From: a virus | Taxonomy: Duplodnaviria; Caudoviricetes | Virus record (IMG/VR): IMGVR_UViG_3300046167_000515 | Coordinates: 1-55,069 of that record | Strand: one strand, 5' to 3' | DNA: 55,069 bases | Shown: in pieces, positions 1-55,069 of the stretch | How the letters are laid out: the number at the start of each line of letters is the position of its first letter | Position numbering within the stretch: the first letter of the stretch is position 1 | Program-made: the position numbers and the translations under genes | Notes under the pieces: generated by a model | Told to the model about the DNA's origin: nothing | The model's database searches: none | What the model saw: only the letters and a program-made list of their open reading frames with translations

Positions 1-3000
1 GTTTATAACGTTAGACAAATTAGACATAGCCTCTACTTCCTCTACGGTTGATGATCGCCCAAACTCAGAAACCCCAACCCAGTGCTCTAAAGAGCCTAAT
101 CCGTATGGCGTGTCCTTTACCTTCTCTTCTAATGCTTCAATAGCTTCTTGATACTCTAGCCTTCTTTGCTCCTTCATTTGAGCTGAAGCAGCATTATCCC
201 TTCTGTTTCTTTCTATGGCTCTTCCCTGCCAGGTTTTATACAAGGGTTCTAGCTCAAGAACCTCTCTGGTCTGTCTGTCCTTTTTTAAAGGAATTTTGCC
301 AAGCCTTACATTTTCTCCGTTTTCGTTCGTATAGTTCCAGCCACTTATAGCGTCTGTTTTTCCATTTCCTGTCTGTAAAACCCACCAGTTCCAAAAGTGC
401 CAGCCGTCTTGAAACTTCTTGCTCATGAAGTTTGCGCTCTCTTTCGTTTGCTGTATGTTGACAAACCTTTCAGTGTAGTTCATAGTGAACGGCTTGTCTG
501 GCATACCCATAAACCTAGAGTCTTTTTTAGCGTCTTCCGCTTGCTTTTTATCTTCTTCAGCTTCTTTTTGAACGAACGTATCGTAAATGTCAGTCCCGAA
601 AACGCTTTTAGTAGGAACCTCAATCTCCTTGAACCCAAGCTCTTCTAAAGAGGTAGATTGATTGAGATTGTAAAACTTTCCACCCTTAACTCTTAGCCCA
701 TACTGATACTGGCTTGTTTCACCTAGACCAAACTTAAGGCTCCCTTGAGTGTCTTTTGACGCCTGCTTAATCACCTCGACAACAGAAACTCCTACGATCT
801 TATCCTTAACATCCCCCATACCTTCAAGCATAGGGCTTTTTATTTTTTTAGATATAGCGTTACCAACCTCTTTAGGAACAACGGAAGACAAAGCCTTAAT
901 TATCTCAGATCTCTGGGCTATGGTTATTTGTGACGCAGCTAACTTACCATCCGACATTCCTGCCCACTCTTCCAGATACTGATCAACAGCCTCAGCTACT
1001 TCAGTTTTATTTTTAGCTTTCTTTAAAGCCTCAAAAGCTTCTGCAATTTCAATAGGGGCTTTTCTTAAGATTTCAAGATCTTCTTTTTGAGCCAAAGGCT
1101 CACCTACCACCTCTCCTTCTGGAAACCTACTGTCGAATCCTTTATTTTTAATTCTAGACAAAAACTCATCTCGTTCAACTGCGGAGTCAAAAGTAGCGGT
1201 TCTTTTCCTAACGCTGCTTCCTTTTTTAGCCCTAAAGCCATACTCAACTGTATATCCTGACTTACCTAAAGGAACGTACTTAGCCTTAGCTCCCTTGCCC
1301 ACCTTTTTAACCCTAAGGACCGACTCGTGAGCTTCAATTAGAGCTTTTTTTATTTTTTGTGCGTCTTTAGGGGATTTGGCAAGCCGAAGCTGAATGGCTT
1401 TAGTGGTCTCTAAAAAGAAAGTAACATTACTTCTGTTGGCGTCTTCACCCATCATTCTATAAAAAACAACCAGCTTGTTGTTTCCAGTTTCTGACAGAAG
1501 GGTGTTTACATTTCCTGAAATCCTAGATAGCGTTCCTGGATTACTCACAGCTATAACAGCTTTTCCAAACCCTTTATCCTCTAGCCTCATCTTTTCTGAG
1601 TCCATGCCAGACCTTATGAGGTAGTCTCCTACTTGGTTGTTTCCAACCTGGTCAAATGCAACGCTAATCGAGGCTAGTTCTTTTACGTTAAGCTGTCCGT
1701 TTTCGTCTATAAGACCACTGTCTTTTAGTATGTTTAGAATTTCAGGGTTATCAATCCTTACACTTTTGTCTAGCGAGCTAAGGTTTCCGTCTAGATTATT
1801 TGCTATCCTTGATATATCGGCTGGGCTTGCTGATTCTCTTGAGATTCCTTCCGCCTCAAAAGCTTGATCAACTACAGCTGAATCAAACCTTCTGTCTAGC
1901 TCGTTTAAGCCAGATTCTGTAAAGTTCTGATAGGTCTGAGCGTACTCAGAAATAACAGCCTGAGTAGTTCTTCCAGACTGCTCCATTTGAGCTGTAGTTC
2001 TTTGTGTACCGTACTTAGAGGCTACAGTTGAGGCAAGATCTTTTAAGGCTTGGTTTTTGTACTCACCTCCTTTTACTTCACGTAAAACACCAACTACAAT
2101 CTCCTCGTTTAAATCTTGGCTGTCTGAATACTCTCTTCTTCTGGCTTCAGCAATTCTTCTAACGTCCTCGTTGTCAGACTTTAACAGCTCTTCAGCCATC
2201 TCCTCAAAATTCATTCCCTTGCCGTTGACCTCATCGTGTATCATCTCCTCGATAACATCAAATGAAGAAGCCTCAGGAGACAGGTGTACCGTTCCCGTCT
2301 TTGGGTCGTATTGAGCTTTTGTTTGCAGTCTTTCAGCTGTAGGAACAGCCGCGAAGTAGTCCTCAAGGCTGTCGTATACCTCTACTTTGCCTCCAACAGT
2401 CATAGCTGCATATGCGGTAGTCGAAGAAACCTTATCTAAGTATCCTTGGATCTCCTCGACTGGTTTGCCGAACTTCTCAGCTAACTCGGAAGCTTCGTAC
2501 TGCGTATCCTGCTCTAGGTCCATTAGCGGCTTTTGCAGACTTTCTTTTACTGGTGCAACTTTATTTCCTTTGTTGAATTTATCCAAGTGCTCTCTAGCAG
2601 CCTCAAACGCAAGATCTAGCTGCTCTCTAGCTTTCTGTGCTTGCTGAGACAGTGCGACTCTCCCAAACTCTGCACTAACAAACTCTTCGTTTTTTGCGGC
2701 TTGCTCCAGGCCCTCAGCTGTACTTGCAAGCTCGACTAATGTGGCTGCTAGCTCTGGCCTACCTGAATTGGAAACCTCTCTTGCTATATCCCCCAACGCT
2801 TCATTAGAGACCTCCATCTCATTTATAGCTTCGTTGAGGTTGTTTTCTAGCACACGAATATCCCCTGGCTTTGAAGACTCAGATTTATTAGCGGTCTCTA
2901 GGGCTCTAGCTGCTTTCTCAACTTTTTCCTGATCGGCAAACTTAACGTTAGAAGCGGTAGCTATCGTGTTATTTTGATGAACAATTTCAAGGGTTTTAAA

Positions 3001-5067
3001 CCCAGTCTCCATTCTTTGCCATAAGGGTTGGTTTGCGTCCCCTAACTTATATGTAGTAGAGGCTCTTTGAGCTGCAAACATTGTAGAACCTATTGCTCCC
3101 CCTGAAATAGCCCCTGTCCCAGAGGCTTGTATTACTCTTGCGGCAGCCTCTGATGGGCTTATGTATTCTCCCTTTATAGAAGCGTCAGCCATAATGGTTA
3201 AGTATTCTGTGGTTGCCTCTTGACCCGCCTCAATACCAAATCCTTTGCCGCCCGCCTTTAAAGCTCCTTGAAAGAACCTGTCTAGAGCTATCTTAGACCC
3301 ACCCTTAGATATGCTCTTGGTGATAGTTAAAAGAGCGTGAGCACCAAAAGCCTCTGGAGCACCTTCAGCTAAACCAACAGCAAAAGAGTACCCTAACCTT
3401 TGTCCCGTTCCTTTTTTCACATCTACTCTCTGACCGTCTACAATCATGTAGCTGCCCTCTTCGTCTGACATTACGTTAGGCCCTTCAAGGGATGTGTACG
3501 CGCTCTGTATCTTAAGAGACATGTTTGCTCCGTCTACGGTCCTAGTGTCTAGCTTTTTACCGTTAACAGAAAACTCGTCAAAGTTTGAGTCTAGTTTAGA
3601 TTCCTGATACGCTTGAGCCCCAGCAAGGTAGGTCATCGCAGCAACGCTAGCGGTGGGGCTTTTTGTTACTGCTCCAACCCCAAGGGCCGCTAAAGTAAAC
3701 GGAAGGCTCTCTATGGCGCTTCCGACCATTGAGTCAATGTAGTCGAACAGCCTATCGCCTTCCAGGTTCCCAAACTTATAATCTTCGATTAGGTTAGAGG
3801 AGTATTGAGTCTTTTCAGATCTTAAAGATTCTTTTCTTAATCTCTGTTCAGCCATGAAATCTCTCAATGACTTTTCAGCGCCTGGTACTTGAGCTAATTC
3901 AGCTAACCCGCCCGCTCCAGCAGCAACAAGAGTAAGGGCAGATTCTAACATCAAAGCTAAGTCAATGGACCTGTCCTTGGTCGTGCTTGAAGGCTCTCCA
4001 AAAACACCATCATCATCTATATCAACTGGAATACCTCCTTTAAATAGGTCTTCCTCAATAGCCCTGACCCTTTTCACCCACTCACCCATTACTATCCTGT
4101 CTGAGCCCTCTGGTGCTTTTTGAACTTTTCTGTAAGCAGACTCAAGAGCCATCCTTCTTTCCCTTGCTATAGCGGTCTGCTGGTCATCAGCCATTTTAGC
4201 CATCATAGACGAAAGGGCTTCTTCATCCCCAAGACGTTTTAGCCTAGCCGACTGACCCTCCATCCTCATGTAAGAAGGAGCACCAGGCATTGGTGTGTCG
4301 TCTTGGTAGTTGTTCTCCTCTATCCTAGCTTTAATCTCTTCTAGTTTAGAAGCATCTTTACTTCTTAAATCAATGTACCCTTGATCCTCATTGACAGCTT
4401 TAGATAGTTTTTCATCAGTTAAAGCATCAAACAAAAACCTAGTGTCTTTTGGGTTTTTTTGATGAGCCCTGAATAGCGTTTCATATATATCCCTCTCTTG
4501 TGGACTAGCCTCGGATTCTAGCATCAATGCCTTTGCAGCCGCTCTTGCGTTACCCATGTATTCGAGGGATGTTGCGGCTGGACCCTCCATCATGGATTTG
4601 TATCGCTCGTAAGAATCTTTCCCTCTACCAAAAGCAACAACTCTTTTCTTGTCTGTTTTTACAGGAGCCCCAAAAAAAGATCTTTCCTCCTCGCTAAGAG
4701 GTAGCTCATTAACCGAAACCTCAGAAGGGATATTTGCTTTAATCTCTTCAACAGATGGTTTTACAAACATCTCCCCTTCTGGAGCAACTTCAACCTTTCC
4801 GTCCTGAAGGATTTTCTTTTGCAGGATTGTTTTGCCCTGATACCAGTCAAGTACGTCAGCGTTTGGGCTAGGAGATACAGACTCCGATAAAGAGTCTACC
4901 GATGCTAACCCCGTATCTACTAGGCTTGGATCGGGTTTTTTTTTTTGATTCCTGGCCTTTGAGACTTGATCGCTATTAAAGCCAAGGCTGTATAGGTTGA
5001 TGTCGTCCGCTCCCTGATCAATTAATTCATTAAGATCTGGAGGCGATGGAGTTGGTCCTGAATTCAT
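1..5067 (-). CDS. Giant virion (DNA ejection / large polyvalent) protein, N-terminal part; runs off the window start
   Basis: ATG at 5067 (MNSGPTPSPPDLNELIDQGADDINLYSLGFNSDQVSKARNQKKKPDP...). No minus-strand ORF is listed here, consistent with a frame that has no stop before position 1; the parts I translated are open and end ...EAMSNLSNVIN. It follows the internal virion genes. Confidence 0.8.
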   Translation of the reverse strand, partial: MNSGPTPSPPDLNELIDQGADDINLYSLGFNSDQVSKARNQKKKPDPSLVDTGLASVDSLSESVSPSPNADVLDWYQGKTILQKKILQDGKVEVAPEGEMFVKPSVEEIKANIPSEVSVNELPLSEEERSFFGAPVKTDKKRVVAFGRGKDSYERYKSMMEGPAATSLEYMGNARAAAKALMLESEASPQERDIYETLFRAHQKNPKDTRFLFDALTDEKLSKAVNEDQGYIDLRSKDASKLEEIKARIEENNYQDDTPMPGAPSYMRMEGQSARLKRLGDEEALSSMMAKMADDQQTAIARERRMALESAYRKVQKAPEGSDRIVMGEWVKRVRAIEEDLFKGGIPVDIDDDGVFGEPSSTTKDRSIDLALMLESALTLVAAGAGGLAELAQVPGAEKSLRDFMAEQRLRKESLRSEKTQYSSNLIEDYKFGNLEGDRLFDYIDSMVGSAIESLPFTLAALGVGAVTKSPTASVAAMTYLAGAQAYQESKLDSNFDEFSVNGKKLDTRTVDGANMSLKIQSAYTSLEGPNVMSDEEGSYMIVDGQRVDVKKGTGQRLGYSFAVGLAEGAPEAFGAHALLTITKSISKGGSKIALDRFFQGALKAGGKGFGIEAGQEATTEYLTIMADASIKGEYISPSEAAARVIQASGTGAISGGAIGSTMFAAQRASTTYKLGDANQPLWQRMETGFKTLEIVHQNNTIATASNVKFADQEKVEKAARALETANKSESSKPGDIRVLENNLNEAINEMEVSNEALGDIAREVSNSGRPELAATLVELASTAEGLEQAAKNEEFVSAEFGRVALSQQAQKAREQLDLAFEAAREHLDKFNKGNKVAPVKESLQKPLMDLEQDTQYEASELAEKFGKPVEEIQGYLDKVSSTTAYAAMTVGGKVEVYDSLEDYFAAVPTAERLQTKAQYDPKTGTVHLSPEASSFDVIEEMIHDEVNGKGMNFEEMAEELLKSDNEDVRRIAEARRREYSDSQDLNEEIVVGVLREVKGGEYKNQALKDLASTVASKYGTQRTTAQMEQSGRTTQAVISEYAQTYQNFTESGLNELDRRFDSAVVDQAFEAEGISRESASPADISRIANNLDGNLSSLDKSVRIDNPEILNILKDSGLIDENGQLNVKELASISVAFDQVGNNQVGDYLIRSGMDSEKMRLEDKGFGKAVIAVSNPGTLSRISGNVNTLLSETGNNKLVVFYRMMGEDANRSNVTFFLETTKAIQLRLAKSPKDAQKIKKALIEAHESVLRVKKVGKGAKAKYVPLGKSGYTVEYGFRAKKGSSVRKRTATFDSAVERDEFLSRIKNKGFDSRFPEGEVVGEPLAQKEDLEILRKAPIEIAEAFEALKKAKNKTEVAEAVDQYLEEWAGMSDGKLAASQITIAQRSEIIKALSSVVPKEVGNAISKKIKSPMLEGMGDVKDKIVGVSVVEVIKQASKDTQGSLKFGLGETSQYQYGLRVKGGKFYNLNQSTSLEELGFKEIEVPTKSVFGTDIYDTFVQKEAEEDKKQAEDAKKDSRFMGMPDKPFTMNYTERFVNIQQTKESANFMSKKFQDGWHFWNWWVLQTGNGKTDAISGWNYTNENGENVRLGKIPLKKDRQTREVLELEPLYKTWQGRAIERNRRDNAASAQMKEQRRLEYQEAIEALEEKVKDTPYGLGSLEHWVGVSEFGRSSTVEEVEAMSNLSNVIN

Positions 5068-5084
5068 AAAGCTAATTTACAAAA

Positions 5085-6722
5085 TTATTGACTTAGCTCC
5101 GCCTGGAGCTTATCATAGTCTACGCCGCCCATGTCTTCCACCGCTTTCCTTACCTTCTTTTCAAACTCTGGGTTTGTTCCTTTAGATAAAGCGATAAGAC
5201 CGACGTAGTAATTTGCCTGATTAAGGTCTAGTGACTTATAAAAATCTAACACTACTTTAGACTCACTTTTATCAAGGAGTTTTCCTCCAATCGCCTGCAA
5301 CGCTTCTGTGTGGTTGTCGTCACCCAACTGAAGTACAGCCCCTCTGGAATCAACGCCTGGCTTTGTAACAGGGTTAATACCAGCCTCAGGAATACCTTCG
5401 GTTACAATCTTGTCAAAAGTTCCACTTACCTTTAAATAAAGGTCCCCGTTGTCAGAAAAAGAAGCGTTTTTAATAGTTACCCGACTGCCCGCGTCCGTAA
5501 TCCCAGGAAGAAGTGCTGGCGCTTCGATTTGAACACCAGAAGGCATTTGAGCAACTCCAGTCATGAATTCAATCTGGCTATCAATAGACCCCTCCCCCAT
5601 CATAAACATACTCTTCGCCTCCTCAATCATATCAGGATTTTCAGTAAACACCTCAAACTGTTGATCTTCTACAACCCCTTTTCCATCAGTCGCTTCGCTA
5701 GATCCAGTCTTCTTGGCTGGTTCGCTAGAAACCAAGTCTGTCATTCTTTTTGTCCAGTCTTCTTTAAAACCGTCAACCGCCTCCGCTATTTCGGACTGCT
5801 CTGCAAGAACCTGGCTAACAGGTATTTTCTCGTTTAAAGCGTGCTGAGATATTGCTGTCATGAATATAGGGTCAGACGTAGGGTCCTCTCCTCCAAAGTG
5901 AGTCTCAAAGAAGTTTTCCATTCTAGCCGTATTTGTAGCGTATCCTGGAACTCTCTTAGAGCCTTTATCGTTTAGCGTTTGCTCAGAAAAAAGCTCGTCA
6001 ACAGTTTGATTGTAGTTAAGCTTAGGCTGGCTGATAAAACGCTGACCTACTGTCTCTAGCTGACCTCTTGTCCACTCCTCGGCTGGCAATGACTGACCTG
6101 ACTGAGTGTCTCGAACCATTAGCGTGTAGTTCTCGTCAATAAACCCTTCAAAGCGCCCTGGAGTATTTAGCTCTGACATGTTGTTTTGAAACATCACATC
6201 ATCATAAGCCTCTACCATCCCAGGTTGTCCTGTGATTGCCCTTCCCGCTTGAGTTGTAAGGTTGAGTCCTTTTGCTATGTTTTTTCCGTGAAGACTCTCA
6301 AGCTGTGTTGTGAAGCCGTCTATTTGTTTTGACATAGACACAGCATGGTCCATTCCTTTCGCTTCGATTATGTCTCCATAGATTGAAGAAAACTTATCAA
6401 CCAGACCTAGAATGGGGTCTGAGTGAGACCTAAATAAACCCCCATCGTCAATCGGAAGGTCATTGAGCATTTTTTGCTCTGCGGTTCTTTGAGCTTCTTG
6501 TGCTTTCCTTTGGTTCTCTATAACCTTAGCATACTGCTTCATCTGCTCCTTCTGGAGATCGCCCTGAGCCTTGGCCTCTGCCACCTGAACAGCCTGTTGC
6601 TGCTTCTGCAATAGCGTGTCTTTAGCTACGCGCTCTCCTTGAAGACCGATAAAGTCGTTGACTACCTGACCAGCAATATTACCTTGAGGATAAAAACTTT
6701 GTGTTGATTTGCTTTCAGCCAT
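5085..6722 (-). CDS. Putative internal virion / ejection protein
   Basis: 545-aa ORF with a Q-rich coiled N-terminus, coupled to the upstream gene and lying between the tail genes and the giant protein. Confidence 0.55.
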   Translation of the reverse strand: MAESKSTQSFYPQGNIAGQVVNDFIGLQGERVAKDTLLQKQQQAVQVAEAKAQGDLQKEQMKQYAKVIENQRKAQEAQRTAEQKMLNDLPIDDGGLFRSHSDPILGLVDKFSSIYGDIIEAKGMDHAVSMSKQIDGFTTQLESLHGKNIAKGLNLTTQAGRAITGQPGMVEAYDDVMFQNNMSELNTPGRFEGFIDENYTLMVRDTQSGQSLPAEEWTRGQLETVGQRFISQPKLNYNQTVDELFSEQTLNDKGSKRVPGYATNTARMENFFETHFGGEDPTSDPIFMTAISQHALNEKIPVSQVLAEQSEIAEAVDGFKEDWTKRMTDLVSSEPAKKTGSSEATDGKGVVEDQQFEVFTENPDMIEEAKSMFMMGEGSIDSQIEFMTGVAQMPSGVQIEAPALLPGITDAGSRVTIKNASFSDNGDLYLKVSGTFDKIVTEGIPEAGINPVTKPGVDSRGAVLQLGDDNHTEALQAIGGKLLDKSESKVVLDFYKSLDLNQANYYVGLIALSKGTNPEFEKKVRKAVEDMGGVDYDKLQAELSQ

Positions 6723-8341
6723 TACTTTCTGTTTTTTGCTTGCTCTCTAAACTTCTTAGTAAGGGACAAGTACCACTTAGATAGTGGGTTGTTAGGGTCA
6801 TTCTTGGCGAGTCTAATTCCTTTTGCTGTGTCGTCTGAGTTAACGATCATCTCAGCACTCTCCACCTTACCTACCATCTTTCCCGTCTGAGCGTCTCTCA
6901 TGTCGATATCAACTCCGTCATGGTCGTATCCTTCTGGGGTGACTACAGCGCCTCCTTCTTGAAATTCTCTTGTAAGGGCGGCTAAAAGATTTTTTAGTGG
7001 TCCTTGATTAAGGATCTCTTCATTTATCTCTCGAACTCTTTGGCGGTTGATTTTCTGTTGTTCTGGGTCTAAGAATCTACCATCATAAGCATACCTCTCA
7101 AATGGATCGTAATTTGGAGAGGACATATTTAGAGGATTGTTCGCTGCGTCATAAAACGGAGTACGACCTCCCCTAAACTTGTCGGCGATGTTTGGAAGCC
7201 CTACTTTGTTTCCTGCTCCGTACAGAGGGAAGTCTTTTTCGGGAAGCGGTTGGTCCTCTTCTTCATATGGATCAAGAGTCTTAAGGCTTAACGGTTTGTT
7301 TCTTGCGTATTCCATTAAATCTCCTAACTCCTCTGGAGATAAATCACTTACCGACTCCGTAAAGCTTTCGTCGTCTTCTAAATTACTAGGGTCAAACTTA
7401 GGAAAAGTAGGGTCTTTAGCTTCAGCCTGTGCTTGCCGACCATTGTATCCAAGAAAATCTGCAAGCTTTTGCTTAGCTATAGGCGTTGTAGCGGATTCTG
7501 TCAACGCCTGAAGAACTGATTTGTTGTCAATTCTGCTTGGGTCAATAGAAGACATGCGTTCTGGAGACTGAAGATCGCTGCTGTAAGTAACCCTATTAGG
7601 AGCCTGTTGGTCCTGCTCCAAAATCCTAACCGAAGGGGCAAGGGCTGAAGATCCAACTGTCTGTCTGTTAAGGGCTTTCTCAACGTTTTGATCAATCTTA
7701 ATTGAATTGTCCTCAGGAAGTATGCCTTCAACCGCAGCCTCTCTTTCCTCGGCAGTCATAACTCTTGGTTCGTCGGCCAAGTTCTGGGTTCCTGTCTTAT
7801 CTCTTACGGCTTTCATTCCTCCAAGACCATCAAAAAATCCAACGCTATCCCCCAGTATAGAGCCTAGCGTACTAAGCCCCATCATGTTTAGTCTGTTCTT
7901 GGCGGCTTCTGCGCCAGCAACTCGCTCTTCTTGCATTCTATCCTGTATCAGGTTAGAACGATCAATAGCTGAGTTTCTTGCGTCTAGCATTTGATTGCCC
8001 CGCACAGCCTGGGCGTTGATGGCATTGCGCTGTCTAGTATCTGACTCTGAAATTTTAGCAGAGCCTGTAGCTAGCTTATCCAGCAGCTGGTTTACATTCT
8101 TGGGGTTGTTTGCCAGGGCTTGCTGTACACCTCTCTCTAGTCCCTCCTGAGCTACAGATGTTTGCGTGGTATTGCCAGCTCTGTTCAGGTTTTGAAGAGC
8201 AGCATCCATCTGCAAGCGATCTTGCTTAATCGGCTCTTGATTCCTAAGTCTTTCTACCTCGTTCTTGATATTCTTCTTTCCTTGAAAATATCCAAAAACC
8301 TCAGGGAGGTACTTTATCAGTTCTATTGCTTTCTCGGCCAT
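6722..8341 (-). CDS. Putative internal virion / pilot protein
   Basis: 539 aa, A/Q/N-rich helical N-terminus, Gly-rich hydrophobic patch (MMGLSTLGSILGDSVGFFDGLGG), C-terminal FQEGG...HDGVD motif; synteny. Confidence 0.55.
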   Translation of the reverse strand: MAEKAIELIKYLPEVFGYFQGKKNIKNEVERLRNQEPIKQDRLQMDAALQNLNRAGNTTQTSVAQEGLERGVQQALANNPKNVNQLLDKLATGSAKISESDTRQRNAINAQAVRGNQMLDARNSAIDRSNLIQDRMQEERVAGAEAAKNRLNMMGLSTLGSILGDSVGFFDGLGGMKAVRDKTGTQNLADEPRVMTAEEREAAVEGILPEDNSIKIDQNVEKALNRQTVGSSALAPSVRILEQDQQAPNRVTYSSDLQSPERMSSIDPSRIDNKSVLQALTESATTPIAKQKLADFLGYNGRQAQAEAKDPTFPKFDPSNLEDDESFTESVSDLSPEELGDLMEYARNKPLSLKTLDPYEEEDQPLPEKDFPLYGAGNKVGLPNIADKFRGGRTPFYDAANNPLNMSSPNYDPFERYAYDGRFLDPEQQKINRQRVREINEEILNQGPLKNLLAALTREFQEGGAVVTPEGYDHDGVDIDMRDAQTGKMVGKVESAEMIVNSDDTAKGIRLAKNDPNNPLSKWYLSLTKKFREQAKNRK

Positions 8342-8354
8342 TGTGCAAATATAG

Positions 8355-11300
8355 TTATTGTTGCCCTAAAGGGTGATGTAGTTTAGAGCTTGTGATATGC
8401 GTGTTTACGCAATATAACTCATGTGGTGTGGTTAGGCTGTTGGTTAGCTCTATTTCTGCCCAGTTGCCTCTCATTGTATCCTTAACGTCTTGCTCAAAGT
8501 AAATCTGCTTACCTGTTGCGCTGTCGTTCCCTGGCTCTATCAATAGTGTTATAGTGCCTGATGACTGGTCATAAGAGTCAACAGACCCAAATGCCGTGTA
8601 AACCCCGCCGTCTAGAAAGTAAACCCCTTGTCCTGTGATTTGACTGCCAAGCTTGTTAAACCTAGGGTAATCACTCATAGTACACACCTTCACAGTCCTG
8701 CTAGCGAGGGTTCCTAAATAGGTGTATTTTGTCGATGTGTCTCTAGGGAAAGCCGAATAAAAAGAGCCTTCTTTTTCAGTAAAGGTTACAGGAATATCTG
8801 ACGTCTGGCCCAGGTTTGTTGTAATCCCAGAGGTTATTGAATACCCACTACCACTACCCTCGTAAGAGACAGCATTGAAAACCTTAACTTCAGATGGGGA
8901 CATCTTTGAAATAACCTTAACGGAAGTAGGGTAAGCTGTTCCGTAGAAGGTGTTCATTGTAGTTGACTTGTGGTTGTTGAACAGGTAAGACTGCGTGTCA
9001 TCAGTGTTCTCATACCAAAAACCAGATAAAAGTTTGTTATCCTATAGAGCAGTAGTTTGACGGTTTGAAGTCATACCTGCTGATCCATCTTTTGTCTGAT
9101 ATAGAATAGCCTATGGTAACCCCAGCGTAAGTTGTGCTAGCCCCGCTAACCTTAGGTTCTATGGTTAACAAATATAAGTTTTCGTCTGGGTCATACCCGC
9201 TTATAATTCTACCTCCAGATCCAGTAGCGACCTCCATGTCGTTTATCTCAGCCTCAAGAAATGAACTCATCTCTATGTCTGAAATAGAAATCATGTTTGT
9301 CCCACTCGCCATCATAGACTTCTGTCTAGATTTATCTACAAAGAATACCATTCCGTCTCTAACTAGAGCGGATGATTGGTCAGGGCCTATACCAAAGTCT
9401 CCGTTCGCTTCCTTGTGCGTTCCTAATACGCTCGCGTTTGCTGTGACCGCAGAAGATCCGTCAGCGTACTCGATGATGTTTCTCTTTACAGGAATGTAAG
9501 ACAGCTTATTCTCTTGTATGGCTACAAGACCTTGATTGTACTCATTTATGTAGTTTACGCTTCCGTAATTAGCTGGAAGATCCTTAAACGAATTTGAGCC
9601 TGGGTTGAAGCTAGAAAACTTGGTGTCCCCAAGCGGGTCAACATGTTCGTCGCTATATACAATTCTGTTTTCTAGGGTTTTAGTTTTTGCCTGATCATAT
9701 TTTACGTGAGCTCTTCCTTTGCTCCAGCACCTAGAGGCCACAAAATCAGAGGCGTCCATAGACTCCATCTCCCTTGTGTCGTAATCAAAGTCCTCTATGT
9801 TGGTGTCAGAGAAAGAGGTCATAGGGTTTCCGTCACCGTCGTCGTAGACATTAGGTGTTATTACCGATCTAGTCCCGTAGTAAACGCTCCCCTCCGTAAG
9901 GCTTACGGCATCTCCATGTCTGTTCTCACCGTCTCTAGGGTTTTCTAGTAGAATAGATGCTCCTATTTCGTAAAATATTTCGGTAGGTGGGTCTTTTCTT
10001 GGGGTTAGTATCTCCACCAGGCACTCGTTATCCCAGAAGTTTGTTCCGCCTGGAACGAAGTTTGCTACCGCCTGACCTCCTGGGGGAATAACCTTCAGGA
10101 ACTTTCCAACCCTGTTCGTTTGAACAAAACTATCAGTATACTCAGGGTTTATATTAGACGTGAATACTTCGATTCCAGCTACGTCATGTATATCCGCATC
10201 GGAGGTAGAGTAAAACGTTGGGGCGTTGGTTGTCGTGTCTTTATAGCTTATAATCCTTAGCTTGTCTCCTGGGGTGTACACGTAGTCCTTTATGGCTCCT
10301 TTTTCAGATTGATATCTAGACAGGGTGTTAATGCTGACATAAATGGCGTCAGTTTGAGATTTGTACCGAGGCGTCTCGGCGACACCAGTGCTTCCAGCAA
10401 CAGCAGCACCTCTATCGGTTTTCTTATACGTTCCCCCACCAACAACAAATGACTCAAATTTTTCCCAGCTCCCCATATCAGAGTAAACTATCTGATAAGA
10501 CACAGCCCACGAAGGAGGATCGGAAGTAATAGTAACGCTAATTGTACATGGTCCGTTATCACCCGACCTGCCTGTGTCCCCAAACGGCAATACATAAGTA
10601 TCGCCTAGTTCGTTTACATTACCGCATCTACCAAATTCATCAAAGTAAACAACACCAAACTTGTGAGTGCTTCCTGCCTTAAAGGTTCTCCTCTTGAAAG
10701 ACTGAGAAACAATAAGGTTAAACGCTGAGGCTCCATTCTCAAAGGGATCGAGGTCGTAGTTCTCCCACTTGTCTGGAGTTCCAGATGTAAATATTCCGTT
10801 CTTATTTGCTGGGGCGGTGGCTGGGGCGGTGAAGTAAAGAGACTGAGCAACCGCGTCTAGGGATGTTGCGGCTGAAACCCCGTTTCCGAGGTCGAAGTCT
10901 ATATAAAAGTCACTATCGCTTAACACAAAAACACCCTCACTAAATACAGAGGTAAAAGCATTTGAACCAACTGGTAGGTCCCAGCTTCCAACTCTTGGAA
11001 CGCACTTAATTTTATCGTTGGTAAAAGAGCAATTAAAGTTTAAGTCAAACTTAACCCTCCTCATATAAAGGTCATATAGGTTGTCGGAGGCATCTCTTAA
11101 CTTCCAGACAACAGGGGCGCTACCAACCGTTTTAGGTATACTGTAAGTGTATGTAGCTATTTCATTCTCAAGAGCCTGGATCAACTTGTTGCAAGCATTG
11201 CTCCTGCTGCTCTCCTCATCTATAACTACAAACGCAGAAAAAACCCTAGAGTTTACGTTAACACTATCGTTAGCGTTCAGCGCCGACATATTTAAAGCGC

Positions 11301-12750
11301 CGTCAAAATCACTGCCTGCACTGTCGTCAGCCTCTCCAGCCTGTAGCGTGATAGATGTTCCGTCAGCCTTAGTAAACGAAAGATCTAGAATAGAGTTGTC
11401 TATGTCAGCCCCTCCGATTCCGCTTGCGCCATAAAAACCGTACTGCTTAAACTGTGTTGGTTTATAGGTAAAAGAAACAGAAAGCCTTGAATTAGCCGTT
11501 ACAGTACTTGGAACGGAAGAAACATCAAGCTCAAAAGACCCGTCGTAAGTGTTGTTTCCGTGAGTTACACTGGGGTTTGAGTCAGAGTCAGTAACAAACA
11601 CTCCAGAGGGCGTTTCCTCATAGGTGACCGCAAGAGTCCCTTGCACGTTGGTGTTCTCATAACCAGAAGTAGGGCTTGAATACATAAGCCTACCACCAGA
11701 AACAGCCTGCCCGACAGCCTTGTGTGGGACGTCATCAAACACCTTGTCAGTTACAGAACCGCTTTCGTAAAGGTACAATCCATCGTTATAGAATGAGTAT
11801 ATACCGCTGGCGGAGCCATAAACAGTAGAACCATTCTTTACTAGGTCTTGGTTTGGATCAAAGCTGTCTACAACGAAGAAGGGGTTTGTGTTTACCGTTC
11901 TAGCAAGAATTACAATTTCTTTAACGTCTGTCTTGTTGTACGAAACGGTAGAGGGCTGATTGACCCATCTAGTGTTTATTTCGGCTTTGTTTTCTTCGGT
12001 TACAGACCCCAATAAATCTGCATCTGAGGACTCTATACCCTGAAGGGACATATACTTGGGGTAAACGACCTTCGAATGAGGGGATAAAGCAGACTTCTCT
12101 CCGTTGGTGTACACATACTGTACAGCAAATTGTAAGACGGTTCCGTAAAGATTGTTAGTCTTTCTGCTTGTGTCTGTTTTTAGTTCTACGGTAGGAGGCA
12201 AAAGGCTAGGCGCTTTTACGACGGCTAAAGAGTGCTCTATTTCTTGACTGGAAAAACCCTGAAACCTGTGCTCTAAAGCCTGCTGTACATTTATCTTTCT
12301 TGGACTGTTCTTCCCGTCAGTAAAGTATATCATGGTCTCTAAAGACCCCTCTCTCCTAAAGTGTCCACTTACAACGTCAGCCTTAACAAATCCATATTCG
12401 TCAAAGTCTAACACCGTAGACCTTATAAGTACCTTGTAAGTGTCTGCTGATGCGTCGTATTCATAAACACCGTGAACAGACGGACTGGTAGACCAAACAA
12501 AAAAGTAAACCTTCCCGTTAGCATCGTCAGAAACACTTCCTATTACCCTAGATCTTTGGTTAGGTATTTGATCGCTCGTAGTTGCAGCAGATCCAGGGAC
12601 GGTTCCCTTAGTGTTTTTTACAACACCTCCAGACGTTTCTCCATCAGTAGACATAGTGACGTTTCTAGCGTCAAGCATGTCGCCTTCAGCAAAGAACCTT
12701 TCGTCCTTGTCTTTGGCTAGACCTCTAAGTTTTATTTTATCAATCGCCAT
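8355..12750 (-). CDS. Tail stabilization / muzzle protein (P22 gp10-like), split by a frameshift near 9040
   Basis: ORFs 9037-12750 and 8355-8957 join as ...SNYCSI|DNKLLSGFWY...MNTFYG if one G is removed. Motifs include IYFTDGKNSPRKIN, FAVQYVY, FGVVYFDEFGR, GYDP and FTEKEGSFY. Confidence 0.7.
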
Positions 12751-13595
12751 TAGAACTTAGGTGACTGTTTGAAATTCTTCCTGATTGTCTTTAACGCTTC
12801 CTCTTTAGTGAATGACTTCATTCTTGAGTTTGCTTTTCTTCTTTCGTTGTAGTATTCTGTACGTGCTCTTGCTTTTTCGTTAGCAGGAACCGAAGACTTT
12901 CTTTCGATGATTTTATAGTACATGTAGGCCATCAAAGCTTCTTCTACATAAACGTGAACGTCTGGGTTCTTAGACCTAGCCTCGTCAGCTACATACTCGA
13001 TTACAACCTCGCTAAAAGACTGAGATCCTCCAAGCTCAATTCTGTTCTGGTCAAAGTTTACTCTAAACTGGCCGTAATACTGTCCCCCTCCGACTCCGTA
13101 AATGGCTCCCGCGCCTCCGTACACGTAGTTCCTGAATACGCTTGAATTAAGCCCCTGTGAGACATCATCCTGGCTTCCAGGGGATCCACCCCCAGTGGCT
13201 GTCTTTGAGTCTATTCTGTCGTGTATTCCGTCACTATCATCATCCGCCGCCTCAGCCTGGGTTCCTACCTTAACGCCTAAGTGGTTAGAATAAGCTTGAG
13301 ATTGATTAATGTTTTTGTTCTCACCCAACACGTAAACAATTCCATCGGCTCCGACCACACCCACCTTACTCCAATCCACGTAATCGTCTGGAAGCTCAAC
13401 GGTATTGTTAGCCGTGTTAACCGACAGCTTTAAAGACTTAATCTTTCGGGACATATCAAACCCAATCTCTCTTAGCCCTCTAAGGGCGTGAGTTCGAATC
13501 TGAGTGTCAGAAGCTTGGTTAGCGAAGTCATCCTCACCCATCGTGATTATGAAGTCGCTAATAACTTGCGATAAGGGTACTGTATTTCTAGCCAT
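12750..13595 (-). CDS. Tail ring / head-tail connector protein
   Basis: 281 aa with a VELPDDYVDWSKVG motif; located between the adaptor and muzzle genes. Confidence 0.6.
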   Translation of the reverse strand: MARNTVPLSQVISDFIITMGEDDFANQASDTQIRTHALRGLREIGFDMSRKIKSLKLSVNTANNTVELPDDYVDWSKVGVVGADGIVYVLGENKNINQSQAYSNHLGVKVGTQAEAADDDSDGIHDRIDSKTATGGGSPGSQDDVSQGLNSSVFRNYVYGGAGAIYGVGGGQYYGQFRVNFDQNRIELGGSQSFSEVVIEYVADEARSKNPDVHVYVEEALMAYMYYKIIERKSSVPANEKARARTEYYNERRKANSRMKSFTKEEALKTIRKNFKQSPKF

Positions 13596-14333
13596 CAGAA
13601 TGTCTCAGCTTGTTTTCTTGTTTGCATCTCCTGACCCGTGTAGGCCACGATCTGTTGGTCTCTAAGGTTAAGACCTATCATCTTTCCGATTTCATAAACG
13701 AGATCAGAAGTGTAGTGAGAGGGAAGGTCAAAGTCAACCAAGCCAACGCCAGAGGCGTTTACAGACGGCATATCAGTTGTTCTAGCTCCAGTAGTCTTGC
13801 TTCTTCCTTCTGGTTGCTTGTAGTACCTAACGTCAATCTTTCTTATAGATGTAGGAAAAATCTGAATATCTTCAGAAATTAATGCGACTGGAAAGTCCTC
13901 TGTAGGTGCGCTAAGGTTATTCAGTAAAATTCTTTCAATCTTTTCCTCGTCATAGCAAACCTCTACTGGAACCTTAGTAGAAATATCAAGCAAGGATATC
14001 TCCAGCGGTATATATACCCACGATCCTAGCGAGGTCGTCAGGCTTAGTAAACCCGTCTCCCGACTTAGACAGTGTTAACTTCTTAGAAAAGAAAGCCAGA
14101 TCTTCTTGTACTCTTTTAGTTCTTGACTTGTCTCGTCCTGGGTTGAACCCAGCCTTAGACATCCTCATTGAATCTTTGAGCTCGTCAAACAATGAGTTGA
14201 ATATATTTAGTTGGGCAATCTCGGCAAAGCGAGAAAATTCTGAGTCGCTAATAAAGCCCTGCTGATCCTTATTTGTAAGGTTCTTCAAGGTGTCATAAAC
14301 AACTGTTGAGCTAGCCCCGTATGCTTGTGCCAT
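13595..14333 (-). CDS. Head-tail adaptor / ring protein, split by a frameshift near 13992
   Basis: ORFs 13986-14333 and 13595-13993 fuse as AGDI|LLDISTKVP if one C is removed. Motifs include NKDQQGFIS.EF.FA..AQ, YYKQP and DFDLP. Confidence 0.65.
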
Positions 14334-14350
14334 GAGACAAATATACGAAA

Positions 14351-14380
14351 AAGAAAAAGCCCCCTTTCGGAGGCTCTTTC
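14351..14380 (-). terminator. Intrinsic terminator
   Basis: Minus strand reads GAGCCTCC-GAAA-GGGGGCT followed by TTTTCTTTTT, downstream of the 14400-15203 gene. Confidence 0.7.
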
Positions 14381-14399
14381 GCGTATATAATAGATTCCC

Positions 14400-15203
14400 T
14401 TAGGTTAGCTGACGCTCAATCTCGTTAAGGACTACAGAACCTGTCTCGGTCATGCAATACCTAACAAAGATGTCAGCTGGGTCCTTACCTTCTGGAACGG
14501 CGATAATATGTTTGTTTGTGTCCGTCCATACGATGTGACCACCTTTATGAGAAATTAGATTATACTTCATAGCCTTCTTGACCTTAGCCTTAGTCTCAAT
14601 GACTGGGTTGTCGAAAGCTTCGATAAATGATTTAGGGTTCTTTTTAGCAAAGACCAGGAGGTCGTGTCTTACTTCATCAACCATCCGATCTGTGTTGATC
14701 GCAAAGGCTGTTGCTACTGACATGATTTCGTCGATTGACTTGTTACGGACCAAATTAACAGCGTCTGCATACAAGAAGTCTGCGGCTAGCTCTTTTTTTG
14801 CTAGTTCTGCATGGTCTACTCTTCTAAAAATAGACCCCCCATTGACCTGATTGTCTGGGTGAAGATCAAGAAATTTCTTTAGGTTTTGATTTTGTTCACC
14901 AACAAATAACCTACCCTCTCTAAACACCACGCTTCCTTTTGGTGAGCTGTCATTTTGTTCGTCCTTCATTATGCTAGGCTCATTAGGGCAATACCTTAAC
15001 GAAACCTGTTTTTTGGTTTTTTTGTCAAAGTGCATAACCTCTGACCTGTTGAGCATGTATACAATCCCTGCCCTCCCGATGATTTCGTATTCAGACGGGA
15101 TCTTAATCCCATTGTCAAACTTAGATAAGTCTACCTTTTTTTCTGCAATAATTGCAGGTTCCGCCGCTTTTGCTGGGCGTCCGCGTTTAGCTGTATTAGC
15201 CAT
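14400..15203 (-). CDS. Conserved phage protein downstream of the major capsid gene
   Basis: 267 aa with motifs LRYCPNEPSI..DEQ, VVFREGRL and FLDLHPDN; synteny. Confidence 0.55.
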   Translation of the reverse strand: MANTAKRGRPAKAAEPAIIAEKKVDLSKFDNGIKIPSEYEIIGRAGIVYMLNRSEVMHFDKKTKKQVSLRYCPNEPSIMKDEQNDSSPKGSVVFREGRLFVGEQNQNLKKFLDLHPDNQVNGGSIFRRVDHAELAKKELAADFLYADAVNLVRNKSIDEIMSVATAFAINTDRMVDEVRHDLLVFAKKNPKSFIEAFDNPVIETKAKVKKAMKYNLISHKGGHIVWTDTNKHIIAVPEGKDPADIFVRYCMTETGSVVLNEIERQLT

Positions 15204-15280
15204 TTTTTTTGATTTTAAATTAAATTAAGAAGAGTATAGAAAGGAGGAGCCGAATTGCCCCTCCCTCTATACAGATTATA

Positions 15281-16621
15281 TCACTTGAACAAGAAGTGCT
15301 GGTTTGCACCTCGAACGCACAAGTTACACTCAGAACGGTAGTTGAACTTAGCCAAGTCCTCTCCGCCAGTGTTGTAGCCGAGTACTCCGCCACCTTCTAC
15401 CCAGTGCTCCATCTCTCTGCTGTAGTTGCCAGCAGACTTGTAGTTCATCTCCAGCGAGTGGTGAGAGTTACCAGTCTTAGCGTCTACGATTACAGACAAA
15501 GGAATCAAAGCACCTTTTACGTCAGAAGCACCGCCCATTGTTGGGTCGTTCAACAACTTCCAGTCATGCTTGTGGAAAGTGTACCCACCACGAGTAAATG
15601 ACTTAAAGCCCATAGCGATAGCCATGTCTTTATTGTTGTTAAACGCACCGAATCCAGCAGCAGCTCCGATACCGCCTCCTCCCATTCCAGCAGCAGCGAT
15701 TTGATTGTCGCAAGCGATAGACAAGGCTCTGTTTAGGTACAAAGCATTTTCAGCTGGAGCACCTTGCTTGTCAATCTCTACGATAATTGCGTCGAAGCTT
15801 TCAGTTGCATCGAAAGCAGCCTCAAAAGGATTTGTAGCAGTTCCACCACGGGCGGCAACAGCAGCTACGTATCCTTCAGATCCTGGCGATCCTCCGCCAT
15901 ATGCAGGTGGAGTGGCGTTAGTTGAGTTCTTCTCACCGAAGACCAACATGCCCTCACGCATATTCATGAACTTGCGACGAGCGTCGAGCTCACCCTTCAA
16001 GTACCACATGTTCTGACCGCCTACGTTTACCCAACCGATGTTAGAAGCTTGAGATCCACTTACATGGAAGCTCTCTTTTACAATAGTGAATGGGTTTGCA
16101 TAGCGAGTCAATCTAGGCTGAAAAGGCTTAGCTGGTTGATCCGTTCCCTGAGGGTAAGCATTACCAATAATGGTGTGGTCTCCAGCAGCAGCAGTAGCAG
16201 CCGCTCCAGTTGACATGTCCACAAAGGAGACCGCGCCATCTGAGGTGGCAGCTGATGTAACCAAGAGTCTAGCAGAACCCTTAAGCAAAACATCATACTG
16301 TCGAAGAGCGTTATCCTCATCGGTCATGGCAACCCCATCCATGTGTGTTACTACATTGGCAGTGGTGAGCGTAACCGTTCGGCCTAAGCGACCTTCTTCA
16401 TACCAAATTGTTTCGTCCGAAGAACCAACGTTCTTCTTAGCTCCAATTACTTCTACGAGACCGCTTAAGCCTTGGTCTCCATAGGCTGAGACGTAGATAT
16501 CTCTAACGTCGTCTTTTGTTCCGTCTACTAGGTCTCCGAGTGAGACATAGGTTTGTGGCGACTGGTCGTATCCCAAAGGACCTTTACCAGCAGCAGCTGT
16601 TGAGTCAATAGCGTTAGCCAT
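15281..16621 (-). CDS. Major capsid protein
   Basis: 446 aa, follows the scaffold. Motifs include WYEEGRL, NPFTIVKESFHVSGS, MGFKSFTRGGYTFHKHDWKLLNDPT and RSECNLCVRGAN. Confidence 0.8.
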   Translation of the reverse strand: MANAIDSTAAAGKGPLGYDQSPQTYVSLGDLVDGTKDDVRDIYVSAYGDQGLSGLVEVIGAKKNVGSSDETIWYEEGRLGRTVTLTTANVVTHMDGVAMTDEDNALRQYDVLLKGSARLLVTSAATSDGAVSFVDMSTGAAATAAAGDHTIIGNAYPQGTDQPAKPFQPRLTRYANPFTIVKESFHVSGSQASNIGWVNVGGQNMWYLKGELDARRKFMNMREGMLVFGEKNSTNATPPAYGGGSPGSEGYVAAVAARGGTATNPFEAAFDATESFDAIIVEIDKQGAPAENALYLNRALSIACDNQIAAAGMGGGGIGAAAGFGAFNNNKDMAIAMGFKSFTRGGYTFHKHDWKLLNDPTMGGASDVKGALIPLSVIVDAKTGNSHHSLEMNYKSAGNYSREMEHWVEGGGVLGYNTGGEDLAKFNYRSECNLCVRGANQHFLFK

Positions 16622-16641
16622 AATATATAGTTATCTAATTT

Positions 16642-17716
16642 TTAAAACATGCCTCCGTTTGGCTTCAGAATTTGTCTGAGCTGTTGGGCGAGGTTGTCCC
16701 CATCTGGTTGTGATGGTTGATTAGGTGATGTAGGTGAAACATTTGCGGCTTTTTCCACAACGCCTCGCTGTCCATCCGACAAGCCTTGACTGTACACATT
16801 GCTAACAATGCTTTCTACATTGTCGATTACAGCTCTGTGCATGTTAAGCATGTCATAATCCCAAACACCATCGTCATTAATATATGGATCAAAAAACTCG
16901 TCTAAACGAGCGTTCTTATCCGCTAACTGACCTTTGTACTCTGAAGTAAGACCGAACGTAAATGTTTTGTCATTTCCAAGATTGAATTCAATCCCTTCCA
17001 TTGCATCTAGTTCAGACTTCATTCCAGAAATCCAATTGTCATCAATGATGGAGCTGTTATCGTTCTCCTGCGTTACTGGGGCTTGATACTCTGATCTAAG
17101 AGCTTCAATGCCTTTTCTAGCTTCCTCCGAGTCTAGCTTCATCTGGAGCTTAGAAAGTGTAACCTCTTGCTCTGTGTTTAAATCAGGGTCGAGTTTATAC
17201 TTGCTAGACACTAGAACCTGAATTTCTTGCTGAGATAAGGTTTGGATAGTCCGATGCCATTTTTACCTGGATCGCAGTCATGTCATCCATTTCGGATGGG
17301 TTCATGGACTGATAAACAAACCAATCTCTAGGGTCTCTTCCTGTCTTTTCGACAAAATCTGAGATTACAGAAATCCTTTCGTCTAGAGCCTTTTGCTCCG
17401 TCTGTTGTGCCTGAAAGTCATCAATAGACTTAATCTCCCTACCAAGCCTTTCGCTTAGGTAATTGAAGACCGCCCCTTCGAGTTCTTCCTGACTATATTG
17501 ATCTTGAGATGCAGATTGATCGGGCTGCACCTCATTCACGTTTTCTTGTTGTGGCTCTTGCGTCTCTTCCTGAACGATAGGCTGTTGTGCTTGCGCTACC
17601 TCTTCGTCTGAAACAAACGTAAATGAACTCTCTTCTGTTTGCGGCGTAGATTCAACCGTTGTTGTCTCCTGCTGCTCTACCTGAGGCTCTTGAGCTTCAA
17701 TGTTATTTTCCTCCAT
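16642..17716 (-). CDS. Scaffolding protein, split by a frameshift near 17238
   Basis: Acidic E/Q-rich N-terminal ORF (17204-17716) and ORF 16642-17211 join as DYPNL|SQQEIQVLVSSKYKLD if one base is removed; immediately upstream of the capsid gene. Confidence 0.7.
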
Positions 17717-17760
17717 TAGAATTTAATTTAAGTGCAAATATATAAACTATTTATTAGTAG

Positions 17761-17988
17761 TCATTTAGACTTCCAAGAAACTCGTTTAGTGCTTTTTTTA
17801 GACCTCATGCCCTTTGAGGTACACTGAGACAGCGTAGGGCGACAAGCAGGGTAGCCTGTTCCTCTCTTTGATCCAGCCTTCTTTCTTCCACACGGGACGA
17901 ACTTACCAGATCTTTTGGAGGCTTTACAGTCAACCCAGCCCTTTCCTTTGTTTCGGCTGAACCACTTCTTTAGACCCTCCTTCTTCAT
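17761..17988 (-). CDS. Small basic phage protein
   Basis: Likely start is ATG 17988 (ATGA overlap): MKKEGLKKWF...WVDCK...PCGRK...YPACRPT. Confidence 0.6.
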   Translation of the reverse strand: MKKEGLKKWFSRNKGKGWVDCKASKRSGKFVPCGRKKAGSKRGTGYPACRPTLSQCTSKGMRSKKSTKRVSWKSK

Positions 17989-18149
17989 TTCTTTTTGGAC
18001 TTTTTGCCCCAGCTGCTTGCACCTACTTTTCGGCACTTAACTAGAGCTCCAGACGCATACGCAGAGGGCCAAACCCTGTAGCGTGACTTAACCTTGTGGT
18101 AGCAGGCATCCTTTACAGACCCTCCCTTCTTATACTTCTTTACCTGCAT
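17985..18149 (-). CDS. Small basic phage protein (54 aa, below the ORF-track cutoff)
   Basis: MQVKKYKKGGSVKDACYHKVKSRYRVWPSAYASGALVKCRKVGASSWGKKSKKK*; overlaps both neighbours by start/stop coupling. Confidence 0.7.
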   Translation of the reverse strand: MQVKKYKKGGSVKDACYHKVKSRYRVWPSAYASGALVKCRKVGASSWGKKSKKK

Positions 18150-18421
18150 CAGCAGCGCCATTTACGAAGGGCTAGAGCCTTTCTTGTTGGTTTTCCATTA
18201 GGCTTCTTCATAGGGCCTTTTACCCCCTTCATTCTAGCGCAAAAAGATCTTCGCCTTCCAGCTCTCTTCCCCTTAGGGTTGGCCTCGGTGACGGCCATCT
18301 TAAGCTTACTGCCAGTTTCTCTGTTGTATTTAGCAATGCCAGCACGAGTAAGCCCTCCAGAACGGGACTTGTGCTTACCCATCTTAAGACTAACTCTTTT
18401 CTTCTTCTTTACCTTAGGCAT
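18149..18421 (-). CDS. Small basic phage protein (DUF6321-like)
   Basis: K/R-rich, with GGLTRAG...RRRSFCARM...ALRKWRC. Confidence 0.6.
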   Translation of the reverse strand: MPKVKKKKRVSLKMGKHKSRSGGLTRAGIAKYNRETGSKLKMAVTEANPKGKRAGRRRSFCARMKGVKGPMKKPNGKPTRKALALRKWRC

Positions 18422-18454
18422 AAAGCAAAGATAATAAAAATAGGATAAGGCTTT

Positions 18455-18667
18455 TTAAGGCATCAAAGACGCTATCAGTGCTTTATCTGATTCTGATAGA
18501 ACTCCTTGCTGTTGAATAATTTCTGCTTCATCATCTGAAATAACGCCATTGTTATCATAGGATGTAATCATTGCCAATTTTACCTGCAAACTGTAATCGC
18601 CGTCGACTATGTGTTGGATAACTAAATCCTCACCTAACAGATCCACAACTGCTTTTATCTTGTTCAT
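18455..18667 (-). CDS. Hypothetical protein
   Basis: 70-aa ORF coupled to the upstream gene. Confidence 0.5.
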   Translation of the reverse strand: MNKIKAVVDLLGEDLVIQHIVDGDYSLQVKLAMITSYDNNGVISDDEAEIIQQQGVLSESDKALIASLMP

Positions 18668-19521
18668 TATCCAACGTTTAAGTTACTATTACCTGCGTTA
18701 TTATTGGTAAGACTCATTGGCCCAACGTGTGCCATTTCAGTGTAGTTTACTCCATCATTTGACCCTTCAAACAATAAATAAAAAGCGTACAGCACGTTCA
18801 AGTTCATGCTCTTAATAATTGGAGGGGTGCTATAGGTTCCTGGCTCAAATTCAATTTGAAGGTATTTTGGAGTACCGCTTATGCCCCAAAATCTCGTATA
18901 AGCACTGCTGTCAAAAGCATTGTACTTATAATTGGTTGAATACACAGCTGACGAGGTTAAAGCGATACCCGTTTGACTTGTGTTAGAACTAAGGTTTGTG
19001 GTTGGGTGATTTGTTCCTGTTTGACCCGCCCCCTCATACAAAGACCAGTCTCTTATAGCCAACCATGAAGTACCTGATTGCCCTTTGCTGGCGTTCGTGT
19101 TGGTCAAGCGGATATATCTATAAGCAGCGAAAGACGGCGTATAGGTCAATGTTAGTGCTGCACTTTGTACGTTATCCCCAAACTCCTGAGCCTTGACTGT
19201 TACGGTGCGTTCTGCTGTGCTTGTGCTTGTATCGCTAAAGGTCATGACTGGCCCCAATGAATCATCGCCATTGTCCATAGAGTGATTTACATCTGCATCA
19301 GCAACGATTTCCGTACCGCCAATTGACACGGATACTGAATAATTAGGGTTTGTATAGCTAGAGTGATTACTAATTATGACTGAACCCTGCCCAAAACCGA
19401 AGGAGATTGAAGCCGTCGGTGTGGTTGTAGTTGTACCACCACCACTGCTTCCCTTCTCAATACCGTTTATCTTAGATATACTAGCCATTTCTGTTCCGTT
19501 GTATTTTAATACTGTTGACAT
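18667..19521 (-). CDS. Fibre / receptor-binding protein with a discoidin (F5/8)-like C-terminus
   Basis: S/T/G-rich; YRYIRL...NAFD...W...FEGSNDGVNYT pattern. Confidence 0.55.
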   Translation of the reverse strand: MSTVLKYNGTEMASISKINGIEKGSSGGGTTTTTPTASISFGFGQGSVIISNHSSYTNPNYSVSVSIGGTEIVADADVNHSMDNGDDSLGPVMTFSDTSTSTAERTVTVKAQEFGDNVQSAALTLTYTPSFAAYRYIRLTNTNASKGQSGTSWLAIRDWSLYEGAGQTGTNHPTTNLSSNTSQTGIALTSSAVYSTNYKYNAFDSSAYTRFWGISGTPKYLQIEFEPGTYSTPPIIKSMNLNVLYAFYLLFEGSNDGVNYTEMAHVGPMSLTNNNAGNSNLNVG

Positions 19522-19522
19522 A

Positions 19523-20651
19523 TCATGAACCTATCTCTAAGTAAGTCGCCTCAGGATTAAAGTACATCACAGATGTTGTTACCGAATGGCCCATGACTCT
19601 CTTGAATTGACCTTGACCTGGAGACGTATTTGTGATTTGAGCTTGAGTTCCTAAAAAACATTGTTGTGCGGCGGTTAAAGTAGTACCCGTGTTTACATAC
19701 CCTTTAAGTAAAAAAACCAGCATCCTCAGTGCTACCTAAAGCCATGCCAAGAAAGGCTTTGTTACCAGCCTCTACATTGCTCGCTGCAAACTCCCAGCTA
19801 CTACCGTCATAATAGTAAACCCTTCCAGCTGTGGTTCCTGCGCCTGAGTCAATTCCAAAATAAGTAACTATAGAGCCGTGGCCGTGGTCGCCAGCACTGC
19901 TAAGCCCAGTATTCTGTGCTGTTATGTCTGTGGCTAAAAATGTGCCACAACTAAGGCTTAGGGTTCCAGCGTCTACCGATACTCCAGACAGCAATGTCTT
20001 CTTGGCGGTGTTTCCTACATGGGTGTTTCCAGAACCATCACACTTAATTAGCTCTCTACTTGTACCACCATCATCGACCCCTCTAATGGCGTTGTTGTTT
20101 GTGGTTAGCGATAGAAATTGGCCTACAAACACACGATTGGCAGCGGTAAGGTGGTTGCCGTCAAATGTAAGGTTAGACTCGCCATCTATATTGCCATCAC
20201 TGTCGCCCGCTGTAAGGACTCTGTTTTCCGCGTAGTTATCTATACTAACACTTCCACTCCCAGACGGCGTGTCGATCCAGGATAGATCACCAGTGGCGTT
20301 AGCCTCAAGTATTCTGTTTGCTGAGCCTGGGGCTGAAGTAGGAAGCGTAATGGTGTAGCTGGAATGGACTTCAGACTTAGGTTTTAAGTCTATATACTGT
20401 GCGTTATCCCCGTCGCTTAACCTAATCCCGTTGGCCGATCTAGAGTCAAAAACCCCATTGACGTTATCAAACTGATAGCTTACTGTGTTTGAAGAGCTTG
20501 CAAACTGTACAATACCCCCCTTTAGTCCAAGCCTACTGGTGTCTCCGTTAAGATCATAAGTCCTAGGAGATCCAGCCTGAGTTAGATTGCCAGAACCAAG
20601 ATTTACAGTTACCGCATCACCCTCTAGTAATATTTTTTTCCATTCGGCCAC
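19523..20651 (-). CDS. Tail fibre protein, split at a T7 run near 19712
   Basis: GTG start, MAEWKKILLEGDA; YTITLPTSAP...LSW fibre motif; joins DAGF|LLKGYVN...MYFNPEATYLEI if one T is removed. Confidence 0.65.
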
Positions 20652-20657
20652 CTATAC

Positions 20658-20828
20658 TTATGCTTTTTGAAGTTTGGAATCTTCTTTTTGCTGAAGTTTT
20701 TGAAGCCTTTCGAACTCCTTCTCTAGCTTCCCCATAAGAGAAACAATAGTACCAGCGTCTGAAGCCTTGATGTTTGCCTGCTTTGTTACTTCAGCTAAGA
20801 AGTACACTTCTGAGATGTCTAATTTCAT
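20658..20828 (-). CDS. Small coiled-coil protein (possible fibre chaperone)
   Basis: MKLDISEVYFLAEVTKQANIKASDAGTIVSLMGKLEKEFERLQK...; 56 aa, read manually. Confidence 0.55.
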   Translation of the reverse strand: MKLDISEVYFLAEVTKQANIKASDAGTIVSLMGKLEKEFERLQKLQQKEDSKLQKA

Positions 20829-20852
20829 TTGAATTTAATTAAAGGTTTGAAA

Positions 20853-21026
20853 TTACTTAGCCTTCAGTTGATTCTGAAGTTTATTTACTACGTCTGCCAA
20901 CAAAAGTACATCTTTTCCTTCAAAACTACAATCATGTAGTGTCTTTAAAATAAACGTAAGCTCTTGTTGGGTCAAGGTGTCAGTGGTAATACCACCAGCA
21001 GCCTTGCCCTTGTTCAAGATTCCCAA
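20853..21026 (-). CDS. Small protein (possible fibre chaperone)
   Basis: TTG start; GILNKGK...LTQQELTFILKTLHDCSFEGKDVLLLADVVNKLQNQLKAK*; read manually. Confidence 0.55.
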   Translation of the reverse strand: MGILNKGKAAGGITTDTLTQQELTFILKTLHDCSFEGKDVLLLADVVNKLQNQLKAK

Positions 21027-21032
21027 TTAGTA

Positions 21033-22268
21033 TCAGCTATCAACGTAAACAAACATTGACTTAGAGGTCGATGCGTAATACATAGAGCCAACGCCTGCAA
21101 CTGGAGCTGCGGTTGGGTCGCCTGCTGCTGAGGTTTGTACCATGATCCTTCCCGCTGTAGTTGAGGTTCCTCTTTTTCTTAGAGACCAACCAGCAAGGTG
21201 AGCATTATTACTCCAGAAGACGTGAGGATCTTGAGTTGTATCCCCAGTCATAACCTCAATACCACCATCATTACCGTTCGCGGCGGTTGGGCTACTCGTG
21301 TTGTTGAGTTGAATCAAGTGATCCTCGACCCGCAGGTTAGTGGTGTCAATAGTGGTGAGTGTGCCGTTTACATCCAAACCTCCGTTTATAACGGCCCCGC
21401 CTGTTACAGTGAGAGCACCCGCAACGGTAACGTCGTCTGGAAGACCAACAGTAACTGTCGTTCCTGAAACCGAGGTTTCGATTTCGTTTGCAGTACCAGC
21501 AATAGTCAGTGATTCAGAATCAAGGTCAACAGCACCTGTTGTTCCTCCATCGCCTGCAAGATCAAGGTCTTGAGCTGTTACTTGAGTCGCAACGTAATCA
21601 ATTACAGCGGCGTTAGTAGGAAGGTGGCTGTCGTCGTCAGAGTTTGCGATTCCCTCTGACTCTATGGTGACGGCAGCAGGAGCGAGCTTAGCAAAAGTAA
21701 CGGCAGCAGTATCAATTTTGGCTGTTGTTACAGCACTGGCTGCAAGCTCGGCGGTGTCAATCTCTCCATCCGTAACGGCAAAGGTTACGGCGTCGCCTGC
21801 GGGGGTCGTAACAATGGTGATTGCATTTCCAGCAACAAAGGTCAAGGTGTCCGAAGTAGCGTCTGCGACGACGTCGGTCTGGCCCGAAACAGCAATAGTT
21901 GAAAAGGCGTCCTGGTTAGGCTCACCAGAGTTGGTAGACCAAGCAATAGTATCGGTGCTAGCTGTATACGTCAGCACTCCGTCATTCGATCCGCCGCCAT
22001 CAAGGGCAGAAACCGTATTAAGGGCGTTAGCAACGAGAACGGAACCTTTAGGGGCTGCCGTGATGCCAGTACCACCGTCTCCGACAGCAAGTGTACCAGT
22101 GATTGCACTTGCTGCGAGATCTACGGCTACCTCTGCCGACTCGATAACAAGACCTCCATTGGCCTTTAAGTCTGCCGAGACAACACCTTCGGACGAGACC
22201 TCAATACCGTCACCTCCAGTGGCGTTATTAGCATCGCCCTCTAAAAGGATTTTTTTCCATTCAGCCAT
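21033..22268 (-). CDS. Tail fibre protein
   Basis: A/T/G/D-rich; GTLAVGDGGTG, AVTTAKI repeats, LDVNGTLTTIDTTNLRVEDHLIQLN. Confidence 0.7.
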   Translation of the reverse strand: MAEWKKILLEGDANNATGGDGIEVSSEGVVSADLKANGGLVIESAEVAVDLAASAITGTLAVGDGGTGITAAPKGSVLVANALNTVSALDGGGSNDGVLTYTASTDTIAWSTNSGEPNQDAFSTIAVSGQTDVVADATSDTLTFVAGNAITIVTTPAGDAVTFAVTDGEIDTAELAASAVTTAKIDTAAVTFAKLAPAAVTIESEGIANSDDDSHLPTNAAVIDYVATQVTAQDLDLAGDGGTTGAVDLDSESLTIAGTANEIETSVSGTTVTVGLPDDVTVAGALTVTGGAVINGGLDVNGTLTTIDTTNLRVEDHLIQLNNTSSPTAANGNDGGIEVMTGDTTQDPHVFWSNNAHLAGWSLRKRGTSTTAGRIMVQTSAAGDPTAAPVAGVGSMYYASTSKSMFVYVDS

Positions 22269-22318
22269 GATATATTTTTTTGATTTCTAAATATTTCAAC
22301 AAATATACAACGTTTTTA

Positions 22319-22813
22319 TTATGTCACCCCGAAGTACAGGTTGTCATCCGTGTCAGCATACATACCCCCCTCAAAAGCGTCAGGGGGTGAAGCTGGATCA
22401 AACTGCTTAAACTCTACAAGACCGTCCAAATTAATCTTTCCAGTACCTGTTGGAGTAAATTGGATGTCAGAGCCACTATTGGAGTTTACTATGGATCTTG
22501 TCGTCCCGTCGTAAAATACGTCGAGGTTCCCGCCAAGCTGTGGGGATGCATCTTCATGGACGTTTTCTATACCAGAGCCTGTACCCCCTCCTATTTCCGT
22601 CCAATTGCTAGTGGTTGACCATCCGCCACCGTTATACACGTATGGGGTGCTACCAACTATAGCTAAGTACCCAGTCACCTGAAGACCCGCAGCTAGGTTA
22701 TTCCTGTCCGAAATAGAGGAGAAAAAACCAAATCCCACGACCTGATTACCCGTTGCGTTTACAATAGGTGCGTTAGGGTTATTGTGCGATACTGGTCCTG
22801 GAAAAATTGGCAT
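22319..22813 (-). CDS. Fibre-associated structural protein
   Basis: Contains DASPQLGGNLDV and PTGTGKI fibre motifs. Confidence 0.55.
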   Translation of the reverse strand: MPIFPGPVSHNNPNAPIVNATGNQVVGFGFFSSISDRNNLAAGLQVTGYLAIVGSTPYVYNGGGWSTTSNWTEIGGGTGSGIENVHEDASPQLGGNLDVFYDGTTRSIVNSNSGSDIQFTPTGTGKINLDGLVEFKQFDPASPPDAFEGGMYADTDDNLYFGVT

Positions 22814-24024
22814 TAGAAGTCTACTTTTAATGTCTGACCAACAGCAAAAGCATCATCGTATGTGCTTCTGTAGAATCGGTAGGACGTTGTTACACCATAC
22901 TCGTTTGTTAAATTATAATTTACTGGTGATTCAAAGTCACTAAGAACATCAGTAACCCCCTGAAGAAGTATCTGGTTTGGAGTCCCCCAAGCGTTAGGGT
23001 ATGCAATCCAAGTATACTTGCCTTGAGTGTCCATGCCTGCGTCTCCACTTGTTTGAAAATCTCCTTGAGCCACGAGGCTATTAAGAGGAGCCGTAAGTTG
23101 AGCCCATAAGGTAGCAGCCTCGCCGTCCGACGTTATAGCGGTGGACGTACTTGAACCTATTCTAACCCTGAAGTACCACCTAAAATTCATGCTACCACTG
23201 GTGATCGTGTTGTTGGTTCCGCTTCCATCGTCAATAGCGGTTACCTTGTAAGACCTTGTGGACTGAGACGTTAGGTCTCTAGTTATAGTAGTAGATAAAG
23301 TTTTAGCTGCGTTGTCGTCAGAAAACCCACTTTCAAGAACACTATTGTTTTCATAAAACACAACAGATGTGTCCGCAGTTTGTGTGTTGTCTCCGATGTT
23401 ATAATCAAATCCCTGTATCTTAATTCCCCTACCAACCTCAACTGTTTCTCCGTTTGTGTCATTTACAAATGAAGCATATGATCCGTCGGTGTTCTCAAGA
23501 GCTCTACTTACGTTTTGAAGGGATATGCTCGTTATATTGTACTTCTCTAGAATGTCTCTAACCACAGCTTCAAGAGACGTTCCAGAAGCTATAGGGCTGC
23601 TCATGTGAGCAAACGCAGCGTCGTTATTAGTAATGGTTATGGCGGAAGTGAGCACTGGGTTTCCACCGTCAGCCCCATCAGCTCCAGCAGCCCCATCAGC
23701 TCCAGCAGGACCTGTAGGACCAGTAGGACCCGCAGGTCCCTGATCGCCCTGAGCGCCCGCCGCTCCGTCAGCTCCAGCCGCTCCGTCAGCGCCAGCAGGC
23801 CCTTGATCACCTTGCGGTCCTTGAGCGCCAGTAGGCCCTTGAGGGCCAGTTGCCCCAGCAGGTCCAGCGCCAATAGCTCCAGCTACAGAAACGTTATTAT
23901 TTGCAGCCTGATTTAAAACTACGACCTTAGTGTCGGTACCTCCTTTTACGACAGATACTTTAATGATATCTCCGTTCTCACTAGATATCTTTATGCTTTT
24001 TGGTTGTTCTACACTTATCGGCAT
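22813..24024 (-). CDS. Collagen-repeat fibre protein
   Basis: Continuous Gly-X-Y stretch (GPAGATGPQGPTGAQ...GADGADG) followed by a beta-rich C-terminus. Confidence 0.75.
   Translation of the reverse strand: MPISVEQPKSIKISSENGDIIKVSVVKGGTDTKVVVLNQAANNNVSVAGAIGAGPAGATGPQGPTGAQGPQGDQGPAGADGAAGADGAAGAQGDQGPAGPTGPTGPAGADGAAGADGADGGNPVLTSAITITNNDAAFAHMSSPIASGTSLEAVVRDILEKYNITSISLQNVSRALENTDGSYASFVNDTNGETVEVGRGIKIQGFDYNIGDNTQTADTSVVFYENNSVLESGFSDDNAAKTLSTTITRDLTSQSTRSYKVTAIDDGSGTNNTITSGSMNFRWYFRVRIGSSTSTAITSDGEAATLWAQLTAPLNSLVAQGDFQTSGDAGMDTQGKYTWIAYPNAWGTPNQILLQGVTDVLSDFESPVNYNLTNEYGVTTSYRFYRSTYDDAFAVGQTLKVDF
23672..23880 (-). repeat. Collagen Gly-X-Y coding repeat
   Basis: Imperfect 9-bp periodicity, including duplicated GADGAAGADG units. 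Confidence 0.7.
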
Positions 24025-24033
24025 AATAGTATC

Positions 24034-24429
24034 TTAAGCTGCTGTTTCTGACACGTCTTCAATAACTCTTACCGTTCCGTAGATTAAAGTAGTTACAACT
24101 GCTCCTGACTTCTGTTCGATATCATAAGCATAGAGTCCAGATGGCATCGTCTTCATTGTGGTCGCGGCCAAGGTGAGATCAATATACTTTGCGGTAACGT
24201 CGTCAGAATCTGCCGTTACTGTAATCACAAATTCTACAACAGGGTCGGAGGTGTTTGCGACTGGGTTGCCCGTGTCGGAATTTCTAACCTCCATCAAAAA
24301 AACATCTCCAGCGGTAAAACCAACAGTATCGTCAGCATTGGTTATATTAAGTCTCAAGGAAAAGGTATCACCCTTCCTGCAAGTGATGTCAACCCTTTCA
24401 GATGTATCTAAGTTTATTTTTGTAGCCAT
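24034..24429 (-). CDS. BppU-N-like fibre attachment protein
   Basis: DITCRKGDTFSL...GLYAYDIEQ...TLIYGTVRV pattern. Confidence 0.55.
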   Translation of the reverse strand: MATKINLDTSERVDITCRKGDTFSLRLNITNADDTVGFTAGDVFLMEVRNSDTGNPVANTSDPVVEFVITVTADSDDVTAKYIDLTLAATTMKTMPSGLYAYDIEQKSGAVVTTLIYGTVRVIEDVSETAA

Positions 24430-24430
24430 C

Positions 24431-26818
24431 TTATTCGTTGATTATTTGTGGTGTTTCATCCCCTTGTCTTTGAGCTATGAGCTTGCTTTGCTCGGCAGAC
24501 TGCTTTTTAACTCTATCGTCTTTGCGGTCCTCTTTAAGGACTTCAAGTTTTTCTTTGAAGTTTTCGTCAGTCTCTTTGAAGCCAAGGGTAGCTTGAGCTT
24601 TAATAATTTCAATCTCTTTCCTAAACCCGTGCTTTACCTCTTCTAGTTGAGCCTCCAGCTGAGTCTTAAGCTGCATCTCTTGCGCTTTTAGCTGAGCTTC
24701 CATTTGCATCTCTTGCTGCCTAGCCTGAGAAGCAGACTGTGCTGACTGCTGTTGAACCTGAGCTTGCTGCTGGGAGTTCTGCTGAGCCATCTGCTGGTTG
24801 CTAGCCATTCGCTTCTTCCTTCTAACGATCAAAAGCCTCTCAGCCTGGTTTACGTCCCTAAGCTGTCGTATAGCAAGGGCATCCTCAAGGTCTATCTCTT
24901 TTTGAGACAAGGCTATCTGTATGTTCTGCTCCAAGAACTGTCTCTCGTTCTCTTCCATCTCTTTTACAACCTTTACGCCGAAGTTAAACATCGACAGGTT
25001 TCTGAAGGAAGACAACACTTTCATGTTCTCCTTACCAACAGCGTTTTCATACATAGAGTATAGAATAGAGTCTGGATGAATAACCTGCAAGCACTTTACC
25101 ACATCGCTACAAACTTTCTTGTACAAAACCATAGAGGAGTTCGTGATGTCATATATAGCGTTGTTTGCAGCAGCAAGAGCTTGTTGCCTAACTCCCACCA
25201 GGGCGTCTCCTTTAGGTGAAGAGGCGTCCATCACCTCGTTGATTCCCGTGGAGTCTCTGATCATCCTGAGGTAGTGGTTATACAAACCAGTTAACTCGTT
25301 AATGTTACGGATGCTGTTGCCGATCTCTCGAATAGGAGGGTTTTGAAAACCTCCTTCTGGGTTCTTGCTTCTATAGTAGAACACACCAGTCTGCTCGTAT
25401 ATGTCGTGCAGCTCAAGCGGCTGAAGTTCTCCGCCCTTTCCTAACTGTACGTTTTCCAGTCCCTCAATATCAATGATGATACCGTCTGGTTTTGCCTTCG
25501 CTACAGCCTGTTGAATCTTTAAGTGAGTAAGCTGAAGTTGATCGGCGAACCCGATGCAGCTATCCACCATAGACTTAGGCATCATGTCCATCATGTTCGT
25601 AGCACAAACAGAATAAGACAAAGATGCTTTTGTTATGTCGTGAATGTTTTTTGGTATGTTGGTCTTCTTTCCATAACCAAAGACCATATCACAACCAAGG
25701 ATGTAGTATCCACCGTAAACACATGTGTTGTCTAACCTCACAGAGTCTCTGTTGAAAACAGAGTTTTGTGGTTGACTATAGTTGTTTCCCTTGTCGTAAA
25801 ACCCTACATTTCCGTACTGGTTTTCTTTTGACTCGTAATAGGTTGAATCTACCGAGAGAAACTCAAATTCAAGCACCTTTACAGTGTGCTCTTCCGTGTC
25901 CATACCAGGTCTATTTGAAGTCTTGTTATACAGCCCAGATGTATTGTTCTTCTGACCAGAACTAGCCACCTTCTTGTAATCCTCTTCGGTTAGCTCATTA
26001 CCAGCAATTCTTTTAAGCTCAGCAATAGGCATTGTTTTTACATGACCAGCATAAGTCATGTCTCCGAAAGAAGGGTCTTCTGTGTAGCTGTGGATAAAGT
26101 CAGACGGATCAACGTATTCGGTTTTGATTCCGTAGCTAGGGTCGTTAGTTCTTTTAACAACAGCCATACCAAGTATGGTCATGTCGTTCACGCACCTTCT
26201 AAAAACAGAATCATTAAAGTCGTTCCACTCCAGGGTTAAGTTAGTGGCTATCTGAGCGGCGATTTCTGAAGAAGCCTTAACGTTGGTACCCATGAATATT
26301 TCAGCCTCCTCAAGGGTTTCTGGAATAGATTCGGGATCTCCAGCTACCTCAACTCCAAGCTTGCTTTTAATACCCTGAAGAGCAGCCTTGGATTTTACAG
26401 CAAATTCAATCTTCTTCTTCTCTAAATCCTTTTCCGAAGTAGATAGAGGGTCGATAGCCTCCAGGTTTGGGTAAGGAGACAAAGAAAGAATCTTGTTTAC
26501 TACAATACGGACAAACTTGGGAAGGATTGGAACTGGGGTAAAGTCCAGGTTCAGCATACTTCCGTCGCCGTTATTAGGGTCAAGAGACGTAAGCAAGGAT
26601 CTGTATATGGCCGTGTCTTGGGTTCCGTTAGCGTACTTCCTGTTCTTCTCGAAAGTTCGGTTCCTGTTCTTGTAGGTGGACCCGTCCTGATCCATTTTAC
26701 CCCACTGCTGATATATAGCCTTAGCGTATCCTAGTCCGTACTTCTTTCCTCCTTTTTCTTCTGGAGGGCTAAGCGGATTAGGAAAGCCTGATTTTTTGTT
26801 GTTGATGTTCATTTGCAA
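24431..26818 (-). CDS. Portal protein
   Basis: 795 aa, adjacent to the terminase. Motifs include LDFTPVPILPKFVRIVVN, LQLTHLKIQQ and TGINEVMDAS, with a Q-rich C-terminal barrel helix. Confidence 0.85.
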   Translation of the reverse strand: MQMNINNKKSGFPNPLSPPEEKGGKKYGLGYAKAIYQQWGKMDQDGSTYKNRNRTFEKNRKYANGTQDTAIYRSLLTSLDPNNGDGSMLNLDFTPVPILPKFVRIVVNKILSLSPYPNLEAIDPLSTSEKDLEKKKIEFAVKSKAALQGIKSKLGVEVAGDPESIPETLEEAEIFMGTNVKASSEIAAQIATNLTLEWNDFNDSVFRRCVNDMTILGMAVVKRTNDPSYGIKTEYVDPSDFIHSYTEDPSFGDMTYAGHVKTMPIAELKRIAGNELTEEDYKKVASSGQKNNTSGLYNKTSNRPGMDTEEHTVKVLEFEFLSVDSTYYESKENQYGNVGFYDKGNNYSQPQNSVFNRDSVRLDNTCVYGGYYILGCDMVFGYGKKTNIPKNIHDITKASLSYSVCATNMMDMMPKSMVDSCIGFADQLQLTHLKIQQAVAKAKPDGIIIDIEGLENVQLGKGGELQPLELHDIYEQTGVFYYRSKNPEGGFQNPPIREIGNSIRNINELTGLYNHYLRMIRDSTGINEVMDASSPKGDALVGVRQQALAAANNAIYDITNSSMVLYKKVCSDVVKCLQVIHPDSILYSMYENAVGKENMKVLSSFRNLSMFNFGVKVVKEMEENERQFLEQNIQIALSQKEIDLEDALAIRQLRDVNQAERLLIVRRKKRMASNQQMAQQNSQQQAQVQQQSAQSASQARQQEMQMEAQLKAQEMQLKTQLEAQLEEVKHGFRKEIEIIKAQATLGFKETDENFKEKLEVLKEDRKDDRVKKQSAEQSKLIAQRQGDETPQIINE

Positions 26819-26857
26819 TGAGTCGAGTTCTTATAACTCAATGCAAATATAGTAAAA

Positions 26858-28978
26858 CTAGGAGTGCCACACTTTAGGCTTGAAAGTCCTTATAAACTGC
26901 TTGTTTGTGAAATTAGATTGCTTCTTTTCTTGCTTTACTTTTTGAGCAGCTAAAAGAGCGAGGCCAGAGCTTATAGTAAGGTCAAACTTAGTCCTGTTGT
27001 CTATCTTGTAGCCAATCCAGTCTTCTAGGGTTTTGTTAAAGTACATGTTCCCGAACTCATTAGACTCTGGTTTGATGCCTACGTGGTTATGTATATAAGC
27101 CTCAATAGCTTGCGCGTGAGACTGTATAACGTCCTGGGAGTTAGATGGTATGCCCTTTGTTCTCACGTTCTTGGACGATCCTGGAACCTTTAGGAAGTCA
27201 GGACGGTCCATTAAGTACCCGTCGTAACCCCTTGATTCAAAGTACCTTACGATACCGTACTTATTGTTCTCTACAAGTAAAGGGTATCCATAAAAGAAAG
27301 CACACATCAAAACGTCCTCATAGAAAATACTGGCCAGGTCTGGGCGAGAAGCGTATTCCGCAACGAACATGTTGGCAGGGCCTTCCATATTGAACTTGTT
27401 GTACATGTGTAAAGCGCCCTTAGATCCTCTGCCGTCAACCGTCGAATCCAGATCGTAGGAGTCAACACCTCCGCAGCCTATGTGTCCGTTTGGAGCAACC
27501 TTCTTGCCTCCTTCTTCTTTCTTTACGTTCTTGTTTTTAGGCATCCAGGAAACCCTAAACCTGCCGTTTGGGTCAGGGGAAAAAGCCACCTCCTCGTCTT
27601 TTTTAACCCACACAAAGTTACCTTTCACTACAGGGTTAGGAAACAAGTCGTCGTTGTATTCTATCTGCTGGTAAATCTTACCCAGGTTAAAGAGGCTGCC
27701 CTGAATGCTATCTCTAAACGCTTCATCCTCGGTAAACGGAAACTGACGAACTATTTCGTTTAGTTCGGAGGGGTCGTCCTTAAAGGACTGGCGATCATTC
27801 TTCAAATATCGCTTACTACCCTCTTCGATAGGATCACCATCTATACCTTGGATGTTTTGGAGAGGATCGTCAACAATAGAGTTTCCGTATACATCGAAAA
27901 AACCTTCAAGCGCATCATAAGCTGGGATGAATATCCTGTATAGCCCAGACCTGGTTCGTCCGTTATTATTTCTTTCAGTAGGCTTTGAGTCTTTCCACAA
28001 CTCCCTGTACTCACTACCTCCCTTGTTCATAGGGTTTACTGTAGACCCAACAAGGGCCTTGCCTACGATCCTCTTACCCACTATAAGGCAGGTTCTTTCT
28101 ATCCTCCAAGCCTCTCTAATATCTGTGGGCTTTTCCCATTTACCAGCCTCATCAAGATATAGCATGTGAAGCTTCTCTCCGTCATAAGCGTTGTTAGTGG
28201 TGTTCTTCCAGTTTATAACCGTATTAAGAGCATCGCCCCTGTGGGACGTTTTGTTGTTCTTGGTTATACGCTTGGAAGGCTCACGGAATGCCAGCTCCAT
28301 ACGAGGGTTTGTGGTACCGTCCTGGATAGGCTTAAAAAAGAATGGGTAGCTGCGAAAGATCGCAACCACCTTCTTCATGAAAATATTCTCCTGCGAGTCT
28401 TTACCAGTTTTCGACTGTATGCCAAGAAGCTTCTCTTTAACTTGACTAGCTTCATCCACCAGAACAGCAGAGCATATGTTAGTGTAGCCAGAACGACGAC
28501 ACTTAGTATAAAGCTGACCGAAACAACGAGGGTCAACTTCACAAGCAGCCATGTGCGTAAAGATGTCTTTTTGGAAAGAGAGGTATGATGGATATCCGAC
28601 ATCAATTTTAGACCATTGTAGAAACATATAGTGTCTCCCTGTAATATACGTAGGTTTCCCATTATTGTAAAACCATACACCGTCGCGCCTACGCTGAAAC
28701 TCTTGTTCGATGTAAGAACGAAACTTGTTGCGAAACTCGGCAGGTTTTTCGAACCACTCATCCATACTGCGTATCCTTTGCATCTCCTCTGGCATAGGTG
28801 AGCGTTTCCACATTTGCAACCTCTTTGGCTGATCATGGAAGAGAATTTTCGATTTGGTCGGTTTCTTTGGAAGGACCACGAGTAGCCCGTGGAGCTCGAT
28901 AACTTCTCCTTCTGTACCGTTAGGGTCGATCTTAATCCCTTTAGTTTCATACCCTTTTATGTCGATTAAAGCAGACAT
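26858..28978 (-). CDS. terL: Terminase large subunit
   Basis: ATPase motifs KCRRSGYT and LYLDEAGKW, coupling motif GSTVN, nuclease motifs GVDSYD, LVENN and KFDLTISSG. Confidence 0.9.
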   Translation of the reverse strand: MSALIDIKGYETKGIKIDPNGTEGEVIELHGLLVVLPKKPTKSKILFHDQPKRLQMWKRSPMPEEMQRIRSMDEWFEKPAEFRNKFRSYIEQEFQRRRDGVWFYNNGKPTYITGRHYMFLQWSKIDVGYPSYLSFQKDIFTHMAACEVDPRCFGQLYTKCRRSGYTNICSAVLVDEASQVKEKLLGIQSKTGKDSQENIFMKKVVAIFRSYPFFFKPIQDGTTNPRMELAFREPSKRITKNNKTSHRGDALNTVINWKNTTNNAYDGEKLHMLYLDEAGKWEKPTDIREAWRIERTCLIVGKRIVGKALVGSTVNPMNKGGSEYRELWKDSKPTERNNNGRTRSGLYRIFIPAYDALEGFFDVYGNSIVDDPLQNIQGIDGDPIEEGSKRYLKNDRQSFKDDPSELNEIVRQFPFTEDEAFRDSIQGSLFNLGKIYQQIEYNDDLFPNPVVKGNFVWVKKDEEVAFSPDPNGRFRVSWMPKNKNVKKEEGGKKVAPNGHIGCGGVDSYDLDSTVDGRGSKGALHMYNKFNMEGPANMFVAEYASRPDLASIFYEDVLMCAFFYGYPLLVENNKYGIVRYFESRGYDGYLMDRPDFLKVPGSSKNVRTKGIPSNSQDVIQSHAQAIEAYIHNHVGIKPESNEFGNMYFNKTLEDWIGYKIDNRTKFDLTISSGLALLAAQKVKQEKKQSNFTNKQFIRTFKPKVWHS

Positions 28979-29166
28979 TAATAGCTCTGTCCGTGTGCGT
29001 CCATTCTGCCCAACGAAGGTACGCCTTTTTTAGGGTTTTTAATCTCCATTTGTTCGCCGCATTCGCATTGGCCTTCGGGGTAGTAAACACTACCGTCCTT
29101 GAACTTCATGGTTAAACTCCTTACGGATTTCTCTGCTTTACATTTTTTGCAAATTAAGTCTGGCAT
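28978..29166 (-). CDS. Small zinc-ribbon protein
   Basis: CKKC...CECG. Confidence 0.55.
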   Translation of the reverse strand: MPDLICKKCKAEKSVRSLTMKFKDGSVYYPEGQCECGEQMEIKNPKKGVPSLGRMDAHGQSY

Positions 29167-29183
29167 GTTATTTAATTTTATTG

Positions 29184-29257
29184 TACCCCCGCTAGGACTC
29201 GAACCTAGGACCCACAGCTTAGAAGGCTGTTGCTCTATCCAGCTGAGCTACGAGGGC
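29184..29257 (-). tRNA. tRNA-Arg (anticodon TCT)
   Basis: GCCCTCG TA GCTC AGCTGGATA GAGC A ACAGC CTTCTAA GCTGT GGGTC CTAGG TTCGAGT CCTAG CGGGGGT A forms a full cloverleaf; CCA is not encoded. Confidence 0.95.
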
Positions 29258-29338
29258 GTGTAGTTTATGTTTATGTGACCGCTTGTAACTGACTGATTTT
29301 TAAAATCATAGTCATCCCAATAGACAAGTCCGCTGGGG

Positions 29339-29629
29339 TTACTTAGAGAACCTTTCTGCGAATCCTCCTGAGTAGTCTTTGTCTTTTTCGATTTCTCCAT
29401 TGTCGTTTAGTTCTTTAACCATTTGTTCTAGCCTCTGGCGCTCCACCAAAAGCTCTTTACAGTCGATGGCAGTTTGCTTTATGGATTGGAGCTCGGCCTT
29501 ACGCGCGGATCCTCCAGCCTCAGGATCGACAGGCTTTTTTACCTCTTCGATCATGTTGTCGATAGCAACCTCCATGCTATTCATTAGCCTTTTGGCCGCC
29601 GATATAGTAGTGAATTCAAGCTTCGACAT
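29339..29629 (-). CDS. Putative terminase small subunit
   Basis: 96 aa, helical, C-terminal GGFAERFSK, upstream of terL. Confidence 0.5.
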   Translation of the reverse strand: MSKLEFTTISAAKRLMNSMEVAIDNMIEEVKKPVDPEAGGSARKAELQSIKQTAIDCKELLVERQRLEQMVKELNDNGEIEKDKDYSGGFAERFSK

Positions 29630-30200
29630 AGTATATATCGTCTAGTCTTGTCCTGTAGAACGTGTCTCCGTCGATCTTGAAGGAGTAGTCAGAGTCTTTC
29701 TTCACCCCAACTATATCTCCTTTCTTCACGCCTAAGTCTTTTAGCTTTTTATTTTCAAAAGCGACTTTAGCTGTTTTAACTTGAGGCTCCTTGAGTTTAA
29801 CAATTTGTATGCTACTTGAAGAAGCTTCGGGCTTTTGCTCAACATGACTGAGAATTGACCAGGAAGAGAGAGCAGAGATTTTACCAGTCCTTTTAGACTT
29901 GTAAGCAAAAGCTTGAGAACTAACGGCATGGTCAGGATGATAATGAACAACAAAATGATTGTCGTCAACAGGAAGAGGCTGAGCGTCAGCCATAACAACG
30001 AGGTGATGAAAGTAAAGGGTGTCCCCTTCTTCAACGCCTGTTTCGTGTTTCGCAGGAACAGCAACAACTTCTCCTTCATTTACTCTGTTTTTAAATGGTT
30101 CAAATTTGGTGTCTATATAAAGCTTTAGGCCACCCTCTGTTTCTATCTCGTCTTCAAACTTTTTTTCGAGATAAACAATAAAGTTATTTAGACTTTTCAT
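29616..30200 (-). CDS. GroES-like co-chaperonin (two tandem GroES-like units)
   Basis: GGLKLYI...GEVVAVP...VEEGDTLYFHH, and a second unit GVKKGDIVG...IDGDTFYR. Confidence 0.7.
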   Translation of the reverse strand: MKSLNNFIVYLEKKFEDEIETEGGLKLYIDTKFEPFKNRVNEGEVVAVPAKHETGVEEGDTLYFHHLVVMADAQPLPVDDNHFVVHYHPDHAVSSQAFAYKSKRTGKISALSSWSILSHVEQKPEASSSSIQIVKLKEPQVKTAKVAFENKKLKDLGVKKGDIVGVKKDSDYSFKIDGDTFYRTRLDDIYYVEA

Positions 30201-30201
30201 G

Positions 30202-30438
30202 TTAAAAGTTTAAGTCAAATTCAATTATGCACGGCATATCCTCCACGCTTTTCCATAGCATTGTAGATCCGTCGCGCTCTATATACACAAGATACCTTTT
30301 TATTGATTTCTTGAAAAGCAGCTCATCGTCTAAAACAATAGCAGACACCAGGCCATTCCCTGCTCTCATGCCTACATAATAAGCCATGCCTTCTTTCGGG
30401 TTTGGCCCGATAACAATCTTTCTAATAAGTCCTTCCAT
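30202..30438 (-). CDS. Conserved hypothetical phage protein
   Basis: IRKIVIGPNPKEGMAYYVG...WK...MPCIIEFDL. Confidence 0.6.
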   Translation of the reverse strand: MEGLIRKIVIGPNPKEGMAYYVGMRAGNGLVSAIVLDDELLFKKSIKRYLVYIERDGSTMLWKSVEDMPCIIEFDLNF

Positions 30439-30734
30439 TAGTTCAGGGATATTCCTAAATCACCCAAGAGGCTGTCTAGTGAGTCGTCATCTGAATAAGC
30501 GGTATCCATAACCTGCTTCAATGTCTCTAGCTCATCCCTGTTCTCAAGGTTGAAGCTGTACATCGTCTTCATTTCTGCGCTGTCATCATCATCCTGAACG
30601 GCGTCGAAGTCTATAACTCCTACGACTATGGAGGCAAGGGTGCGGTCTTTCATTTCGAACTCATCAATCGTCTCTTCCATCTTCTTGACGAGAGAGTACA
30701 TTTCGGCAAAGAAGAGGGTGTCCTTAGGGTTCAT
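30438..30734 (-). CDS. Acidic hypothetical protein
   Basis: 98-aa ORF coupled to the downstream gene, with a promoter-like box upstream. Confidence 0.55.
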   Translation of the reverse strand: MNPKDTLFFAEMYSLVKKMEETIDEFEMKDRTLASIVVGVIDFDAVQDDDDSAEMKTMYSFNLENRDELETLKQVMDTAYSDDDSLDSLLGDLGISLN

Positions 30735-30774
30735 GATGTAAATTTGTTTGAGTCAAATATACGACACATTTTAC

Positions 30775-31191
30775 ATGCCTAGATCAACAGTTAGGAAAAC
30801 AAGATTGTTTAGAGATGTTTCCATGCTTCCAGAAAAGTATGTGAAGCACAATTACTTAAAGCACATAAGGAGTGCTACAGACATATTTTTGGACGGAAGC
30901 GATCTAACCAGAAGCTACCTGTACTTTATGCTGTTTATATATGATCTTGAGTTCTTCACTATCTCCTGGGTGGCTAGCGAATATGGAATGAATAAGAAGA
31001 ATCTAGCTGACAGGATGATATACCCGCTAGTGTCTATGGGGTATATATACAAACACTTCGACAGACTCACTCCTTCGTCAACGGCTGATGATCACTTGTT
31101 TCGTGATGAGACAAAATATAACTACAGAGTTCGTTATGCGCTATCACAGAAAGGAAGGCTAGCGGTGCAGCGTTTTTACAACACCTTATAG
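30775..31191 (+). CDS. Winged-helix DNA-binding protein (putative regulator)
   Basis: Likely start MPRSTV; C-terminal wing motif RYALSQKGR; opposite strand to its neighbours. Confidence 0.55.
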   Translation: MPRSTVRKTRLFRDVSMLPEKYVKHNYLKHIRSATDIFLDGSDLTRSYLYFMLFIYDLEFFTISWVASEYGMNKKNLADRMIYPLVSMGYIYKHFDRLTPSSTADDHLFRDETKYNYRVRYALSQKGRLAVQRFYNTL

Positions 31192-31637
31192 TACACGCCT
31201 TTTTCATCTCGGTAGGCTCTCTTGATCTGACATCTATTCCCTCCGCCCTCTTTGAATGACACATGTATCCAGGCAGGGTTTTCGTCATCACCGAACTCCC
31301 AGATCATTTGGTCCCACTCAAGGTTCTTCTTAATGAAGTCAAATATCTCTGAGTTGTTAACCCCCCCATACATATCGGCGTCTATATCAATAGCTTCCCC
31401 GATCATATGCTGAGAGTATTTACTCCCTCCAATCGCTTTGTTCAACTCCTTTGATCTAAACCCAGAGGTAACCCCGATGGGTACACCGAAGTGATCACGC
31501 ACTGGCTGAAAGATATGGTCCGCTACAGCTTGGAGGTTATGTATAGTCCACTTATCTGGGGTGTTGTCTATCCCCTTTCGGGTCGCGGTGTTTGATTTCA
31601 CCACCTCCTTTAACGTAAGGTTTTTGCTTAATTTCAT
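31176..31637 (-). CDS. Endolysin, peptidase M15A family
   Basis: SGFRS..LN.AIGG..SQHMIGEAIDID...WIHVS zinc-binding signature. Confidence 0.85.
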   Translation of the reverse strand: MKLSKNLTLKEVVKSNTATRKGIDNTPDKWTIHNLQAVADHIFQPVRDHFGVPIGVTSGFRSKELNKAIGGSKYSQHMIGEAIDIDADMYGGVNNSEIFDFIKKNLEWDQMIWEFGDDENPAWIHVSFKEGGGNRCQIKRAYRDEKGVYYKVL

Positions 31638-31812
31638 TCTTCTGAGCCACCCAAGACGGGTTGATTCTTTTAATTCGAGGGTTGTGATAATATTTCTTCA
31701 ATCTATGATTGAATATAGCAAAGTTAGAAAAAAAATTTGTGAGATCGAAAAGTTTGTCTTACCTTGAGATCAGCAAACCGAATTTACGAAACAATTTAAA
31801 ACAGTTATTTGC

Positions 31813-32011
31813 TATGAACAATTCATTCTTTATCCCCGCTACACTGGTAGCAATCTTTTTCGCTGTGTCTGCAATCTGCATCCTCGATACAGCACCCCGT
31901 CCAACTGGCGATGTCGTCAAAAGCCAGGCTCAACTATTTGAGAACCACATTGTGGAGGGCATGATTGCCCGACAACAAGCTAAGCTAGACGCTATTAAAA
32001 AGAAGCTTTAA
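31813..32011 (+). CDS. Small membrane-anchored protein
   Basis: MNNSFFIPATLVAIFFAVSAICIL forms an N-terminal hydrophobic segment. Confidence 0.45.
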
Positions 32012-32813
32012 TTACAGGCTGATCAGCTTGTAGGAAGAACCCTCTTTGAGTAGGGTCTTTATAAACCTCGGACATTACCATTGAGTTGATCGCACCGCGA
32101 TTTTGATTCCTGGTAAATAGTTCGGGGTTTTTTTGTGCTAGTTCTTTCATGAACTCCATTGCATATGGATCTCTAGCATTTACTCCTGCCTCTTTCATGA
32201 GCTCAAACACCTTTGGTGTAGCATACATGTCTTTTCCGTCTTGTCTAAACCCTTGAGCGAAAGCATCTTTCGCGCCACCTATCGTTCTGTATCCAGCGTC
32301 TGGGTTCGTAGCGTCCTTTCTGGTATAAGCTCTTACGTTAGATGTGGTAGGTTCAAACATAATTGGCTGTGAAGAAGACTCCTCTCTAGGCTGTTCTTCT
32401 TTTCTTCCTCCCATAAGCATTCTGGCTAGGTCTTGTCTGATTGGTTGAGGGCCTCTTGATCTAACGGGCATCATGTTTTCACCTCGTGGGGATTCTTCTG
32501 GGGCTACTGGTTCACCAAGGCCAAGTGGTATCCCTTTTATCATGGTAGCTGAATTGTCCCTTCCTACGGTGAAACCTCGCTCCTCATCACCTCTAGCCAC
32601 ATCAGCATTAGAACCAGAAACCTCGCCGCCTCGTAGAAGGGCTAACAGTCTAAGAGATTCCTCAGGTGTTATGCCATCTTTTTCTGGATCTCCCTCAACT
32701 GGACCTCCTACAGCGTACTTTTTTACCATACCGCCAGCTCTATACTTATTGCAGCCTGCACATTTAGGCTTTCCGCAGCCACAACCGCCAGACTTGGATT
32801 TCGTTACCATCAT
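31995..32813 (-). CDS. Hypothetical (possible virion cargo) protein
   Basis: N-terminal CGCGKPKCAGC followed by KYRAGG and KYAVGG motifs. Confidence 0.55.
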   Translation of the reverse strand: MMVTKSKSGGCGCGKPKCAGCNKYRAGGMVKKYAVGGPVEGDPEKDGITPEESLRLLALLRGGEVSGSNADVARGDEERGFTVGRDNSATMIKGIPLGLGEPVAPEESPRGENMMPVRSRGPQPIRQDLARMLMGGRKEEQPREESSSQPIMFEPTTSNVRAYTRKDATNPDAGYRTIGGAKDAFAQGFRQDGKDMYATPKVFELMKEAGVNARDPYAMEFMKELAQKNPELFTRNQNRGAINSMVMSEVYKDPTQRGFFLQADQPVIKASF

Positions 32814-32928
32814 ATCGCAAATATAACTATATTTTTTTATCCAGGATAATAGCTATTGGAGTAGTACATACCCTGAGGCTGTTGGTACTGAGGGCCTCCA
32901 GAGTTCACTGCGCCCCCCAACGTTTGGA

Positions 32929-33567
32929 TCAAAACCGTAGCTCAAGCTGAGAGTTATCCTCCATAGACACTTCAGGTAGTGCTATTGGTTCTGGTTTTAG
33001 GGTTTTATATATGTCCATACCCACATCTACTACAGGCTTAACTGTGTCTACCACCTTCTTTACCTTCTGAGCTCCCTGTAGGATCTTTGCACCCGTGCTC
33101 AACGCTGTCGTACCTGCCGTGGTTGCTGCCGTAGTACCAGCTCCAGCCACACCAGCCGCTCCAGGAGCTGCGCTTAAACCAGATAATAACCCACTTACAG
33201 CGGTAGTCCCTCCAGTTCCTGCGGCCCCAGCACCAGCAAATGCACCCAATGCACCTGCCGTAGCCACTGTTCCTACCGCTAAAGCAGTTCCAGCAGCTAT
33301 GTTTCGGGTTCTTTTCTTGCCTAACTCGTCAAAATAGCGGTCAGCATTCTGTTCTTGGGCATTGTATTGCTTATACCCCTCGTATCCGTCTATAATCTGG
33401 TCTCCACGGCGCTTAGCTTTACGCTTAGCACGTCTATTGACACGATCCTGCTTGTTCTGAGCTCTTTTATACTGTCGAAAGTCCTTTCCTTCGAGATCCC
33501 CACCAGATAACTCAGCGGCTGCTTCGCGATCCCTCTCGTTTCCCACTCTATATTTTAATCTAGACAT
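32929..33567 (-). CDS. Gly/Ala-rich putative virion or membrane protein
   Basis: Basic N-terminus and a long hydrophobic G/A/T segment; the C-terminus may be frameshifted. Confidence 0.5.
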   Translation of the reverse strand: MSRLKYRVGNERDREAAAELSGGDLEGKDFRQYKRAQNKQDRVNRRAKRKAKRRGDQIIDGYEGYKQYNAQEQNADRYFDELGKKRTRNIAAGTALAVGTVATAGALGAFAGAGAAGTGGTTAVSGLLSGLSAAPGAAGVAGAGTTAATTAGTTALSTGAKILQGAQKVKKVVDTVKPVVDVGMDIYKTLKPEPIALPEVSMEDNSQLELRF

Positions 33568-33802
33568 TTCTTTTAGATCCTTTTAGTCGTGATGCTTCTC
33601 TAATACCCCTGTTCTGGGAGGCTGTCATTACTCTCGCCTTTCCTTTCTTATGGTGTACGTCCTTGCCATCACCCTTTTTAACCTTACCCTTCTTAGCGAA
33701 GAGCCTACGTAGCTTATTTCTTAAAGCACGGCGCTTTTTTTGTTTACCAGACTTCTGGAACTTCTTGTATTCCTTCTTATAATTGCGCTTCTTGGCTTTC
33801 AT
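33560..33802 (-). CDS. Small basic HNH-like protein
   Basis: RNYKKEY...GDGKDVHH...SQNRG. Confidence 0.55.
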   Translation of the reverse strand: MKAKKRNYKKEYKKFQKSGKQKKRRALRNKLRRLFAKKGKVKKGDGKDVHHKKGKARVMTASQNRGIREASRLKGSKRNV

Positions 33803-34594
33803 AGGATCAAAGATACGATAATACAGTTTTTGCGCCTTTACAACTTAATTAGTTTGACTGACGCTCCGTAGCTACTGTTTTATTACTTACATAAGTAATC
33901 CTAAAGACAGCTTCGTAGGTTTAAAACATCTATGAAGCTTTATCGCTGAATAGCTTTGGCGAAGTTACAACTTTTTTCTTACAAAGTCAAGTCAGCAAAA
34001 TGCTTTAGGTAAACCCTATAAGTCACTAAGTGACAGCTTCTTAACCCGTATATAGTGGTAGCGCGTTGATAACTCAGTTGATAAGCCACGTTCGAAAAAG
34101 GGGCCAGCAATACAGATCGTGGGGATTATATGTATCATGAGTTGGTTGGGGTATCACCCCAAAACCAGATGCTTAAACCCCGTAGGTATAATGCAAGGGG
34201 GTTTTTGCCAAGGATTCTGGCTTTTAACCACAGCTAGTAAGCTGTGTTTAAGTAGGATGACCACCTTTGGTAGGACTCAAACAGCAGTAAACGTAGTTTA
34301 AACAGCAATCAATCAGCTTGGAACAATCCCCCCTCTTAACCTCTGGTTAAGTATATACCTTCATTTATGAAGGTCCAGTGGCTTCGAGGAAAATCTCTCC
34401 AATGTGTATGAAATCCCTTTAGGGATCGCGTCATTGGTAGTCAACCCGTGAGTATTAGCAAGCTAATACCGTAGGTTGAATGGAGTAGAGATAGAGTATA
34501 TGAAGAAGGAGTCTTATGACTTCTTCATTTACTCTTTATCTCTTAAGGTTGGTTTTGGAAGTCGACCATCCTTGAGGAACTCAAAATCTCTACC

Positions 34595-35371
34595 ATGTCG
34601 AAGACATTAGAAAACAAATCAGCTATGCTGAAAGACCTCAAGAAAGCTGTAAACAGCTTTGTTTACTCTCCAACGGAGAGCAAGTTGGCAAACTGCCGAC
34701 TCCAAGTTACTGAACTTGTTCAGTTCCTTCAGTCCATCGAAGTTCCGAAGGAAGAGGCTAAGAAGCCAAAGGCTTCTAAGTCAAAGTCCAAGTCCAAGCC
34801 GAAGGCTACTAAGAAGCCAAAGGCTTCGAAGTCGGAGTCTATGACTGTAAGTCATAAGGAGATTGCCGATGCTCTTGGCTTAAAAGCCAAGTCTCCAAAG
34901 CCGAAGGCTTCTAAGTCTTCGAAGAAGACGGGGCGGAAGGCTGAAATCGAAGCCCTTCTATCTTCTGGTAAGAAGATGAAGAGAGCAGAACGTTCCGTTC
35001 TGAACAAGGAGTTGTTTGCTCTGCAAACAGCAGAGAGACGCTCTTCGAAGAAGAGCAAGTCGAAGACTGTCCGTCGTCCTAAGAGGACGTCAGAAGCTGG
35101 TCTTGAGTTAACTCAAGCTAAGGACGGCATCGGAATTGGCAAAGCCAAAAAGACAAAAGCTGTTGCTCTTGACGGTAGTCAAGCTATGCCCTTCGAGCCT
35201 AGGAAGGAGGTTGAAGTTTCCGAACCAAAGGTTCGTAAGAAGGAGTTCATGAAAGTTACCCTCTTAGAGGGTGAGACTCCTCAGGAAGCGATGGCTCGAC
35301 TCCGCTCTGCCGAGATCGAGGCTGCCCGCCTTGAAGCTGAAGCTTTGATTGCTGACACTGCTCCATTCTGA
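34595..35371 (+). CDS. Lys/Ser/Pro-rich (histone H1-like) early protein
   Basis: Repeated KPKASKS units; first gene of the plus-strand arm. Confidence 0.6.
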   Translation: MSKTLENKSAMLKDLKKAVNSFVYSPTESKLANCRLQVTELVQFLQSIEVPKEEAKKPKASKSKSKSKPKATKKPKASKSESMTVSHKEIADALGLKAKSPKPKASKSSKKTGRKAEIEALLSSGKKMKRAERSVLNKELFALQTAERRSSKKSKSKTVRRPKRTSEAGLELTQAKDGIGIGKAKKTKAVALDGSQAMPFEPRKEVEVSEPKVRKKEFMKVTLLEGETPQEAMARLRSAEIEAARLEAEALIADTAPF

Positions 35372-35421
35372 TAACGTAGTTATCAATTCATTAGTTATTA
35401 AACCCTTTAAATCATAGATTT

Positions 35422-35664
35422 ATGTCAATTTACTCTTTTATCTTCCCCCTTGGGGAATCAGAATTCCGCACCAAGATGTGCTTCGCTAGGCTTGTAGACG
35501 CTCAGACTTGGGCAGCAGGGCAACTCCTCAAAGATGGGAGTGAATGGTGTCTCCTCAAGGAGGTTCCTTCGAGCGACTACGTGTTCGACCCCGTGGAGGA
35601 GGCGCATCATGCTGTCCGCTGGACTGCGGATATGCCTCATTACGATACTCTCTTCATCGACTAA
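35422..35664 (+). CDS. Hypothetical early protein
   Basis: 80-aa ORF with an AT-rich leader. Confidence 0.5.
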   Translation: MSIYSFIFPLGESEFRTKMCFARLVDAQTWAAGQLLKDGSEWCLLKEVPSSDYVFDPVEEAHHAVRWTADMPHYDTLFID

Positions 35665-35689
35665 CTACCCTAAAGGGTAAAAAAATAAA

Positions 35690-35721
35690 TTTGGAATAAC
35701 GGAAAGTCTGTTATATCTTTG
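35690..35721 (+). promoter_or_regulatory. Bacteroidota sigma70-type promoter (-33/-7)
   Basis: TTTG (35690) N20 TATCTTTG (35714). Confidence 0.8.
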
Positions 35722-35758
35722 CAATCGGCAATTCAGCCAAACTCAAAATCTCAATCCT

Positions 35759-36056
35759 ATGCTCAACAGCACAGATACACAGCGCAAGAAAGCGCAAATG
35801 GCTTCGGCTCTCTTCAACGATGTTCAACTCCTTGGCTCTGCAATCACTTGCACGGCAGGCTTCGATGCCCTGTCCTGCGACGATCAGATGCGCCTTGAGG
35901 ACTTAATCGGTGGTGAAAATGTATAATCATTTTCTTGAATTCTCCCTTGAGGAGATGGTAGATGCCTACGTCTACTTCAACTACATCCACGACTACGAAG
36001 GTTGTCAGCTTGTTGCTGATGCCTACGATGCTCACACTTCTTTAATTTTCAATTAA
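35759..36056 (+). CDS. Hypothetical early protein with a frameshift near 35916
   Basis: MLNSTDTQRKK...LIGGE continues as MYNHFLEFSLEEMVDAY... if one A is removed. Confidence 0.5.
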
Positions 36057-36068
36057 TCTTTTTCAAAT

Positions 36069-36500
36069 ATGAATACAATGTTCTCAACCCACGCTATTCG
36101 CCTTGCCTATGGCAGAACCCTAATGGATGGCGGCTCATCCCTACTCACATCAGACGGCTACGACTTTGAAGTCCCTTATAAGGGCTTCATGGTGGGTGGT
36201 CTGTCAGGAGAAACCAAAATCCCTTTGGACATCTGCGATGCCAACACGTTCCACACCATCTGGCTCAAGTATGCAGTCGAAGTGCGCAAGCTAATCAAGG
36301 AGTCCAGACTTAGCGGAGTCTCATATGCCGTAGGCACTTGGGTTGACAATGACTGCATCGTCTTCGATGTGTCGGAGAAAGTTGCTACGTCTCGTTCTGC
36401 CTATGCTTTGTGTGTAGAGCGCAACGAAGATGCCTACTACGATGTAGATGAAAGAAAAAGTGTTTTCATAGAAAAAGATAACGACAATGCAGAAGCCTGA
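36069..36500 (+). CDS. Hypothetical early protein
   Basis: 143 aa; GGSS...GFMVG...VGTW...FDVS...AYYD pattern, loosely resembling T3 SAM-lyase-like phage proteins (weak). Confidence 0.5.
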   Translation: MNTMFSTHAIRLAYGRTLMDGGSSLLTSDGYDFEVPYKGFMVGGLSGETKIPLDICDANTFHTIWLKYAVEVRKLIKESRLSGVSYAVGTWVDNDCIVFDVSEKVATSRSAYALCVERNEDAYYDVDERKSVFIEKDNDNAEA

Positions 36501-36756
36501 AGAAAAGAAGTTCTATATGCTATGCTCATACAAGGAAGCAGGCAGACCTGTAGGCAATGACGAGCTGCGTGATGCCTTTGATGAGGCGGTTTACGAGGCG
36601 GCTTACTTTGCGCCTGAAGTTGGCGATGATGGAGAGGTTGACCAACTCGGATACCTCGAAGACTTGGATAACGCTGAAACCAGCGTGGCTGAGTCCATGC
36701 TCGACAGGATGAGTCCTAAAATCAAATCAATTTTATTATCTCATGAAGAAGCCTGA
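36487..36756 (+). CDS. Acidic hypothetical early protein
   Basis: 89 aa, overlaps both neighbours. Confidence 0.5.
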   Translation: MQKPEEKKFYMLCSYKEAGRPVGNDELRDAFDEAVYEAAYFAPEVGDDGEVDQLGYLEDLDNAETSVAESMLDRMSPKIKSILLSHEEA

Positions 36757-36912
36757 ATACAAGCACGACATGACAGACGCTGAATACTCTGTATTCCTCG
36801 AAGCTGTCCTCAATCGCTTCACTGCGCAATGCAGAGGCGAGATACCCGTCGATCCCGTAGAGGAGCGACCTAAACCAAACAAATTTTTGAATCCATTTTT
36901 AATGATGTCCTA

Positions 36913-37173
36913 ATGAAAACAAAGTTTATGAACAAGCGGATAATTCGCAAGGGTACACAGGTAGTGTATCGTGGGGGCTTCGGCTCTGACCCACAGAAAA
37001 TTGCAGTAGTAACAGGCGTAGAGCGCACGGAATACCCTCGCGAGAAATACGGGGATGAGGTGGAGAGCGTGAACTTGGATGAGCATTACGTACTGACCCT
37101 GAACAACGGACACTGGTGTTACTCAGACCAAGTTGATGGAGTGGTTGTAATCCCCTCAGAATCAGCGGCTTAG
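36913..37173 (+). CDS. Hypothetical early protein
   Basis: 86 aa; YRGGFG...L.NGHWCY..Q. Confidence 0.55.
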   Translation: MKTKFMNKRIIRKGTQVVYRGGFGSDPQKIAVVTGVERTEYPREKYGDEVESVNLDEHYVLTLNNGHWCYSDQVDGVVVIPSESAA

Positions 37174-37181
37174 AAAATAAA

Positions 37182-37213
37182 TTTGGATTAATGGATTCTG
37201 TCCCTTATCTTTG
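37182..37213 (+). promoter_or_regulatory. Bacteroidota sigma70-type promoter
   Basis: TTTG (37182) N20 TATCTTTG (37206). Confidence 0.8.
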
Positions 37214-37249
37214 TATCGACAACAACGTCAAAATCAAAATCTCAATTAC

Positions 37250-37642
37250 ATGAAATGTACACACAACACATTGACCCACTTGCTAGGTGCATGGGACAGA
37301 CTAGAAGTAGTCGGAATCAACCCCGACAATCACAAGTCCATACTCACAAGCACATTACTACCTCATCGCAATGAGTTCGGAAAGAGGCAAGTCAAAATAG
37401 CTATCGAGTATCGAATCGAAGATGGCTTTGCAAGAGCCGCTCCGTATATATATGCCTTCCTCGTCATGTACGATCAAAACGGACACCGCAGAAGCGTCAT
37501 CAAGAATGGCTCATGGGGTTGTCATGGTGAGGATATGATGGAGTTCAAGTTGTGGTTTTCAAAAAAGATGCGGGCTGCTCATGATATGCAAGAGGAGCGC
37601 ATCGAGAATGCACAGGACAGCATCACTGACTTCCTGTCATAA
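37250..37642 (+). CDS. Hypothetical early protein
   Basis: Start reassigned to ATG 37250, downstream of the promoter and CAAAATCTC motif. Confidence 0.55.
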   Translation: MKCTHNTLTHLLGAWDRLEVVGINPDNHKSILTSTLLPHRNEFGKRQVKIAIEYRIEDGFARAAPYIYAFLVMYDQNGHRRSVIKNGSWGCHGEDMMEFKLWFSKKMRAAHDMQEERIENAQDSITDFLS

Positions 37643-37650
37643 CGAATCCC

Positions 37651-38090
37651 AATGAGTGTGAGTTAGGCGAAACCAACCACTGCAAACGTAGGCTATATGG
37701 CGTGTCTACGGCTCATTACATACAAGCAACTACATCAATCACCTTGCTGAGATGTAGCCAAGTTTACAAGTAGGGTTGCCCGATACCTTGTGGGTACAAC
37801 GAATCAAGGTAGGTGGGGGTGTGCAGGTTGAGATGTACACCCTCCCCGCAACATAGCGATAATGACCCTGCATGAATACAGGGGACGGCATCGGCAACGA
37901 TTCGCTTCGAAGGTCTTGGTGGGCTTAGCTTACCTTTAAAATTCAGAGACAGCCTTCGATAACCTCGGCAGAGGGGCGGACACGGTTGAAGGTGGGTTCG
38001 ATTCCCACTATCGCTACAACGGTACCCACCAATTAAATCTGGTAGGTGGGCTAAGTCGATACCAGGACCACTGAGCGCGAAAGCGTGGAT
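37651..38090 (+). ncRNA. Candidate structured ncRNA cluster including a tRNA-like element (37854-38016)
   Basis: Gap between plus-strand genes with many nested stems, GNRA loops, a canonical T-arm and an acceptor-like stem. Confidence 0.6.
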
Positions 38091-38145
38091 AGAAGGGATA
38101 AACAAAGCCAATCTTATTAATTCAAAATCTCAAACACATAACACA

Positions 38146-38316
38146 ATGATGACACGACAAGAAAAGATTGAACGCTACATCGAATGCGTAATAGACAACA
38201 TGGACTACAAAACCATGTATAGATACGTCTACGACACAATTAAGTACAGCATGGAGCATGACCACACAGACGAAGAGATTGACGATTTGTACAACGAATA
38301 CTTTGAAGAACAATGA
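38146..38316 (+). CDS. Small acidic early protein
   Basis: MMTRQEKIERYIECVIDNMDYK...; 56 aa, read manually, preceded by CAAAATCTC. Confidence 0.55.
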   Translation: MMTRQEKIERYIECVIDNMDYKTMYRYVYDTIKYSMEHDHTDEEIDDLYNEYFEEQ

Positions 38317-38633
38317 TGACAGATAAACAAGCCCTAGCCTTCATGCAGAAGGTAGATGCAAACGCCCCATTCTGGGTGGAGTTGCACGACGAAGACCGAC
38401 CGACGATGAACATCAACGGAAGAGACGTACCGCGATGCCTATACAATCTTATGCTCACCAAGCGCGACATCAGGTTGTATGCAGACCATGACATGAAGCC
38501 TAACCGACACTGGAAGATAGGTGATGTAAAGAAATACTTCGGACTCAAGGGTGGCAAGGGTAAAATCAAGGACGCCATCTTCACAATCCACGACGAGTTT
38601 ATTGGACGAATAGAAAACCAAGACAATGATTAA
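38313..38633 (+). CDS. Hypothetical early protein
   Basis: 106 aa; YNL...KPNRHWKIGDVKKYFGLKG. Confidence 0.55.
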   Translation: MMTDKQALAFMQKVDANAPFWVELHDEDRPTMNINGRDVPRCLYNLMLTKRDIRLYADHDMKPNRHWKIGDVKKYFGLKGGKGKIKDAIFTIHDEFIGRIENQDND

Positions 38634-38790
38634 TTTAAAAATGACTGAGCAAACATTCACTGCCGTAGCTGATTGGGCAGAGCGCATACAAATGATGACG
38701 CAAGAGAACAGACTTATTAATTCACAGGATATCGTACACGATGTGTTCGGTATGCTACGAGACGACGAACACTTTTTACCACGACTATGA
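38626..38790 (+). CDS. Small early protein
   Basis: MINLKMTEQTF...HDVFGM...EHFLPRL*; read manually. Confidence 0.5.
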   Translation: MINLKMTEQTFTAVADWAERIQMMTQENRLINSQDIVHDVFGMLRDDEHFLPRL

Positions 38791-38992
38791 CGAAGAAAGA
38801 ATTGATTGACCTTCATGTCAGGACTACCCCGATGATGCACCCGTAGTAATCGAGGTGCATGACACCACACTCTACGAAGACCTCTATGACTTTACCTTCG
38901 ACGGAGTATCATGGAAACGCTTTGACTTTCAAAGCCAATACAGAACAAGAAATGCATGAACTGCGCTTATGCGCTATAAACCACAGCGATAA

Positions 38993-39238
38993 ATGACAAA
39001 CTTTGAACAACACATCGGGCATGAATTGCCTCAGGCGATACTCGATCACATCGACGCACACTCAACGGAGGAACTCATGCGACAAGCGGAGAAGCTTAAG
39101 TTTGATTCAATCTGCCCCGTGCTTATGGAGAATGACTCACCTGAACTGCGCAAGGAATTAAAAGAAGCAAGCGAACTGCTATTCAAATACATTGATTTTC
39201 AGTTAGTTACAGATGAAATTTGGAATTCTGAAAACTAA
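38993..39238 (+). CDS. Hypothetical early protein
   Basis: 81-aa ORF. Confidence 0.5.
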   Translation: MTNFEQHIGHELPQAILDHIDAHSTEELMRQAEKLKFDSICPVLMENDSPELRKELKEASELLFKYIDFQLVTDEIWNSEN

Positions 39239-39250
39239 GTCTTATCTTTG
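39219..39250 (+). promoter_or_regulatory. Bacteroidota sigma70-type promoter
   Basis: TTTG (39219) N20 TATCTTTG (39243). Confidence 0.8.
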
Positions 39251-39285
39251 TAGCGGCAATGTTGCCAAATCAAAATCTCAATCTA

Positions 39286-39807
39286 ATGAAATTATATGCA
39301 TCCCTACATGGAGTATGTGGACTAGCCGAGGGCTACTCCGATACCACGGTTCAGTTCTTTAAGACACTTGAACAAGCCAAGGAACACAAGGCTAGGCTTC
39401 TTGCCCTCCTGATGAAGGAAGAACACGAAGAGATAATCACCCATACAGACGGCACACAGGACATCATCGTCATGAATGACCTAGAGAGTGAGCATGAGAT
39501 ACTCAAGATAATTGAGGTCAACCCACTATGGGACATAGACAAACCCGACCCTGCTAACAGCAATGTAAGAGAGTGGTTGATGTGGAATCAGATGGACTGC
39601 GAGGTAATGTACGATGGTGAGTTCCTACCCACAGACATGGGGTGTATCAAGGAAGCTACCGATGCCCTGTATGGAACTAATGAGTCGATGCCGCTAGATG
39701 AGTGGGCTGACTTTGTTGGTGGCATCTTTTACCGAGGTGAAGCCATGCTTGATGCAGACGATGTGTGCATCCACTTCTTTCGAATCCCTAAATCAGACAC
39801 ACTATGA
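39286..39807 (+). CDS. Hypothetical acidic early protein
   Basis: Start reassigned to ATG 39286, after the promoter and CAAAATCTC motif. Confidence 0.55.
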   Translation: MKLYASLHGVCGLAEGYSDTTVQFFKTLEQAKEHKARLLALLMKEEHEEIITHTDGTQDIIVMNDLESEHEILKIIEVNPLWDIDKPDPANSNVREWLMWNQMDCEVMYDGEFLPTDMGCIKEATDALYGTNESMPLDEWADFVGGIFYRGEAMLDADDVCIHFFRIPKSDTL

Positions 39808-40110
39808 ACGAGGAAATATCAGAACGAATGTATGCGCTAGAAAGTATGTGCAACATCCTAAACAAGTGCGGGTTTCAAGTCGACGGCTCATCCCAAGACA
39901 CTGAGTACGTGTTATGGGCAGAAAAGCTTATCAATGAAGTAGTAGAACAATATAATACAAACAAACGATGAACGAGGAATACAACTGCGAGTTTTGCGAT
40001 AAGCAAATGACTGAGGAAGAGCACGACTTCTGCGATATATGTGGCGATTGCCGCGAAGAAAATGACGAAGAAATAGAAGACGATATCGTTCTTCTCGTAA
40101 GTAAAGTACT

Positions 40111-40506
40111 ATGAACAAGAAATACCACATGAAAAAAGAAATCATTAACCGCCTCGAATACGTAGAGGAAACATATGCAGGTGAACTAGAGACGTGGCTT
40201 GACCCCGTTACCGATACATACTACCACGTACCTATCGAGATCACTAGACGTTGGGATGAAACAGAAGCACTTGAAAGCGATAAACAAAACACAATGACAC
40301 ACGAACGCAAAGAAGAACACATACGAAACATAGCTTTCTGTATCCGTGATGGAGCATCAGGATATGTAACTGACAACTTCAGGATTGAAGACTTACCTAC
40401 CCCACAGAGGACAGGCACTATGACACAGCAGGACACGTACTCCAAGCACAAGGCACGACAAATCTTCGAGGCTTTCCTCGAACAAAACACCGAAACAAAT
40501 GACTGA
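40111..40506 (+). CDS. Hypothetical early protein
   Basis: 131-aa ORF in a run of coupled small genes. Confidence 0.45.
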   Translation: MNKKYHMKKEIINRLEYVEETYAGELETWLDPVTDTYYHVPIEITRRWDETEALESDKQNTMTHERKEEHIRNIAFCIRDGASGYVTDNFRIEDLPTPQRTGTMTQQDTYSKHKARQIFEAFLEQNTETND

Positions 40507-40741
40507 CATAAACGAAGACGGCATCTACACTGGCACTGAAGTACAGTGGGGTGTGGAGGATATAACACGAATCCTTTTTGAGCGAGGTAAATATGCGTCA
40601 AGCAGGGAAGACCTTGAGCGAATACTGAAGGCATCCTTTCAGGACAACGAGATGGTAATGAATGCAATCCACGAATCTATCGTAATAACAATTGACTACA
40701 TGCTCGACGAGGGCGAACTTAAACTAAACGACAATGAGTAA
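40499..40741 (+). CDS. Hypothetical early protein
   Basis: 80 aa, overlaps both neighbours. Confidence 0.5.
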   Translation: MTDINEDGIYTGTEVQWGVEDITRILFERGKYASSREDLERILKASFQDNEMVMNAIHESIVITIDYMLDEGELKLNDNE

Positions 40742-41013
40742 CTACGCAGTATACCGCGTCTTCCGTGATTGGGAGAAGCGACCAGAAGTCCTAATGGATG
40801 GACTCACACGAGAACAAGCACAGACTATCGTGAAGAACACACCGAGTGATGACAGAAGCATGGTGGTGTTCGATGAAGAACCAAAAGATAAACAATGGGG
40901 CAGACGCTAGTGTGTGTCCGATCAAGTGTACACGTCAACCCAACACAGGACTTCAATGAGTGGGCGGAGTACACATTCAATCAAGTTAAACAAAATTATA
41001 AATCAAAAATCTC

Positions 41014-41449
41014 ATGTACAAAGTTAGATTCCACCTCGGACGAGGCGAACATTTCATGCACTGGCAAATCAAATCCAAGCTAAATACAGGCGATGGCACT
41101 GGTGCTAAAGAAGTGGTAAGCTACGTAGACCCACAAGACAATCAGCTAGCTATGCTAGGCTGTAAGCTAAGCGTACAACCAACAGCGGCTAAGAAGATTC
41201 ACGACGGTGCTAACAAGACTGTGTGTGCATGGATAGAGTGCGAGGCTGTCCAAGGTACTGGAGGTCAATCGGCTCAAGCCAAATGAACAAGACTACCGCA
41301 TCAAGTTCAACCCGCGTCAAAGTCCTAACTGGACTGACGGATACAACAACATCGTTAGCGGTAACGAATACGAAATACTATTTACAAATGACAGGACTCT
41401 ATGGGTGGTTGGTGACGCTTATGAGTGTGGAACTTCCGACTTGGTTTAA
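41014..41449 (+). CDS. Conserved phage protein with a frameshift near 41254
   Basis: YKVRFHLGRGEHFMHWQIK...KIHDGANKTVCAWIEC continues as VLEVNRL...FNPRQSPNW if one G is removed. Confidence 0.55.
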
Positions 41450-41691
41450 CAACAAGTTTGGATGGTTCTTTAAAAACGGAAACAAATGAGCGAGCCAAGG
41501 ATATCAATATATACGAATCAGTCAGCTGAACACACGAAGAACGATGGGCGTAAGCTGTTCATGAAATTCATGGAGGTGATGAGATCACCCGAAGCTGACT
41601 ACTACGACGGAACACTAGACATTAAACTTAAAAAACTATACGAAGATGGGATGGAATACGGATTCTGAAATTACACAGCAGCTCTGGAGCT

Positions 41692-42104
41692 ATGAGCGAG
41701 ACGGCAAGACATACTACACCCCGTCTGGTGCATACGCTGAGAAGACAGGGCTTCAACATTCAACAAGGTACTATGACATCACTTATGACTAACGAACAAG
41801 CAATCCAAATCGTATTGGAAAACAAAGACCCATCTAACGCAGAACGTCTAGCAGGCCTATGTATGCTTGCGACGATATACTTGAGTCAGACATTGACGTA
41901 TGGCTAAGCAAAGATGTATCAGAGTATCTACCTCAGTTCCCTGATATCGCAGAGAGCTTAGGTCGAAGACCTACTCAAGGAAGGACAGCATATCCTGTGG
42001 AGCGTGTAGCTAACAGCCTTACCGAAGTGTCAAGGTCTATGTATCACTACGTCAGGTTTTACGAAACACTCAGCAGCTACGACATAGCATTGTCAGAACG
42101 CTGA
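41692..42104 (+). CDS. Hypothetical protein, probably one gene split near 41858
   Basis: Overlapping ORFs 41692-41907 and 41859-42104 are in different frames. Confidence 0.35.
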
Positions 42105-42208
42105 CAAGGGGAGAGACGGATGGTGCGCAGGGAGATCCTGTGACGCGCCGTGTGCTGGAGACAGTACAACATTGAGAGCGTTGAGAAACAAAGTCTCTCC
42201 TTTCCTTG
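42105..42208 (+). ncRNA. Candidate multi-branch structured RNA
   Basis: Closing stem CAAGG-GGAGAGAC/GTCTCTCC-CCTTG with three internal hairpins, each looped by GAGA. Confidence 0.45.
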
Positions 42209-42250
42209 CATTAATAACATTTAAACTTTAAATTTGAACCAGCAAACCCA

Positions 42251-42619
42251 ATGAATGATGACATCAAAAGGCTACAAGAGGAGTACTATGCTACCCTCGA
42301 CCTCACCCCCAATACATCTAGGAAGGCACCACAAGTTCAGGCACGAGCCGCACTGATGGTTGCTATGGCTCAGCACATGACCAAGACGGAAGTGGGCAAG
42401 AGTTTTGACAGAGACCACAGCACAGTAGTACACCACTCTGGTCAGCACGAAGCCAACTTGTTCTCATGGGATGGGTATGAAGACAAGTACCTGTTAGCTG
42501 TAAGGCTGTGTAACATGCACCTCCGATACAACAGTATTGAAGACAAGCTAAAAACTATTCGAATCCAAATCAAAAGGCTAGAGGGTCTAGCTGAAAATCT
42601 AAAACAAGAACTCGTATGA
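42251..42619 (+). CDS. DnaA domain IV-like helix-turn-helix DNA-binding protein
   Basis: EVGKSFDRDHSTVVH resembles the DnaA C-terminal signature (IG..F.RDH(S/T)TV.H). Confidence 0.65.
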   Translation: MNDDIKRLQEEYYATLDLTPNTSRKAPQVQARAALMVAMAQHMTKTEVGKSFDRDHSTVVHHSGQHEANLFSWDGYEDKYLLAVRLCNMHLRYNSIEDKLKTIRIQIKRLEGLAENLKQELV

Positions 42620-43191
42620 GTAATTACAAATTCAAGACCACGAACATTCGTGGCAAGCAGTACGTTGAAGTCAACGAACGAATCAAGTTCTTCCGACAGG
42701 AGGAGCAGTACAAGAACTGGAGCCTTATCACAGAGTTTACTGTGCTAGACGAAGCTCAATGTGTATGCAAGGCGTCGATCGTAGATGCTGACAATCGCAT
42801 CATATCAGTAGGTCATGCACATGAAGTGCAAGGCAGTAGCAACATCAACAAGACTAGCTACGTAGAGAACTGCGAGACATCAGCTATCGGTCGTGCATTG
42901 GCTATGCTCGGTATTGGTATTGACACATCAATCGCTTCGGCTAACGAGGTTTCTGATGCTATCGCTAAGCAAGACACAGCTGCGCCTGCCGCACCTACCA
43001 AGGCTGATAAGATGATCAAGAAAGTGCAGGAGAAGTTTGATACTGACCCGCCTGAAAACATCATGGACAAGGCTGTTGCTTACATCAAGTCGCAGACCGA
43101 CAAGAAGAAAGCATATGAGTCTATCGTAGGTAAGTACGGAGGTAGCCTTACCGATAAGCAAATGTCTGGCTTACAGAAGTTTGTACGATGA
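42616..43191 (+). CDS. Single-strand annealing protein (Rad52/Erf-like recombinase)
   Basis: IRGKQYVEVNERI...ENCETSAIGRALAMLGIG..SIASANEV; upstream of the exonuclease and SSB. Confidence 0.6.
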   Translation: MSNYKFKTTNIRGKQYVEVNERIKFFRQEEQYKNWSLITEFTVLDEAQCVCKASIVDADNRIISVGHAHEVQGSSNINKTSYVENCETSAIGRALAMLGIGIDTSIASANEVSDAIAKQDTAAPAAPTKADKMIKKVQEKFDTDPPENIMDKAVAYIKSQTDKKKAYESIVGKYGGSLTDKQMSGLQKFVR

Positions 43192-43496
43192 ACAAGTATC
43201 CAGTACAGAACCGCAAGCTAACTAACATAGCTACGTTCCATAGGTTTCGAACACAGTGTCTGAACTCTAACATGCCCAAGCGTTGGGTAGACAATGACAC
43301 CGAATTGCCTATGTGTACTGGGCTTTACTTCATCAAGCATAAGGACTTTCTCGGTGACGTGGACATTGCAGAGTATCACATTAACAGCAAGGGTAAAACC
43401 TTCTGGTGTACTGCTGGCAAGCCTACTCACTGGGCTGAGATAGAAACCTATGAGTACATGCTTGAAGACGGCACACCATTATACGAAGACCAATGA
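43188..43496 (+). CDS. Hypothetical protein (DUF551-like C-terminus)
   Basis: WV...ELP...PTHWAEI. Confidence 0.45.
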   Translation: MNKYPVQNRKLTNIATFHRFRTQCLNSNMPKRWVDNDTELPMCTGLYFIKHKDFLGDVDIAEYHINSKGKTFWCTAGKPTHWAEIETYEYMLEDGTPLYEDQ

Positions 43497-44275
43497 ATAT
43501 ATCAGATAAATTAATGGAGCGGTACGGCAAGTCTCACTTGTCGTACTCGTCTCTCAAGCAAGCCCTAGGCGACATGGCTCAGTTCGATCGCTACATGAAG
43601 GGGGAAGTCAAATACAAATCAGATGCGCTAGACTTCGGTACTATGTACGATATGCTGTTGTTCGAACGGGACAAAGCATTCGAGAAGTACACGGTGATGT
43701 CTCCGTCTGCTATCGTAACCACTCTGTCGGACAAGGCTCAAGCCTCCAAGAAACCTACACTTACTGCCGAGTATAAGGCTAAGCTGTCGGAAATCAAGGA
43801 GGAGGCGGCTGAGGAAGGCAAGACAATTGTGTCGGGTGATGAGTGGAAGATGGCTAACGACATGATCGACAGGCTAGCCACATGCGGTTTGCTTGACTCT
43901 CACCTCAAGGGTGACTATCAGGTAGGATTCCTTGAAGAGCTGCATGGCGTACAAGTCAAAGGGTTTCTAGATTGCTTAGGCGATGGATTCATTAGCGACA
44001 GTAAGTCAGCACGTAGCTCAGAGAAGTTTCGGTATGCTATCAAAGACTTCTCATATGACATCCAAGCTTACATCTACACAGAGGTGTTTAGCATAAAAGA
44101 TTTCTATTGGGTTGTACAAGAGAAGACTTATCCGTACCTTCCTGCCCTCGTTAAATGTTCTGACTCCACCCTGTTTACAGGAGAGATGAAGTTTCATGAC
44201 GCACTCAAGCGTATCACAAACTTCTTGGAGCAGGACTATAACCCTCAAACAGATTACCTAAACTATGAAGTATAA
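43493..44275 (+). CDS. PD-(D/E)XK exonuclease (RecE/DUF3799-like)
   Basis: HLSYSSLK...FGT...KGFLD...DSKS...YDIQAYIY. Confidence 0.7.
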   Translation: MNISDKLMERYGKSHLSYSSLKQALGDMAQFDRYMKGEVKYKSDALDFGTMYDMLLFERDKAFEKYTVMSPSAIVTTLSDKAQASKKPTLTAEYKAKLSEIKEEAAEEGKTIVSGDEWKMANDMIDRLATCGLLDSHLKGDYQVGFLEELHGVQVKGFLDCLGDGFISDSKSARSSEKFRYAIKDFSYDIQAYIYTEVFSIKDFYWVVQEKTYPYLPALVKCSDSTLFTGEMKFHDALKRITNFLEQDYNPQTDYLNYEV

Positions 44276-44345
44276 AAAAGCAATCAAGGTAGTAGTAAAA
44301 CTAGCGTTAATACATTTTTTCATAACCAATATAATTCATTAAAAG

Positions 44346-44648
44346 ATGAGTGAACAAACAAAGAAGTACGAGAGCGTACTAGTAGGTTGGGCCGATGAGC
44401 CTAGCTACAATGACAATGGCGAGTTAATGGGATGGTCTTTCCGTCTCAAGGATAACGAGCTTAAGGATGCCATCGACCAGTACACCACCAAGCGTGATGC
44501 ACAAGGTCAGGGCGGCAACGTTAGATTTCGACTATTTATGTCGAAGAATGGCAAGCCATGCCTAAGTGTGTGGGATCCTAATAGCGAGGCTGCTCAAGAG
44601 CGGCGGACATCAACTAAAGCAGAGGGGTCGTCTGACCTTCCGTTTTAA
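44346..44648 (+). CDS. Putative single-stranded DNA-binding protein
   Basis: 100 aa ending in an SSB-type SDLPF tail; lies in the recombination module. Confidence 0.6.
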   Translation: MSEQTKKYESVLVGWADEPSYNDNGELMGWSFRLKDNELKDAIDQYTTKRDAQGQGGNVRFRLFMSKNGKPCLSVWDPNSEAAQERRTSTKAEGSSDLPF

Positions 44649-44671
44649 TTAATACAGCTTGGTTAAGCGAG

Positions 44672-44712
44672 GGGGTGTGGGTTTCGGCTCCACCCCTTTT
44701 CTTTCCCCTTTT
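44672..44712 (+). terminator. Intrinsic terminator
   Basis: GGGGTG...TTCG...CACCCC followed by TTTTCTTT. Confidence 0.6.
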
Positions 44713-44716
44713 GATT

Positions 44717-44965
44717 ATGGGACGACCTATATACTCCATGACCGCCAAGGTCATCACGATAAAGAACAAGCGACCACAAACCAGAAGCGTGTGGATCGTA
44801 AGCCAGTATGACAACCCAGCGGACATTATGAAGAAGGATGGAAAAACAATGTCAAGACTTGAGCGTGAGCTGTTTACCGCTAAAGCTAAGAATAAGACCA
44901 TTGTGATTGATTCCATAACTTCGATAAAACAAGTTGGAACAACATCAATACCACATGAAACATAG
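44717..44965 (+). CDS. Hypothetical protein
   Basis: Likely start MGRPIYSM, after the terminator. Confidence 0.5.
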   Translation: MGRPIYSMTAKVITIKNKRPQTRSVWIVSQYDNPADIMKKDGKTMSRLERELFTAKAKNKTIVIDSITSIKQVGTTSIPHET

Positions 44966-45275
44966 CGACAAACAAGTAGGCGGTAAGCACTACAAGGAAA
45001 TGAAGATTCAGCCCACTGACTTCATAGCTGCAAATGACATACCCTTCATAGAGGGTAATGTAATTAAGTACGTATGCCGACACGAATTCAAGAACGGCAA
45101 GGAGGATGTCCTGAAGGCTATCCACTATTTAAATCTACTACTCGAATACAAATACTCGGATGAACGTAACGATATACAAAGACCTGTACAAGAAGTCAAA
45201 GGCGGATGCCCATGTGATTCCGATTGTGACTGCCCTCAAAAGAATACAGGAGGGGACTTCTGCGCCAACGATTGA
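44955..45275 (+). CDS. DUF3310-family protein
   Basis: QVGGKHY...IQP.DFI...EGNVIKYVCR...KNG.EDV.KAIHYL; the long 3' overlap with the primase gene may not be real. Confidence 0.75.
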   Translation: MKHSDKQVGGKHYKEMKIQPTDFIAANDIPFIEGNVIKYVCRHEFKNGKEDVLKAIHYLNLLLEYKYSDERNDIQRPVQEVKGGCPCDSDCDCPQKNTGGDFCAND

Positions 45276-46977
45276 AGCTGTTCGTGGTGGAGAAAAAGAT
45301 TTCAAAAAGAGCCTACCCGTTGTACTATTCAGCGGTGAGTTTGGCGACAGGAAAGACCAAGCGATTGAGAAGCATAGCGGATACATTGTTCTGGACTTCG
45401 ATCATATTGATGTTAAGGCATCCAAGGCGCTTCTCAGTACGGACCCGTATGTATACAGCTGTTGGGTATCTCCGTCGGGTGACGGCCTCAAGGCGTTAGT
45501 CAGGATAACACATCCTGAGAGGCACCGCGATCACTTCCGTGCATTACGCACATACTTCGGAAAGCAGTACGACCTTGAGGTGGACGAGTCAGGCATCAAT
45601 GAGTCTCGCGCATGCTTCGAGTCACACGACCCAGACATCATCATCAAGGATGAATCATCTACCTTCGGGGCATTCGCTACGGAGAAGAGTGAGTCGCAGG
45701 TAGCTGTCTCACAATCAGGAGTTTACACAGATTACTTAAAGTTAAATCTAGCCGCACGTATGATACGTCAGTGCGATGACGGGGAGAAACATGCTACCCT
45801 TCTTCGTGCTGCTAGGTTGTGTGGTGGGTATGTAGCCGCTGGACGTATGGAAGAGGACGAGGTAGTCCGTGTACTTACTCGTGAGATACTCAAGCGTGAT
45901 GTAGATGATGAGAAGCATACCATCAATACCATACGAGACGCCATCGAAAAGGGTAAGCAAGACCCTATCCGAGCTACCATCGACGACGAGAAGAAGGCTC
46001 AGCGTGAGATGCTCGTTAATGACGGGGACATGTCTTTCATATCCTCGGACGACGAGGACTTCAGGTGGATTGATGATTACGCTAATGGACGCATACCTGT
46101 AGGTTTGGACACGGGCGACAAGGATCTCGATCAGTACTTCAGGTACAAGCGAGAGTTCACTATCATCAATGGGCATAGTAATGTCGGTAAGACTACGATG
46201 GCTCTGTACCTCATGGTTAACGCTACCGTGCGGCATGGGTGGAAGTGGGTGGTTTACTCGTCAGAGAACCGTACAGCATCACTTAAGATGACCCTCATAC
46301 AATTTGCCTTAAACAAGCCAATCAGTTCTATGAACTATATGGAGCGTAAGAAGGCATACGAGTGGGTAGGGAAGTACTTTACAGTGATTAGCAACAAGCA
46401 AGTGTACAGCTACTCAGACATCATTGTGTTCCTTGAGAAGGTAATGAAGCAGCAGGAGGTTGACGCTGTGTTTGTAGACCCATACAACAGCCTCAAGCTT
46501 GACATGGGTAAGTCGGGTATCGGTGTACACGAGTATCACTACGAGGCAGCCTCTGAGTTCCTTACATTCTCTACAGCAAACAACATCGCAGTGTGGTTGA
46601 ACATGCATGCTGTTACTGCTTCACAGCGGATCAAGGGTGAGGACGGATTGCCCGTAGCTCCATACGCTGAGGACACTGAGGGTGGAGGTAAGTTCGTGAA
46701 TAGAGCTGACTCGTTCTTGACCATACACAGAAAGGTGCAACACCCAACACCATCTGAGCGCAAGATTACAGAGTTTCATGTACGTAAGGTGCGTGACGTA
46801 GAGACGGGAGGCGAGCCTACCCCACTTGAAGAGCCGTTCAGATTTGAAATGAACACATCTAGAACTGGTTTCCGTGCGTTTAAGACTCAGAGAATGATGT
46901 TTGAGTCTGTTGATTTAGAGGGGGGAAAGCAAGAACCATTTGTTTTTCCCATGAATACTTCGTTTTTAGACACTTAG
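45160..46977 (+). CDS. Primase-helicase (VirE_N/BT4734-like N-terminus plus DnaB-like helicase)
   Basis: KKSLP...SGEF...LDFDH...SPSGDGLK; Walker A GHSNVGKT; VFVDPYN; KVR. Confidence 0.8.
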   Translation: MNVTIYKDLYKKSKADAHVIPIVTALKRIQEGTSAPTIEAVRGGEKDFKKSLPVVLFSGEFGDRKDQAIEKHSGYIVLDFDHIDVKASKALLSTDPYVYSCWVSPSGDGLKALVRITHPERHRDHFRALRTYFGKQYDLEVDESGINESRACFESHDPDIIIKDESSTFGAFATEKSESQVAVSQSGVYTDYLKLNLAARMIRQCDDGEKHATLLRAARLCGGYVAAGRMEEDEVVRVLTREILKRDVDDEKHTINTIRDAIEKGKQDPIRATIDDEKKAQREMLVNDGDMSFISSDDEDFRWIDDYANGRIPVGLDTGDKDLDQYFRYKREFTIINGHSNVGKTTMALYLMVNATVRHGWKWVVYSSENRTASLKMTLIQFALNKPISSMNYMERKKAYEWVGKYFTVISNKQVYSYSDIIVFLEKVMKQQEVDAVFVDPYNSLKLDMGKSGIGVHEYHYEAASEFLTFSTANNIAVWLNMHAVTASQRIKGEDGLPVAPYAEDTEGGGKFVNRADSFLTIHRKVQHPTPSERKITEFHVRKVRDVETGGEPTPLEEPFRFEMNTSRTGFRAFKTQRMMFESVDLEGGKQEPFVFPMNTSFLDT

Positions 46978-46994
46978 GCTGTATCTTAGCCTGA

Positions 46995-47483
46995 GTGAAA
47001 CGACAGAAAAGCGGAACTCCTAAGCGTAAATCAGCGAAAAAACGCAACCTAGGTAAGTATAAAAGCGGATTAGAGAAGACTTGTGCAGACTTATTGTCTG
47101 AGCATAAGATCGGCTTCACCTATGAAACTCACGAGTACATGCTCGTAGAGAAGTTTAGGTATCCAGGAACTTACTTGAAGATGACTACCAAGCGGAAAGA
47201 CTTATCGGATCGTAGCGGTGCGATAGTCCTTCCCATTAAATACACTCCAGACTTCGTAGGACCAAACGGAGAATGGATTATTGAAACCAAAGGGTACACT
47301 CCTTCGCATCATGACTTTCCGATGCGTTGGAAGCTGTTCCTTAAGCACTTGATAGACTCAGGAGAACCAGTCCCCGCTTTGTTCATCTGTAAAAACAAAC
47401 ATCAGATTGAGCAGGCTATAGTGAAACTTAAAGAACTAGGATATGGCAAAAAACGAGTTAACAAAGGAACAGCTAGGAGCTAG
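46995..47483 (+). CDS. T7 endonuclease I-like Holliday junction resolvase
   Basis: YKSGLE...YE...YTPDF...IIETKG. Confidence 0.75.
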   Translation: MKRQKSGTPKRKSAKKRNLGKYKSGLEKTCADLLSEHKIGFTYETHEYMLVEKFRYPGTYLKMTTKRKDLSDRSGAIVLPIKYTPDFVGPNGEWIIETKGYTPSHHDFPMRWKLFLKHLIDSGEPVPALFICKNKHQIEQAIVKLKELGYGKKRVNKGTARS

Positions 47484-47727
47484 CTACAGGATAGCCACCG
47501 TAAGGCTTCATGAACTCATTGATGAGTTTTTTGAAGAGCTATTCGATGAGAACGGAGATCCCCGTGAGGATTCTGGGAACGTAGCCAACATGGTTGCGGG
47601 TATTCGCGTAATGATGAATCAGGAGCTTGACCTTGTTAAGGAGGCTTCGTTTGAACACTCTGAATCAAACCACGATGCAAAGTCAAAGCAGGAAACGATA
47701 TTCGTTCTCAACAGGAAGGGTAGCTGA
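47443..47727 (+). CDS. Hypothetical protein
   Basis: 94-aa acidic ORF. Confidence 0.45.
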   Translation: MAKNELTKEQLGASYRIATVRLHELIDEFFEELFDENGDPREDSGNVANMVAGIRVMMNQELDLVKEASFEHSESNHDAKSKQETIFVLNRKGS

Positions 47728-48175
47728 AGTACGCTTCGAGCGTGCGGCAAGAGACCTAGGACTTCAAGTCGTAAAGTCAGGTAGAAAAGACGATGTGCAT
47801 ATGCATGTTGACTTCTGGATGCAACACGAAGAGGTAGAAGGAAGGTGGGGAGTAGATGTAAAAGGCAATAACCTACCAGATGAGATTTGGTGTGAGTTTA
47901 AAAACGTAGCTGGAAACCCAGGATGGATGTATGGGGGTGCTAAAATTATAGCATTCGACATGCCAGAAGAGGGTGGATTCAGTATCGTTGATCGCGAAGA
48001 CCTAGTGTCTTACTGCGAGGAGAATGTGGAAGATGTATTTGTGTCGCATAAGCGAGATTCATACAAGAAAAAGTACACTCGAAAAGATCGAGAGGACGTC
48101 ATAACAACTCTTAACTTGTTGGACCTCAAGTCTTTAGAAACGTACAGGGTGTGGAAGTATTTTAAGGACTATTGA
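47675..48175 (+). CDS. PD-(D/E)XK nuclease-like protein
   Basis: G..AE..F...HVDF...VDVK...WCEFKNV.GNPGW.YG.A; likely start MQSQSRK. Confidence 0.6.
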   Translation: MQSQSRKRYSFSTGRVAEVRFERAARDLGLQVVKSGRKDDVHMHVDFWMQHEEVEGRWGVDVKGNNLPDEIWCEFKNVAGNPGWMYGGAKIIAFDMPEEGGFSIVDREDLVSYCEENVEDVFVSHKRDSYKKKYTRKDREDVITTLNLLDLKSLETYRVWKYFKDY

Positions 48176-48216
48176 CTATCTTAGTAGTCCGTTTTTAATT
48201 TTTAAATTTTTTTAAT

Positions 48217-50109
48217 ATGTATGATCCTTCACTTGTCCCTTGGGGCGAGGTAGGGTATGCTGTCTATAAGCGTACCTATTCCAGACAAACTGCCGATGGC
48301 AAAACAGAAGAGTGGGAGGACACCGTTGATCGAGTGATTGATGCGTGTCGCGACCAACTCAACGTAGGCTTTACCCAATTCGAAGAGGGTGAGCTGAAGA
48401 AGATAATGATGGAGCTGAAAGGCACTGTGGCAGGGCGATTTCTCTGGCAGCTAGGTACTAAAACAGTTGACCGATTGGGGTTACCGTCTCTACAGAACTG
48501 CGCTTTCGTAGTGGTAGATGATCCTATTCGTCCGTTTACATGGGCGTTTGAAATGCTTATGCTTGGCTCAGGTGTGGGTTTTAACATCCAGCGAGAGAAC
48601 GTGTACCAGCTACCAAAGGTTAAGAACCGAGTTAAGGTAGAGCGTATAGACGAGAACGACGCAGACTTTATTGTTCCTGACAGCCGTGAGGGGTGGGTAG
48701 AGCTTTTACAGCGCGTCCTGGAGGCTTCATTTGTTACAGGTGAGGACTTTACATATGCTACACATCTTATTCGATCTAAGGGCTCTGCCATTAAAGGATT
48801 CGGAGGGACAGCTTCAGGGCCTGAGGATCTGGTCTGGGGCATGCAAGAGATAAATGACATCCTAAACAAGAAATCAGGTCAGCGTCTCAGCCCTGTTGAC
48901 TGCCTCGATGTAATGAACATCATTGGTAGAATCGTTGTAGCTGGTAACGTTCGTAGATCTGCGCAGATTGCTATCGGAGACTGCGATGATGTAGAGTACT
49001 TGCAAGCAAAGCGATGGGACCTAGGAGGTATTCCTAACTGGAGAGCGATGAGCAACAACTCTGTCGTTTGTGATGATATCTCAAAGCTGCCTGCTGAGTT
49101 CTGGGAGGGATACAACGGTAACGGAGAGCCATACGGACTCATCAACCTAGAGGCTTCACGACGCATGGGACGCACATTTGAAGTCGAGTACCCAGACCCA
49201 GACGTACAAGGGTTTAATCCTTGTGCTGAGCAGTCGCTAGCTAACTTCGAGACTTGCTGCTTGGCTGAGATTTACCTTCCAAACATCGAGCACTACGAAG
49301 AGCTTAAGAAGGTTGCGCGTTATCTTTATAGAATTAACAAGCATAGCTTGGCTATCAAATGCGCTGTGAAGGAGACCGAGGATATCGTACACAAGAATAT
49401 GCGTATGGGTATCGGAGTCACTGGATACTTGCAAGCTACTGAAGAGCAGCGATCTTGGTTGGCTGATTGCTATGACTACATCAGAGCATATGACAAAGAA
49501 TACTCTCAACTGGCAGGATATCCAGCATCCATTAAACTTACAACAGTCAAGCCATCTGGAACGCTTAGTCTACTTGCTGGCGTTACACCAGGAGCGCATC
49601 CAGGATACAGCGAATATTATATTCGACGAATCAGAATGTCAGCTGATAGCAGTCTGGCACATGCCGCCAGGGAGCACGGGTACCCTGTGGAGTTCGTGCT
49701 AAACTTTGATGGCACAGAAGACAAGTCTACTATCGTTGTAAGCTTTCCATGTAAGTTCCCTAAAGGAACCATGTTTGCTAACGACATGACAGCCTTGGAT
49801 CAACTGGAGGTTATCAAGCGTCTGCAAGCTGAGTGGTCTGACAATGCTGTATCGGTTACCATTTACTATCGTAAGGAAGAGCTGGACGGCATCAAGGAGT
49901 GGCTCGACAAGAACTTCAAGAACGTAAAGTCTGTATCATTCTTGCTTCATAATGAGCATGGATTCAAGCAGGCTCCTCTGGAAGAGATTGACGAAGGCAC
50001 ATACTTGGAGATGCGTAAGACGGTGACACCGATCACGTCAATAGCCCAGCTAGAGATGGACGAGGTGGAAATTGATGACTGCGAGGGCGGTGCATGTCCA
50101 GTACGATGA
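48217..50109 (+). CDS. nrdJ: Class II (adenosylcobalamin-dependent) ribonucleotide reductase
   Basis: QNCAF, MLGSGVGF, VVAGNVRRSA, NPCAEQ, CCLAE, TTVKPSGT and C-terminal CEGGACP; no small subunit gene is present. Confidence 0.88.
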   Translation: MYDPSLVPWGEVGYAVYKRTYSRQTADGKTEEWEDTVDRVIDACRDQLNVGFTQFEEGELKKIMMELKGTVAGRFLWQLGTKTVDRLGLPSLQNCAFVVVDDPIRPFTWAFEMLMLGSGVGFNIQRENVYQLPKVKNRVKVERIDENDADFIVPDSREGWVELLQRVLEASFVTGEDFTYATHLIRSKGSAIKGFGGTASGPEDLVWGMQEINDILNKKSGQRLSPVDCLDVMNIIGRIVVAGNVRRSAQIAIGDCDDVEYLQAKRWDLGGIPNWRAMSNNSVVCDDISKLPAEFWEGYNGNGEPYGLINLEASRRMGRTFEVEYPDPDVQGFNPCAEQSLANFETCCLAEIYLPNIEHYEELKKVARYLYRINKHSLAIKCAVKETEDIVHKNMRMGIGVTGYLQATEEQRSWLADCYDYIRAYDKEYSQLAGYPASIKLTTVKPSGTLSLLAGVTPGAHPGYSEYYIRRIRMSADSSLAHAAREHGYPVEFVLNFDGTEDKSTIVVSFPCKFPKGTMFANDMTALDQLEVIKRLQAEWSDNAVSVTIYYRKEELDGIKEWLDKNFKNVKSVSFLLHNEHGFKQAPLEEIDEGTYLEMRKTVTPITSIAQLEMDEVEIDDCEGGACPVR

Positions 50110-50143
50110 AGCGGATAGATCAATGCTGGGTGTCCCAGCTATA

Positions 50144-51278
50144 CTACTTGAATGGAAAGGGGCTTCGGCCCCTTTCTAGTTTCAAGACTGGTCGTGGCTC
50201 CTCCCTATAAAAAGGATCAAGTTCGGCACCGTAACATATTGTACCCCACTGACCTAACATAATTTGAAAGTCAATTACGTTAAAGTATCCATTGCCGTTT
50301 AGGTCTCCAGGGGTCCAGTATAAGTCTTGCCAGTTTTCCAGCATGAGCATAAGGTCAACCATACCCACTACGTGGTCTCCGTTTATATCCCCTAAACAAT
50401 AAGGGTCTTGATCGGTAATTCCTGGACGAGAGATTGGCAGTATGTAATGTATGCGCTCAATCTGACCAAGAGTAAAGTTCGTCCTACACGAATCGGGATA
50501 ATAATCCATGTGGTTATTTGTTTCGTAGCCATACAAAGCTGGAGGGCATATAGGGTTCTCGCAACTAAAGTTTAACTTTGTGGGTGGAGTATCGCAAACG
50601 TAGTCGCCTGACTCATCGCAAGGCCCTAAGTCCTCACCACAGAAATCTACGTTTTTGAACACGTGTTGCAACCCGACATAGTGTCCTACTTCGTGTATTA
50701 GAGTTTTGTTTTGATCTCTGTCGTCATACGAAAGCTGTGGACCGTAGTTCCCGAATACATCAGACCTAACCCACACACCGTCCAGCTCGGTGCTAGAGTG
50801 TGTAAGACGTCCAGGCAAACCCTAGTATTCCGTTACAAAACTTAGGGAATATATGCACGTTCATGTACACCTCTCTATCCCATACTAAATCCTCTACGTA
50901 GGCATCCATCCATTGGAACCCGCTCTGGCTATACGGTACGCATACGTTGTTTTGCTCTAAGATTACAGGGGCGCCCCAGAACTCATCAAAGTCATGGTAC
51001 ATGATCGAGACAAGATCGAAGTTAATCATAGCCTCGTCGAACTCCTCGTTCAGATGCTCGTGAGCGTCCATGATGATGTCCTCAGGTATGTAGCTATCTG
51101 GAAAGCTGTCGGTGTAGTATATGTGGTATACGTAATCTATCTCCTCCCACTGCATAGGCTCTGGTACGTACCCCATCATTCTAGGCTGAGTGGTACTACC
51201 TCCGAATACAGCGCAAGAATCCTGCCCTACAATCACGTACTGTGAGAGCAGGCAGAGTGTAAGGATCACAAACCTCAT
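50144..51278 (-). CDS. Secreted M43 (pappalysin/ulilysin-like) zinc metalloprotease with dockerin-like Ca-binding repeats; frameshift near 50798
   Basis: Signal peptide MRFVILTLCLLSQ; ILGFA; HEVGHYVGLQH; GDYVCDTPP; NHMDY Met-turn; GDINGD...DL and GDLNGNG...DF repeats. Confidence 0.8.
50155..50176. terminator. Bidirectional terminator-like hairpin at the convergence of the two arms
   Basis: GAAAGGGGC-TTCG-GCCCCTTTC is a perfect 9-bp stem. Confidence 0.7.
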
Positions 51279-51484
51279 TGCATCTGGTTCTTAGCTAAAA
51301 GAAGTTTAACCTCTTGAATCTCCCTTAGAAGCTGCTTCATGTCTTCTTTAAACTCTGAGTTGTCCGCCTCAAGAACAGCAACACGAGACGAAAGCCTGTT
51401 GTAGTCTGATTGAAATTTTATCCACCCACCGACCAAAGCACCCGCCACTGCTAAAAATTCAAAATGACTTAAGTTATCGGGCAT
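51275..51484 (-). CDS. Small membrane plus coiled-coil protein (holin/spanin-like)
   Basis: N-terminal hydrophobic segment followed by a coiled coil; coupled to both neighbours. Confidence 0.5.
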   Translation of the reverse strand: MPDNLSHFEFLAVAGALVGGWIKFQSDYNRLSSRVAVLEADNSEFKEDMKQLLREIQEVKLLLAKNQMQ

Positions 51485-51912
51485 TATCTCCTGGTTTTTT
51501 CTACGGTCCTACCAGCAAAGTAAGCTCCGAATACGGTTAACATTAATATCTCAAGCAAAGATACGTAACTATCTTTTACGTTAAATGGCTGATTATCAAG
51601 GCTGTCAAGAAACATTGTTGTTACAAAAACGACTATTAATACAATTAACATAACAGGTCTAATAAGTTTCGCTAGCTTAATATCACTGCTCATGTCCGCT
51701 TGCCAACGCTCTGTCACGTTCTTTTGAAACTGAACCTCTGCGTCTACCTTAGCCTTTGCTTCGGCTGGATCAATGTCTGGCTCTTTCTTCAGTAGGTTCT
51801 TGACAAGACCAAGACCCCCTCTGTCTGGAAGTAGGTCGCCTACCGTGTCAAGCACTCCAGGAGCCTTGGCTTTTAGCCAGGTTCCGAGTTTAGTGTCCTT
51901 AATCTTCTCCAC
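51484..51912 (-). CDS. Putative holin (3TM holin-like)
   Basis: GTG start at 51912; RWQADM.SD..LAKLIRP, two transmembrane segments, and GAYFAGRTVEK. Confidence 0.7.
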   Translation of the reverse strand: MEKIKDTKLGTWLKAKAPGVLDTVGDLLPDRGGLGLVKNLLKKEPDIDPAEAKAKVDAEVQFQKNVTERWQADMSSDIKLAKLIRPVMLIVLIVVFVTTMFLDSLDNQPFNVKDSYVSLLEILMLTVFGAYFAGRTVEKTRR

Positions 51913-54900
51913 GTAGTTGTTTGTATTTTTTATTAAACCCAGCCATAGTCTTTCTTTGAACTTCGTACATCTCAAATATTCTATTCTGTCTGTCGATGTA
52001 GTTCTCTATATCTCTAGCCTTCTTTACTTCAGCTCGAATTTGCTTAAGCAGCTTGTCTGATTTTTTAAGTTCTTCGTTAAGAGATTGAATCCCATTATAT
52101 CTTCCTTCTTCTCTTATGATTTTATTCTCCCTTATTTCTCTGAATAGCTGCTGAACTTCTTTTTGGTTTTCCTTAAACTTTTCTACATCGTAGAAAGGGG
52201 AAGCCTCTCCGTATATCTTCTTTACGATAGGCACATCGTTATACCTGATTTTAACCTCTCCGTCTTCTCCAAAGCCATGAGCTAACCCGTTGGCTATACC
52301 TTTGATGTCCTTAGCTTCTGCGGCCTTCTTAGCTGACCTTCTAGTCATTTCAAAAAGGTTTCTTGCTTGCTCCCCTGACTCTAAAATAAAGTCGCCTGAT
52401 CCTCCGATCATGTACTCGAAAAGGTACCAAGAGTAGTCAGGGTTGAAGTCAGCCCACCCAGACTTAAACTGAGAGCCTCCAGTAGATTCGTTCATGTGCT
52501 CAAAGAACTCCTGCATCTTTTGAGGGGCTCTAAATGACAACTCAGAACTAGGGACTGGAGTTCCAAACGGAAGCTGAGACCCAGTAACAGGAGCGCCAAA
52601 GAATGTTTTATTCTCAGCCATCTCAACAAAAGGCTTTATTACCGTAGGAGATAAAGATCTTAGAACAAACGGTCCTGGGTTTTCGCCTATACCACCAAAC
52701 GATATAGGTGAGAATGACGTAAAGGCTGTTGTTCCCAACATCATTAGGGCTGAATCTGGCGTTCTATTTCCTGTAGATACCTCAGCTAAAGACATGCCCA
52801 TGTTGTTAAACAGGCCATACCCATATGGTAAAGGAACCTTTAGGAAGTCGTCTTTACCTTGACCGTAACAAAGAATCATGTTCCTTGATTTGTCGTACTC
52901 AGACAGCTTGTTGTACCACAACTCATCATCCTCTGGATCCCTACCGCTAACAGCTAGGTTCAGTAGGGTCAACATACCTGAGAATCCAGCCATACCCGCA
53001 GCTATCTTTTGAGCTCCTGTAGCTCTCTCGTTCCACTTTCTGGTTGATCCATCAGGTCGCTGAGCTGGCTTAACACCCTTGAGAGAGTTGTAAACCCTTA
53101 GGTTACCTTGAATGGCAGCGTTAAAGAACAGATAGATGGAGTTAAGAACTGGTCCAGCCTCTCCTGATCGGTTAAAGTTTACCGTTATGTTCTTTGAAAA
53201 CACGGCAGCCTTTTGAGCAGACGCCCCTCTATTTCTTGCAGTTACATAAGCTGAGAGACGTATGCTGTTTTCAAACGCTTCGTTGACACCTTCAACCCAA
53301 TTAAAGAACTGCTGAGGCTTAGAGAACAAAGCCTCTCTAATAGCCTTACCTTTCGTTAAGTCGTCCGCATCTGTAGATAGTTTAGCTTCTATCTCTTTCA
53401 GGTCCTCTATGTAGCTCCATCCTGTTTGACCACCAGAAGCTTTCCATTCATCTACCCAAGACTGGGTTTCTGCGTCCATCTCTCTACCCAGAGCGTTGGT
53501 AGACAGCATTGATTTAAGGTACTTAAATGTGCTTCCATACAATTCCTTTTTAAATCCTTTGGTGTCAATATCTCCTAGCTCGCCTTGCTCTAGGTCGGCC
53601 TCAGCACTGTAAAGCGCACCCCCAAGGTCTCTAGCAAAGTTTGACACAAAGAAGTTAGGATCCCACTGAGTAAACACGCCTCTTAGCCACCCTACTGGAG
53701 CTCTCATCATTCTGATAAAGCTGTTGGATGACTCCATCGTCATTCCGTTCAAGGTAGCCGCGTAGTAGGGGTCTTTAAAGTATATGAATTCCTGTTTTCC
53801 GTTAATACGTACTGCCACAGTCCTAGGGTCAGCCTCCATCTCCATCATGGACATTGCTGTCTGTCTTCCATTCTCATCCAGTCTAGTCAATGGTGACATC
53901 TGGTTTACAACAGACCAAACATCCTCCATTGGATTCTTTTTAGCTAGCTCGTGGAGAGACTGAAGGGTTCTGTTCTTTTCTGCCCATTGGTGAGTGACAG
54001 CATTCTGCATCACAATGTTAGCCAGCACGTTAGCCGCCTCTGACTCACGACCTATAGCAGCTTTCGTTTTGGTGCCGTATACGCTCATGCCAGCACCTCC
54101 AGTAGGGTAGCTGTTAGAGTTTAAGTCTAGCTCATCTTCAGCAAACCCCTGAAGCGGAACGTAGTTCTTGTACAAAGCGTTCCACGCATCAAGTCTGTCT
54201 TGGCTCTCAAGACCCTCGTCAAGCATAGTCTTTCTGGTGTCATCAATAACGTCAGTAAACATCTTAGTGAGCTCTCTGAACTCCTTGCTATCTAACCTTG
54301 AGATAATCTCATTGGCAACCTCAGTCTCCATACCAGATCCTGCGTCAAGGTCTGGTCTTGTCTTGCTGATCTTTTCGTTTCTTTCCTGAGCGTGTAGAGC
54401 ATACATGAACTGGCTTAGGTCCTTATGAGAAACCCCAAACTCCTTCATTTTCTCCCTTGCATTATTCATGACAACCTCTAGGTCATCCATAGCCTTTCTG
54501 GAGCGACCATACATAAGCTGTTCTACCTCGCTAAACCGCTGAGACTCAGGAACTTTCTTGCCTTTACTTTTCTCTATAGATTCTTGAATTCCTATTACGT
54601 CTGCGTATTTATTTACGAGCCATGTGTTTAGGAAGTCAACAGACCCTTGGTATCCTCCTCTTTCTTCCTTTAGTTGATAGAACCTAGGCGGCATAATTCG
54701 TGAAGACTTTGCATCACTATCATCATATTTGCGGCCAGCCTCTAGGTCAGCCACAGCCTGTCTTAGACCGTCTTTACTATATGGCTTTTTAAATCCTTCA
54801 GCAAGGCTTGCACTTGAAGAAGGAAGAGAAATGTTCACTCCTAGCTTCCACCCTCTGTCTGTCTTCTCTACGGTATGAGACATAGCCTCAGACGTGTTGG

Positions 54901-55069
54901 TCAAGAAGTTATACCTTCTGTGAAACTTCCTCATCTTACCAAGGAATAGCGTCTCGCCGTTAACAAAAGAAGACGCAAGCTCTACGGAAGTAAAATCTGA
55001 AGTATCGAGCTCACTATACGTTCTAGGCTTCCACTCAAGTTTACTACCCGTTTCTAAGCTGTTAGCTTT
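51899..55069 (-). CDS. Giant virion protein, C-terminal part with an LPD38-like domain; open from the window end
   Basis: The frame is open from 55069 (KANSLETGSKLEWKP...). Motifs include NYVPL, NFARD, TVNFNRSG, YLFFNAAIQG, KVPLPYG and PFVEMAENKTFFGAPV. Confidence 0.8.
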   Translation of the reverse strand, partial: KANSLETGSKLEWKPRTYSELDTSDFTSVELASSFVNGETLFLGKMRKFHRRYNFLTNTSEAMSHTVEKTDRGWKLGVNISLPSSSASLAEGFKKPYSKDGLRQAVADLEAGRKYDDSDAKSSRIMPPRFYQLKEERGGYQGSVDFLNTWLVNKYADVIGIQESIEKSKGKKVPESQRFSEVEQLMYGRSRKAMDDLEVVMNNAREKMKEFGVSHKDLSQFMYALHAQERNEKISKTRPDLDAGSGMETEVANEIISRLDSKEFRELTKMFTDVIDDTRKTMLDEGLESQDRLDAWNALYKNYVPLQGFAEDELDLNSNSYPTGGAGMSVYGTKTKAAIGRESEAANVLANIVMQNAVTHQWAEKNRTLQSLHELAKKNPMEDVWSVVNQMSPLTRLDENGRQTAMSMMEMEADPRTVAVRINGKQEFIYFKDPYYAATLNGMTMESSNSFIRMMRAPVGWLRGVFTQWDPNFFVSNFARDLGGALYSAEADLEQGELGDIDTKGFKKELYGSTFKYLKSMLSTNALGREMDAETQSWVDEWKASGGQTGWSYIEDLKEIEAKLSTDADDLTKGKAIREALFSKPQQFFNWVEGVNEAFENSIRLSAYVTARNRGASAQKAAVFSKNITVNFNRSGEAGPVLNSIYLFFNAAIQGNLRVYNSLKGVKPAQRPDGSTRKWNERATGAQKIAAGMAGFSGMLTLLNLAVSGRDPEDDELWYNKLSEYDKSRNMILCYGQGKDDFLKVPLPYGYGLFNNMGMSLAEVSTGNRTPDSALMMLGTTAFTSFSPISFGGIGENPGPFVLRSLSPTVIKPFVEMAENKTFFGAPVTGSQLPFGTPVPSSELSFRAPQKMQEFFEHMNESTGGSQFKSGWADFNPDYSWYLFEYMIGGSGDFILESGEQARNLFEMTRRSAKKAAEAKDIKGIANGLAHGFGEDGEVKIRYNDVPIVKKIYGEASPFYDVEKFKENQKEVQQLFREIRENKIIREEGRYNGIQSLNEELKKSDKLLKQIRAEVKKARDIENYIDRQNRIFEMYEVQRKTMAGFNKKYKQLRGED

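Follow-up and report, generated by a model that had tools for sequence, protein, structure and literature searches.

GOLLD and ROOL, two phage-borne and highly structured RNAs, are often found near tRNA genes. The tmRNA combines a tRNA-like acceptor/T-arm domain with pseudoknots nearby, and in phage T7 the RNase III sites between the early genes are structured intercistronic RNA at which messages could be cut and stabilised. Phage T4, whose host is E. coli, produces the small RNAs RNAC and RNAD from its tRNA region, where they lie among the tRNA genes and come from the same transcripts; they are reported to have no known role (PMC3014915). RNase P also cleaves substrates other than tRNAs, reported to include phage M3 RNA, phage P1/P7 C4 RNA, pre-tmRNA, tRNA-like pseudoknots of plant viruses, and polycistronic mRNAs (PMC11143913). 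A catalogue of 10,006 candidate viral RNAs has been drawn from IMG/VR (PMC10690425).

Here we followed up a first-pass annotation of structured RNA in the window, that is, the whole stretch of DNA analysed, a 55,069-base IMG/VR virus record with an estimated completeness of 91%. The window phage is a marine phage with a Flavobacteriia-type host. Its terminase is 40-46% identical to terminases of Flavobacterium and Cellulophaga phages, and Shine-Dalgarno sequences are absent from its genes. The locus is a colinear array of four cassettes, A (a 3-way junction), B, C (tRNA-like), and D (Table 1).

The array shares features with each of the systems above. As with RNAC and RNAD, a homologue of cassette B lies on the same strand within a tRNA cluster, between tRNA-Lys and tRNA-Arg, in three related contigs (L091, L090, and L087). 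The array of the window differs from the T4 RNAs in that it adjoins a tRNA look-alike and not a tRNA, in that its cassettes are swappable and occur in many combinations, and in the Bacteroidota-type host; the likeness is one of location, with no sequence or model relation known. The acceptor/T-arm mimic in cassette C could direct cleavage, and so the freeing of adjoining RNAs, in the manner of the non-tRNA substrates of RNase P, with the differences that cleavage of the array is a prediction and that no CCA is encoded. Like GOLLD and ROOL the array is phage-borne and highly structured, but their Rfam models gave no hit in it at E values up to 10, and it is made of separable cassettes of 78 to 168 nt instead of one conserved unit. 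It shares a tRNA-like acceptor/T-arm domain and nearby pseudoknots with tmRNA, whereas its pseudoknots are found in separable cassettes, apart from the tRNA-like unit. It also resembles the T7 RNase III sites in being structured RNA between the cistrons of a phage early operon. Its units, however, go beyond simple long duplexes: pseudoknots, a 3-way junction, and a tRNA mimic are among them, and they can be missing or swapped.

Table 1. Positions of the cassettes, their helices, and neighbouring elements in the window
Feature	Position	Strand	Description
Upstream ORF	37250..37642	+	130 aa from ATG 37250; alternatively 143 aa from TTG 37211
Promoter-like cassette, then gene-start motif	37178..37245	+	AAATTTGG .. 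TATCTTTG, then TCAAAATCTCAA
Cassette A, candidate 3-way junction	37643..37720	+	minimum-energy fold
A closing stem	37651-57/37711-17	+	AATGAGT/GCTCATT
A arm 1	37658-80	+	
A junction strand	37681-86	+	
A arm 2	37687-93/37704-10	+	CGTAGGC/GTCTACG, 10-nt loop
Cassette B	37721..37850	+	two covarying hairpins around invariant core
B hairpin H1	37730-36/37751-57	+	CTACATC/GATGTAG
B candidate pseudoknot S1	37777-81/37792-96	+	UGCCC/GGGUA
B candidate pseudoknot S2	37785-90/37805-10	+	ACCUUG/CAAGGU
B long hairpin H3	37812-25/37834-47	+	13-bp, GC-rich
Cassette C, tRNA-like	37854..38016	+	acceptor-like stem, T arm, ~130 nt of inserted helices
C acceptor-like stem	37854-60/38010-16	+	TAGCGAT/ATCGCTA, 7 bp
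C T arm	37992-38008	+	GTGGG-TTCGATT-CCCAC
Cassette D	38019..38114	+	H-type pseudoknot, GAAA-capped hairpin 38068-88, A-rich tail
D h1	38025-30/38045-50	+	CCCACC with GGTGGG
D h2	38038-44/38060-66	+	TCTGGTA with TACCAGG
Gene-start motif before ORF 38146-38316	38122..38133	+	TCAAAATCTCAA, without a promoter-like cassette of its own

Genomic setting, coding potential, and expression

No non-coding gap in the early region is larger than the one occupied by the array (37643-38145, 503 nt), which lies between ORF 37250-37642 and ORF 38146-38316, both on the + strand. Searches of PHROG and Pfam gave no match for ORF 37250-37642 and no RNA-related function for the neighbouring proteins. A scan of 20 ORFs against PHROGs yielded no integrase; a RecE-like exonuclease is encoded by the phage. 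Its sole tRNA gene (tRNA-Arg 29184-29257) lies 8 kb from the array on the opposite strand.

The promoter-like cassette 5' to the upstream ORF consists of AAATTTGG, a spacer of ~19 nt, and TATCTTTG, and is followed by the leader motif TCAAAATCTCAA. Its -33 TTTG and -7 TAnnTTTG elements represent what we take to be the Bacteroidota promoter consensus. Three copies of the cassette with its leader motif were found (35686-35754, 37178-37245, and 39220-39281), and the leader motif matched 5 times versus 0.46 expected. TAnnTTTG did not occur between 37214 and 39096. Since neither a promoter-like cassette nor a predicted terminator was present inside the gap 37643-38145, the gap would be co-transcribed with the upstream ORF, and the transcript carrying the array probably starts at the promoter-like cassette at 37178-37213.

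There was no + strand ORF of at least 30 aa in the gap. An open frame of 121 codons was found on the - strand; in 16 relatives it eroded to 58-100 codons in shifting frames. A hidden ORF was therefore rejected; retention of an ORF by homologues in place of the pairings, which the first-pass annotation had named as evidence against its RNA reading, was not observed.

Expression runs listed for the locus numbered 24 (22 recorded as RNA) from 18 studies, and four runs from four studies were examined. They consist of assembled contigs, which show neither RNA ends nor levels and whose uncovered parts are uninformative. Contigs from the RNA libraries of two studies spanned the ORF, A, B, and C (X2, 37200-38016; X1, 37232-37885), and in assembled contigs the depth of the array was similar to that of the ORF. 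Such bridging contigs lend weak support to co-transcription since DNA carry-over is not excluded. One contig stopped at the last base of the tRNA-like unit (38016); a single contig end carries no evidential weight.

Cassettes are gained, lost, and swapped independently

Relatives were fetched with the upstream ORF as the anchor, which gave 14 loci from IMG/VR and 51 from metagenomes; 45 of the fetched loci had distinct downstream sequence. A protein-alignment search of IMG/VR returned the identical 14 loci to the single-protein search. Because the upstream ORF was used for fetching, the sample is confined to a single phage group, with a few pattern hits besides.

When the gap was compared with these relatives by blastn, sharp breaks appeared at 37720/21, 37850/51, and 38018/19. 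The units so defined were A (37643-37720), B (37721-37850), C (37851-38018), and D (38019-38114), and the relatives contained further units, namely E, F, and the alternative tRNA-like units C' and X. The borders between cassettes are short ACA-rich linkers. Borders of the integron-like or att type were not apparent, with no integrase in the 20 ORFs and no repeated structured border sites.

An array was taken as complete if it was intact up to the leader motif of the next gene (n=28). These 28 arrays displayed 17 architectures, of which ABCD accounted for 7, the window among them; others included BC, ABC, BCD, ABCDE, AC, ACD, CD, and A-X-D. Cassette A was present in 16 and B in 19 complete arrays, 12 of which had both, leaving 4 with A but no B and 7 with B but no A. 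B without D and D without B also occurred. A tRNA-like unit was found in 26/28, and the order of cassettes was colinear in all complete arrays but one. In one relative (L058) B and D were fused into a hybrid, the joint lying at the common sequence GGTAGGT. The identity of C was uncoupled from that of the ORF, C being 98.8% identical beside an ORF of 84.6% in L056 and 88.3% identical beside an ORF of 91.3% in L042. Since cassette identity does not track the identity of the flanking ORF, cassettes were exchanged between lineages. We found that the units are gained, lost, and swapped independently between related phages. The sharp unit borders and the number of combinations fit one of two readings offered at the outset, that of several small RNAs in tandem.

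Many contigs terminated inside or just past the array. Such frequent contig ends fit a hypervariable spot that breaks assemblies.

Structure and covariation of cassettes A and B

All helices and sequence elements listed by the first-pass annotation were found in place, including TACCTTG/CAAGGTA and the hairpin GGGTGTGCA/TGTACACCC. On the + strand the whole gap folded with a z of -3.47, and 0/100 shuffles were as good, versus a z of -0.74 on the - strand. Folded alone, A (z -0.85) and B (z -1.56) were no better than shuffles, and the comparison with shuffled controls that the annotation had proposed thus came out in favour of the whole gap but not of these two parts. Many conserved G-U pairs in B and D are compatible only with the + strand. 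Alignment of the relatives showed that the cassette helices covary as RNA on this strand.

For 37643-37720 the 3-way junction has the lowest energy of all folds and makes up 46% of the ensemble. The 30 copies of A represent 5 distinct 78-nt sequences, and a 67-nt core was identical in 28 of 29 locus rows (some rows being one contig present in two collections), next to an adjoining ORF of 74-100% nucleotide identity. The sole core variant (L061) carried two changes in arm 2, G-C to A-U and G-U to G-C, and covariation in A amounts to this one variant sequence and one compensatory pair. Because A shows almost no covariation, support for its structure comes from the energy model and from conservation. 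The 3-way junction that the annotation had drawn is therefore plausible, agreeing with the minimum-energy fold and with the compensatory pair in arm 2, while the stability of A alone did not stand out from shuffles. The near-invariance of A in diverged phages may stem from extreme constraint, from recent spread, or from both. A pattern scan for A gave 6 matches, all inside this same phage group.

For cassette B, 34 matches (26 distinct) were aligned by fitting to a model, which somewhat favours the structure. In this model-fitted alignment 96% of cells were paired versus 39-48% in slid controls (96-97% versus 38-50% over all the pair counts for B), and 8 pairs were changed on both sides, 5/9 in H1 and 3/13 in H3. 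Both the CTACATC/GATGTAG hairpin and the long GC hairpin of the annotation were upheld by these changes. H1 changed from CTACATC/GATGTAG to CTACACC/GGTGTAG in relatives, with two extra outer pairs, and to CTAACATC/GATGTTAG in contigs L087, L090, and L091; H3 in this latter lineage had another sequence with pairing retained. The L091 copy of B, folded alone, gave the same H1 and H3 with a z of -2.73. Between the hairpins, a 40-nt core was identical in two lineages whose flanking hairpins differ. The B homologue of L091, L090, and L087 lies exactly between tRNA-Lys(ttt) and tRNA-Arg(tct); the order in L091 is tRNA-Met, a 62-nt spacer, tRNA-Lys, the 135-nt B homologue, and tRNA-Arg.

The core of B reads UGCCC (37777-81), GAU, ACCUUG (37785-90), U, GGGUA (37792-96), an 8-nt loop, and CAAGGU (37805-10), a layout compatible, as modelled, with a classical H-type pseudoknot. 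Both candidate helices were 100% paired; S2 was invariant, and S1 had one one-sided change only (G-U in 21 rows and A-U in 3). The remaining changes in the core were located in the 8-nt loop. The stem GTTGC (37775-79)/GCAAC (37848-52), with which the annotation had closed a domain, was not supported, being broken in L063 and L042 (GAAAC), L036 (GCTGC), L088, and L091. An alternative hairpin, GUUG..CAAC (37775-37800), appears in some minimum-energy folds and was rejected, since four independent changes (in the L036, L088, L050, and L052 rows) disrupt its pairing without compensation.

Structure of the tRNA-like unit and cassette D

Cassette C, as opposed to A or B, has the form of a tRNA-like minihelix, with a 7-bp terminal stem, a 5-bp T stem, and a UUCRANN loop. 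Its T loop varied only as UUCRANN (the variants being TTCAATC, TTCGACT, and TTCAACT), and the changes in its stems were wobble or compensatory. The tRNA-like units of the relatives fell into five size classes of 41 to 165 nt with a common acceptor stem and T arm and differing inserts; that of L088 is a 41-nt acceptor/T-arm minihelix. A tRNA was rejected as the identity of C, there being no cloverleaf and no ARAGORN or RF00005 call in 37601-38200; ARAGORN under relaxed settings gave one implausible model only for this segment, which required a 119-nt intron. A tmRNA was rejected as well. Pair 3-70 was G-C and not G-U in 17/17 variants, ARAGORN called no tmRNA, the pseudoknots reside in cassettes separate from the tRNA-like unit, and a possible short tag-like frame in C begins within a GCAA-capped hairpin. 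Recognition of the unit by RNase P is an assumption, since it is without a cloverleaf, an encoded CCA, and a G3-U70 pair.

Cassette D lies directly 5' of the leader motif of the next gene. Its two interleaved helices form an H-type pseudoknot, both with covariation. In 7 distinct sequences 100% of 133 cells were paired, versus 15-35% in slid controls, and 4 pairs were changed on both sides (3/6 in h1 and 1/7 in h2).

The proposed pairing between B and D

The second reading offered by the annotation was a single ~440-nt RNA clamping the tRNA-like domain through a long-range pseudoknot between GTGGGTAC (37790-97, in B) and its complement GTACCCAC (38022-29, in D). The gap contained 3 exact 8-mer complementary pairs versus 1.65 +/- 1.6 in 500 shuffles, 26% of which reached 3. 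The match was retained in 4/14 distinct arrays with both B and D, and in 10/14 D carried GTACTGAC while GTGGGTAC in B was unchanged. The 3' partner belongs to the pseudoknot of D itself, since its CCCACC pairs with GGTGGG (38045-50) and the pairs covary. At chance level and poorly retained, the long-range pseudoknot was not supported; in the model, the GTGGGTAC loop may form a pseudoknot with the local partner UGCCC (37777-81) instead. A C-to-D helix of the whole-gap fold (TTGGTGGG 37916 / CCCACCAA 38025) was rejected on the same grounds as the long-range pseudoknot.

Searches for known relatives

Rfam 15 was searched with the whole window at the gathering threshold, and the only match was tRNA-Arg 29184-29257. 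At E values up to 10 the array gave only the T arm (37992-38008), which matched two tmRNA models with E values of 0.15 and 7.7 and scores of 12.5 and 11.3 bits versus cut-offs of 84 and 47. The families covered include hammerhead, twister, pistol, hatchet, riboswitches, GOLLD, ROOL, 6S-Flavo, and CRISPR-DR. Nothing credible was found when Rfam was applied to the arrays of two relatives with extra units. The likeness to large phage ncRNAs suggested by the annotation found no backing in these searches, in which no GOLLD, ROOL, or other Rfam model for such RNAs matched.

By blastn against GenBank phages, no real match was obtained with the gap, with A and B together, or with the L091 copy of B, and a query including the flanking tRNAs retrieved generic tRNA genes only. 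A pattern scan for C gave matches confined to the phage group already sampled. The pattern of the B core had one chance match only in 185,579 species genomes, inside a penicillin-binding-protein gene, and a B pattern with free S2 positions had only two extra chance matches in IMG/VR, in a GC-rich coding region. The 3' half of the L091 tRNA-Lys, used as query, retrieved no contigs beyond L087, L090, and L091. In the literature searched, these RNAs were not described; they may be listed in the supplementary tables of the IMG/VR catalogue (PMC10690425). Judged by these comparisons of sequence and model, none of the array units appears to belong to a described RNA family.

Discussion

We consider that 37651-37852 probably comprises two distinct cassettes, A and B, each a small structured RNA and each belonging to a hypervariable array that is co-transcribed, released in the manner of tRNAs, and active in trans. 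The array would lie inside an early operon, its transcription starting at the promoter-like cassette at 37178-37213 and running through the upstream ORF. Its units would be freed as small stable RNAs by the tRNA-processing enzymes of the host with the tRNA-like unit serving as the handle; RNase P cleavage would fall near 37853/37854, where this unit begins, and 3' trimming would follow after 38016. Such release would resemble that of RNAC and RNAD from the T4 tRNA region. The freed RNAs would then work in trans on a partner from the host or the phage. For the array RNAs we consider an accessory function in trans to be most likely, and from the pattern of presence and absence in the early-gene region we infer an accessory role in host takeover or anti-defence. 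A bolder form of this proposal, to which we give rather low odds, is a natural 'tRNA-scaffold' system, in which swappable aptamer-like RNAs would be excised and stabilised by host tRNA-processing enzymes and directed against host factors or defence of marine Flavobacteriia. The library would then consist of the 3-way junction, the pseudoknot-hairpin units, and the variable cargo in the acceptor/T-arm handle, and phages would trade cassettes to neutralise host factors or defence systems.

The array could instead act in cis to punctuate and stabilise the operon mRNA. Cleavage at the tRNA-like unit would split the transcript and the flanking elements would protect its ends, with A and B, ending in H3, shielding the 3' end of the upstream ORF message and the D pseudoknot shielding the 5' end of the downstream message, much as may happen at the T7 RNase III sites. 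The array separates two ORFs of what appears to be a single operon and contains neither a promoter-like cassette nor a predicted terminator, which is in keeping with this, as are the 13-bp GC-rich hairpin at the end of B, the position of D immediately 5' of the next leader motif, and the cleavage of some polycistronic mRNAs by RNase P (PMC11143913). However, a generic function of this kind needs neither an invariant 40-nt core in B nor a 67-nt core in A that stays identical beside a 74%-identical ORF, in L091 the neighbours of B on both sides are tRNA genes and not the end of an ORF, and the cassettes are dispensable in close relatives, and we regard stabilisation in cis as unlikely. It is less likely still that the cassettes are DNA-level elements, either recombination or cassette-boundary sites or selfish mini-elements, whose RNA fold is incidental. 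In favour of this are an identical module in diverged backgrounds, sharp borders at ACA-rich linkers, the B/D hybrid of L058 joined at GGTAGGT, the many contigs ending in the array region, and a RecE-like exonuclease in the window phage; but compensatory and G-U to A-U/G-C changes preserve the RNA helices in B, C, and D, the fold is strand-specific (z -3.47 on + versus -0.74 on -), the T loop varies only at positions permitted in tRNA, no integrase was among the 20 PHROG-scanned ORFs, and the near-constant colinear order is unlike free transposition.

Two further readings we hold to be highly improbable. The single ~440-nt RNA, clamped through GTGGGTAC/GTACCCAC, is in line with the 8-nt complementarity in the window and with the better-than-shuffled fold of the whole gap, yet it is already contradicted by natural variants: the match, which is at chance level, is kept in 4/14 arrays with both partners, B occurs without D and D without B, the 3' partner is engaged in the covarying pseudoknot of D, and no model of a large RNA matched. 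The other is that B mimics a CRISPR repeat of the host, as an RNA anti-CRISPR would, its GTTGC...ACAAC segment (37775-37800) imitating a Bacteroidota repeat. The GTTG...ACAAC ends presumably resemble type II-C and VI-B CRISPR repeats, and the accessory early-gene setting would suit such a mimic; but GUUG/CAAC is broken without compensation in the L036, L088, L050, and L052 rows, the segment is, at 26 nt, presumably shorter than these repeats, and it matched no CRISPR-DR model.

Whichever role the cassettes have, the locus provides phage biology with no fewer than four structured RNA candidates that had not been described: A, B, D, and a tRNA-like scaffold with a variable insert. The cassettes are short, and alleles that lack one or another of them occur naturally. 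The conservation of A is unusual, its 67-nt core being identical across phages in which the neighbouring gene is only 74% identical. The accessory loci of phage early regions are generally regarded as coding for proteins, and here the swapped cassettes are non-coding RNAs. If the RNAs are indeed released by tRNA processing and act on host factors, they would represent an RNA-based strategy of takeover or anti-defence in an abundant group of marine phages, and a natural counterpart of the tRNA scaffolds engineered for RNA expression.

Structured RNA units and their relatives

A sequence, GGTAGGT, was found to be common to two of the structured RNA cassettes of the window, B (AATCAAGGTAGGTGGGGG) and D (AAATCTGGTAGGTGGGCT), and it is also the junction of a natural hybrid between them in a relative. 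Since the candidate pseudoknot of B and the covarying pseudoknot of D are also laid out alike, the two cassettes may stem from a duplication. The loop of the first hairpin of B (H1, window 37736-37750) carries CACCU, which was kept in most alleles of both phage lineages. AGGUG at 37811-15, also within B, is its complement. This CACCU resembles the 3' tail of 16S rRNA.

In the second lineage (L091), the tRNA downstream of the B homologue has the same anticodon as the single true tRNA gene of the window phage. The hairpin element in another tRNA spacer of this lineage showed no similarity to cassette A. Arrays of relatives contained two further units, of which E was closed by GGACG...CGTCC and accompanied by a T run, and F had at its end a strong hairpin like that of a terminator (ACCCCCTCACC...GGGGGT with Ts). 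No Rfam entry matched either unit. Many contigs (L003, L008, L009, L010, L012, and several metagenome loci) stop within the RNA array, at most a few hundred bases past the upstream ORF; strain-level variation probably breaks assemblies there.

Features of the window and of related loci
Feature	Location	Description
Units E and F	L002 3831-3932; L007 3585-3790; L088	additional units in relatives' arrays
tRNA-Arg(tct) gene	window 29184-29257 (-)	only true tRNA gene of the phage
62-nt spacer, tRNA-Met to tRNA-Lys	L091 4049-4110	small hairpin element, CAGGT-CACCGA-CACCTG
Short frame GGC AAC GAT ... GCT TAG (GNDSLRRSWWA)	window 37894-37929	within C
Promoter-like cassette, 3 copies	window 35686-35754, 37178-37245, 39220-39281	AAATTTGG, ~19 nt, TATCTTTG
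Natural B/D hybrid	L058 428-623	junction at GGTAGGT

Promoter-like cassettes and gene leaders

The three promoter-like cassettes look like early promoters of the phage. Each was followed by the leader TCAAAATCTCAA and then ATG. The same leader, which looks like a common non-Shine-Dalgarno leader of the phage's genes, also preceded the genes at 34581 and 38122 without such a cassette.

The tRNA-like unit C

The short frame within C appeared tmRNA-tag-like at first sight. It ends in GCT TAG in the window and in GTT TAA in another allele, and a covarying hairpin carries its stop in the loop. However, a tmRNA tag is unlikely, because the start of the frame lies within a GCAA-capped hairpin and acceptor-stem pair 3-70 is G-C. 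C occurred in five size classes of 41, 95, 130 (two kinds), and ~163 nt (window 37854-38016, L005, L047, L088, and L095), and the L088 unit was a bare minihelix only. The acceptor stem and T arm were common to all five classes while the inserts differed, much as in a scaffold with variable cargo.
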